Source: Candidatus Uhrbacteria bacterium
GTDB taxonomy: Bacteria; Patescibacteriota; Patescibacteriia; JACQRZ01
Reading direction: 5' to 3'
Length of the DNA stretch: 40,235 bases
Assembly: GCA_023246955.1 (NCBI GenBank)
Contig: JAHFHK010000005.1
Span: 1 to 40,235, forward strand
Shown here: positions 1 through 40,235 of the stretch, piece by piece
How positions within the stretch are numbered: position 1 is the first letter of the stretch
How the letters are laid out: each line of letters opens with the position of its first letter
Notes under the pieces: generated by a model
What the model was told of the DNA's origin: nothing
The model's database searches: none
The model's input: only the letters and a program-made list of their open reading frames with translations
Position numbers and translations under genes: made by a program

Positions 1-586
1 TTTTTCTGCGGTCATGCATTTGTGGCCGCTTTTTGTTTCCTATGGATTGAGTTTTGGGGTACTGACGAATTTTTGGGTTGCCCATCATTATATCGTTAAT
101 CTCTTTTCTAAGAATGTGAATAGACACGTTGTGTATCTTGATGTACTGTTTCTGATGTTTTTGTCACTCATCCCTTTTAGCTCGAGTATCATTGGTCGCT
201 ACAACTATCTTTCTACTGCAGTATTTTTTTATGGAGTGAATCTTCTTTGCATTTCTTTTGCGCTTCTTGCGTTGCATGAGTATATATTTTTTTCTCGCGC
301 TATACAGAATACTCCCTTCGCGAAGGACAATGCTCGTTTTGGTAAAATACGCATTTGGATGACCATTCTCTTTACGACGGCTGGCATTATGATAAGCTTC
401 GTGCATACTGGTCTCGCTGGTGTTCTTTATCTCATCCCTCTTGTCGTGGCGATGATTCCTGGTTCTATCTCTCGCTGTGATCGTTTAATCAATCATTATA
501 AAGCTTCATTCTATGGAAAACAGTCAACCGGCGTGCAAACCAATGTGCCAAGGCGTAAGTCTTATCGCCGCGTTTCTTCTTCTTAG
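1..586 (+). CDS. TMEM175-family (DUF1211) potassium channel, probably 5'-truncated by the window edge
   Basis: Motifs SYGLSFGVLTNFWVAHH and LMFLSLIPFSS with several TM helices; the usual N-terminal FSD helix is absent, so the gene probably starts upstream. Confidence 0.75.
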   Translation, partial: FSAVMHLWPLFVSYGLSFGVLTNFWVAHHYIVNLFSKNVNRHVVYLDVLFLMFLSLIPFSSSIIGRYNYLSTAVFFYGVNLLCISFALLALHEYIFFSRAIQNTPFAKDNARFGKIRIWMTILFTTAGIMISFVHTGLAGVLYLIPLVVAMIPGSISRCDRLINHYKASFYGKQSTGVQTNVPRRKSYRRVSSS

Positions 587-1280
587 TCTCGGTATTGGTG
601 GTGGACTCTGGACGCTCGGACAGGGTATTGAAGGGAGTAAGCTCTCTAAAACTATTACCTTGACGGGGTCTGCAAAGAAAAAGGTAGATTCCGATCTTGC
701 AAAGTGGACGGTGGGACTCAGTCGCCATGCTGCTCCCGCTGATGTTAAAGGTGCCTATGTTGCACTCAAAAATGATGGGGATGCGCTTCGTCAATATGCA
801 AAGAGCCGAGGGATTGACGACAAGGCAATCACGTTCTTACCTGCCTCCACCGATCCAGTCTATGAGCAACTCCCTAACTATGCTCAGTCACAGAAGATTA
901 CTGAATATATCGTAAGGCAAGAGGTTCACTTCGAGAGCGGCAATCTTGATGGTATAGAAAAACTTGCTAAAGAGGCAACGCAACTCATCGATAAAGGCAT
1001 TATTCTTGACTTTCAGCGCACCGAGTATTTTTATACGAAGCTTGATGATCTGCGCCCGGAGCTCTTTGCGGCCGCAACCAAGGATGCAAAGGTTCGTGCT
1101 GATGCGATCGCCGAAGGTACTGGCGTAAAGGTAGGTGACCTTCAGAGCGCGCGTACGGGGGTTATTCAGGTCTTGACCCCTAACTCTACTGACGTGTCTG
1201 ATTACGGCTCCTACGACCTCTCTACAAAAGAGAAAGAGATCACCGCAACGGTTAATGTAGCGTTTGCTTTAGGGAGATAG
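513..1280 (+). CDS. SIMPL (DUF541) domain protein
   Basis: N-terminal TM anchor; ITLTGSAKKKVDSDLAKW, ATKDAKVRADAIAEG and GDLQSARTGVIQV motifs. Confidence 0.85.
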   Translation: MENSQPACKPMCQGVSLIAAFLLLSLGIGGGLWTLGQGIEGSKLSKTITLTGSAKKKVDSDLAKWTVGLSRHAAPADVKGAYVALKNDGDALRQYAKSRGIDDKAITFLPASTDPVYEQLPNYAQSQKITEYIVRQEVHFESGNLDGIEKLAKEATQLIDKGIILDFQRTEYFYTKLDDLRPELFAAATKDAKVRADAIAEGTGVKVGDLQSARTGVIQVLTPNSTDVSDYGSYDLSTKEKEITATVNVAFALGR

Positions 1281-1301
1281 TAATCCATCCTATCTCTTGC
1301 A

Positions 1302-1333
1302 CAAAAACACCGCTTTTGAAGGCGGTGTTTTTG
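1302..1333. terminator. Bidirectional rho-independent terminator
   Basis: CAAAAACACCGC-8nt-GCGGTGTTTTTG between convergent genes. Confidence 0.85.
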
Positions 1334-1398
1334 ATTCTATGGCACAGCCACACGTTATACCAGGGTTATGTATCATGGTGTTCTGATTGTGGGGTGAT

Positions 1399-3279
1399 TT
1401 AGGGAACGAGAACGGGGATCGGTGTTGCATCAGTGAGTGTGGGGGATGCGAACTTTTGATCGATAGGAATAGGCTTTTGTGCGCCTACCAGGAACTGTGC
1501 TGGCCAATTCTTATAGATACTTTTGAATACCTGCTTTTTTTCTGTGCCATTGGGGTACTTGATCGTGTAGGTGGCAACTGCCGATCCTCCTCCGTGCGCT
1601 TTTTCAAGCTGCTTTGTTTCTCCTGGTTTTAGCGTAGGTGATTCTGCGTAGATAGGGTTTCCTGCGGGGGTTGTGCTGAGCGTTTTGGGTCCATCGACCA
1701 CCGAAATGCGTCCGTCGCCCGTTCCGTAGAGGTTGAATGTAATGCGATTGCCGTCGACTGACGACTGTACGAGAATATACCTCGGGGTATCGTTTACGAA
1801 TCTGAAGTCTGGGGCAGGGAAATATACTGTCGCGTCAAGACCTGGACCTATGCTTTTGCCATCGCCATCTTTTTCGTAGTAGGGAACGCGATATGAATGG
1901 TTCTGGCGTTGTGTTATAGGAAGTCCTGCGTTCATGACGGAGCGAAAGAGGGTGGTCGACACTTGGCATAGGCCTCCACCGTACTCGGGGAGGGTACGGG
2001 TGCCTTTGATGACGAGTTCTTGGAGGTATCCCCCTTTGGCATCGATAGAGCCGAGATTTTTGATCGTTGAAAACTCTTCGCCGGGTTTAATGAGGATACC
2101 ATGGAGATGGGTCGCCCCTGCTTTGATATTCACGCGTCTGTTAGAGGGGCTTCCTATGAAATTCGTTGTTGCGGTGCCGATTTTTTCTATAATACCAAAC
2201 TGCGCTACGACAGGATCGGTAGGAACGGGTTTGACGGAGTCAACTGCGATGGTGGCTCGAGGGAATGTGGGGGTTTTTTCTGTGCGAGATATGAGGGCTT
2301 GCAGTATCGAGGTTGCTGTTTTTTCTTTGCTGAGTGCAGTACCGTTCTGGGGAGGAGTAAAGTTTTTGACCGTAGTCCCCTCTACTTGCATTTTTGCTTC
2401 GAGAGGTGCGCGTGCGAATTCTTTTTCAAAACGAGCGAGATATTCTCCTGCCTTGTTTGTATCGATAGCGATAGTAAGTCTTTCTTTGTTAGGACTTGTC
2501 GTGATCCATGAGCCAAAGAGGGTGGGATCGATCACTTGGATCTTCTTGTTTGCGTCGAGCTCAAGAGGGCGTGCGAGCATCTGTTCAACGATATGAAGGG
2601 TCTTGTCTGCTTCTAGGCGGCTTACGGTGGGTTGTGTCGCAACACGACTGAGACGGGGTGTCTCTGTTTTCATCTCGAGGAGTGCAGTTCTGATGATAGG
2701 TATGGCCGCTCCTTCGTCTATTTTTTTCCCAGAGGTAGTGTCGGTGTGAAGGGTTGCTTTGCCTTTCTCGACAGTAATACGTAGGTCTTTTATGGGGTCT
2801 TGTGAGTCATTTGCGAGATGACTTATGCTCGCTGCGAGTTGGGTATCGTTTATGGTTATCGCGAGAGGGATGGTGACTGGAGTCATGAATGCGGTGATCT
2901 GTGTTTGAAAATTGCTGAATGCATCCCCTTTTGGTCGGGCGAGATATGCTGCTTCCAGGGCTCCGGTGATATCAAACATAATACCGGTGTCTGCTGGTTT
3001 TAGCGTAAAAACGCGCTCATCGATAGGGACTACAATGGGGCTCTGTGCATAAGCGATGGTGCGGGCAGTGACCAGCTCTCGTGCTCGCGCCATTGTTGCG
3101 TTGCTCACATCTATATCATAAATCAAAACTCCCGGCCCTATCGTGTCGGTTTGTGAAGAGGTATCTATCGTGAAAGCAACCGCCGTGAGAGTGGACGCGA
3201 CAAGACAGATGCCAAGGATGCCACCGCCTATGAGATACCACTGTTTTGGGGAGATTTTTTTATGGAGAAGTGTTTTCAT
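1399..3279 (-). CDS. VanW-family protein with N-terminal TM, peptidoglycan-binding-4-like repeats and a possible C-terminal G5-like domain
   Basis: NRRVNI, IKPGEEFS, GGGLCQVSTTLF, QNHSY and GLDATVY motifs; start moved to MKTLL at 3279. Confidence 0.85.
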   Translation of the reverse strand: MKTLLHKKISPKQWYLIGGGILGICLVASTLTAVAFTIDTSSQTDTIGPGVLIYDIDVSNATMARARELVTARTIAYAQSPIVVPIDERVFTLKPADTGIMFDITGALEAAYLARPKGDAFSNFQTQITAFMTPVTIPLAITINDTQLAASISHLANDSQDPIKDLRITVEKGKATLHTDTTSGKKIDEGAAIPIIRTALLEMKTETPRLSRVATQPTVSRLEADKTLHIVEQMLARPLELDANKKIQVIDPTLFGSWITTSPNKERLTIAIDTNKAGEYLARFEKEFARAPLEAKMQVEGTTVKNFTPPQNGTALSKEKTATSILQALISRTEKTPTFPRATIAVDSVKPVPTDPVVAQFGIIEKIGTATTNFIGSPSNRRVNIKAGATHLHGILIKPGEEFSTIKNLGSIDAKGGYLQELVIKGTRTLPEYGGGLCQVSTTLFRSVMNAGLPITQRQNHSYRVPYYEKDGDGKSIGPGLDATVYFPAPDFRFVNDTPRYILVQSSVDGNRITFNLYGTGDGRISVVDGPKTLSTTPAGNPIYAESPTLKPGETKQLEKAHGGGSAVATYTIKYPNGTEKKQVFKSIYKNWPAQFLVGAQKPIPIDQKFASPTLTDATPIPVLVP

Positions 3280-3428
3280 GGTCAAAATATGACTTATACT
3301 CCCCCCAGTGTAGCCATTTTTGTTCATTATTGCAAGGCAAAAAGGGGAATTGAGGGGGATTTGTCTTGAAAAAAGAAAAGTGCTATGGTGGGAGGGCTGT
3401 TTTTTGTTTATAATTTATATTTCCTGGT

Positions 3429-3668
3429 ATGAAAACCGTTACTATTTTCAGTACCCCAACCTGCGTCTACTGTAAGATGGCAAAAGAGTTCTTTCACAAG
3501 CACAATGTTGAATTCATCGAGAAGAACGTCGCTGAAGACCTTGAGGCGCAGCAGGACATGATTTCTCGCTCAGGTCAGATGGGTGTTCCGGTGATTGATA
3601 TTGACGGAGAGCTGATTATTGGGTTCGATAAGCCGAAGGTCATGGAGCTCCTCGAAATTGCTGAATAA
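3429..3668 (+). CDS. Glutaredoxin / NrdH-like redoxin
   Basis: 79 aa; CVYC active site; GQMGVPVI and IIGFD motifs. Confidence 0.9.
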   Translation: MKTVTIFSTPTCVYCKMAKEFFHKHNVEFIEKNVAEDLEAQQDMISRSGQMGVPVIDIDGELIIGFDKPKVMELLEIAE

Positions 3669-3697
3669 CGATATTTAATTTATATAATCTCTTTTAT

Positions 3698-3850
3698 ATG
3701 TCTGAAGAAATGATGCATGCTTGCAAGGAAGAGGAAGCATGCTGTAAAGAAGGTGGGTGTGATTGTAAGGATATGGCGGAAAAAGATGGTGGATGTGATT
3801 GTTGCAAGGAGGAAGGGTGCGGGTCTTGCGATTCAGCTCCACAAGCGTAG
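3698..3850 (+). CDS. Small Cys-rich, metallothionein-like peptide (50 aa, not in the ORF track)
   Basis: My translation: MSEEMMHACKEEEACCKEGGCDCKDMAEKDGGCDCCKEEGCGSCDSAPQA*; 10 Cys; AT-rich leader; hairpin directly after the stop. Confidence 0.7.
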   Translation: MSEEMMHACKEEEACCKEGGCDCKDMAEKDGGCDCCKEEGCGSCDSAPQA

Positions 3851-3857
3851 TTTTCTG

Positions 3858-3885
3858 GAAGATCTCTCATAAGGAGATCTTCTTT
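3858..3885 (+). terminator. Probable terminator after the glutaredoxin and Cys-rich peptide genes
   Basis: GAAGATCTC-7nt-GAGATCTTC followed by TTT. Confidence 0.55.
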
Positions 3886-3913
3886 GATTATATTGTTTTG
3901 AATTTCATTTTTT

Positions 3914-4885
3914 ATGGAAACGAACTCAATGTTTGATTGTATTGCTATAGGTACAGGTGCTGCCGGGCTTTCTGCAGCTATCTATGGTGGTCGGTATCGT
4001 ATGAGCATGCTCGTCATCGGCGAGAACTTTGGTGGATATACCTCCATTGCGGGCGAGATTGAGAACTATCCTGGATTCTCTTCCGTTGATGGCTATGAGC
4101 TCATGAAGCGGATGAAGGAGCAGGCGGAGGGGGTGGGTGCTACGATCGTCGATGGACGAGTAACTTCTATTGCCCGTGATGAGGGAGGGTGTTTTCGTGT
4201 GATGGTGGGCGAGAAGGAGTATTTTGGACGAACGGTGGTCTTTGGCACAGGAAGCAAACGGCGCCAGCTAGGGTTGCCTAATGAGAATGAACTCACTTCC
4301 AAGGGGGTACATTATTGCATGACCTGTGATGCGCCGGTGTATCGCGACAAGGTGGTGGCGGTCGTCGGCGGTGGGGATGCATCCGTAAAAGGCACCTTGA
4401 TTGCGGCAGAATATGCGAAGAAGATCTACTTCATCGTCAGGAGTGACAAGTTGCGTGCAGAGCCAATTAACCAGGATGCGTTGATGAAGCTGGGTGACAA
4501 AGTGGAGATATTGTATGAGACGAACGTCACCGCACTCATCGGTGAAAAGAGGCTAGAGAAGATTACTCTTTCAAAACCCTACAACGGCTTGACGGAGATG
4601 ACCCTTGATGGGCTGTTTATTGAGATTGGTGCAACGCCTGTTACGGATCTCATCACGTCTCTGGGTATCGCACTCGATGCGCAGGGGTACGTGATCGTTG
4701 ATCCTATGATGCACACGAACGTTGAGGGAGGGTACGCCGCGGGGGATATCATGAATCTTTTTGGGCACTTTAAGCAGGATATCACCGCAGCTGCAACGGG
4801 AGCGTTAGCTGCTACGTCGGCCTATGAGTACGTGAAATCTCACGGGGAGCTGTGTGTGCGTCATGCACGATCGAACGGGGCATAG
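3914..4885 (+). CDS. trxB: Thioredoxin-disulfide reductase
   Basis: IGTGAAGLSAAIY FAD motif, HYCMTCD redox CxxC, VVGGGD NADPH motif, YAAGD. Confidence 0.88.
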   Translation: METNSMFDCIAIGTGAAGLSAAIYGGRYRMSMLVIGENFGGYTSIAGEIENYPGFSSVDGYELMKRMKEQAEGVGATIVDGRVTSIARDEGGCFRVMVGEKEYFGRTVVFGTGSKRRQLGLPNENELTSKGVHYCMTCDAPVYRDKVVAVVGGGDASVKGTLIAAEYAKKIYFIVRSDKLRAEPINQDALMKLGDKVEILYETNVTALIGEKRLEKITLSKPYNGLTEMTLDGLFIEIGATPVTDLITSLGIALDAQGYVIVDPMMHTNVEGGYAAGDIMNLFGHFKQDITAAATGALAATSAYEYVKSHGELCVRHARSNGA

Positions 4886-4909
4886 AGATTAATTTATATC
4901 TTTGACTAT

Positions 4910-5332
4910 ATGATCATGGAAAGGAAATATCCTCTTTCTGAGGAGCAAAAAGCCGCAGACAAAATACAAATTCAAGAAAGACTGCAGGAGACAAAAGGTT
5001 GGCTCGATGCCATGCTGTCCGAAAGAGGTATCCAAGAGGTGGCAACTTTTGATGCACTTGAACTTACTGACGATGAGAAGAGGGATCTTGATACTACAAA
5101 AGGGGTTCTTCACTATGATCCCGAGGAGGATCAGGGCATATATCCGCACTATATGTTTTATCGCAAAGACGATGGAGATTCTCTTCCTTCGGTGCGAATG
5201 ATCGTTTATATTTCCGGAGTGAAACAAAGTCTTATGGCGGCGGATATATTTTCAAAAAAATTTGGGCATCAGATGGGTAATGATTGGAGCCAGGAGGAAT
5301 TCAGGGGGTTAATAAAGAACATAGTTATATGA
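4910..5332 (+). CDS. Hypothetical protein
   Basis: 140-aa ORF with protein-like composition directly after trxB; no motif recognised. Confidence 0.6.
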   Translation: MIMERKYPLSEEQKAADKIQIQERLQETKGWLDAMLSERGIQEVATFDALELTDDEKRDLDTTKGVLHYDPEEDQGIYPHYMFYRKDDGDSLPSVRMIVYISGVKQSLMAADIFSKKFGHQMGNDWSQEEFRGLIKNIVI

Positions 5333-5463
5333 TAGTGCTCTATACTTGGGTATAGAAACCTTGATTTGTGAGTGGTTTTGGCACATCTCACTTCTTGATT
5401 TTTTTGCCTTCATTTTCACTCTGTGCCACAATGGGCGGAGTACTTTTTAAGGAGATGACTATC

Positions 5464-5682
5464 ATGGGAGTTAGCCCTGGTACGTTCTGTCGTTTGTGCA
5501 ATTGTCTTTCTCATCGAGCCGCGGAGATATGTGAACGTTGCATTATGCAGCATCGTATTCCGAGGCGGTTTGAGGATGATTACGATGGTTGGTGTGCGCT
5601 GTCTCCCGAGGAGCAGAATCGGCTTTTGCGCCCCCTGAAATGGGAGCCCCAGCTTTCTTCTCGTATGGAGGCAAAACAATGA
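5464..5682 (+). CDS. Small hypothetical protein with two CxxC pairs (possible Zn-binding)
   Basis: CRLC and CERC; AAGGAG SD at 5449-5454; hairpin downstream at 5687-5708. Confidence 0.5.
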   Translation: MGVSPGTFCRLCNCLSHRAAEICERCIMQHRIPRRFEDDYDGWCALSPEEQNRLLRPLKWEPQLSSRMEAKQ

Positions 5683-5712
5683 AAATCCGGGTGAATAATA
5701 TCACTCGGTTTT

Positions 5713-6261
5713 TTATTTCCTCATTTTCTCTGCAAACGCTATGGTTGTGACGATGAGGGTTTCAAGGAACTCATGGGTTTTGGGATCGGTGAATGCTCCT
5801 TCGGGGGTGAAGGCGGTGTCGCCCATGCCGATGAGGACTTCGGGTTTTGGGAGGACGAGGACGTTGAGGGCGAGGAGGACTTCGCGGAGATGTGCTTGTC
5901 CGCGCACGGTGGCGAATTTTCCGTTCGAAACCCCGAAGATGCAGGCTACCTTTCTTGCGAGGGGGTTCTCGCCACGAGAGAGCCAATCAAGGGCGTTTTT
6001 GAGCACGCCAGAGATGGAGTGGTTGTATTCAGGGGAGGCGATCATGACGAGGTCTGCGGTTGCGATGAGTGTTGCGAGTTGGGTGACTGATTCGGGCATG
6101 CCCTGATCTTCGATATCACCGTTATATAAGGGGAGTGATCCGATATCTCCGTCGGTGATAGATGACGCACCGTGCTGTGTGGCGATTGCTTTTGCGATGG
6201 CGAGGGCTTTTTTGTTGAATGAGCCGGAGCGAAGACTTCCGCAGAGGGTTACTACATGCAT
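5713..6261 (-). CDS. NAD(P)H-dependent FMN reductase
   Basis: GSLRSGSFN and SPEYNHSISGVLKNALDWLSR motifs. Confidence 0.92.
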   Translation of the reverse strand: MHVVTLCGSLRSGSFNKKALAIAKAIATQHGASSITDGDIGSLPLYNGDIEDQGMPESVTQLATLIATADLVMIASPEYNHSISGVLKNALDWLSRGENPLARKVACIFGVSNGKFATVRGQAHLREVLLALNVLVLPKPEVLIGMGDTAFTPEGAFTDPKTHEFLETLIVTTIAFAEKMRK

Positions 6262-6283
6262 ATGGGTGAGTATTAGTGATAGG

Positions 6284-6292
6284 TGTGGATAA
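6284..6292 (-). promoter_or_regulatory. Perfect DnaA box (TTATCCACA) upstream of nrdA
   Basis: TGTGGATAA on the + strand; second copy at 6585-6593. Confidence 0.45.
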
Positions 6293-6354
6293 GGGGAATT
6301 GTTCTGAGTGGTGGTGTCTTACGGGTGAAGCATTTACTCGGGATAGGTACCACT

Positions 6355-6384
6355 TTGACGGTTGCTGCTTTGAGCCTATACAAT
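6355..6384 (+). promoter_or_regulatory. Sigma70-type promoter for nrdAB
   Basis: TTGACG-18nt-TACAAT. Confidence 0.55.
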
Positions 6385-6417
6385 GGTAGCACCCTAAATC
6401 ACGAACTACCATGCGGT

Positions 6418-9276
6418 ATGCCAATAATAAAGATACAAAAACGAAACGGTTTTATAGCGGATTTTGATGCATCGAGAATTATTAGGGCGGTGCAAAAAGC
6501 TTTTGTTGAGAGAGGGTATTCTCCCGAAGAGGTATTTTTACAAGAAGTAGGCGCTGCTGTGACTGAGCAGCTCGAATTGCGGTTTGTGGATAAGGTGCCG
6601 AATGTGGAGGTGGTACAGGATTTTGTTGAGAAGGCATTGGCGGATCGGGGATTTTTTGATGTGGCGAAGGCATATATTATCTATCGGTATGAGCATGCGA
6701 AGATTCGTGAGGAATTGAAAAAGGATATTGCGGAAAAAATCGAGCATCATGCATTGACGGTGGTGAAACGGAGTGGGGCGACTGAGCAGTTTTCTCTTGC
6801 AAAGCTTCGCAAAAGCGTCGAGCATGTCGTGGCGGGGTATGAGAAAGATATTGATATCGATGCCGTGGTGCAGCAATGTCGTCTTGAACTGTTCGAGGGG
6901 ATTGCGACGAAGGATGTGCATAAAGTATTGATAATGACGATGCGTAGTTTTATTGAAAAGGATCCTGCGTATTCAAAGGTGGCGGCACGACTTCTTCTTG
7001 CACGGAATTATAAGGAATATATCGGTCCCGATGTTGACTATACCCAGCTTGATGCGCAATACCGTGCCGCATTCGTGACGAATCTCAAGCGAGGGGTGGA
7101 GATTGGGCGTATTGATGCACGCTTGCTCGCTTTTGATCTTGATACCATCGCAAAGAGTCTCGTGCTCGATCGAGATGATGATTTCCTCTATCTTGGGCTC
7201 CAGACGTTGTTTGATCGGTATTTTGTGTATGATCACGATCGCAAATGTGTTCTTGAGACTCCGCAGACATTCTGGATGCGTATTGCAATGGGTATCGCTT
7301 TGAATGAAAAGGAAGATCGTACGCGCCATACATTGGATTTTTATGAGATTATGGCAAAGCTTTTGTATACGCCGTCGACTCCTACACTATTTCATGCGGG
7401 AACGCCGAGCCCTCAGTTGAGCTCATGCTATCTCAACACTGTTTCAGATTCTTTGGAGAATATTTTTAAGACGTATGCTGATAATTCTCAGCTTTCAAAG
7501 TGGTCGGGAGGGATTGGAACCGATTGGACGAATATTCGTGGTACTGGGTCGTTCATTAAGGGTACGGGCGTAGAGAGTCAGGGAGTGATTCCGTTTCTCA
7601 AAATCGCCAATGATGTTACGGTAGCTATCAATCGCAGTGGGCGTCGTCGAGGTGCTGCGTGTGTGTATCTGGAGGTGTGGCACTATGATATAGAGGACTT
7701 TCTTGAGCTTCGCAAGAATACTGGTGATGAGCGGCGTCGTACTCATGATATGGACACGGCGAATTGGATCCCCGATCTCTTTATGAAGCGTATTCGTGAG
7801 GATGGGGAATGGACGTTGTTTTCTCCTGATGAGACACCGCAGCTTCACCACATCTACGGGAAGCGTTTTGAAGAAAAATATGCTGAATATGAGCGACTTG
7901 CTGATGCGGGGGTTTTGAAGACATGGCGCCGCATGAAGGCAAAGGATCTATGGAAGAAAATGCTTGCGATGTTGTTCGAAACAGGACATCCGTGGATTAC
8001 ATTCAAAGATCCCTGTAACGTGCGCTCTCCGCAAGATCATGTGGGGGTTATTCATAATTCCAATCTTTGTACGGAAATTACGCTCAATACTTCCGAAAAT
8101 GAAACAGCGGTATGTAATCTTGGCTCGTTGAACTTTGCGAAGTTCGTTCGTGATGATGCGTTTGATTCTGAAAAAGTGAAAGAGGTAGTAACGATCGCGA
8201 TGCGCATGCTCGATAACGTCATTGATATCAACTACTACCCTACGGAGGATGCAAAGCGCTCTAATATGCGGCATCGTCCTGTAGGTTTGGGGATTCGAGG
8301 ATTTCATGATGCGTTGTATCTGCTCGATATTAATTTTGATAGTGAAGAATGTATTGAGTTTGCGGATTACAGTATGGAGGTGGTGTCGTACTATGCGCTG
8401 CTTGGTTCTTCGCAATTAGCGGCAGAGCGAGGAGAATATGAGACGTTTCGAGGGTCAAAATGGGATCGTGGGATTTTGCCACAGGATACGCTGGATCTTT
8501 TGGAACAAGAACGGGGAGAGCGGATTGATATTCCTCGAGGCGGACGAATGGATTGGGCGCCGGTGCGTGAATCGATCAGAAAGTATGGTATTCGTAATTC
8601 GAACTGTCTTGCGATTGCACCGACGGCGACAACGGCAAATATTGTCGGCTGTATTCCTACTATTGAACCGATCTACAAGAATTTGTATGTGAAGTCGAAT
8701 CAGGCGGGGGATTTTATCGTGGTGAATCCGTATTTGGTTGAAGATTTGAAGGCGATTAATCTTTGGAATGATGAGACATTGAATAAGATTAAGTACTTTG
8801 ATGGGAGCATTGCGGGCTTGCCTGAGATTCCGGTACATTTGCGTGAGAAATATAAGGAAGTGTTTGAGATTGATTCTCGATGGCTCATTCGCTCTGCGGC
8901 ATGTCGTGGAAAATGGATTGATCAGAGTCAGTCGTTGAATATCTACTTTCGTGGTACGTCAGGAAAAGAGTTAAGTGATGTGTATATGTATGCATGGGAG
9001 CTGGGTCTTAAGACGACCTACTATCTCCGTACTCTGGCGGCGTCTCAGGTCGAGAAATCTACTATGAATGCAGTGCAGTTCGGCACTACCCATATTCGTG
9101 GAGGTGGCGCGGGGCCTGTGACTCCTATGGCGACTCCTTCTTCGTCGGTGAGTACGCCGTCTGCTACTCCCTCTCCTGCGCCCGCGATGGCGAGCCCTCT
9201 CGGGAGTGACATTCCTGCTCCTTCACTCGCCGTATGCAGTATTGATGATCCGGGTTGCGAATCATGCCAAGGCTAA
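6418..9276 (+). CDS. nrdA: Class I ribonucleotide reductase alpha subunit with two ATP-cone domains
   Basis: IQKRNG and VVKRSG ATP-cones; PTLFHAG, QLSSCYL, SNLCTEI, VCNLGS, APTAT, KTTYY; C-terminal CESC; start moved to ATG 6418. Confidence 0.95.
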   Translation: MPIIKIQKRNGFIADFDASRIIRAVQKAFVERGYSPEEVFLQEVGAAVTEQLELRFVDKVPNVEVVQDFVEKALADRGFFDVAKAYIIYRYEHAKIREELKKDIAEKIEHHALTVVKRSGATEQFSLAKLRKSVEHVVAGYEKDIDIDAVVQQCRLELFEGIATKDVHKVLIMTMRSFIEKDPAYSKVAARLLLARNYKEYIGPDVDYTQLDAQYRAAFVTNLKRGVEIGRIDARLLAFDLDTIAKSLVLDRDDDFLYLGLQTLFDRYFVYDHDRKCVLETPQTFWMRIAMGIALNEKEDRTRHTLDFYEIMAKLLYTPSTPTLFHAGTPSPQLSSCYLNTVSDSLENIFKTYADNSQLSKWSGGIGTDWTNIRGTGSFIKGTGVESQGVIPFLKIANDVTVAINRSGRRRGAACVYLEVWHYDIEDFLELRKNTGDERRRTHDMDTANWIPDLFMKRIREDGEWTLFSPDETPQLHHIYGKRFEEKYAEYERLADAGVLKTWRRMKAKDLWKKMLAMLFETGHPWITFKDPCNVRSPQDHVGVIHNSNLCTEITLNTSENETAVCNLGSLNFAKFVRDDAFDSEKVKEVVTIAMRMLDNVIDINYYPTEDAKRSNMRHRPVGLGIRGFHDALYLLDINFDSEECIEFADYSMEVVSYYALLGSSQLAAERGEYETFRGSKWDRGILPQDTLDLLEQERGERIDIPRGGRMDWAPVRESIRKYGIRNSNCLAIAPTATTANIVGCIPTIEPIYKNLYVKSNQAGDFIVVNPYLVEDLKAINLWNDETLNKIKYFDGSIAGLPEIPVHLREKYKEVFEIDSRWLIRSAACRGKWIDQSQSLNIYFRGTSGKELSDVYMYAWELGLKTTYYLRTLAASQVEKSTMNAVQFGTTHIRGGGAGPVTPMATPSSSVSTPSATPSPAPAMASPLGSDIPAPSLAVCSIDDPGCESCQG

Positions 9277-9310
9277 AAACAAATATTAATTCCTTTAACT
9301 GTTCCCGCCT

Positions 9311-10345
9311 ATGCCTGTCAAATGGACCAATGAACGTATTGACATTAACCAGCGTCGTATTATTAATGGCGCTGACGCTGATGTAATTCAGCTCTACCCC
9401 ATGAAGCATACGTTTGCGTGGGATGCATATAATACGGGGAATGCGAACCATTGGCTTCCAACGGAGATAGGGATGCAAAAGGATATTGAACAGTGGCGCT
9501 CGAGTACGGTCTTGTCTGAAGATGAGAGAAGGGCGTTCAAGGTGGTCTTGGGGTTTTTTACAACGGCTGATTCAATCGCGGCAAACAACATTGTTTTGGC
9601 AGCGTATAAGCACGTTACGTCTCCGGAGTGTCGTATGTATCTCTTGCGTCAGGGGTATGAAGAGGCGATCCACACTCACGCATATCAATATATCGTAGAG
9701 AGTTTGGGACTCGATGAGGGAGAGATCTTTAACATGTATCGCGAGGTGGAGGCGATATATAACAAGGACAATTTTATTCTTTCGTTCAATGAAGGGATTT
9801 TTGATCCGATGTTCAAGACGGGGATGCTGGAAACTGATCAGAAGTTTTTGGAGAATATTGTTGTTTTTTCTCTCATTATGGAGGGGATATTCTTTTATTC
9901 AGCATTTGCGGTTATGTTTGGGTTTCAGAGGCAGAATAAAATGGTGGGGTCTGCTGAGCAGATTCAATACATCATGCGTGATGAGTCACAGCACTTGAAC
10001 TTTGGGATCAATCTTATCAATACCATTAAACAAGAGCAGCCAGAAGTTTGGACTTCTGAGTTTCAGGCGCATGTGGTTGATCTCGTGCGCCGTGCGGTTG
10101 AGCTTGAAGTCACGTTTGCTCAGACGGTTTTCCCGAAGGGTATTTTTGGGATGAATGCAGAGGGGTTTCGCCAATATATTGAATATATTGCTGATCGTCG
10201 TCTTGCAAGTGTTGCGTTGCCTATTCAGTATGATGTGGTTAATCCTTTTCCTTGGATGTCGGAGGCGGTTGATTTGTCGAAAGAGAAGAATTTCTTTGAG
10301 ACACGAGTTACTGAATATCAGGTTGGTGGTGCGCTGCAGTGGTAG
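9311..10345 (+). CDS. nrdB: Class Ia ribonucleotide reductase beta subunit
   Basis: FFTTADS, EEAIHTHAY (radical Tyr present), MEGIFFY, RDESQH, NFFETRVTEYQ. Confidence 0.95.
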   Translation: MPVKWTNERIDINQRRIINGADADVIQLYPMKHTFAWDAYNTGNANHWLPTEIGMQKDIEQWRSSTVLSEDERRAFKVVLGFFTTADSIAANNIVLAAYKHVTSPECRMYLLRQGYEEAIHTHAYQYIVESLGLDEGEIFNMYREVEAIYNKDNFILSFNEGIFDPMFKTGMLETDQKFLENIVVFSLIMEGIFFYSAFAVMFGFQRQNKMVGSAEQIQYIMRDESQHLNFGINLINTIKQEQPEVWTSEFQAHVVDLVRRAVELEVTFAQTVFPKGIFGMNAEGFRQYIEYIADRRLASVALPIQYDVVNPFPWMSEAVDLSKEKNFFETRVTEYQVGGALQW

Positions 10346-10463
10346 GGAGACCTCCGGGGGTGTATCGTTATTTCCAAGAGCGTTGCCTAAACAGCAACGT
10401 TCTTTTTTGCTTCGTACCCTCAAAGGCCTTTCTTTTTCGTGATATACTAATGGGGCTATCACT

Positions 10464-11066
10464 ATGACCCCTCGTTTCATAAAAAAACAATTTCAGTTTT
10501 TGACGACATTCACCTCTCAGCATATTCTTGTTGTTTTTGCTTCTTTTTGGCTGACGGTATTAGGAGTGCGTGGAGGTATTTTTTGGTTGGTGGATCATGG
10601 TATTTTTCCTTGGATTTTTATCGGTGATTACCATATTCATCATTTTGTGAGTGGGTTTTTGGTTATTGTTATCTCTGCAGTACTTATCACAAAGACTTCA
10701 TGGTTTCGCTATGTCCCTCTGTTTCTTTTTGGTTGTGGTATGGGCCTTGTGGTTGATGAGACGATCTTTTGGCTGAGAGGGGATTTTGGTTATTTTGCTT
10801 ACTGGAGTATTTTTAATTTACTTGCGGTGGGTGTGGGCGCTTCGATCATTGTTCTCTGGTATAGTCATAAAAAGAAACAGGAGCGTGATCTTACGCTCTC
10901 CGTTATCCGTCGCGTGTGGGCTACTTCATGGCCTCTGATTGTTATGACGAGTATTGGGTTTATCCTCTTGGTTGAAATTTTTTCTTTTGAGAACACTACA
11001 TTGTGGCAGATAAAGGAGCAGATCAAGGATCATGATATAACCAGAACGCTCCTCAACCAGCGGTAG
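10464..11066 (+). CDS. Hypothetical integral membrane protein
   Basis: About five hydrophobic helices; YHIHH and GLVVDE motifs. Confidence 0.7.
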   Translation: MTPRFIKKQFQFLTTFTSQHILVVFASFWLTVLGVRGGIFWLVDHGIFPWIFIGDYHIHHFVSGFLVIVISAVLITKTSWFRYVPLFLFGCGMGLVVDETIFWLRGDFGYFAYWSIFNLLAVGVGASIIVLWYSHKKKQERDLTLSVIRRVWATSWPLIVMTSIGFILLVEIFSFENTTLWQIKEQIKDHDITRTLLNQR

Positions 11067-11067
11067 G

Positions 11068-11673
11068 TCATGCTTTTTTATGGAGGTTGTTTGTGATAAT
11101 TCGAACAATAGCTGGTATGAATGATAGGACCACGATGCCAATGATTATTGGGACTATATAGCGTTCGATGTGTGGTACTGAATTTCCCAGGAAATACCCC
11201 AGGAGCGTCACTGAAAGGGTCCATAACGCCCCTCCGAGGACGTTATACGTCACAAATGTGGAATACTGCATCTTTCCGACTCCGGCGAGTAGAGGAACGA
11301 TTGCTCGGACAATCGGCATAAAGCGTGCCATGACGATCGTGATGGGACCATAGTGGCTATAATATGCTTTTGCGCTATCGAGGTGACTTTTTTTGAAAGA
11401 TTGAGCATTTTTGCGTTCAAATACTTTTGGGCCAAACTTTGCCCCTAGTGCATATCCTGCGCTATCTCCTGCTACTGCCGCGACAAAGATGATGATGAGC
11501 AGTAGCACTATAGAGAAGTGCCCTTGAGATGCTAGGATTCCTGCAGTGAAGAGAAGGCTGTCTCCGGGGAGGAAAAACCCTACCACCATCCCCGATTCGA
11601 GGAAAATAATCGTAAATATGCCGAGATAGCCTACTGTTGCGACGAGCTGCGGGACGTTAAAGAGAAAATCCAT
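11068..11673 (-). CDS. dedA: DedA / VTT domain membrane protein
   Basis: FLESG, FFLPGDSLLFTAG and ARFMPIVR motifs. Confidence 0.9.
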   Translation of the reverse strand: MDFLFNVPQLVATVGYLGIFTIIFLESGMVVGFFLPGDSLLFTAGILASQGHFSIVLLLIIIFVAAVAGDSAGYALGAKFGPKVFERKNAQSFKKSHLDSAKAYYSHYGPITIVMARFMPIVRAIVPLLAGVGKMQYSTFVTYNVLGGALWTLSVTLLGYFLGNSVPHIERYIVPIIIGIVVLSFIPAIVRIITNNLHKKA

Positions 11674-11771
11674 AGGCGCTAGGGCGTACCTTTTCGCCTA
11701 TAGCGAATGGTTACGGGGCAAAATTATAAAAATATGCTAGGGTACTAGTGTCCATAAGTATACCAATATAT

Positions 11772-12941
11772 ATGATATCCGTAGAGGTTTTTATCGCGCT
11801 TTTCGTTGGCCTTGTTATTGGAGGGGTTCTTTTCTTGCTATTTTCAAAAAAGAATTCAGGCCTCGATATGGATGCCGCGCTTGAATCGCGCATGATGCAT
11901 CTTTCGCAAGAAATTATACAGAATTCTCATGAGCAGTTTTTGACGCTTGCCCAGGAGCGTCTGTCTCGCCATCAAGATACGATCCAAAAAGATGTTGATC
12001 ACAAAAAGAGTTCAATAGAGGCTTTGATTGGTGAGATGCGGAAGGATCTTTTGCAGACCAAAGAGCATTTTCAAAAATCAGATCTTGAACGTACGTCAAC
12101 ATTTGCGTCACTCAAGCAGGAGCTAGAGACGTACAAAAAAATTACCGGGGATCTGCAGGGAAGTGCTGATGAGCTTAAAAAAGTATTATCGAATAACCAG
12201 CTTCGCGGACAGTTTGGTGAACAGATTGCGGAGAACCTTTTGAAGATGGCGGGGTTTGTTATAGGGCAAGATTATATTATTAATACTGCGCAAGAGTCGA
12301 CGAATACTCGGCCTGATTTCACAGTGTTCCTCCCTGATAAGACGAAGATTAATATCGATGTAAAATTCCCCTATGCTGCGCTAGTGCGTGCGGCAGGTAC
12401 GGAAGATCAGCAAGAAAAAGAACACCACTATAAGACATTTGCGTCTGATGTTCGTCAAAAAATTAAGCAGGTGACAACGCGTGATTATATTAACCCCGAA
12501 GAAAAGACCGTCGATTTTGTTATCCTCTTTATTCCTAACGAGATGATCTTTAGTTATATTTTTGATCAATGTAATGATATCTGGGAGGAGGCAATGGCAA
12601 AGAAAGTTATCATGTCTGGTCCTTACGGCTTCACCGCTCTTCTTCGTATGGTAAAACAGGCGTATACGAACTTTCGCTATCAAGAAAATCTGCAGCATGT
12701 TATTGGTCTGATACAGAAGTTTGAAGGGGAGTATGAAAAATTCCAGGGAGCGTTTAGTTTGCTCGGTGATCGTCTTTCTTCGGCCACAAAACAGTACGAG
12801 CTGGTCTCTGGAACTCGTTCTCGGGCGATGAACCGAGTTCTGGATCAAATTCGTAACGAACAAAAGTTTGATTCAGCGGAAGATATCCCTATATTGCCTC
12901 TTGCTCCTCTTTCGGAACCTGAAAATGAAGAGGATCGTTGA
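11772..12941 (+). CDS. rmuC: DNA recombination protein RmuC
   Basis: N-terminal TM and coiled coil; RGQFGE, RPD, IDVKFP and DFVILFIPNE motifs. Confidence 0.9.
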   Translation: MISVEVFIALFVGLVIGGVLFLLFSKKNSGLDMDAALESRMMHLSQEIIQNSHEQFLTLAQERLSRHQDTIQKDVDHKKSSIEALIGEMRKDLLQTKEHFQKSDLERTSTFASLKQELETYKKITGDLQGSADELKKVLSNNQLRGQFGEQIAENLLKMAGFVIGQDYIINTAQESTNTRPDFTVFLPDKTKINIDVKFPYAALVRAAGTEDQQEKEHHYKTFASDVRQKIKQVTTRDYINPEEKTVDFVILFIPNEMIFSYIFDQCNDIWEEAMAKKVIMSGPYGFTALLRMVKQAYTNFRYQENLQHVIGLIQKFEGEYEKFQGAFSLLGDRLSSATKQYELVSGTRSRAMNRVLDQIRNEQKFDSAEDIPILPLAPLSEPENEEDR

Positions 12942-12990
12942 CGAAGACGCGATACTTTGTTTAAATGAGGTCCGTCGTGGTATGTGGCGG

Positions 12991-13078
12991 GGAGGGTTCG
13001 CATAGTGGTCTAGTGCGCTCGCCTGGAACGCGGGTATGTCGCAAGGCATCAAGAGTTCGAATCTCTTACCCTCCGCCA
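12991..13078 (+). tRNA. tRNA-Ser (GGA)
   Basis: Acceptor GGAGGGT/ACCCTCC with G-CCA; anticodon loop CT-GGA-AC; long variable arm; GTTCGAATC T-loop. Confidence 0.95.
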
Positions 13079-13304
13079 GATATTATGAAGATACCGTTTC
13101 GCTTTTTTGTAGTATTAAGAAAAAAATTCCACGCCACCGAGCAGGGGATTTTTTTATTGAAATGTACTTTATCTTTAGTGTACCGGAGAGTTTTCTTTAC
13201 CTACATCTGCATAAGCATTGTTCCTGAAATAATGTACATAACTCGTCAACCGTGAGAAAATTGATATAGGATACTACTTGATGCGTATCATTATCTTAGA
13301 ACAC

Positions 13305-16300
13305 ATGAACGGGAGAGGTATCATTAAGAAGTTGTATTGTTTCTTCGCGCTTGTTTTTGGCGTATTTCTTTTTGTATTCTTTAGTTCTCCCGCCCCAGCG
13401 GTAGAGGCAGCTACGACGTGCACCGCAACTGCTACCGGTAATTGGAATACGACCGGTACTTGGGATTGTGGTCATGTTCCGCTTTCTATAGATGACGTTG
13501 TAATATCCTCGGCAGTTGCTACGACTATTACCGTTGACACTGCAGCAGTAGCAAATTCGGTCACCGTAACTAACAGTGCTGTTGCTGGTACCCAGAATAT
13601 AATTTTAGCTGTTAATGCTAACTCGCTCACTATTTCCGCTTTAGGAGGTATCACAATCAACGGTGGCGGTGCTACTAATAGAAATGCAGAAGTTACCGTG
13701 AGCACTGGAGCCATCACCGTTCCGGGCAGTGTTGCTTTTAATAACGTCAGAGCGCAATTTATTTCCACTGGGGCGAGTACCCTTACTGTTGGTACTAATT
13801 TTGGTTCCGCTGGAACTGTCACTACCAGCGGAACTGGCACTATTAACTTCAATGGTTTTGTTGCTCAAACAATTGGTACGTACACTACATATAATAATGT
13901 CCAGATAGATAACTCGAGTGGGGGTGTTAGCTTTACGGGGACCACGACGATTGGAGGAACGTTATTGGTGAATACCGGCACGCTTGATATTGCAGGATTT
14001 AGCACAACGGTTACTGGCGCAACAACGGTTAACAGTACGTTGACGCTCAGTAACACTGCTGGTACTAAAACATTTGGTGATTTGACTATTGCGAATGGGG
14101 GGGTGATGAATTTTACTGCTGCTGAGGGTATTACTGAGACCGGTAGTGTTGCCGCTAACGGGGCCGGCACAATTACCGGAACAACGGGTACTTGGCTTTT
14201 TCAGCGCGTGGGGGGTGGGACTATCTCCGGCACTGCATCGGGTATTTCGATTGCTAGTTCTACTTTTACTACTGCATACACTATTTCCATTCCTTTTACC
14301 TCGCTTACTATTACGGCGACAGGGGTCACCGTAACGAACAATGCAACGGTTACTGCGAATACTTCACTTGCGGGTACTGGTGGGCTCACCCAGGGAACGA
14401 GCGCAGTACTCAATATCGGTGGTACGTCTACTATTGCTACCCTTACCGCTACCGCTAGTCCTAATACCGTTAATTATACAAGTACTGCTGCAAATCAGAC
14501 TCTTATCGGGACAACGTATCACCACCTCGTTATCAATAAAACTGGTAGGGTTGGTGCCCTGGGAGCTATTACAATTGTGAACGGTAACCTTACTGTTAGT
14601 GCTGGAACGCTTGCTGACGGCGGTTTCCAGATCACCGGAAATGCAACTGGTGTATTTACCTTGGCGTCCGCTACGTCACTGACATTGGGGACTGTGACGA
14701 CTGCCACTGCTTTCCCGACGGGTTTTATCAATGCAAATACTGCGCTCGATGCTACAAGTACCGTTACGTATAACTCGAATTTGGCTCAAAATATTAGCAA
14801 TGTACCCAACTATGGCAATCTGACCCTCACTACTGCAGCCTCTGTTACCAAAACGGCTCTCGGTGCGTTGACGGTGAACGGTAATTGGGTTACTGGCGCT
14901 AATAATACCTTCGATAATGGGGGATTTACTATTTCTATAAAAGGAAATGCAACGGCGACAGGGACTCATACTGGAGGCGGGAAGATTCTTTTCAGTGGTG
15001 GGTCTGGTTCACATAGTCTTTCTGGTTCTGGATTTAATAATGTTGAGCTTGACGATGCTAATGGAGCCGCCCTGGCCGCCACCACTGCTCTTAGCGGTAC
15101 ATTGACTCTCGCGACAGGAACGTTCACTGTGGGAGCTTTTGCTCTTACGATTACCGGTACCACTACGGTAGGCACTGGCACCATACTCTCTATCACTAGC
15201 GCGACTGGTGCGAAGACCATTGGGGATCTTATTGTTAATGGTGCTGGGTCTGTCACAGGTACCGCAGGTACTCTGACGTTTGCGAAATCTGGTGGTGGCT
15301 CCATATCAGGAACAGCGACATCCTTGAATCTGGGTTCAGCCGGCGCTACGTTTACTTCGAGCTACACTCTTCCATTTCCCTTTACTTCTGGCGCCATGGT
15401 AGTGACCGGAGCGGGGACTACTGTTACCAATACTTCGACTACTACCGTTAATGGCACCCTGTCGGGTACGGGTATTTTTACTCAGAATGCAAATACGACA
15501 CTCAGCGTTCGTTCTGCTACGATTACCACCCTGAACGCGACTGCTACCGGCAATACTGTCCATTATATTGGTGGCGTTGCGGGAGCGGTAAAGGGCACTT
15601 CGTATGTCGATGTCGATATTAATAAAACCACTGGCTTTACTGCAAGTGCTAGTGGTACTGTTAATGTGACAGGAAGCTTAACGGTTACTTCGGGTATCTT
15701 GAACTTCGCAAGCAGTACGTTTACGGTTACTGGTACCACCGATATCTTCGATACTATCACTGATAATAGCGGCGGCAGTGGCGGCGGCAGTAATGTATTC
15801 CAGGGTCTCGTGACGGGGCATTCTGCGTCAGTATGGAATGCCGTTGTTGGAGAAGTATGTGATTTTAATTTTTCCCATGGCCTTGTTTTTAGCGGCACAA
15901 CATTTACCTCTGGGACTGGTACATACCGTTTTGGGTCTAACGATCAAAGTGTTTCAGGAACGCTTCCTCTTTCTATTACGAGCATAGAGGTTAATGGTAT
16001 TCATCTTGTCAACAGTAGTATTGCTACTATTAACAATCTTACAATCAACACCGCTGGCGGCTACGTCTCGAGTAGTGCTTTGACTATCAACGGAATTCTC
16101 AATATGGCAGGAGGCAATCCTTCTGCAACGGTGGGTGAGCTTGATTTGGGTTCTAATACTCTGACTATGGGGGCATCGGCTACTACAACAGGTGCGGGCG
16201 ATGTTACAGGGATCGTGAAGAGGACATCATTTATTGCGAATACTTCCTATACGTTTGGCAATCAGTTCACTACTGTTAATTTTAGTAATGTTGGCACTTT

Positions 16301-19300
16301 GCCTACTGATTTGAGTTTTAGAATTACTATTGGTGCGGCGCCTACCTGGAAGACAGGGTCTGTCAAGAGGCGCTATTCGGTTATTCAGACGGGAGCCGTG
16401 GGCAGTTTTGCGACAATATATACTCATTATCTCGATAGCGAGTTGAACGGGAATACGGAAAATAAGCTTGTATATGTACGCAGTGTCACTCCATTCACTC
16501 CGGGTGCTGAAGTGGAGTTTAGTAGAGCGAACTATGATACTGCTGATAACTGGGTCGGTATTGCTGGCATCCCGATCGCTGGGCTCCCTACAAGTTTTGG
16601 TATTGCAGAAAGTGCATTGGCAGATACTGCTATCGTCACTTCGACTTGGACTGGTACCACAAGTACCGATTGGCTCAATCCCAATAACTGGTCTGCCGTG
16701 GGGATTCCATCGGATTCTGCGAATATTGTCATTCCTGATGCTGCTAGCACCGCCTTTGATCCCTTGCTGCCTACCACCTCGATTGTTGTTAATGCGCTCA
16801 CTATTCAGAGCGGGGGTATTCTCAATGCGACCACGACTTCTACTCTTACGGTTAGCGGGGGTGCTGGCGCATGGAGTGATAACGGTGGCACGTTTAACCC
16901 CAGCACTAGTACGGTTGTGTTTACAGGTGCTGGCGCAACATTGTCCGGCACTACTAATTTTTACAACGTGACCATTAATGCCGCAGCAGCATTGTCACTT
17001 CAAGCTAATAGTATTATGCGCATTGCAGGCGCCATTGTGAATAATGGTGCGTGGAACGCTGCACAATTTGCGAGCAGCACTGTTGATTATAATGGTGGTG
17101 CACAGACAGTGCTTAATCCAAATGGCCCAACGCCAGGCTATGCTAATCTCATCTTGAGCGGCACTGGGGTCAAGACGTTACCTGGCACCGTGCTCACTCT
17201 TTCCGGAGGCCTGACACTATCGGGGGCTGCTTCCGCAACCGCAGCGGCAGCTCTCAATATTGGCTGTACTATTACTATTGGTGTAGGTACTTCTTTTAAT
17301 GCGTCCTCCTTTACTCACACAGTAGGGTGTAACTTTGTGAATAATGGTACTTTTACCCCATCTACGGGCGCGTTTACCTTCAATGGAGGCACTGCACAAG
17401 ATATCTCTGGCTCCGCTGCCATTGCGTTCAATAATTTGACTATTAATAATAGTGCAGGCCTTACACTCACGGGAATAAGTCCTGTAATTAATGGGGTGCT
17501 GACGTTTACTCTCGGCACTATTACTACGGGTGCAAATAATATATACATTAGTTCAACCGGAACTGTCTCGCGTACATCGGGACACGTAATTGGAAATTTG
17601 AAGAAGTATATCGCTACGGGGGCGACTAGCAAGACATTTGAGATTGGTAATGCCAATAACTATATGTCAGTCGATGTTTCTTTCGGAAATGTCACTACTG
17701 CTGGTGATCTCATTATGGGTATTGCAAGCGGTGATTGCTCTACCATCGGAACATCAACAATTTCCCAAGATAAAAGTGTTAATGCCTGCTGGTCTTTAAG
17801 TAGTTCAGGAATTGTATTTACTAACTATGCTTCCGTATTTCATTTTATTAATCCGGGGAACCTTGATGCTGGTGCCAATCCCTTGAACTTTATAGTTGGA
17901 GGGTATAACGGTGCTACTTGGTCTTACCCTACGGTGGGCACGTTGACTTCGACGAGCACGCAAATTACTGGGGCAACTACTTTCTTTAATGCTTTCCAAA
18001 TAGGGGAGACTAACACTGCCCCTACCGTGAGTGCCATTGCCGTTACGGGAACCGCTACTGTTGGTAATATTCTTGCCGGTACCTATGCCTATGGCGACCT
18101 CGATGGTGACCTTGAGGGTACGTCTACCTATCACTGGCTGCGCGATAGCGTTGCCATTACTGGCGCTACCTCATCGACGTATACGCTCACTGCTATTGAT
18201 AGTGGAAAAATAATTTCATTTGAGGTAACCCCGGTGGCACTCACGGGTATTGTTACTGGTAGCGCCTTGGCGGGGGGCGACACCGTGGTGCTGAATAGTG
18301 CCCCTATCGCTTCTAGTGTTCTTGCCTCCGGGACTTCCACCGCCATTGGTACTCTTTTGAGTGGCAGTTATACGTATAGTGATCTTGATGGTGATCTCGA
18401 AGGCACTACCACGTTTCGTTGGTTGCGAAATGGTGCCGCTATTTCTGGCGCTACCACTGTTACTTATACCCTTGTTGCTGCGGATGCAGGGACCACCATT
18501 AAGTTTGAGGTTACCCCTAACGCACTTACCGGTACCACGGCGGGGGCTATTGCCACCAGCGTCGGCCTCTTTATCCCTGCTAGCGCCTCGTCTGGAGGAG
18601 GTAGTATCCCCCTTCCTATATTTCTCACCACTCCTTCACCTTCACCTTCACCTTCACCTTCTCCGTCTCCTTCCCCATCAAGTTCTCTCATAGAGCCTCT
18701 TACTATTTCGCAGGTTCAACAGATTCTTGCCCAGCGCGCCGATTTGGTGGCAAAACTTCCTTTGCCGGTTCATGCCTTGATCAAGCGTGCGAGTGACGGC
18801 AATCCTCTGACGCAGGATGATTCTACGATATATTATCTCGGCTCCGATGGGTATCGTCATGCGTTTCCTGACCCCAAGGTTTATTTTACTTGGTTTTGTA
18901 ACTTTTCTCTTGTGCGGGTTGTCTCTGCTGATCAGCTTGCGTCAGTGCCGCTGGGTCCAAGCATTACGTATCGACCGGGACTGAAGATGGTTAAATTTAC
19001 CACCTTCCCTGTTGTTTATGTTATCGAAAAAGGTGGTATCCTGCGTGCTATTTCTTCGGAGCTTCTGGCTGCACAGTTGTATGGGGATGATTGGAGCAAA
19101 AATATTGATGATATTCCTGACGTGTTCTTTCCTAGCTATACATTCGGTACCCCCCTTCAGACCGTCTCCGATTTTAACCCTTCTAATGTCTCTGGGTCCG
19201 TTTCGGTTCCCAGTGATACCTTTGGTCTCATAGGGTATGTGCAAGAGAATGCCGGCACCGTCCTTGCCTGTACGAAGCCTATTACTCCTACTTTGTCTTC

Positions 19301-19580
19301 ATGGCCATACATTTTTCCAAAAACATGGGCCTTTACTGTTGATATTAATTCTGATTCTTCTGATGCTCTCTTGGTGAAATATCTCCAAGATTTCTTGAAA
19401 GTAGAAGGATCGGATATCTATCCCGAGGGGATTATTAGCGGCGTATATGGTTCACGTACTATCCGGGCGGTTACGCGTTTTCAGGCTGAGTATGGCATGC
19501 CCCAGGTTGGTGTTGTTGGCCCACTTACTCGCATGAAGATTAATGAGATTCTTCATTCTCGGGCTACAAATGGCTCATAA
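13305..19580 (+). CDS. Giant (~2090 aa) secreted or cell-surface protein, putative adhesin
   Basis: Signal peptide ending VEA-A; Thr/Gly/Asn-rich beta repeats; two Ig-like repeats; Pro-Ser linker; C-terminal peptidoglycan-binding-like motif (VKYLQDFL...GVYGSRTIRAVTRFQ...GVVGPLTR). Confidence 0.85.
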   Translation: MNGRGIIKKLYCFFALVFGVFLFVFFSSPAPAVEAATTCTATATGNWNTTGTWDCGHVPLSIDDVVISSAVATTITVDTAAVANSVTVTNSAVAGTQNIILAVNANSLTISALGGITINGGGATNRNAEVTVSTGAITVPGSVAFNNVRAQFISTGASTLTVGTNFGSAGTVTTSGTGTINFNGFVAQTIGTYTTYNNVQIDNSSGGVSFTGTTTIGGTLLVNTGTLDIAGFSTTVTGATTVNSTLTLSNTAGTKTFGDLTIANGGVMNFTAAEGITETGSVAANGAGTITGTTGTWLFQRVGGGTISGTASGISIASSTFTTAYTISIPFTSLTITATGVTVTNNATVTANTSLAGTGGLTQGTSAVLNIGGTSTIATLTATASPNTVNYTSTAANQTLIGTTYHHLVINKTGRVGALGAITIVNGNLTVSAGTLADGGFQITGNATGVFTLASATSLTLGTVTTATAFPTGFINANTALDATSTVTYNSNLAQNISNVPNYGNLTLTTAASVTKTALGALTVNGNWVTGANNTFDNGGFTISIKGNATATGTHTGGGKILFSGGSGSHSLSGSGFNNVELDDANGAALAATTALSGTLTLATGTFTVGAFALTITGTTTVGTGTILSITSATGAKTIGDLIVNGAGSVTGTAGTLTFAKSGGGSISGTATSLNLGSAGATFTSSYTLPFPFTSGAMVVTGAGTTVTNTSTTTVNGTLSGTGIFTQNANTTLSVRSATITTLNATATGNTVHYIGGVAGAVKGTSYVDVDINKTTGFTASASGTVNVTGSLTVTSGILNFASSTFTVTGTTDIFDTITDNSGGSGGGSNVFQGLVTGHSASVWNAVVGEVCDFNFSHGLVFSGTTFTSGTGTYRFGSNDQSVSGTLPLSITSIEVNGIHLVNSSIATINNLTINTAGGYVSSSALTINGILNMAGGNPSATVGELDLGSNTLTMGASATTTGAGDVTGIVKRTSFIANTSYTFGNQFTTVNFSNVGTLPTDLSFRITIGAAPTWKTGSVKRRYSVIQTGAVGSFATIYTHYLDSELNGNTENKLVYVRSVTPFTPGAEVEFSRANYDTADNWVGIAGIPIAGLPTSFGIAESALADTAIVTSTWTGTTSTDWLNPNNWSAVGIPSDSANIVIPDAASTAFDPLLPTTSIVVNALTIQSGGILNATTTSTLTVSGGAGAWSDNGGTFNPSTSTVVFTGAGATLSGTTNFYNVTINAAAALSLQANSIMRIAGAIVNNGAWNAAQFASSTVDYNGGAQTVLNPNGPTPGYANLILSGTGVKTLPGTVLTLSGGLTLSGAASATAAAALNIGCTITIGVGTSFNASSFTHTVGCNFVNNGTFTPSTGAFTFNGGTAQDISGSAAIAFNNLTINNSAGLTLTGISPVINGVLTFTLGTITTGANNIYISSTGTVSRTSGHVIGNLKKYIATGATSKTFEIGNANNYMSVDVSFGNVTTAGDLIMGIASGDCSTIGTSTISQDKSVNACWSLSSSGIVFTNYASVFHFINPGNLDAGANPLNFIVGGYNGATWSYPTVGTLTSTSTQITGATTFFNAFQIGETNTAPTVSAIAVTGTATVGNILAGTYAYGDLDGDLEGTSTYHWLRDSVAITGATSSTYTLTAIDSGKIISFEVTPVALTGIVTGSALAGGDTVVLNSAPIASSVLASGTSTAIGTLLSGSYTYSDLDGDLEGTTTFRWLRNGAAISGATTVTYTLVAADAGTTIKFEVTPNALTGTTAGAIATSVGLFIPASASSGGGSIPLPIFLTTPSPSPSPSPSPSPSPSSSLIEPLTISQVQQILAQRADLVAKLPLPVHALIKRASDGNPLTQDDSTIYYLGSDGYRHAFPDPKVYFTWFCNFSLVRVVSADQLASVPLGPSITYRPGLKMVKFTTFPVVYVIEKGGILRAISSELLAAQLYGDDWSKNIDDIPDVFFPSYTFGTPLQTVSDFNPSNVSGSVSVPSDTFGLIGYVQENAGTVLACTKPITPTLSSWPYIFPKTWAFTVDINSDSSDALLVKYLQDFLKVEGSDIYPEGIISGVYGSRTIRAVTRFQAEYGMPQVGVVGPLTRMKINEILHSRATNGS
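18012..18520 (+). repeat. Two tandem ~94-aa Ig/cadherin-like repeats inside the giant protein
   Basis: NxAP...YxYxDLDGDLEGTxTxxWLR...GAT..TYTL...D.G..I.FEVTP occurs twice. Confidence 0.8.
18633..18680 (+). repeat. Hexamer microsatellite (CCTTCA)n encoding the Pro-Ser linker
   Basis: Four exact CCTTCA units followed by degenerate units. Confidence 0.8.
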
Positions 19581-19689
19581 AACAGTCTCATGAGACGTAC
19601 TCTCTTGTATATCGCGTGAACGCTATCGCTAAAATCATTCTCTTGTTGTGCTATAATTCTTATATCTATCGTAACGGGACCTTTCAAAT

Positions 19690-21327
19690 ATGGACTCCGT
19701 TCTTGTCGAAAAACCAAAAGGCATCTTGTACCATTGTCTCTATTTTCTCTCCAAAAGAAATGGATTCCTTGGTCTTGGCTATATCGTTGCATCAGTAGGG
19801 GTTCTTGCGGTTATGGTGTCTGGCTATTGTACCCTTCTTGCCCTTGGCTTAGAGCCACAAGATGTTTTGCATCCACAGGGTATCTTTCATGAGGCGCGTA
19901 TTGTTTTGGCACAACAAACTGCAAAACTACAAAGAGTTACTTCAATGGGGTGCCGTGATACGGGGTGTATTGTGTATTCCGAAGATGGGAGGGCCTCATT
20001 CAATATACTCGCTCAGAGCGTCGAACCCTATACTAACGACGTGCTTTCTTTGAAAAAAAATAGTGAGGATCATCCTGTTGTTGCACTCTCTGATTCATCT
20101 CAGACTCATTATTCCCTCCTTGCTTCGTATACTCTTTTTCCTAAAATATTTACTACCAAAAAATCACTAGAATTTTCCGTGACCTATTCACTCAAGGATG
20201 TGCATGAGAATTTACGTAGCGATGCTCGCGTTGCTGTTTTTGATCCCAAAAGTTCCCAATATCATGATTTAGAAGATGCTCAGTGTGTACGTAATGGTAC
20301 TTTGGTTATGTGTTCGGGTAAGACCTCTACCATCTCTACTCTGGGTATTCTTGTTCCTTCCGATGCTGATGGTGATGGCGTTGCCGATACTGTCGATTCC
20401 TGCCCACTCATTCGCGGTAGTTCTCTCGAGAGGGGATGCCCTGACGTAAGGATTTCGCTCCGTTCCTCACTCTTTGCTCTTACTGATACTTTGGTTCAGG
20501 GGGATGAGACGCAGGTGGCGGGGGCCTCGGTTAAGGTTTTTGCTAAAAAAGATATTGAGCGTGGCAATTTTGGTCTTGATGCTCGCTCAGCAAAGACTCT
20601 TTTTGAACAGACAACCGTTGCTCCGCAGGATACCTGTAGCACCGATTATCGTGGTACTTGTGTTCTTTCGGTTACGGATCCTGACGAGTATCTTATTGTT
20701 GGGGCTTTGAATATGGGCGATATTGATGGAGATGGAGCCCCTGATGCGCTCTATGCATTAGAGGCTGTCTCGCGCAACGCATTCGTTGACGATAATCACA
20801 TTGGGTCTGCTCGTGACGGGTTTGCTTCTCTATCCTTTTTTTCTTTGAAGAGCAATGGAGAGAGTGGGGCGCGACGTCGAGATGATTTTGCTTCACACGA
20901 TACGACAGTTTTTGGCGATGCGTTGCATCTTATCTACCCTACCTTGCTCGATAGTCGCGTTACTGGGTATATGCTTCCTATAGCGGTATATGGGACCAAA
21001 GACAAAGAGGTTGTGTCCGCCTTCCTTCATTGTGATGATATGCCTGGGGTTCGTTGCACTCCTTCATCTCAGGTGGTGAATATGAGCGAAATTGCCGGGA
21101 AACGGTATTTATTTTTTCATATAACAAAGGACACCACTTCGGTGTTGAAAAATCCTACTGATGGTGCTCATATGGATCTGTCAGTGAGACGCGGAGACCA
21201 AGAGGCTACATTTCCGATTTATGCAGTTCCCTATGGTCATATTTCGGGCGAAGGTATTGTTGCCAAAGATACTAAGGGGGAGAATTTTCTTCTCAAAACC
21301 CTCAATATTGGCACAAAAGATCAGTGA
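19690..21327 (+). CDS. Membrane-anchored hypothetical protein with a thrombospondin-type-3-like Ca-binding motif
   Basis: N-terminal TM; DADGDGVADTVDSCP and GDIDGDGAPD. Confidence 0.7.
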   Translation: MDSVLVEKPKGILYHCLYFLSKRNGFLGLGYIVASVGVLAVMVSGYCTLLALGLEPQDVLHPQGIFHEARIVLAQQTAKLQRVTSMGCRDTGCIVYSEDGRASFNILAQSVEPYTNDVLSLKKNSEDHPVVALSDSSQTHYSLLASYTLFPKIFTTKKSLEFSVTYSLKDVHENLRSDARVAVFDPKSSQYHDLEDAQCVRNGTLVMCSGKTSTISTLGILVPSDADGDGVADTVDSCPLIRGSSLERGCPDVRISLRSSLFALTDTLVQGDETQVAGASVKVFAKKDIERGNFGLDARSAKTLFEQTTVAPQDTCSTDYRGTCVLSVTDPDEYLIVGALNMGDIDGDGAPDALYALEAVSRNAFVDDNHIGSARDGFASLSFFSLKSNGESGARRRDDFASHDTTVFGDALHLIYPTLLDSRVTGYMLPIAVYGTKDKEVVSAFLHCDDMPGVRCTPSSQVVNMSEIAGKRYLFFHITKDTTSVLKNPTDGAHMDLSVRRGDQEATFPIYAVPYGHISGEGIVAKDTKGENFLLKTLNIGTKDQ

Positions 21328-21362
21328 TCTTCCTCTTATAATTAGGGCAGTATACGGGGGGA

Positions 21363-21391
21363 TTGACTTTTTCTTAAGAAATGGGTATAGT
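21363..21391 (+). promoter_or_regulatory. Sigma70-type promoter of the suf operon
   Basis: TTGACT-17nt-TATAGT, 14 nt before the sufC ATG. Confidence 0.65.
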
Positions 21392-21405
21392 GAGCCCATA
21401 CTTTT

Positions 21406-22185
21406 ATGGATACCAAAACATCGATTCTTTCCGTCAAAAACCTTTCTATTTCGATACAAAATACTCCCGTAGTGAGTGGGGTATCTTTTGACGTTCACGA
21501 GGGCGAGCTTTTTGTGATTATGGGCGCTAATGGTTCAGGAAAAAGTTCGCTCCTCCAGGCTATTATGGGAAACCCTCTCTATCAAGTCACGGGAGGGTCT
21601 GCACATATGGGTGATGTGGATCTTCTTGCGCTCACTCCTGAGAAACGCTCTTTGGCGGGTATTTTTCTGGCGTTTCAGTATCCTCCTGCGATGAGCGGGA
21701 TTCCTTTTGGGAACTTTATTCGTCTTGCGGCGAATGAACAGCAGACACAAATAGGAGGTAGTCCGTTTGCCCCGAAGGCGTTCTTTCCTATTGTCCAGAA
21801 TGCTCTCAAGCGAGTAGAGCTCGACACTACTTTTATTGCTCGTTCGCTTCATGAAGGTTCATCGGGGGGAGAAAAGAAACGTCTCGAGGTCGCACAGATG
21901 AGTATCTTGCAGCCTCGGATTGCTCTTCTTGATGAGATAGACTCGGGCGTAGATGTAGACGGGCTTCGTTCTCTTACAGAAGAAATTGCTCGTCTTCAGA
22001 AAGAAAATGGTATGACGGTTATTCTCGTTACTCACAATACACGAATGTTTCAGTATCTTACTCCTGATCGCATTGCGATTATGTCAAAAGGTACCCTGGT
22101 GAAGATTGGCGATGCGAGTCTTGCGAAACGTATTGAGCAAGATGGCTACGAAGGATTCTTAGGGGAGCCTAGTAACGTTCAATAA
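21406..22185 (+). CDS. sufC: Fe-S cluster assembly ATPase SufC
   Basis: GANGSGKS, GIFLAFQYP, SGGEKKRLE, LDEIDSGVDVD. Confidence 0.95.
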   Translation: MDTKTSILSVKNLSISIQNTPVVSGVSFDVHEGELFVIMGANGSGKSSLLQAIMGNPLYQVTGGSAHMGDVDLLALTPEKRSLAGIFLAFQYPPAMSGIPFGNFIRLAANEQQTQIGGSPFAPKAFFPIVQNALKRVELDTTFIARSLHEGSSGGEKKRLEVAQMSILQPRIALLDEIDSGVDVDGLRSLTEEIARLQKENGMTVILVTHNTRMFQYLTPDRIAIMSKGTLVKIGDASLAKRIEQDGYEGFLGEPSNVQ

Positions 22186-22187
22186 TC

Positions 22188-23603
22188 ATGTCACAGGGAA
22201 GTATCAAAAAAACCGTCGTGAATGCTGTGGGTGACTATAAATTTGGTTTCCATTCTTCGGTTGACTCTGTGTATACGAGTCCCAAGGGACTTTCTCGCGA
22301 AGTGATTGCCGAGATTTCTGAACGAAAGAATGAACCGGCATGGATGCGTGAGTTTCGTCTTCGGGCATTTGATATTTTTCTCGAGAAGCCAATGCCGGAA
22401 TGGGGTGCGGATCTTTCTGGCATCGATTTCAATAATATTCATTATTACGTTCAACCCCAGGATAGTGCAAAGACGCGCTGGGAGGACGTACCTACCGGTA
22501 TCAAAGATACCTTTGAGCGACTAGGTATCCCTGAAGCGGAGAGGAAATTCCTTTCTGGCGCTGGCGCACAATTTGAATCAGAGGTTATTTATCACTCACT
22601 CCATGAATCTCTTTCAAAGAAGGGGGTTATCTTTGATTCGACCGATAACGCTCTTCGTTTGTATCCTGAGATTTTTCAAAAATATTTTGGCAAGGTCATT
22701 CCTCCTACGGATAATAAGTTTGCTGCCTTGAATTCTGCGGTGTGGTCGGGAGGATCATTTGTGTATGTTCCCAAGGGTGTACATATCGAGCTTCCTCTCC
22801 AAGCATATTTTCGCATTAATGCTGAGAACATGGGGCAATTTGAGCGTACGCTAATCATTGCCGATGAAGGGAGTAGTGTTCATTATATCGAAGGATGTAC
22901 CGCTCCTACCTATTCCTCCGACTCACTTCACTCAGCAGTTGTTGAGGTCATTGCCCTTCCTGGTTCACGTGTCCAATATTCAACAATACAGAACTGGTCC
23001 ACTAACGTATACAATCTGGTTACAAAGCGTGCGGTTGCCTATGAGAATGCGCATATGTTGTGGCTCGATTGCAATATTGGTTCAAAGGTAACCATGAAAT
23101 ATCCTGCAGTGTTTTTGCGAGGTGAGGGAGCAAAAGCAGAGATCCATTCCTTTGCATTTTCCGGAAAAGGACAGCATCAGGATGCGGGAGCGAAAGTTAT
23201 TCATCTCGCACCCAACACCTCTTCTACTATCCATGCTCGTTCTATCAGTAAGGATGGAGGGCGTGCAACGTATCGTGGTCTCGTGAAAGTTCCTAATGGA
23301 ATCAAGAATACATCTTCTCGTGTTGTATGTGATGCGTTGATTATGGACTCCGCATCTCGTTCGGATACCTATCCGACTATGGATATCAAAGATGATACTG
23401 CGAGCATTGCTCATGAGGCGAGCGTTACTCGTATTGATGAGGCGACGCTTTTTTATCTTCGCTCTCGTGGGTTCGATAGCGCTACGGCTGCCGCTATGCT
23501 CGTCAACGGATTCGCTACTCCTATCGTAAAGCAGCTTCCTATGGAGTATGCCGTTGAGATGAATCGTCTTATTGCTATTGAAATGGAAGGTTTTTCTCAG
23601 TAA
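22188..23603 (+). CDS. sufB: Fe-S cluster assembly protein SufB
   Basis: AGAQFESE, FAALNSAVWSGGSF, GQFERTLII, EGCTAP, HEAS. Confidence 0.95.
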   Translation: MSQGSIKKTVVNAVGDYKFGFHSSVDSVYTSPKGLSREVIAEISERKNEPAWMREFRLRAFDIFLEKPMPEWGADLSGIDFNNIHYYVQPQDSAKTRWEDVPTGIKDTFERLGIPEAERKFLSGAGAQFESEVIYHSLHESLSKKGVIFDSTDNALRLYPEIFQKYFGKVIPPTDNKFAALNSAVWSGGSFVYVPKGVHIELPLQAYFRINAENMGQFERTLIIADEGSSVHYIEGCTAPTYSSDSLHSAVVEVIALPGSRVQYSTIQNWSTNVYNLVTKRAVAYENAHMLWLDCNIGSKVTMKYPAVFLRGEGAKAEIHSFAFSGKGQHQDAGAKVIHLAPNTSSTIHARSISKDGGRATYRGLVKVPNGIKNTSSRVVCDALIMDSASRSDTYPTMDIKDDTASIAHEASVTRIDEATLFYLRSRGFDSATAAAMLVNGFATPIVKQLPMEYAVEMNRLIAIEMEGFSQ

Positions 23604-23607
23604 TACT

Positions 23608-24264
23608 ATGATCCACCCTACTCCCGCAACTACTCTCCCTGAAATTATCACTATCCTCGCAGGGGAAACACGATGGTATTTTGTCCATGAGGTTGCCCGT
23701 CACTCCTTTATCCTTGAAAAGGACGCTACGTTGTATTGTGTTGTTCTTGCCCATATTTCTGATGAGCGAGCGTGGGACCTTTCTCTGTCTCTCGAGGGTG
23801 CTGGATCGCGGGCGTACATATTTGGTGCGGTCATCATGGAAGAAGGGGCCCGTCTCGATGCACAATGTAGTGTGCAGCATAGTGCGCCCGATACTGAGTC
23901 TCACGTATCGTTGCGTTCAGCATTATTTGCCGATGCTGTGCTGACCTGTCGGGGTATTATCGGATCGAAAAAAGGTGCTCGTGGGGGCAAGGGAGCTTTT
24001 CATCACAAGAGTATTATTTTAGGTGAATCGGCTCAGGTAAAGACTATTCCTTCTTTGGAGATATGTTCTGATGAAATGTCGGCACATCATTCTGCGACGA
24101 TAGACCTTCTTTCTCCGGAGCAATTGTGGTATGCACAGAGTCGTGGTATTTCTTTATCTGACGTTCATCGCCTCTATTATTCCGGATTCTTGGCTCATGA
24201 TGCACAGGGTATTCCTCATCCAGAGATAGCGGAAAATATGAGAAGCTATTTTTCTTTGCAATAG
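23608..24264 (+). CDS. sufD: Short SufD-like protein
   Basis: SufBD beta-helix with IPSLEI...AHHSAT and YAQSRGI; operon position. Confidence 0.8.
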   Translation: MIHPTPATTLPEIITILAGETRWYFVHEVARHSFILEKDATLYCVVLAHISDERAWDLSLSLEGAGSRAYIFGAVIMEEGARLDAQCSVQHSAPDTESHVSLRSALFADAVLTCRGIIGSKKGARGGKGAFHHKSIILGESAQVKTIPSLEICSDEMSAHHSATIDLLSPEQLWYAQSRGISLSDVHRLYYSGFLAHDAQGIPHPEIAENMRSYFSLQ

Positions 24265-24265
24265 T

Positions 24266-25489
24266 ATGTTTGATGTTTCAAAAATACGAGCACAATTTCC
24301 TATACTTTCTCGAGAGATCAACAGGCATCCGTTGGTGTATCTTGATAATGCTTCAACAACACAAAAACCTCAATCGGTTATTGATGCAATGAATGATTTT
24401 TATACCACCCATAATGCCAATATTCATCGTGGGATTTATACTCTTTCCGAAGAGGCAACCGAGATGTACGAAGGTTCTCGGCATGCGGTTGCGGAGTGGA
24501 TTGGCGCCCGTTCGGAGGAAATAGTTTTTACTAAGAACGCAACCGAGGCGATCAATCTTTTTGTTCAGTCTTGGGGGGATACTCACGTCGGTCCTGGAGA
24601 TGAGGTTCTTGTCACTGAACTTGAACATCACGCTAATCTTGTGCCGTGGCAGGAGCTTTGTCGTAGAAAGAGTGCACATTTGAAAGTCGTACCGATTCGG
24701 GAAGATGGTACGATATCGTGCAAAGACGTTGAGGTGTTCCTTACTCCTCGCGTCAAAGTCCTTGCAATTACCGGTATGTCGAATGTGCTCGGTACGATAA
24801 CGCCCCTTAAGGAAATTATCGCATCTGCCCATCGTAATGGGACCGTGGTGATTGTTGATGGTGCTCAACTTTTGGCACATACTGCAGTGTCTGTCGTAAG
24901 TCTGGATTGCGATGCGCTTGTTTTTTCTTTTCATAAGCTTTTTGGACCTACTGGGGTAGGAGTGTTGTATGCAAAAAAGGAGATTCTTGCCGCTATGCCC
25001 CCTGTTGTATACGGAGGAGACATGATTGAGGTAGTCGAGCAGTACCGTGCTCACTATCGAGAGGCGCCTTGGCGTTTTGAAGCAGGAACTCCTAATATTT
25101 CTGGGGTTGCAGGAGTGATCCCGGCTATTGAATTTATCAAGAAGATTTCTCGTGATGGGTCTCATGAGTATTGTTCTTCCCTCTCTGCATATGCGCGCGC
25201 TGCACTTGAATCCATTGATGGGGTCAAGATCTTTGGCCCGCTCGATGCATCATTATCTGGGCCTATTATTTCTTTTTCCTTTGCTGGTATCCATCCCCAT
25301 GACATTGCTACTATTTTTGACGCTGAGGGGATAGCCGTTCGGTCCGGGGCGCACTGCGCACACCCCCTTATGAGGAAATTGGGGGTTCTGGCGACTACCC
25401 GCATCAGTTTGCAATGTTATAATACGCGCGAAGAGATTGATCGAGTATGTTCTGCGCTTGAGAAGGCACGTGTTCTTTTGGCGAAATAG
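24266..25489 (+). CDS. sufS: Cysteine desulfurase SufS
   Basis: YLDNASTTQKP, FSFHK PLP lysine, FEAGTPNI, RSGAHCA. Confidence 0.95.
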   Translation: MFDVSKIRAQFPILSREINRHPLVYLDNASTTQKPQSVIDAMNDFYTTHNANIHRGIYTLSEEATEMYEGSRHAVAEWIGARSEEIVFTKNATEAINLFVQSWGDTHVGPGDEVLVTELEHHANLVPWQELCRRKSAHLKVVPIREDGTISCKDVEVFLTPRVKVLAITGMSNVLGTITPLKEIIASAHRNGTVVIVDGAQLLAHTAVSVVSLDCDALVFSFHKLFGPTGVGVLYAKKEILAAMPPVVYGGDMIEVVEQYRAHYREAPWRFEAGTPNISGVAGVIPAIEFIKKISRDGSHEYCSSLSAYARAALESIDGVKIFGPLDASLSGPIISFSFAGIHPHDIATIFDAEGIAVRSGAHCAHPLMRKLGVLATTRISLQCYNTREEIDRVCSALEKARVLLAK

Positions 25490-25493
25490 GGAT

Positions 25494-25853
25494 ATGGATG
25501 TATTTTCTGAAGAAATTCTTTATCATTATAAGCATCCGCAGTGTTCTGCGCCCCTCATTTCCCCTACATATGAGGCTACAGGGGAGAATGTTTCTTGCGG
25601 GGATATGGTTTCGGTAACTCTTTCTTGTGATCATGATACGGTCCATGATGTGGGTATCGTAGTGTCTGGCTGTGCTATTAGCACCGCATTTGGCTCCTTG
25701 GTTGCTCTTGCGGTGAAGGGAAGAACGAGGGAAGAGGTCTTATCCTGGGATGATGCCCATATCCTTTCTCTGGTAGATGGGGAGGTATCACCTGCTCGAA
25801 AAAACTGTGCCTTTTTGGCGTTTCGTGCCTTAAGAAAAGCATTATTGAAATAA
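25494..25853 (+). CDS. sufU: SufU/IscU-like scaffold or sulfur-transfer protein
   Basis: SCGD, GCAIS and RKNCA conserved cysteines. Confidence 0.88.
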   Translation: MDVFSEEILYHYKHPQCSAPLISPTYEATGENVSCGDMVSVTLSCDHDTVHDVGIVVSGCAISTAFGSLVALAVKGRTREEVLSWDDAHILSLVDGEVSPARKNCAFLAFRALRKALLK

Positions 25854-25857
25854 TTAT

Positions 25858-26214
25858 ATGGATATGAAGAGTTCGCTCACAAGAAAGGATGGTCCTGTCA
25901 TTCGTGTTCCAAAGGAACAGCGCACTAGCGATCTTTGGGAGCGCCTGAATTATGTACTCGATCCCGAGATGGGGGTTGGTGTCGTTGATTTGGGCCTTAT
26001 TTACAATATAGACGTTGAAGAAGGGATTGCGACCGTGGACATGACCTTTACGAGTATGGGCTGTCCCGCGGGGCCCGAGATCGTTGAGGACATAGAGAAG
26101 ACCATCAAGGAGCATCCTGGAATTAAGGAAGTTGTTATCAACATCGTATGGGAGCCAGTATGGGGTCCTGATTTTGTTGATGAAGAGGTGCGGATGATGC
26201 TTTGGGGCCAATAG
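25858..26214 (+). CDS. Metal-sulfur cluster assembly factor (DUF59/SufT-like)
   Basis: VLDPEMGVGVVDLGLIY, MTFTSMGCP, VWEPVW. Confidence 0.88.
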   Translation: MDMKSSLTRKDGPVIRVPKEQRTSDLWERLNYVLDPEMGVGVVDLGLIYNIDVEEGIATVDMTFTSMGCPAGPEIVEDIEKTIKEHPGIKEVVINIVWEPVWGPDFVDEEVRMMLWGQ

Positions 26215-26388
26215 TACGCTATACTCCTTTCCATAGAGACCCCCGCAAAATCGCCCTTTTTTGCTTCATGGGCACCCGTTGAATCCACTCAACGTATTAT
26301 CCATACGCTTCCTAGATTCAACAGCCCGTTCAACAAAAATTCATCGATTTTTCAGAGGTCTTTGCCTTGATTCATAATTTTGTTTTTT

Positions 26389-26856
26389 ATGCTTACTATA
26401 GGAGCAAAGGCACCCTTCTTTTCCCTTCAAGGGCTTCTTGAGGGGAAAGAAGGGAGCTATTCGTTAAAAGATTTTCTTGGGAAGTGGGTGATTCTTTATT
26501 TTTACCCTAAGGACGATACGCCGGGGTGCACCCAGGAGGCTTGTGATTTTCGTGACAGCATGACCGCTCTCTCTGAGAAGAATGCGGTCGTACTCGGTGT
26601 AAGTAAAGACCCTATTATCTCGCATACAAAATTTATACAGAAGTTTGGTCTTCCCTTTGCTCTCCTCTCTGATCCTGATACAAAAGTATGTGAACAGTAT
26701 GGTGCATGGAAGGAAAAATCTATGTATGGGAAAACTTTTTTAGGGATTTCGCGTACTACCGTACTCATAGATCCTTCTGGCAATATCTCAAAGATATGGG
26801 AAAAAGTAAAAGTGTCTGGGCATATACAAGAAGTTATCGATAGCATTCCTGTCTAA
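26389..26856 (+). CDS. bcp: Peroxiredoxin Bcp
   Basis: YFYPKDDTPGCTQEACDFRD. Confidence 0.93.
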   Translation: MLTIGAKAPFFSLQGLLEGKEGSYSLKDFLGKWVILYFYPKDDTPGCTQEACDFRDSMTALSEKNAVVLGVSKDPIISHTKFIQKFGLPFALLSDPDTKVCEQYGAWKEKSMYGKTFLGISRTTVLIDPSGNISKIWEKVKVSGHIQEVIDSIPV

Positions 26857-26907
26857 GTATTTTTTACCTGGTTGTAGCTCTTTATTTTTGTTTTTATCCT
26901 GTTGTAT

Positions 26908-28710
26908 ATGGAGCACGATATCCGTGAAACAATTAAGGAGCGCCTTGATATTGTCGAGATCGTGAAAGAAACAGTTCCATTGCGTCAGGCGGGAGCCAAT
27001 TTTAAGGGACAGTGCCCCTTTCATCAGGAGAAATCTCCTTCGTTTATGGTGAGTCCTGCAAAGCAGATTTGGCATTGTTTTGGCTGTAGCCAAGGGGGAG
27101 ATGTCTTTGGTTTTGTGATGCGTCGAGATGGTCTCGAATTCCCTGAAGCGCTGCGCATCTTGGCCGAGAGGGCAGGGGTAGAGGTTGAAAAAGTGAATCC
27201 TCGGTTTGCTTCTCAAAAAAATACGATGCTCGATATTGTTGAGCAGACTACCGACTTTTTTCATCAGACATTTTTGAAGAATTCTGCAGCAGCAATTGCT
27301 CGTGATTATGCTGTGCAGCGAGGCATTACGTCTGACACTATTGAAGAGTTTCGTATTGGGTATTCGCTGCCCGATTTTGAGGCACTTCATCGTCACTTAC
27401 TGGGCAAGGGGTTTGGCGCGAATGATCTTGCACTTGCGGGAGTGAGTATAAAAAAGAAAGATAGATTTGGTTATTTTGATCGGTTTCGGGGGAGACTTAT
27501 GTTCCCTATCTCGAACCTTCATGGTCAGGTTGTTGGTTTTGGTGGACGCATTCTTGAACACAATGATGATGCAGCAAAATATATGAACTCTCCGCAGACG
27601 TCTTTGTATGATAAGTCACGGATTGTGTTCGGACTTGACAAGGCGAAGAACGAAATTCGGCTCAAAGGATCAGTAGTGCTTGTTGAGGGGTATATGGACT
27701 TTCTTGCCTCATATCAGGCAGGCATCAAAAATGTCGTTGCTTCATCGGGGACGGCGTTAACCGCGGAACAGGTTCGGCTCCTAAAGCGCTTTACTGATAC
27801 GGCTATTTTTTCATTTGATTCTGATAGTGCGGGGATCCAGGCAACCGAACGAGGAGTCACGACAGCACTTCGGGAAGGCCTGCAAGTAAAAGTTCTCCGT
27901 CTTCCCCGCAGCATTGATGGAGCACCTCTTTTTAAGGATCCTGATGAATGCATCCGAAAGGACGTGACGGCTTGGGTGGCGGCAATTGAGGGTGCACAGC
28001 CTTTTTTTGCCTATTTTGCTGATATTCTCTTTCCCGCTGTTTTTAGTGCAGATCCTGCCGAGAAGAAGAAGGCAGCACGGAAGTTCCTGGAGGTTCTTGC
28101 GCTTTTGCCCGATCCGCTCGAGCACGACCACTGGATTACTCAGTGTGCTACTCGTCTTGGATTTAGCGAGAGTATCCTCTGGGAAGAGTTTTCTCGTATT
28201 CGTTCCAAAGAAAAACCTCCCACCCCCTCTCTCGTGGCACCTCCTGCCCTCCCTGTGTCGAATAAGCCTGTTGCCGTCGATAATTATGGCGAACGTCATC
28301 TGGTCGCTCTTCTTATTGCCTATCCAGGCGTTATGGAGGGTATGCAGGGGATGCCGGCGGGGATCTTTACGAAGGATTCTCTGTGGCAGCTTTACAGTAC
28401 TCTTGAGAAGACGTATACTACCATTGATATGTCGCAGGGCGACGATGTTTTGCGTGTTATTCCGATGGAATTGCATGATATCGTACACCTTTTGCGCCTC
28501 TTTTTTTCAAAAGAATACGGAGAGATTGACGAATCCGAAGCGAGGACGACCGCCCACGCGTTGGCGCGGCACCTCATGAATACCTATATACGGAGCAGGC
28601 GATCGTTTCTCCAGCAGAAAATGCGTGAAGCGGAAAGCAAAGGCGATAGCGCTGGCGTTGTTTCTTTTACGCAAGAATTTTTGGAACTGAATAACCTCTC
28701 CCTCCCATGA
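26908..28710 (+). CDS. dnaG: DNA primase
   Basis: [11 protein letters not shown]...CFGC zinc finger; [11 protein letters not shown]; VEGYMD and FDSDSAG TOPRIM motifs; KDPDE. Confidence 0.96.
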
Positions 28711-30071
28711 AAAAAGTCGTCCCCAAGAAGAAGGCCCCTGCCCCTTCTCATCAGGTGAAGAAGCCTGCACCTCATGCCAAAAAAGCCCCTTCGAAGCCTA
28801 TCCCCAAAACTTCTTCGAGGCCATTGCCGAAGAAGTATCCCTCGGGGTCAAAGGGATCCAGAAAGACGTTTCATTACCCCCCTTCTTCTTCCTCGAAGAA
28901 ATCTGCGAGTATTCCTATGGTTGCCGTCGAACAGACGAAGCCTATTTTTCCTACTCAAGAAAAACTTGCCGTTATATTACAAAAAGGGCGTTCACGGGGT
29001 TTTTTGACGGAAGAAGAGATTTTGCTCTATTTTCCTGACGTGGAAGTGTTCCTCGAACAATACGAGGACTATCTTGATATCCTTGATGGGCATAGTGTGC
29101 AAATTGTTGAGCGTCCTCCGTCGCTTCTCGGCAACATTTCTCTCAAATCTACCGCTCAACAGAATCTCGCTCCTCAGCCAAAGAAGAAAGCTTCAAAGGC
29201 GGTAGCGCCTAAGCTCATGGCGAGTACGATCGATCTTTCTGATATTTCTACCGATTCTATCCAGATGTATCTTCGAGAAATCGGTAAAGTGCCCCTTCTT
29301 ACGACGGAAGAGGAAATTTCTCTTGCAAAACGAAAGGATCGAGGAGATAAGGAGGCTGAATATCGTATTATTGAAGCAAACTTGCGTCTCGTGGTATCGA
29401 TTGCGAAGAAGTTTGTGGACAAGAGTCTTTCGCTTCTTGATTTAATCCAGGAGGGAAATATCGGGCTTTTCCGTGCGGTTGAGAAGTTCGACTATCGTAA
29501 GGGGTATAAGTTCTCTACCTATGCAACGTGGTGGATTCGTCAGGCAATTACTCGTGCCCTGGCTGATCAATCACGTACCATTCGTATTCCGGTACACATG
29601 GTGGAGACGATCAATAAGTTTCAGCAGATCCAGCGCCAGCTCATTCAAGACCTGGGACGTGAACCGTTGCCGGAAGAAGTCGCTGCTGAAATGGGTGAGA
29701 CAGTGGAGAAGGTGCGTCATATTATCAAAATCAACCAGGATACTATATCCATCGATACCTCTGTGGGCGATGATGATGAAAACAGTACGCTCGAGGACTT
29801 TATCGAAGATGTTCGTACGGTTACTCCTGATAGGGCGGCCGCGTTACAGCTTCTGAAAGAGCGTATGCATGCCATCATCAATACCCTCCATCCTCGTGAG
29901 CAGAAGATCCTTGAGATGCGTTTTGGACTTCTTGATGGTGTTTCTCACACTCTCGAAGAGGTGGGGGAGGAATTCGGGGTTACCCGTGAACGTATTCGTC
30001 AGATTGAAGCAAAAGCCCTCGAAAAAATCGAAAAAATCGTCGGTGTCGAGCGGTTGCGAGATTACGTATAG
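28707..30071 (+). CDS. rpoD: Primary sigma factor RpoD
   Basis: [54 protein letters not shown]; ATGA overlap with dnaG. Confidence 0.96.
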
Positions 30072-30088
30072 GGCGCGGGATATCCCTC

Positions 30089-30116
30089 TTGCAAATCATA
30101 GAGAACGTGCTACCAT
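30089..30116 (+). promoter_or_regulatory. Promoter of the tRNA-Asn locus
   Basis: TTGCAA-16nt-TACCAT with an extended -10 TG. Confidence 0.55.
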
Positions 30117-30139
30117 GGGTAGTGCGTTCTTTTGTTATA

Positions 30140-30188
30140 TATATTCGGGGGTAGCTCTCCGCCAGCTGGCGGAGGTAGAGCAGTTGGC
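30140..30188 (+). pseudogene. Duplicated 5' half of tRNA-Asn with a palindrome inserted in the D-loop
   Basis: TATATTCGGGGGTAGCTC[TCCGCCAGCTGGCGGA]GGTAGAGCAGTTGGC versus TATATTCGGGGGTAGCTC[AGT]GGTAGAGCAGTTGGC at 30425-30460. Confidence 0.9.
30157..30174. repeat. 18-bp perfect palindrome CTCCGCCAGCTGGCGGAG
   Basis: CTCCGCCAG followed directly by its reverse complement CTGGCGGAG. Confidence 0.95.
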
Positions 30189-30190
30189 AT

Positions 30191-30439
30191 ATGTATTACT
30201 TGTACGCGATATACAACGCAAAACATTCGAAGATATATATAGGGCAAACTGTTGATCTTGAAGAAAGATTACGTATTCACAATGAACGATTGATAAAAGG
30301 GTTTACCTCACGTTTTGATGGTGAGTGGCTTCTTATATATTCAGAGGAATCGGTCGATCGTAGTAGTGCATTATTGCGTGAGCATCAGTTGAAAAGTTAT
30401 CGAGGTCGGGAATTTATCCGGACGTATATTCGGGGGTAG
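30191..30439 (+). CDS. Small stand-alone GIY-YIG endonuclease (UPF0213/SLX1-like)
   Basis: YYLYAI...IYIGQTVDLEERLRIHN...FTSR...ALLREHQLK with the catalytic Tyr, Arg, His and Glu intact. Confidence 0.9.
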   Translation: MYYLYAIYNAKHSKIYIGQTVDLEERLRIHNERLIKGFTSRFDGEWLLIYSEESVDRSSALLREHQLKSYRGREFIRTYIRG

Positions 30440-30501
30440 CTCAGTGGTAGAGCAGTTGGCTGTTAACCAATTGGTCGTGGGTTCGAATCCCACCTCCCGA
30501 G
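30430..30501 (+). tRNA. tRNA-Asn (GTT), CCA not encoded
   Basis: Acceptor TCGGGGG/CTCCCGA plus G73; D-stem GCTC/GAGC; anticodon loop CT-GTT-AA; T-arm GTGGG-TTCGAAT-CCCAC. Confidence 0.95.
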
Positions 30502-30505
30502 CTTC

Positions 30506-30568
30506 TGGGATGAGATTGATTTCTCGTCCCAAGAGAAAAGCATCTTCAGAAATGAGGATGTTTTTCTC
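30506..30568 (+). terminator. Two tandem hairpins, including a terminator, after tRNA-Asn
   Basis: TGGGATGAGA/TCTCGTCCCA, then GAGAAAAGCATCTTC/GAGGATGTTTTTCTC. Confidence 0.6.
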
Positions 30569-30593
30569 TATAGTCGTAAGTTATAAATATTTT

Positions 30594-31280
30594 ATGAAGT
30601 GCCCATATCCTGAGTGTAGAAAAGACTACAATGATGAGGGTTGGCCTCCTGTATATCATGGATGGATCGACCCGGAGGATTGGGAGGGGAGCATCAACGA
30701 AGAAATGACGACAAATAGAGTTCTGCTTATTACAAGGCGATGTCGTTTCTGTAATCAATTATTCCATACTCTGAGCGTTGGTCATCAAAATTATATCTCT
30801 GATCATGGCTGGAAAAGGCAGGATCCAACAATTGAGCCGCTTATACAATACCCAACATCAAAAACTAAATTTGAAGCAAAAGGAGTCTCAAAGGAAGTTG
30901 TCGCAGCCTTTAATGAAGCAGAGCGATGTCGGTCAGTCGGATCTTTGACTGGAGCTGGAAGTTGTTTGCGTAAGGCTATATATACACTATGTGATGCAAT
31001 GGACGTATCTGGTGCAGATTATCGTGGGAAAATCGTAAACCTACCAGTCAAAACAGAGTATCAAGAGCTCTTGAAACAAATAAAATGGCTTGGTGATAAT
31101 GTAACCAAGCCGGGGCAAGAGAAATACACTATGGATATGGTTGATGTAGCTTTAGAAATTCTCCCTGTCCTTGTTGATGATATATATATCAAGGACGAGA
31201 AGGCTGATACTGCTGCCAAACTCCTTGCGAGAGCGCGATCCGTAAACTCTCTTCCTGAAACATCAGAAGAGCAAGAGTAA
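30594..31280 (+). CDS. DUF4145-like domain protein with an N-terminal Zn ribbon
   Basis: CPYPEC and CRFC; EAERC...GAGSCLRKAI...IKWLGD resembles the DUF4145 (HEPN-like) pattern; start moved to ATG 30594. Confidence 0.7.
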   Translation: MKCPYPECRKDYNDEGWPPVYHGWIDPEDWEGSINEEMTTNRVLLITRRCRFCNQLFHTLSVGHQNYISDHGWKRQDPTIEPLIQYPTSKTKFEAKGVSKEVVAAFNEAERCRSVGSLTGAGSCLRKAIYTLCDAMDVSGADYRGKIVNLPVKTEYQELLKQIKWLGDNVTKPGQEKYTMDMVDVALEILPVLVDDIYIKDEKADTAAKLLARARSVNSLPETSEEQE

Positions 31281-31337
31281 CTAACACTTAGTAAAATCTC
31301 ATAATAATATGAGACATATCAAAGTGGGTATTGTCAT

Positions 31338-31490
31338 GCAGAATCCAAAGAATTCTTACATGATCCTCGTCAACAGTATTTTAAAGTAGTTCCGAGGTGG
31401 ATCAGATATTCAAATTTCTCTATTGATCCTCAGGAAGTGTGGGAGATAAGAGCGACGGTTGTCGCAGGTGGAATAAAAGTCCCATATTGA
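31338..31490 (+). pseudogene. 3' fragment of a PNPOx-family gene, paralogous to 38042-38488
   Basis: Translates AESKEFLHDPRQQYFKVVPRWIRYSNFSIDPQEVWEIR versus PDSKEFSDDPRQQYFRIVPKWVRYSNFSVDPQEVWELK; no in-frame start. Confidence 0.85.
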
Positions 31491-31540
31491 AACGTTACAT
31501 CTATTTGGTAGATGTTTCGTTTAATAATATAATCGTTACA

Positions 31541-31612
31541 TCTAACTCAAACAAGTTCGAAATTCGTTCCATCCTGCGAGCATGTAGAGACGAGCCTTAG
31601 CGGCTCGTTTTT
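31541..31612 (+). repeat. Repeat R1: degenerate tRNA-Asn 3'-end-like sequence plus terminator
   Basis: AACAAGTTCGAAATTCGTTCCATCCTGCGAGC, then a GACGAGCC/GGCTCGTT hairpin and T-run. Confidence 0.7.
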
Positions 31613-31645
31613 GCTTTTAGGATGCACGGAGTATAATTAGGATAT

Positions 31646-32356
31646 ATGAAGCATATAGTAATCATACCTATTTTTAATGAGCTAGACACGGTTAAGGTGT
31701 CATTAGGGGCGTATATAAAAAATACTGACCATTCACGATGCAGTACCTATCTTATTGATGACGGAAGCGATACTGAGACGGCTGATTATGTTAAGGCTAT
31801 GGCTAAAAAGCATGGCTTGAATTTGCTGAGAAATCAAAAGAATATTGGCAAACCAAAAAGCATCAATAGGGTTATCCATGCCAATAAAGATGCCGACTTC
31901 TTTACGGTCATAGACAGTGATATGGTAGTTAAAACTCCGAGGTGGAATAGGGTGCTTGAGAAAGCACATGGCGCGTGGAAGAATCAAGCTATACTTGGAG
32001 TAAAATTAGATTTGGTGGGCTACGAATTCAAAAGGGGAGGCATGACGTTTGGAGATCTTTTCCCGTTCTGGACGCTACCTGGAGGATTCTTCTCTATTCC
32101 ATCATCCGTATTTAATAAACTTGGTTATTTCTATGACAAGGTGCGCAGACATGAGGACGCAGAGTACTGCAGGAGAGCTGCTACTCAGAGAATAGAGTGG
32201 TATTACACTTCGGATATAAAGACCACTATCTTGTCGCATGTGTCGTTTGCCAATAATCCGCTGTATGTTCAAATAAAGGAACGAGAACTAAATATTTACA
32301 AGAAACGCTCCTTGTATATTATGCAAAGTCACAAAGTTTACTACAGTCCATTTTAG
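31646..32356 (+). CDS. Glycosyltransferase family 2
   Basis: IVIIPIFNE, IDDGSD, N.GK..SIN, IDSD and EDAEYC motifs. Confidence 0.9.
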   Translation: MKHIVIIPIFNELDTVKVSLGAYIKNTDHSRCSTYLIDDGSDTETADYVKAMAKKHGLNLLRNQKNIGKPKSINRVIHANKDADFFTVIDSDMVVKTPRWNRVLEKAHGAWKNQAILGVKLDLVGYEFKRGGMTFGDLFPFWTLPGGFFSIPSSVFNKLGYFYDKVRRHEDAEYCRRAATQRIEWYYTSDIKTTILSHVSFANNPLYVQIKERELNIYKKRSLYIMQSHKVYYSPF

Positions 32357-32382
32357 GGGTAGACCAAATTTGCTGCTGTATG

Positions 32383-32461
32383 TCTAATTCACTAAACAGG
32401 TTCGAAACTCGTCCCACCCTGCGAGCCACTAAAGGAATCCTTGTTATGCAAGGATTTTTTT
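32383..32461 (+). repeat. Repeat R2: degenerate tRNA-Asn 3'-end-like sequence ending in CCA, plus terminator
   Basis: AACAGGTTCGAAACTCGTCCCACCCTGCGAGCCA, then an AATCCTTG/CAAGGATT hairpin and T-run. Confidence 0.75.
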
Positions 32462-32519
32462 AGTACAGTAAGTGGGATATCCTAATCCATGGATCTATTT
32501 AATGCCGTGATGAGATACT

Positions 32520-32972
32520 ATGCAAAAACTACATTTTTCAATCATGATACAGGCACCCAAGGAAAAAGTCTGGCACACCATGCTTGATGATCAGTCATAT
32601 CGAGAATGGACCACTGTGTTTAATCCTGGATCATATTATAAGGGTGATTGGAGTAAAGGATCAAAAATATTATTTCTCGGTCCTCATCCCGATGGTTCCG
32701 GCGAGGCGGGAATGGTAAGTCGGATAGCGGACAATAAGCCATATGAATATATCTCCATTGAACATCTTGGTCTCATCAAAGATGGGGTAGAGGACGCGAC
32801 GAGTGAGGCTGCAAAAAAAATGACGCCTGCCTTCGAGAATTATACCTTTGTGGAAAAAGATGGAGCAACTGAAGTAGTGGTAGATATAGATGTGGATGAT
32901 GAGTACCGAGAGATGTTTGAAAAGATGTGGCTTGAAGCCCTGCCGCTCCTCAAAGAAATAGCGGAAATATAG
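32520..32972 (+). CDS. SRPBCC/AHSA1 domain protein
   Basis: IQAPKEKVW...YREWT..F.PGS...GDW.KGS; C-terminal W..AL..LKEIAE. Confidence 0.85.
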   Translation: MQKLHFSIMIQAPKEKVWHTMLDDQSYREWTTVFNPGSYYKGDWSKGSKILFLGPHPDGSGEAGMVSRIADNKPYEYISIEHLGLIKDGVEDATSEAAKKMTPAFENYTFVEKDGATEVVVDIDVDDEYREMFEKMWLEALPLLKEIAEI

Positions 32973-32977
32973 CTGAT

Positions 32978-33607
32978 ATGAGAAAAATAATTACGACCAC
33001 ATTTGTTACTCTTGATGGTGTCATGCAGGCTCCGGGAGGTCCAGAGGAAGACAAGACAGGCGGATTTGCGTATGGTGGCTGGCAAACAGCTTTTCCTGAA
33101 GACAAGATGTTGAGCTCTATTTTGAGTGGATTCTTTGGTATTCCGTTTGAGCTTCTCCTCGGCAGAGTCACCTACGATATTTTCGCTGGATATTGGCCTC
33201 ACGCCAAGACCGATCTCGAGGTGGCGACTCCGTTTAATAGCACGAAAAAATATGTTGTGTCGAAGGAGCTTTTTGAGCCTTCGTGGAATAACTCAGTCTG
33301 TATTGCTGGCGATGTGGTTGCACAGATAAAGAAACTGAAAGAACAAGACGGTCCCGATCTGTGGGTGTGGGGAAGCGGGAATCTCATTCAGACGTTGCTC
33401 AAATACCACCTGATCGATCGGATGCATCTTTGGATACACCCTATCACGATCGGTGAAGGCAAGCGGCTTTTTGCGGAGGGAACTCAAGCAGAAGGTCTCA
33501 AGCTTGTCGATTCAAAAATATCGGCAACTGGTATTATTTTTGCTACTTATGAGCCCGCTGGCGCGCTCAAGACTGGCTCCGTTACTGACCCACGAGTGAC
33601 CGAATGA
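32978..33607 (+). CDS. Dihydrofolate-reductase-fold (RibD C-terminal) protein
   Basis: TLDGVMQAPGG, LLGRVTY, GSGNLIQTL, G.GKRLF. Confidence 0.88.
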   Translation: MRKIITTTFVTLDGVMQAPGGPEEDKTGGFAYGGWQTAFPEDKMLSSILSGFFGIPFELLLGRVTYDIFAGYWPHAKTDLEVATPFNSTKKYVVSKELFEPSWNNSVCIAGDVVAQIKKLKEQDGPDLWVWGSGNLIQTLLKYHLIDRMHLWIHPITIGEGKRLFAEGTQAEGLKLVDSKISATGIIFATYEPAGALKTGSVTDPRVTE

Positions 33608-33647
33608 TAAATGCCTATCATTTTTTTTATTTTTAAACTCTAATACT

Positions 33648-33869
33648 ATGTCTTGGGCGGATAAAAAAATAATGGCGTATAAGAACGGCACCGTGGCCAC
33701 ATTCTTAGAAAAGCGTAATCTTGAACATGCGAACCCGCTGCTCTTTACACTGCTTGTCATCGGAATAATAATTATTATCTGGGGTCTTTGGGTGCATAGC
33801 TGGACGGCGATTATTAGTGCTGCTGTTCTGACTTTTTTGGGACATATTTTCGTCTGGACGAGGAAGTAA
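33648..33869 (+). CDS. Small membrane protein
   Basis: 73 aa, two TM helices, LEHANP motif. Confidence 0.7.
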   Translation: MSWADKKIMAYKNGTVATFLEKRNLEHANPLLFTLLVIGIIIIIWGLWVHSWTAIISAAVLTFLGHIFVWTRK

Positions 33870-33901
33870 ATAAGAAGGACGTTCGAATTGTTATAAAAAT
33901 C

Positions 33902-34327
33902 ATGAAAAATAACGGGAAGAGAAATCGGGCGTCTGGGGTCGTGGTGCACGAGAATCGTGTACTCCTTATGCATAGAATTAATAGTCATGAGGGTGGGAGA
34001 GAATATTACACCACTCTCGGCGGTGGAGTTGAGGGTACCGAAAGTATTCTTGAGGCCGTAGCGAGGGAGGTGTATGAAGAGAGTATGGTGACCGTCAACG
34101 TAGGTGCGCTTATTTTGGAACATGAAACTGAACATCAGAATCAGTACTACTATATCTGTGATTATGTTTCGGGAGAGCCTGGTTTATGGGTCGATGGTCC
34201 AGAATATATCAAACATCAGGCGGGTGATATCCATGAACCTGTTTGGGTTCCTTTTGCTGAAATAAAGAATATAAATCTTCTTCCGGTTGAAATTAAGAAT
34301 GCATTAGTGGCTCGCTTTGGATCCTAA
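33902..34327 (+). CDS. NUDIX hydrolase (copy 1)
   Basis: Nudix box GGGVEGTESILEAVAREVYEES. Confidence 0.88.
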   Translation: MKNNGKRNRASGVVVHENRVLLMHRINSHEGGREYYTTLGGGVEGTESILEAVAREVYEESMVTVNVGALILEHETEHQNQYYYICDYVSGEPGLWVDGPEYIKHQAGDIHEPVWVPFAEIKNINLLPVEIKNALVARFGS

Positions 34328-34479
34328 GAGTTTATAGATATAGTAGGCAAAAGAGGCGCATCCCTTGGGGCTTTTTTGGGAAGTGGAGTGTTCGAAATTC
34401 GGTGTGCGTTACGGGGTCTTGACTTTTTACTCATTTTGGCTTATAATAAAAGACATATTCTTATAATAGGAGGTTTTCC

Positions 34480-34800
34480 ATGGACGCAATAGCGACTTTG
34501 AAAATTATCGAAGATCTTACAGGTGGCAATGCTGGCGTGATTAGTGTTGAATTATATTGCCCAGAATACACAAGTGTAGGTATTTCGGAAGACTTTACAG
34601 AAAACGAAGATCTGGTAGATAAGTTGATTGGGGATGTCCCTCCCTATGAGCGTGTAAAACAAAAAAATTCCGTCATCAATTATCTTATAAAACAGGGATT
34701 TAAAATGATTTCCGCCACGTCAATTCCGTTTTTCATCAACTCGAAAGGAGAAATTACCCAGGTGCGCACGGAAGTGTATTTTGAAGTATCCACACGATAA
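34480..34800 (+). CDS. Hypothetical protein
   Basis: Promoter TTGACT-17-TATAAT (34419-34447); SD AGGAGGT; terminator hairpin at 34825-34853. Confidence 0.75.
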   Translation: MDAIATLKIIEDLTGGNAGVISVELYCPEYTSVGISEDFTENEDLVDKLIGDVPPYERVKQKNSVINYLIKQGFKMISATSIPFFINSKGEITQVRTEVYFEVSTR

Positions 34801-34883
34801 ATAGACAAAAAATTATCTAAGTATAGAGCCGTATGGTATCATCCAGCGGCTCTTAAATTTTTTATCCAATTCCTTGCTCAAGG

Positions 34884-35615
34884 CTAGGGAAGGGCTAGCT
34901 TATCGTATAGCTGCTTGAATATGACCTTTTGAAAATCTGCAAGTTCTTTGTTCTTGATAATCAAAACCCGCTCGGTATTGAGATCGATTAGGGAGGTATA
35001 ATCGCTGTAGATGAGTTGGATGATATTTTGATCGAAGAGACTCGTCTCTGACGATATGAACTTTATAAATCGTTCAAGCCTCGGTTTTTTTCTCGTTCCA
35101 GAAATTGGATTGCTTATCACCATTCTTTCAAGCTTCTTTTTATCCCGCAAAGCTCGATAATTTTTTGAAAGATATTTATTGACCGCGTCCAGATTTTTTT
35201 CGGAAGTATATCGGTAAAACGTTTCTCCGTTTTTCGTGTGGGTGATAACGTCGTCGAACGCTGCCCGAATACCATTAAATCCATGCAGGAAGCGAATTTC
35301 TTTTTGTTTATATAGGTCGTCTGCGATAACTTGTTTTTCTATCTTGCCAGAAACATCCGAGGCAGCCTTTGCGAAAGCGAGGGTGATTAGGCGGGGGCTG
35401 GCAGCATGATACACTTTTCGTCGCCCTTGCTCTTTTACAAAAATAAAACGCTGAGCAAGAAGGGCAGATAATGCCCGATACACTGCGGGTCGATGGGCGC
35501 CCATTTTTTCACAGATACCTGAGGCAATCATCGGTCCCTCTTCTCGGAGTAGTTCGTAGACTGCATCCGTATGCTTAGGGAGTGCGAGTCGTTTAAATAT
35601 TTCTTTTGTACTCAT
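34884..35615 (-). CDS. TrmB-family transcriptional regulator
   Basis: N-terminal wHTH (AHRPAVYRALSAL), IRFLHGFNGI and IKNKELADFQKVIF patterns. Confidence 0.82.
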   Translation of the reverse strand: MSTKEIFKRLALPKHTDAVYELLREEGPMIASGICEKMGAHRPAVYRALSALLAQRFIFVKEQGRRKVYHAASPRLITLAFAKAASDVSGKIEKQVIADDLYKQKEIRFLHGFNGIRAAFDDVITHTKNGETFYRYTSEKNLDAVNKYLSKNYRALRDKKKLERMVISNPISGTRKKPRLERFIKFISSETSLFDQNIIQLIYSDYTSLIDLNTERVLIIKNKELADFQKVIFKQLYDKLALP

Positions 35616-35730
35616 ATCTTCATTGTATTATCTTTGATACATTTTTTCAAGCATTTCAGCGCAGATACATTAATTGGGGTACTATCTGACTGTCAGTTCT
35701 TTGACAACAAAACTTGAAGAGGTGTGCGTT

Positions 35731-36036
35731 ATGACAAGCAGAACTTTGCCCATTAAGCCTTCCACAGTGGTTAAGCAGAAAACGAACAATATTCCGGATG
35801 CTGTCTTTGAGATCTTTAATCAGCTTATCGTTGAAAACTTCAATGGTCAATCTGCTACGGTTATGCAGAAAGATGTGATGAATCTCATTAGGAAAAAAAT
35901 CCCGAATCCTCGTGAAGCGTTCGGAAAGGGTTGGCTCGATGTGGAAGATTCCTATCGATCTGCTGGGTGGAAAGTCAAATACGATAGTCCAGGCTACAAT
36001 GAGTCATATGAGGCGTACTTTGTATTTAGCAAGTAA
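35731..36036 (+). CDS. Hypothetical protein (phage-like)
   Basis: SD GAGGTG; WLDVEDSYRSAGWKVKYDSPGYNESY; phage resemblance recalled, not searched. Confidence 0.65.
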   Translation: MTSRTLPIKPSTVVKQKTNNIPDAVFEIFNQLIVENFNGQSATVMQKDVMNLIRKKIPNPREAFGKGWLDVEDSYRSAGWKVKYDSPGYNESYEAYFVFSK

Positions 36037-36083
36037 AAAGCATGACGGTATAGTACGTATAGATGTGGGGAGGTATATCATCC

Positions 36084-36317
36084 ATGAAAGTCATAGAAGA
36101 GCATGTTTGGCATGAGTTTGCCTGTATTGCTTGCAAATCTGTGTGCCAGGCAGAACCGGAGGATGTGGATTCGAGGCCAAATATTGATTGTGACGGTGAC
36201 GAGGTAGGAAGGATTTTTATCGTCCAATGCGGGAAATGTGGTAAGAACCATGATCTTCCATCACGGAAAGTTACCGATAAGATTAGAGCAATAGCGAAAG
36301 CTAAATTGAGGAGATAA
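36084..36317 (+). CDS. Small Zn-ribbon protein
   Basis: CIAC and CGKC; SD GGAGGT; terminator at 36327-36357. Confidence 0.7.
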   Translation: MKVIEEHVWHEFACIACKSVCQAEPEDVDSRPNIDCDGDEVGRIFIVQCGKCGKNHDLPSRKVTDKIRAIAKAKLRR

Positions 36318-36460
36318 ATTTTTTGCATGCCATCTATAAATTAGGTGGCATTTTTTTACTAAGGCTTACATTATAATTTGGGTGTATACTCCGGGAGGGT
36401 TGACGATTGCCTATATCATGGTATGCTGGTCGTTGACTTCATGTCACTGGAGGAGAGTTT

Positions 36461-37036
36461 ATGAGTCCTTTGATAATTGCAAGTACTGTATTAGCCCTCG
36501 GGTTATACATTCCACTTTGTATCCAAATCGTTAGGGGTACCGCGAAGCAAAATCTGACCACATGGCTTTTGTGGGCGACGCTTGATCTGATTGTTGTCGC
36601 CACGCTCATTGTGCAGCATGGCAATTTCTTACTCCCCATAGCATACACGCTTGGAAGTGGTATCACGGCACTTTGTATTATGCGATCCAAGAATGCCACG
36701 TGGACATGGTTCGAGAGCTTTGTCACTTTCTTGGTGGTGGTGTGTTTAGTAATTTGGACATTCTCGGATGCTAAGTCCGCTACCGTTGTCAGCTCTATTG
36801 CGTTGGTTATTGCTGGAATACCGCAGTTGGTAGAAAGCTATATAGAGCCATGGAATACCCCTATCTTTATCTATGTTGGCTATTTTACCGCAAATGGCTT
36901 GTCTATCCTCGGTGCAAAAAATTGGTCAGTTGAAGAGCGATTTTATCCCGTATGTGCAGCTATCTTCTGTCTAGCGGTTTCAACTCTTGCGCTCCGTAAG
37001 TTCTGGCTTAAGCGTGGGGATGTGCCGGTCACTTGA
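36461..37036 (+). CDS. Multi-pass membrane protein (possibly PQ-loop-like)
   Basis: About seven TM helices; YIP and GIPQ motifs; SD GGAGGA; terminator at 37069-37100. Confidence 0.7.
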   Translation: MSPLIIASTVLALGLYIPLCIQIVRGTAKQNLTTWLLWATLDLIVVATLIVQHGNFLLPIAYTLGSGITALCIMRSKNATWTWFESFVTFLVVVCLVIWTFSDAKSATVVSSIALVIAGIPQLVESYIEPWNTPIFIYVGYFTANGLSILGAKNWSVEERFYPVCAAIFCLAVSTLALRKFWLKRGDVPVT

Positions 37037-37233
37037 AATATTTCTTTGTTCCACAAAATGAACGTATTGAGGTTTTCGACAATGTCGAGAGCCTCTTTTT
37101 TATTGTATTTGCTCGTGGTGCATTGAAGTTTGAACTTTGCTACGCGTATAGACCCTTGACAGAATGAGTATTCTGTGTTATAAATACAGGCGAGTTCATT
37201 GATGAATAGAGAGAAAAAAAGGAGATAAAAGCA

Positions 37234-37914
37234 ATGAATAGAGTGACACGTGGACTCTTGGTTGGTGCCCTATCTGTCATGAATATGACGATATTGTCAT
37301 CGTGTGCGAGCGATGAGAACGCTTCAGAGTCAGATGCAACCCCTATGATGGATGCTTTTGTTAAGGAGTTTGCTAAGCGTAAGTATGACGTGGGTCAGGA
37401 TAAGGGAAAACAGATTCAGGCTCCTGATGATAGCGAGAATGCTATCGCTCCCGCAAGTATGCCTAGAGACAATGGGCAAATAGTGGAGATCAAGAATCTC
37501 ACCCAAGCTCCAGCAAGCGTAGATATGCCTGACATGAGTGTGTCAAGTGTAGTCGGCGTGAAAGTACTAAAGGTTAGGCCGTTCGTATATACCCAGGAAA
37601 GAAAGGTTCACGTTCAAAACGACCGCCAAGATGTTATCATTGCTGGTAGTGGTATGGGTAGTACGGTAACCGGTGTTGTGGTTGGCTCTGCTTTCGGGCC
37701 GGTTGGCATGTTTTTTGGCGGTGGCGTTGGCTTTATAACGGGTACAATGACTGCGTGGGGCGCCACGGGAGGCGACAAGTATGAGATGAAGAAGTTTCAA
37801 ATTAGGGGATATGAGGATGTCCTCGATAATGGTCAGGTAATGCTGACTCAAGTAGAATACCATCCCGGGCAAACAGTTGAGATAAAGAAACTCGTCTATG
37901 ACGAGATCCGCTAG
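37234..37914 (+). CDS. Putative lipoprotein with a glycine-zipper segment
   Basis: Lipobox-like LSSC; GVVVGSAFGPVGMFFGGGVG; promoter TTGACA-17-TATAAA; SD AAGGAG. Confidence 0.7.
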   Translation: MNRVTRGLLVGALSVMNMTILSSCASDENASESDATPMMDAFVKEFAKRKYDVGQDKGKQIQAPDDSENAIAPASMPRDNGQIVEIKNLTQAPASVDMPDMSVSSVVGVKVLKVRPFVYTQERKVHVQNDRQDVIIAGSGMGSTVTGVVVGSAFGPVGMFFGGGVGFITGTMTAWGATGGDKYEMKKFQIRGYEDVLDNGQVMLTQVEYHPGQTVEIKKLVYDEIR

Positions 37915-38041
37915 CGGCCCGATAAATAATTTCGTCCCAACACTCTTAGTGTGGGACTTTTTTTATCTTGATCGATGCCTTGTCATACAAGCATTTTTTT
38001 AGTAGGGTGAATATGAGCAGTCCGAATATATCTAAAAAAAT

Positions 38042-38488
38042 ATGTCTCCCGAGGAGCTAGAGAAATGGAAGAAAGTTTTTAAATTCATTAGCACTAATGA
38101 ATTTGGTGTGGTCTCCACTATCAGTCTTGACGGTCTTGCGCCGGAGTCAGCAGTTGTTGCCATATCTGAAACCGATAGTTTTGAATTGGTTTTTGGTTCA
38201 TTTTTTGATTCAAGAAAGAATCAGAACATAGCAAAGAATCCTAGTGTGTCGGTGGTTATCGGGTGGGATAATACCAATAAAACTACGATCCAGTTCGAGG
38301 GTACGGCATTACTTGCTGAAGGAGAGGAGCGAAAGTTTCTAGCAGAGAGACATGTTGCTAAAAATCCCGATTCCAAGGAGTTCTCGGACGATCCTCGTCA
38401 GCAGTATTTTAGGATAGTTCCAAAATGGGTTCGCTATTCAAACTTTTCCGTCGATCCCCAGGAGGTTTGGGAGTTAAAGCGGACCTAA
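38042..38488 (+). CDS. Pyridoxamine 5'-phosphate oxidase-like (FMN split-barrel) protein
   Basis: GVVSTIS...PESAVV, SRKNQNIAKNPSVSVVI, IQFEGTA. Confidence 0.85.
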   Translation: MSPEELEKWKKVFKFISTNEFGVVSTISLDGLAPESAVVAISETDSFELVFGSFFDSRKNQNIAKNPSVSVVIGWDNTNKTTIQFEGTALLAEGEERKFLAERHVAKNPDSKEFSDDPRQQYFRIVPKWVRYSNFSVDPQEVWELKRT

Positions 38489-38496
38489 GTATTACT

Positions 38497-38928
38497 ATGA
38501 AAACCACTAATACATATCATCTCCCGATCAATCTCAGTCTTGTTACCTCTATTCAATCAGATTCAAAGGCTCACGTTGGCGATCTTATTTATTCCATTGA
38601 TTATGACGCACCAGAGGGAACTCCAGTTTTTGCGGCGTTCGATGGTACCGTTACTGAGGTCAAGGATGATTCGAGTAGAGGAGGAGATGATCCTGTTTTT
38701 GACGATGATGGCAACTATATTGCGATGCTCCATGACAACAACGAGGTGTCTTGGTATGAGCATCTTCGCTTTCAATCCTCAAAAGTAGCGGTGGGTGATA
38801 GGGTGGTCGCTGGGCATATTATTGCCGAGGTGGGGAATACGGGCTGGAGTGAATGTCCCCATTTACACTTCATGGTATATCCAAATGGTCTGGAGTATAA
38901 AACGTTGGAGATAGAGTTTGCACTATAG
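38497..38928 (+). CDS. M23-family metallopeptidase (catalytic domain only)
   Basis: H...SIDY, GTPVFAAFDG, GNY, YEHL, GNTGWSECPHLHF. Confidence 0.9.
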   Translation: MKTTNTYHLPINLSLVTSIQSDSKAHVGDLIYSIDYDAPEGTPVFAAFDGTVTEVKDDSSRGGDDPVFDDDGNYIAMLHDNNEVSWYEHLRFQSSKVAVGDRVVAGHIIAEVGNTGWSECPHLHFMVYPNGLEYKTLEIEFAL

Positions 38929-38953
38929 CCCTATACTTGGTAATAAAAAAATT

Positions 38954-39379
38954 ATGAAATATAACGGAAAGAGAAACCGGGCGTCCGGGGTTATTATCCA
39001 CGAGAACCGCGTACTGCTTATGCATAGGATTAATAGCCACGAAGGAGGAAGAGAATATTACACTACTCTTGGTGGTGGAGTGGAGGATGATGAAGATATT
39101 ATTGAAGCCGTCGTGAGGGAGGTATATGAAGAGAGTATGGTTACTGTCAAGGTAGGGGAGCTTATTTTGGAACATGAAACTGAAGGTCAGAATCAGTACT
39201 ATTATATCTGTGACTATGTTTCAGGGGAGCCGGGTCTATGGGTCGATGGTCCAGAATATGCTAAGCATCAGACTGGCGATATCCATGAACCTGTTTGGGT
39301 TCCTTTTGCTGAAATAAAGAATATAAATCTTCTTCCGATCGAGATTAAGGATGTGCTGGTAGATCGCTTTGGATCTTAA
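38954..39379 (+). CDS. NUDIX hydrolase (copy 2)
   Basis: Nudix box GGGVEDDEDIIEAVVREVYEES; 124/141 aa identical to copy 1 by hand count. Confidence 0.88.
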   Translation: MKYNGKRNRASGVIIHENRVLLMHRINSHEGGREYYTTLGGGVEDDEDIIEAVVREVYEESMVTVKVGELILEHETEGQNQYYYICDYVSGEPGLWVDGPEYAKHQTGDIHEPVWVPFAEIKNINLLPIEIKDVLVDRFGS

Positions 39380-39489
39380 TTGGGTTAAGTAGCGTGGTGT
39401 TCAATGGTAGTCTTTTTTCATCGTCAACCACCCCTTTATTATGGTATAATGCATTCTACTTTTTAATTTTATATGACCCCCATAGTTTT

Positions 39490-39939
39490 ATGATTACTAT
39501 ACTTCTTCTTTCTCTTGTAGGTGCGCTCCTGGCTGCGGTTGTTGGTACTCTTTGGTATTCCAATGCCACCCCGATGGGAAAGATTCACATGCAGTACCTT
39601 GGGTTTGATGCATTATCCAAAGAGGAGCAGGCTAAGAAGATGAAAGAGGCGAAGCCGAAGATGCTGAAGATGTATGTATCACAAATAGCACTTTCGTTCC
39701 TTACAGCATTCGCAGTGGTCTTTATCGTTACTATGAGTGTAAAAAATGGCGTGTCGTTAGGGCTCGCTATCGGGTTCGTGGCTATGAACTGGCTCTGTTT
39801 CGTGGTACCTACTATTGGCTCAGGGATACTCTGGAGTAACTGCGACAGAAAGATTGTTTGGAAGAAATTCTTTTCCGATATACTCTCAAATCTCGTTACG
39901 GTGCTATTGATTGCATTGATGGCTAGCTTCTTTGTATAG
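39490..39939 (+). CDS. DUF1761-like membrane protein
   Basis: VVGTLWYS...MGK pattern and four TM helices. Confidence 0.75.
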   Translation: MITILLLSLVGALLAAVVGTLWYSNATPMGKIHMQYLGFDALSKEEQAKKMKEAKPKMLKMYVSQIALSFLTAFAVVFIVTMSVKNGVSLGLAIGFVAMNWLCFVVPTIGSGILWSNCDRKIVWKKFFSDILSNLVTVLLIALMASFFV

Positions 39940-40235
39940 AGGGCCAAAACCTCTCGCAGATCCTAAAAAAGAAGATAATAGGCAAATCCTTATTTTATGG
40001 GTCAATCAAAACTTGTTATATCAGAAACAGATACTAGGTCTCGTGAGCAGTCTCTTGTAAAAAATACCCAGAGGCATTCTTTTGATCCAAGAAAAAATAG
40101 TGGCTTCAGAAGCGTATTTCCTAATCCTGTCGCAGCCCGTAATCGTAATCGTCCCAAGACAGATTCGCGGTAGCTCTCTAGCTTTATTCGCTCCTCCTTG
40201 CTAATCTGCCCGTGGGACATACGTATACCGGAAAT

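What the first reader, a model, noticed from the sequence alone, without database searches (positions are those of the whole stretch)
30140..30501. Candidate tRNA-embedded selfish element: [5' half tRNA-Asn] - GIY-YIG nuclease - [intact tRNA-Asn]
Seen: a 249-bp nuclease gene is the only content between two direct copies of the tRNA-Asn 5' half. The copies match from 5 nt before the tRNA to C32 of the anticodon loop, apart from the D-loop. The ATG lies 2 nt after the break point, and one upstream promoter would transcribe all three parts. I see no integrase, transposase, terminal inverted repeats or intron core. Known: integrative elements usually duplicate tRNA 3' ends using an integrase, and GIY-YIG domains act as homing endonucleases. 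Inference: this is a minimal (~285-bp) element that enters a tRNA gene near the anticodon, restores the gene by carrying a 5' half, uses the tRNA promoter and spreads by nuclease-triggered recombination. It is the best candidate for an undescribed system in this window.
Basis: partly seen in the sequence, partly recalled or inferred. Interest (0 to 1): 0.88.

Follow-up and report, generated by a model that had tools for sequence, protein, structure and literature searches.

The report
tRNA-linked GIY-YIG nuclease cassette with hairpin
A tiny nuclease gene sits between a disabled half-copy and the working copy of the only asparagine tRNA gene, and this layout, marked by a conserved 16-base palindrome, recurs at many tRNA genes across ultra-small (Patescibacteria/CPR) bacteria, pointing to a widespread mobile element that the papers I searched do not describe.

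Summary
Window 30140-30188 is a 5' copy of tRNA-Asn (5-nt flank plus positions 1-13 and 17-31). An 82-aa GIY-YIG ORF (30191-30439) follows, and its stop codon is U8-A9-G10 of the intact, only tRNA-Asn (30430-30502).

The layout is general. Of 80 loci encoding close relatives (45-68% identity, many Patescibacteria lineages), 64 have a same-strand tRNA directly downstream (50 Asn, 13 Lys, 1 Thr). Five more have an apparently intron-split tRNA-Asn (Rfam intron match in 4), and 66 carry the palindrome within 130 nt upstream. In 60 related genomes, 33 of 58 short GIY-YIG ORFs abut tRNAs of 14 isotypes, against 1 of 34 of the other GIY-YIG hits.

Sister genomes show empty rpoD-tRNA-Asn sites, intron-bearing sites and an ORF-less remnant. 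Tandem arrays occur. The ORF is under purifying selection (dN/dS 0.07-0.16) and folds like Slx1/UPF0213. Hairpin type follows the protein clade, not the tRNA isotype.

Best reading: a selfish, homing-type nuclease cassette with a cognate hairpin. The cleavage site and mode of spread are untested. No description was found in the papers searched.

The parts
30089..30116 (+). Candidate promoter TTGCAA-N16-TACCAT, overlapping the rpoD terminator hairpin (weak)
   Evidence: The sequence is conserved as TTGCAA-N16-TACCAT/TACTAT at the same place in the relatives L147 and L149. The consensus scan did not report it.
30100..30132 (+). Terminator-like hairpin after rpoD (stop at 30069-30071)
   Evidence: 15 pairs followed by a T-rich tail. 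rpoD is identified by sigma-70 domains.
30140..30188 (+). Disabled 5' copy of tRNA-Asn ('half*'): 5-nt flank (30140-30144), tRNA bases 1-13 (30145-30157), palindrome, tRNA bases 17-31 (30174-30188)
   Evidence: Exact repeats. The script placed the junctions at lastL 13 and firstR 17, with the match ending at base 31.
30158..30173 (.). 16-nt palindrome TCCGCCAGCTGGCGGA replacing D-loop bases 14-16 (AGT). With the flanking C and G it forms a 7-bp stem with a 4-nt loop.
   Evidence: Sequence. The stem appears in both the MFE and the centroid fold. This exact 16-mer lies upstream of 49 of 80 homologous ORFs, and the pattern with any 4-nt loop upstream of 61 of 80.
30191..30439 (+). 82-aa stand-alone GIY-YIG nuclease gene (Slx1/UPF0213-like). 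Its last codons and stop are encoded by the 5' flank and bases 1-10 of the tRNA.
   Evidence: Invariant residues Y5 Y16 G18 H30 E52 E64 K68, with R26 at 90% or more. AF2 pLDDT 96.2. Foldseek best hits are 1zg2 and Slx1. dN/dS among relatives is 0.07-0.16.
30430..30502 (+). Intact tRNA-Asn(GTT), the only tRNA-Asn found in the assembly
   Evidence: ARAGORN on the whole genome finds 38 tRNAs, 1 of them Asn.

Best explanation
Window 30140-30429 is a compact selfish cassette on the 5' side of the genome's only tRNA-Asn gene. It has three parts. The first is a dead 5' copy of the tRNA (flank -5 to base 31) whose D-loop bases 14-16 are replaced by a conserved 16-nt palindrome. The second is a short spacer. 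The third is an 82-aa, single-domain GIY-YIG nuclease gene of the Slx1/UPF0213 type, which reads into the intact tRNA and stops at its U8-A9-G10.

It is one member of a large family in Patescibacteria. In that family, short GIY-YIG genes, each clade with its own GC-rich hairpin, sit directly upstream of tRNA genes of many isotypes. Sister clades sit at start codons of protein genes and in or next to RNase P RNA.

Most likely mechanism (inferred, not shown): the gene is transcribed with the tRNA from upstream. The nuclease cuts DNA at or near the hairpin or D-loop site of a cassette-free tRNA gene. The break is then repaired from a cassette-bearing copy. The tRNA segment left of the hairpin and the intact tRNA serve as homology arms, so the essential tRNA is always regenerated.

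The hairpin is the element's cognate cis site and travels with the ORF. Recombination between the two direct tRNA repeats removes the ORF, leaving empty sites or ORF-less remnants. This matches the gain, decay and loss cycle of homing endonuclease genes (recalled concept).
For: Shown:
(1) Anatomy.
(2) Recurrence. Of 80 loci encoding relatives (45-68% identity), 64 have a same-strand tRNA within 320 nt downstream: 50 Asn, 13 Lys, 1 Thr. Five more (L037, L043, L044, L060, L104) read as a tRNA-Asn split after CTGT, with an Rfam group I intron match in 4 of them. Four loci end within 44 nt of the ORF and one is N-masked. 66 of 80 carry the palindrome within 130 nt upstream.
(3) Census with an internal control. 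Among 92 GIY-YIG ORFs in 89 loci from the relatives, 33 of 58 short-type ORFs have a tRNA within 150 nt downstream, covering 14 isotypes. Only 1 of 34 of the remaining hits (mostly the ~95-aa type) does. 17 of the 33 have an upstream half with alignment score 30 or more.
(4) The half is made from the local target. Bases 1-7 match the locus's own tRNA exactly in 41 of 48 loci. In Asn loci the figure is 89%, against 8% when compared with other loci's tRNA-Asn.
(5) Hairpin type follows the protein clade across isotypes and genomes: L035 Asn / L231 Pro / L240 Val; L011 and L258 Phe / L229 Asn; the window clade Asn plus Lys. Variants in palindrome position cluster on the protein tree.
(6) Presence/absence in the window's own family. 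rpoD was found in 13 of its 15 other genomes, and none of the 13 loci has the ORF. tRNA-Asn is intact and unoccupied in G015, G001 and G012. It is intron-bearing in G011, G003, G005 and G006. G010 has an ORF-less half plus palindrome. Only G000 and G039 of 61 genomes have the window-type protein.
(7) Tandem arrays occur in L079 and L054.
(8) The gene is functional. dN/dS is 0.07-0.16 in 8 registered pairs and the catalytic-type residues are invariant.
(9) The fold is closest to UPF0213 (1zg2) and to the structure-specific nuclease Slx1.

Precedent: T4 SegB, a GIY-YIG homing endonuclease in a tRNA cluster, recognises a tRNA T-psi-C motif (abstract of PMC2330249).
Against: - No cleavage, target or transfer has been observed. 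Everything about the mechanism is inference.
- The protein is a bare catalytic domain with no DNA-binding module, unlike Seg/Tev enzymes.
- The regenerated tRNA keeps the putative target, so self-cleavage would have to be avoided somehow.
- The segment after the hairpin (bases 17-31) also matches the local tRNA. A simple cut-and-copy from a foreign donor does not predict this unless gene conversion follows.
- The protein trees are poorly resolved, with only 83-87 columns. Horizontal transfer is therefore supported by patchiness, not by a tested incongruence.
- G039 has the cassette in the same rpoD context, which is compatible with old vertical descent plus losses.
- The scan found no promoter.
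Confidence: 0.6

Rival explanations
1. REP/RAYT-like system. The nuclease's real substrate is the GC-rich palindrome. The enzyme spreads 16-nt hairpins into hairpin loops around the genome. Its own gene is a resident 'mobiliser' parked beside a tRNA, with one palindrome next to it. tRNA homing is secondary or absent.
For: - The TCCGCC-N4-GGCGGA pattern is dispersed, with up to 31 copies among the 61 related genomes and reversed controls of 0-2.
- All 40 genomes examined that carry the window-type gene have the pattern: median 9 copies, 30 of 40 with 5 or more. Among the 60 relatives, 9 have 5 or more and the median is 0.
- Copies sit at the tips of other hairpins, inside RNase P RNA, and nested in themselves (L065, L067, L085).
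- The palindrome replaces an ARY triplet at several different tRNA positions.
- Slx1-like fold.
- An ORF-less half plus palindrome lies at tRNA-Ile in the window's own genome.
Against: - The 40 genomes were picked from loci that mostly had a palindrome already, and they belong to other lineages than the control set.
- G002 has 23 copies but no window-type gene in its assembly. Its rpoD region is also missing.
- The CCAGCC-type hairpin of another clade is not dispersed: 17 of 61 genomes have it, mostly as 1 copy.
- This reading does not explain the near-constant tRNA adjacency or the duplicated half.
Confidence: 0.25
2. Relic of an intron-encoded homing endonuclease. The ORF once sat in a group I intron in the anticodon loop of tRNA-Asn. 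Recombination with an intron-less copy left 5' exon - ORF - intact tRNA.
For: - Group I introns interrupt tRNA-Asn after CTGT in relatives, with an Rfam Intron_gpI match in 7 of 9 loci tested.
- Some introns carry an ORF with an HNH-like Cys/His motif (my reading of the sequence; not scanned) (L043, L104).
- In some loci the half ends at CTGT (L074, L076).
- There is a weak match to TIGR01453, group I intron endonuclease, at 22.9 bits against a cut-off of 56.
Against: - The cassette has no intron core (Rfam, E up to 10).
- The half's right end varies from base 21 to base 37.
- The same architecture occurs at 14 isotypes and at protein-gene start codons.
- The fold is nearer Slx1/UPF0213 than I-TevI.
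- Cassette and intron co-exist in L037, L043, L044, L060 and L104.
Confidence: 0.08
3. Host-beneficial, vertically inherited partner of tRNA genes (for example tRNA gene repair, processing or defence) that has been lost repeatedly. On this reading it is not a mobile element.
For: - Strong purifying selection.
- The same rpoD context in G000 and G039.
- Co-orientation and overlap with the tRNA in most loci.
- A TrmH fusion of an Slx1-like domain hints at an RNA link (passage of PMC1564403).
Against: - Present in 2 of 61 related genomes for the window type.
- None of the 13 family loci where rpoD was found has it, and they include empty sites, a remnant and intron-bearing sites.
- Tandem arrays.
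- The duplicated target halves are the mark of insertion.
- Many different targets.
Confidence: 0.06
4. Assembly artefact: a repeat-induced chimera around a tRNA.
For: Short-read MAG contigs often break or mis-join at tRNAs.
Against: - The layout recurs in well over 60 independent assemblies, including complete chromosomes.
- An independent unitig spans 30151-30430 with 0 differences.
- The ORF is conserved and under selection.
Confidence: 0.01

Closest known systems
Phage T4 SegB (free-standing GIY-YIG homing endonuclease in the tRNA gene cluster)
   Same: A GIY-YIG nuclease gene lodged among tRNA genes. It recognises a conserved tRNA-gene motif and drives inheritance of itself and neighbouring tRNA DNA (abstract of PMC2330249). 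A 2026 paper reports SegB-driven segmental amplification (start of the abstract of PMC13096335 in the listings).
   Different: SegB is a phage enzyme. From memory, Seg proteins are larger and carry a DNA-binding part. The abstract I read mentions no duplicated tRNA half and no hairpin. Here the element is cellular, the protein is an 82-aa bare domain of the Slx1/UPF0213 branch, a 5' tRNA half is duplicated, and a cognate palindrome is present.
Prokaryotic stand-alone Slx1-like / UPF0213 GIY-YIG proteins (PDB 1zg2, 1ywl)
   Same: Same minimal fold. They are the best Foldseek hits. PMC1564403 describes them as the minimal stand-alone variant (passages).
   Different: The passages I read do not describe that group as mobile or tRNA-linked. 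In the census, the ~95-aa type with the C-terminal NPxW motif is not tRNA-linked (1 of the 34 non-short hits has a tRNA downstream), whereas the short type is (33 of 58).
GIY-YIG-encoding, non-intron insertions in CPR rRNA genes (PMC11270868)
   Same: Same host group. GIY-YIG ORFs sit in insertions that are not introns, often at the tops or bases of stem-loops of a structured RNA gene (passages). Here relatives lie inside or next to RNase P RNA.
   Different: That paper does not mention tRNA or palindromes (0 occurrences of each). [quoted passage not shown]
REP sequences and their RAYT transposases (recalled)
   Same: A short dispersed palindrome together with a single gene flanked by it. The palindrome sits at hairpin tips.
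   Different: RAYTs are HUH/Y1 enzymes, whereas this is a GIY-YIG nuclease. The link between gene and palindrome is correlative only.
Integrase-borne islands and prophages at tRNA genes (recalled)
   Same: They insert at a tRNA gene and keep it intact through a duplicated tRNA segment.
   Different: Those duplicate the 3' end, carry a tyrosine or serine integrase and are kilobases long. Here the 5' part is duplicated, there is no integrase, and the insert is 285 bp.
Group I intron homing endonucleases such as I-TevI
   Same: GIY-YIG chemistry, and a weak sequence match to the I-TevI catalytic domain (E 0.067). Group I introns occupy the same tRNA-Asn in relatives.
   Different: There is no intron core and no DNA-binding domain. 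The ORF lies outside the tRNA.

Membership tests
GIY-YIG nuclease superfamily (PF01541) | Domain match above the curated cut-off | tested here: met
   53.9 bits against a cut-off of 22.6, residues 1-70
GIY-YIG nuclease superfamily (PF01541) | Conserved Tyr..Tyr-x-Gly, Arg, His and Glu of the active site (the role assignment is recalled) | tested here: met
   Y5, Y16, G18, H30, E52, E64 and K68 are invariant, and R26 is conserved at 90% or more, in 76 sequences
Slx1 / UPF0213 branch of GIY-YIG | Fold closer to Slx1/UPF0213 than to UvrC/I-TevI; single domain | tested here: met
   Foldseek: 1zg2 at E 9e-4, Slx1 chains at E 0.014-0.07, UvrC at 0.22, I-TevI at 0.37. The model has pLDDT 96.2.
Free-standing homing endonuclease gene | Presence/absence polymorphism at a conserved site; sporadic distribution | tested here: met
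   Empty, remnant and occupied rpoD-tRNA-Asn sites in one family. 2 of 61 genomes have the window type.
Free-standing homing endonuclease gene | Site-specific cleavage of the allele that lacks the gene, and gene conversion | not testable with these tools
   Needs protein and a donor/recipient assay
Free-standing homing endonuclease gene | DNA-binding module beside the catalytic domain, as in Seg/Tev (recalled) | tested here: not met
   82 aa, with the whole length taken by the GIY-YIG fold
Group I intron with homing endonuclease | Ribozyme core flanking or holding the ORF | tested here: not met
   No Intron_gpI match in 29900-30800 at E up to 10. The same model finds introns in relatives.
Integrase-mediated tRNA-site element | Integrase gene and 3' tRNA duplication | tested here: not met
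   Only one ORF lies between the repeats, and the duplication is of the 5' part
IS / transposon / MITE | Transposase or terminal inverted repeats with a fixed-length target duplication | tested here: not met
   No transposase domain. No terminal inverted repeats at the cassette ends. The duplicated length varies between loci.
REP/RAYT-type system | HUH/Y1 transposase flanked by dispersed palindromes | tested here: not met
   The protein is GIY-YIG. The dispersed palindrome and the gene-palindrome adjacency are present, so the resemblance is in behaviour only.

The most novel reading that the evidence does not exclude
Patescibacteria may harbour a previously unrecognised class of mobile element. 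In it, a minimal Slx1-like GIY-YIG nuclease works with a cognate GC-rich DNA hairpin. The enzyme recognises and cuts hairpin or cruciform DNA at an ARY triplet in a loop, such as the tRNA D-loop, an RNase P or rRNA hairpin, or an older palindrome. It thereby spreads both 16-nt 'naked' hairpins (REP-like) and ORF-bearing cassettes. The cassettes rebuild the 5' part of whatever gene they hit, whether a tRNA half or a start codon. This would be a structure-guided counterpart of REP/RAYT and of homing endonucleases combined.
Probability: 0.35. Interest if true: 0.9.

Novelty: new variant of a known kind. Interest (0 to 1): 0.8.

Why it matters
If the reading holds, four things follow.

1. The smallest known bacterial genomes carry a prolific family of roughly 0.3-kb nuclease cassettes. 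These colonise the most conserved genes a cell has (tRNAs, RNase P RNA, rRNA, start codons) without destroying them.
2. Stand-alone Slx1/UPF0213-type GIY-YIG proteins would gain a concrete biological role. They are widespread, and no function for them came up in the papers I searched.
3. A hairpin-plus-minimal-nuclease pair with apparent site preference could be a compact DNA-targeting tool.
4. It would explain the pseudo-tRNA fragments seen beside these genes in CPR assemblies, and so help tRNA annotation and the assembly of such regions.

Tried and rejected
- The search for related loci with the alignment A1 failed because it had no conserved stretch. I used the single protein instead.
- Homodimer prediction gave no verdict: score 0.00, controls not run. 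It says nothing either way about binding.
- No RNA holder was listed for the stretch. The one metatranscriptome from the same sample covered only tRNA-like parts. It says nothing on expression.
- The viral-contig scan returned 28 loci: 25 match only the N-terminal GIY motif, and the three longer matches are 32-36% identical. A phage vector was therefore not found with this query.
- The promoter scan found no sigma-70-like site upstream of the half.
- The fold of the 5' region is not more stable than shuffles (z -0.87). Only the palindrome stem is robust.
- PADLOC and PHROGs gave only generic 'homing endonuclease' N-terminal matches. NCBIfam gave only TIGR01453 below its cut-off. The PDB sequence search gave only a weak I-TevI hit.
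- The idea that every clade's hairpin is dispersed was tested with CCAGCC-N3-GGCTGG and not borne out: 17 of 61 genomes have it, mostly as 1 copy, and I matched 6-7 of 27 sites to GIY hits listed.
- Rfam on 20 short-type loci without a downstream tRNA found only other tRNAs. The RNase P link appeared only after the loci were extended.
- In the dN/dS table, two pairs (L074/L076, L051/L054) were out of register (30-34% nt identity) and were dropped. One pair (WIN/L038) was saturated.
- In the trees, rows shorter than 75 aa or longer than 100 aa, or shorter than 70 aa or longer than 125 aa, were left out.
- Only 89 of the roughly 170 hits were examined in the census: the best hit per genome plus the next 60 by E-value, skipping one already held in L011.

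Literature. Nothing describing tRNA-linked GIY-YIG cassettes or this palindrome was found in searches. Supplementary files were not opened and may bear on this. What I read of each paper:
- PMC2330249: outline and abstract.
- PMC11270868 and PMC1564403: passages around the search terms.
- PMC13096335: only the start of the abstract shown in the search listings.
Full report
OBSERVATION

- Two exact direct repeats, 30140-30157 = 30425-30442 and 30174-30188 = 30446-30460, bracket one ORF at 30191-30439.
- The downstream copy belongs to an intact tRNA-Asn(GTT) at 30430-30502 (ARAGORN; Rfam 74.1 bits).
- The ORF is an 82-aa GIY-YIG domain protein: PF01541, 53.9 bits against a cut-off of 22.6.
- The repeat runs from 5 nt before the tRNA to its 31st base (C32). 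The ATG follows 2 nt later.
- The ORF ends in the tRNA. Its TAG is U8-A9-G10.

It is a perfect 16-nt palindrome, TCCGCCAGCTGGCGGA (30158-30173), that replaces bases 14-16 (AGT).

The genome is about 0.99 Mb in 60 contigs. It holds 38 tRNA genes, with this as the only tRNA-Asn. rpoD and dnaG lie upstream.

THE LAYOUT IS A FAMILY TRAIT, NOT A ONE-OFF

A scan of one genome per prokaryote species with the window protein returned 80 loci, 45-68% identical. Their record titles span many Patescibacteria groups: Saccharibacteria, Microgenomates lineages, Parcubacteria lineages, WWE3, Berkelbacteria, Doudnabacteria and others.

Downstream tRNA:
- 64 of 80 loci have a same-strand tRNA within 320 nt: 50 Asn-GTT, 13 Lys, 1 Thr. 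In most the ORF overlaps the tRNA start.
- Of the 16 misses, five (L037, L043, L044, L060, L104) read as a tRNA-Asn split after CTGT in the anticodon loop. Rfam Intron_gpI matched in 4 of these 5.
- Four more end within 44 nt of the ORF, and one is N-masked.
- Six lack a downstream tRNA. Three of these (L097, L105, L107), like L098, whose only downstream tRNA is the Thr counted above, have a tRNA just upstream.

Upstream palindrome:
- 66 of 80 loci have the palindrome (2 or fewer substitutions) within 130 nt.
- 61 have the exact TCCGCC-N4-GGCGGA pattern, and 49 have the identical 16-mer.
- The palindrome is embedded in a 5' copy of the downstream tRNA.
- Compensated variants occur: CCCGCC..GGCGGG in L112 and TCCGGC..GCCGGA in L110.

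In the Asn loci the script placed the palindrome between tRNA bases 13 and 17 in 21 rows including the window. It placed it at 14/18 in four more Asn rows and one Lys row (L094). Small clades have it at 8/12, 10/24 or 21/25. The Lys clade has it at about 23/32. In most of these positions it replaces an ARY triplet. Nested copies (L065, L067, L085) sit at the AGC centre of an older copy.

CENSUS WITH AN INTERNAL CONTROL

In the window's 60 relatives, 50 genomes have GIY-YIG hits, often several each. I examined 89 of the roughly 170 hits: the best per genome and the next 60 by E-value. These contain 92 GIY-YIG ORFs of two types.
- The 58 short-type ORFs (about 80-90 aa, E at most 1e-20 to the short-type profile): 33 have a same-strand tRNA within 150 nt downstream, of 14 isotypes. 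One further ORF (L024) reads through a tRNA-Gln.
- The other 34 hits (mostly about 95 aa, with a C-terminal NPxW motif): 1 has such a tRNA.
- 17 of the 33 have an upstream half with local alignment score of 30 or more.
- By eye, the halves are interrupted by one or more GC-rich hairpins of the form YCNGCC-loop-GGCNGR.
- By my tally of the loci, at least 21 of the 60 relatives hold a tRNA-linked copy.

Short-type ORFs without a tRNA are bracketed by inverted repeats and sit at other targets:
- Exactly at the ATG of protein genes, with the ATG duplicated (L029, L030, L209, L219, L245, L246, L266).
- After a duplicated ATGGCCGCTG (L237).
- Inside an RNase P RNA gene (G012; the rnpB match spans 913 nt and encloses the ORF).
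- 18 nt upstream of rnpB (G037).

MOBILITY

The window's family holds 15 other genomes. rpoD was found in 13 of them, and none of the 13 loci has the ORF.
- G015, G001 and G012 have an intact, unoccupied tRNA-Asn downstream of rpoD. In G015 and G001 only a short spacer lies between; in G012 about 250 nt do.
- G011, G003, G005 and G006 have an intron-bearing tRNA-Asn.
- G010 has a half plus palindrome with no ORF, directly before its tRNA-Asn.
- In the rest, tRNA-Asn lies further from rpoD or was not found in the locus.
- G011's flank (..TTCTTTTGGATTATAT|TCGGGAG) is nearly the window's own.

A contig from the same sample also joins 30134 to 30430 with 33 other letters. These are identical to the G015-type spacer, so it is a relative's empty site rather than an excision.

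Other observations:
- Tandem arrays (half-ORF-half-ORF-tRNA) occur in L079 and L054.
- The window's own genome has an ORF-less half plus palindrome in front of tRNA-Ile, in the 16S-tRNA-Ile spacer.
- The half is built from the local target. Bases 1-7 equal the locus's own tRNA in 41 of 48 loci. In Asn loci this is 89%, against 8% for other loci's tRNA-Asn.
- The hairpin, in contrast, follows the protein clade across isotypes and genomes. L035 (Asn), L231 (Pro) and L240 (Val) form a starred clade with the same double hairpin inserted at CAGTT^GG. L011 and L258 (Phe) and L229 (Asn) share CCTGCC..GGCAGG. The window clade (SH-aLRT 97) covers Asn and Lys with the same 16-mer.
- Palindrome-position variants also cluster, and the isotype changes only twice on the 70-row tree.

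Both trees rest on fewer than 90 columns and are mostly unresolved. I therefore do not claim a tested host-gene incongruence.

THE PROTEIN

- Y5, Y16, G18, H30, E52, E64 and K68 are invariant, and R26 is nearly so, in 76 sequences.
- dN/dS is 0.07-0.16 in eight registered pairs.
- The AlphaFold model is confident: pLDDT 96.2.
- Its nearest solved folds are UPF0213 BH0048 (1zg2, E 9e-4) and the nuclease domain of Slx1. UvrC and I-TevI rank lower.
- Slx1 is described in those PDB titles as processing branched DNA.
- PMC1564403 (passages) treats the prokaryotic stand-alone Slx1-like proteins as the minimal GIY-YIG form. It also notes a TrmH fusion that hints at RNA.
- No DNA-binding module is present.

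THE PALINDROME BEYOND THE CASSETTE

TCCGCC-N4-GGCGGA occurs in 29 of 61 related genomes, with up to 31 copies. Reversed-pattern controls give 0-2.

Many copies lie away from tRNAs. They are found at the tips of terminator-like or REP-like hairpins, nested in themselves, in coding sequence and in RNase P RNA.

All 40 genomes examined that carry a window-type gene have the pattern: median 9 copies, 30 of 40 with 5 or more. Among the 60 relatives the median is 0 and 9 have 5 or more. This comparison is biased, because the 40 were chosen from loci that mostly had one copy already and they belong to other lineages.

G002 has 23 copies but no window-type gene. Its rpoD region is also unassembled.

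Another clade's hairpin (CCAGCC-N3-GGCTGG) is not dispersed.

HOW IT MOST LIKELY WORKS

Shown: the cassette's anatomy, its recurrence, target-derived halves, clade-specific hairpins, empty, remnant and tandem states, and a conserved, selected nuclease with a structure-specific-type fold.

Inferred: the nuclease cuts cassette-free tRNA DNA, or the hairpin itself, around the D-loop ARY site. Repair from an occupied copy uses the tRNA segment left of the hairpin and the intact tRNA as homology arms. This copies hairpin and ORF while regenerating the tRNA. Recombination between the direct repeats deletes the ORF.

SegB of T4 is a precedent for a GIY-YIG homing enzyme aimed at a tRNA motif (abstract).

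Open problems:
- How an 82-aa domain finds its site.
- Why the regenerated tRNA is not re-cut.
- Why the segment after the hairpin also matches the local tRNA.
- How a new half is made when the isotype changes.
- What happens to the mRNA when RNase P removes its stop codon.

The main rival is that the enzyme is chiefly a hairpin mobiliser, analogous to REP/RAYT.

COMPARISON AND NOVELTY

It is a member of the GIY-YIG superfamily and of its Slx1/UPF0213 branch.

It behaves like a free-standing homing endonuclease gene, but it lacks the DNA-binding module. It adds two features I did not find described: a duplicated 5' tRNA half and a cognate hairpin.

It is not an intron, not an integrase element and not a transposon.

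The nearest report for the same bacteria concerns GIY-YIG ORFs in non-intron rRNA insertions. It mentions neither tRNA nor palindromes.

Seven literature searches found no description. Supplements were not seen.

VERDICT

Novelty: a new variant of a known kind, with a fair chance (about 0.35) of being a new class of hairpin-guided element. Interest: 0.8.

Noticed in passing
own genome, contig C7:135-190 (minus strand), next to tRNA-Ile(GAT) at C7:58-134; outside the window: An ORF-less tRNA-Ile half sits directly before the intact tRNA-Ile, in the 16S-tRNA-Ile spacer. It consists of bases 1-13, the palindrome TCCGCCGGCTGGCGGA at the same D-loop position, then bases ~17-31. It looks like a decayed or ORF-free cassette.
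   Followed up: partly
L149, L148, L150, L153 (relatives G011, G003, G005, G006); L037, L043, L044, L060, L104: tRNA-Asn is interrupted after CTGT of the anticodon loop by a group I intron (Rfam Intron_gpI in 7 of 9 loci tested). In L043 and L104 the intron holds an ORF with an HNH-like Cys/His motif (my reading; not scanned against a family library). Intron and GIY-YIG cassette can co-exist at one tRNA.
   Followed up: partly
L029, L030, L209, L219, L245, L246, L266, L237 (relatives): Sister clades of the short GIY-YIG ORF are bracketed by inverted repeats. They are inserted exactly at the start codon of protein genes (ATG|CCC[GA]GTA...TAC[CT]GGGT|ATG), with the ATG or the first 10 nt duplicated. 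From my reading of the first residues, the genes look like rpsB, map and galU.
   Followed up: partly
L269 (G012:C88:1209-2121, minus), L270 (G037:C5), L268 (own C43:38696-39245, minus), L271 (G002): RNase P RNA genes are targets too. One encloses a GIY-YIG ORF, so the rnpB match spans 913 nt. One has the ORF 18 nt upstream. The window genome's own rnpB is 550 nt long and holds two TCCGCC..GGCGGA hairpins, and G002's has nested ones.
   Followed up: partly
G002, 20 sites (L160-L179); own C60:32143-32174: The 16-nt palindrome is dispersed. In G002 it often sits at the tip of a REP-like repeat (GTCATTCCGA...GAGGAATCCC). In the window's own genome two tandem copies sit in a ~130-nt repeat on C60, whose copy on C7 (~230-350) lacks them.
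   Followed up: partly
L079, L054: Tandem arrays occur: half-ORF-half-ORF-tRNA-Asn (L054 is partly N-masked). L049 and L066 carry an extra half downstream of the ORF.
   Followed up: no
L012 (G057:C14): Here a GIY-YIG ORF lies downstream of tRNA-Tyr. The 3' part of the tRNA, interrupted by hairpins, is duplicated after the ORF and followed by a second ORF. This is a mirror-image arrangement.
   Followed up: no
window 30594-31280 (+): The ORF right after tRNA-Asn (228 aa from the ATG) matches phrog_1305 'DNA binding protein' (E 8e-13). It also matches DUF4145 weakly (18.9 bits, below the cut-off). It does not recur with the cassette in the loci I looked at.
   Followed up: no
window 30532-30569: A 17-nt inverted repeat (88% complementary) lies just after tRNA-Asn. 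It is probably the tRNA's terminator.
   Followed up: no
L097, L102, L105 (titles: Bacteroidales / Paludibacteraceae): More distant relatives of the protein occur in contigs labelled Bacteroidales. In L097 and L105 the gene lies just downstream of a tRNA-Met (L102 is cut at the ORF start), and none has the palindrome. The family may reach beyond Patescibacteria.
   Followed up: no
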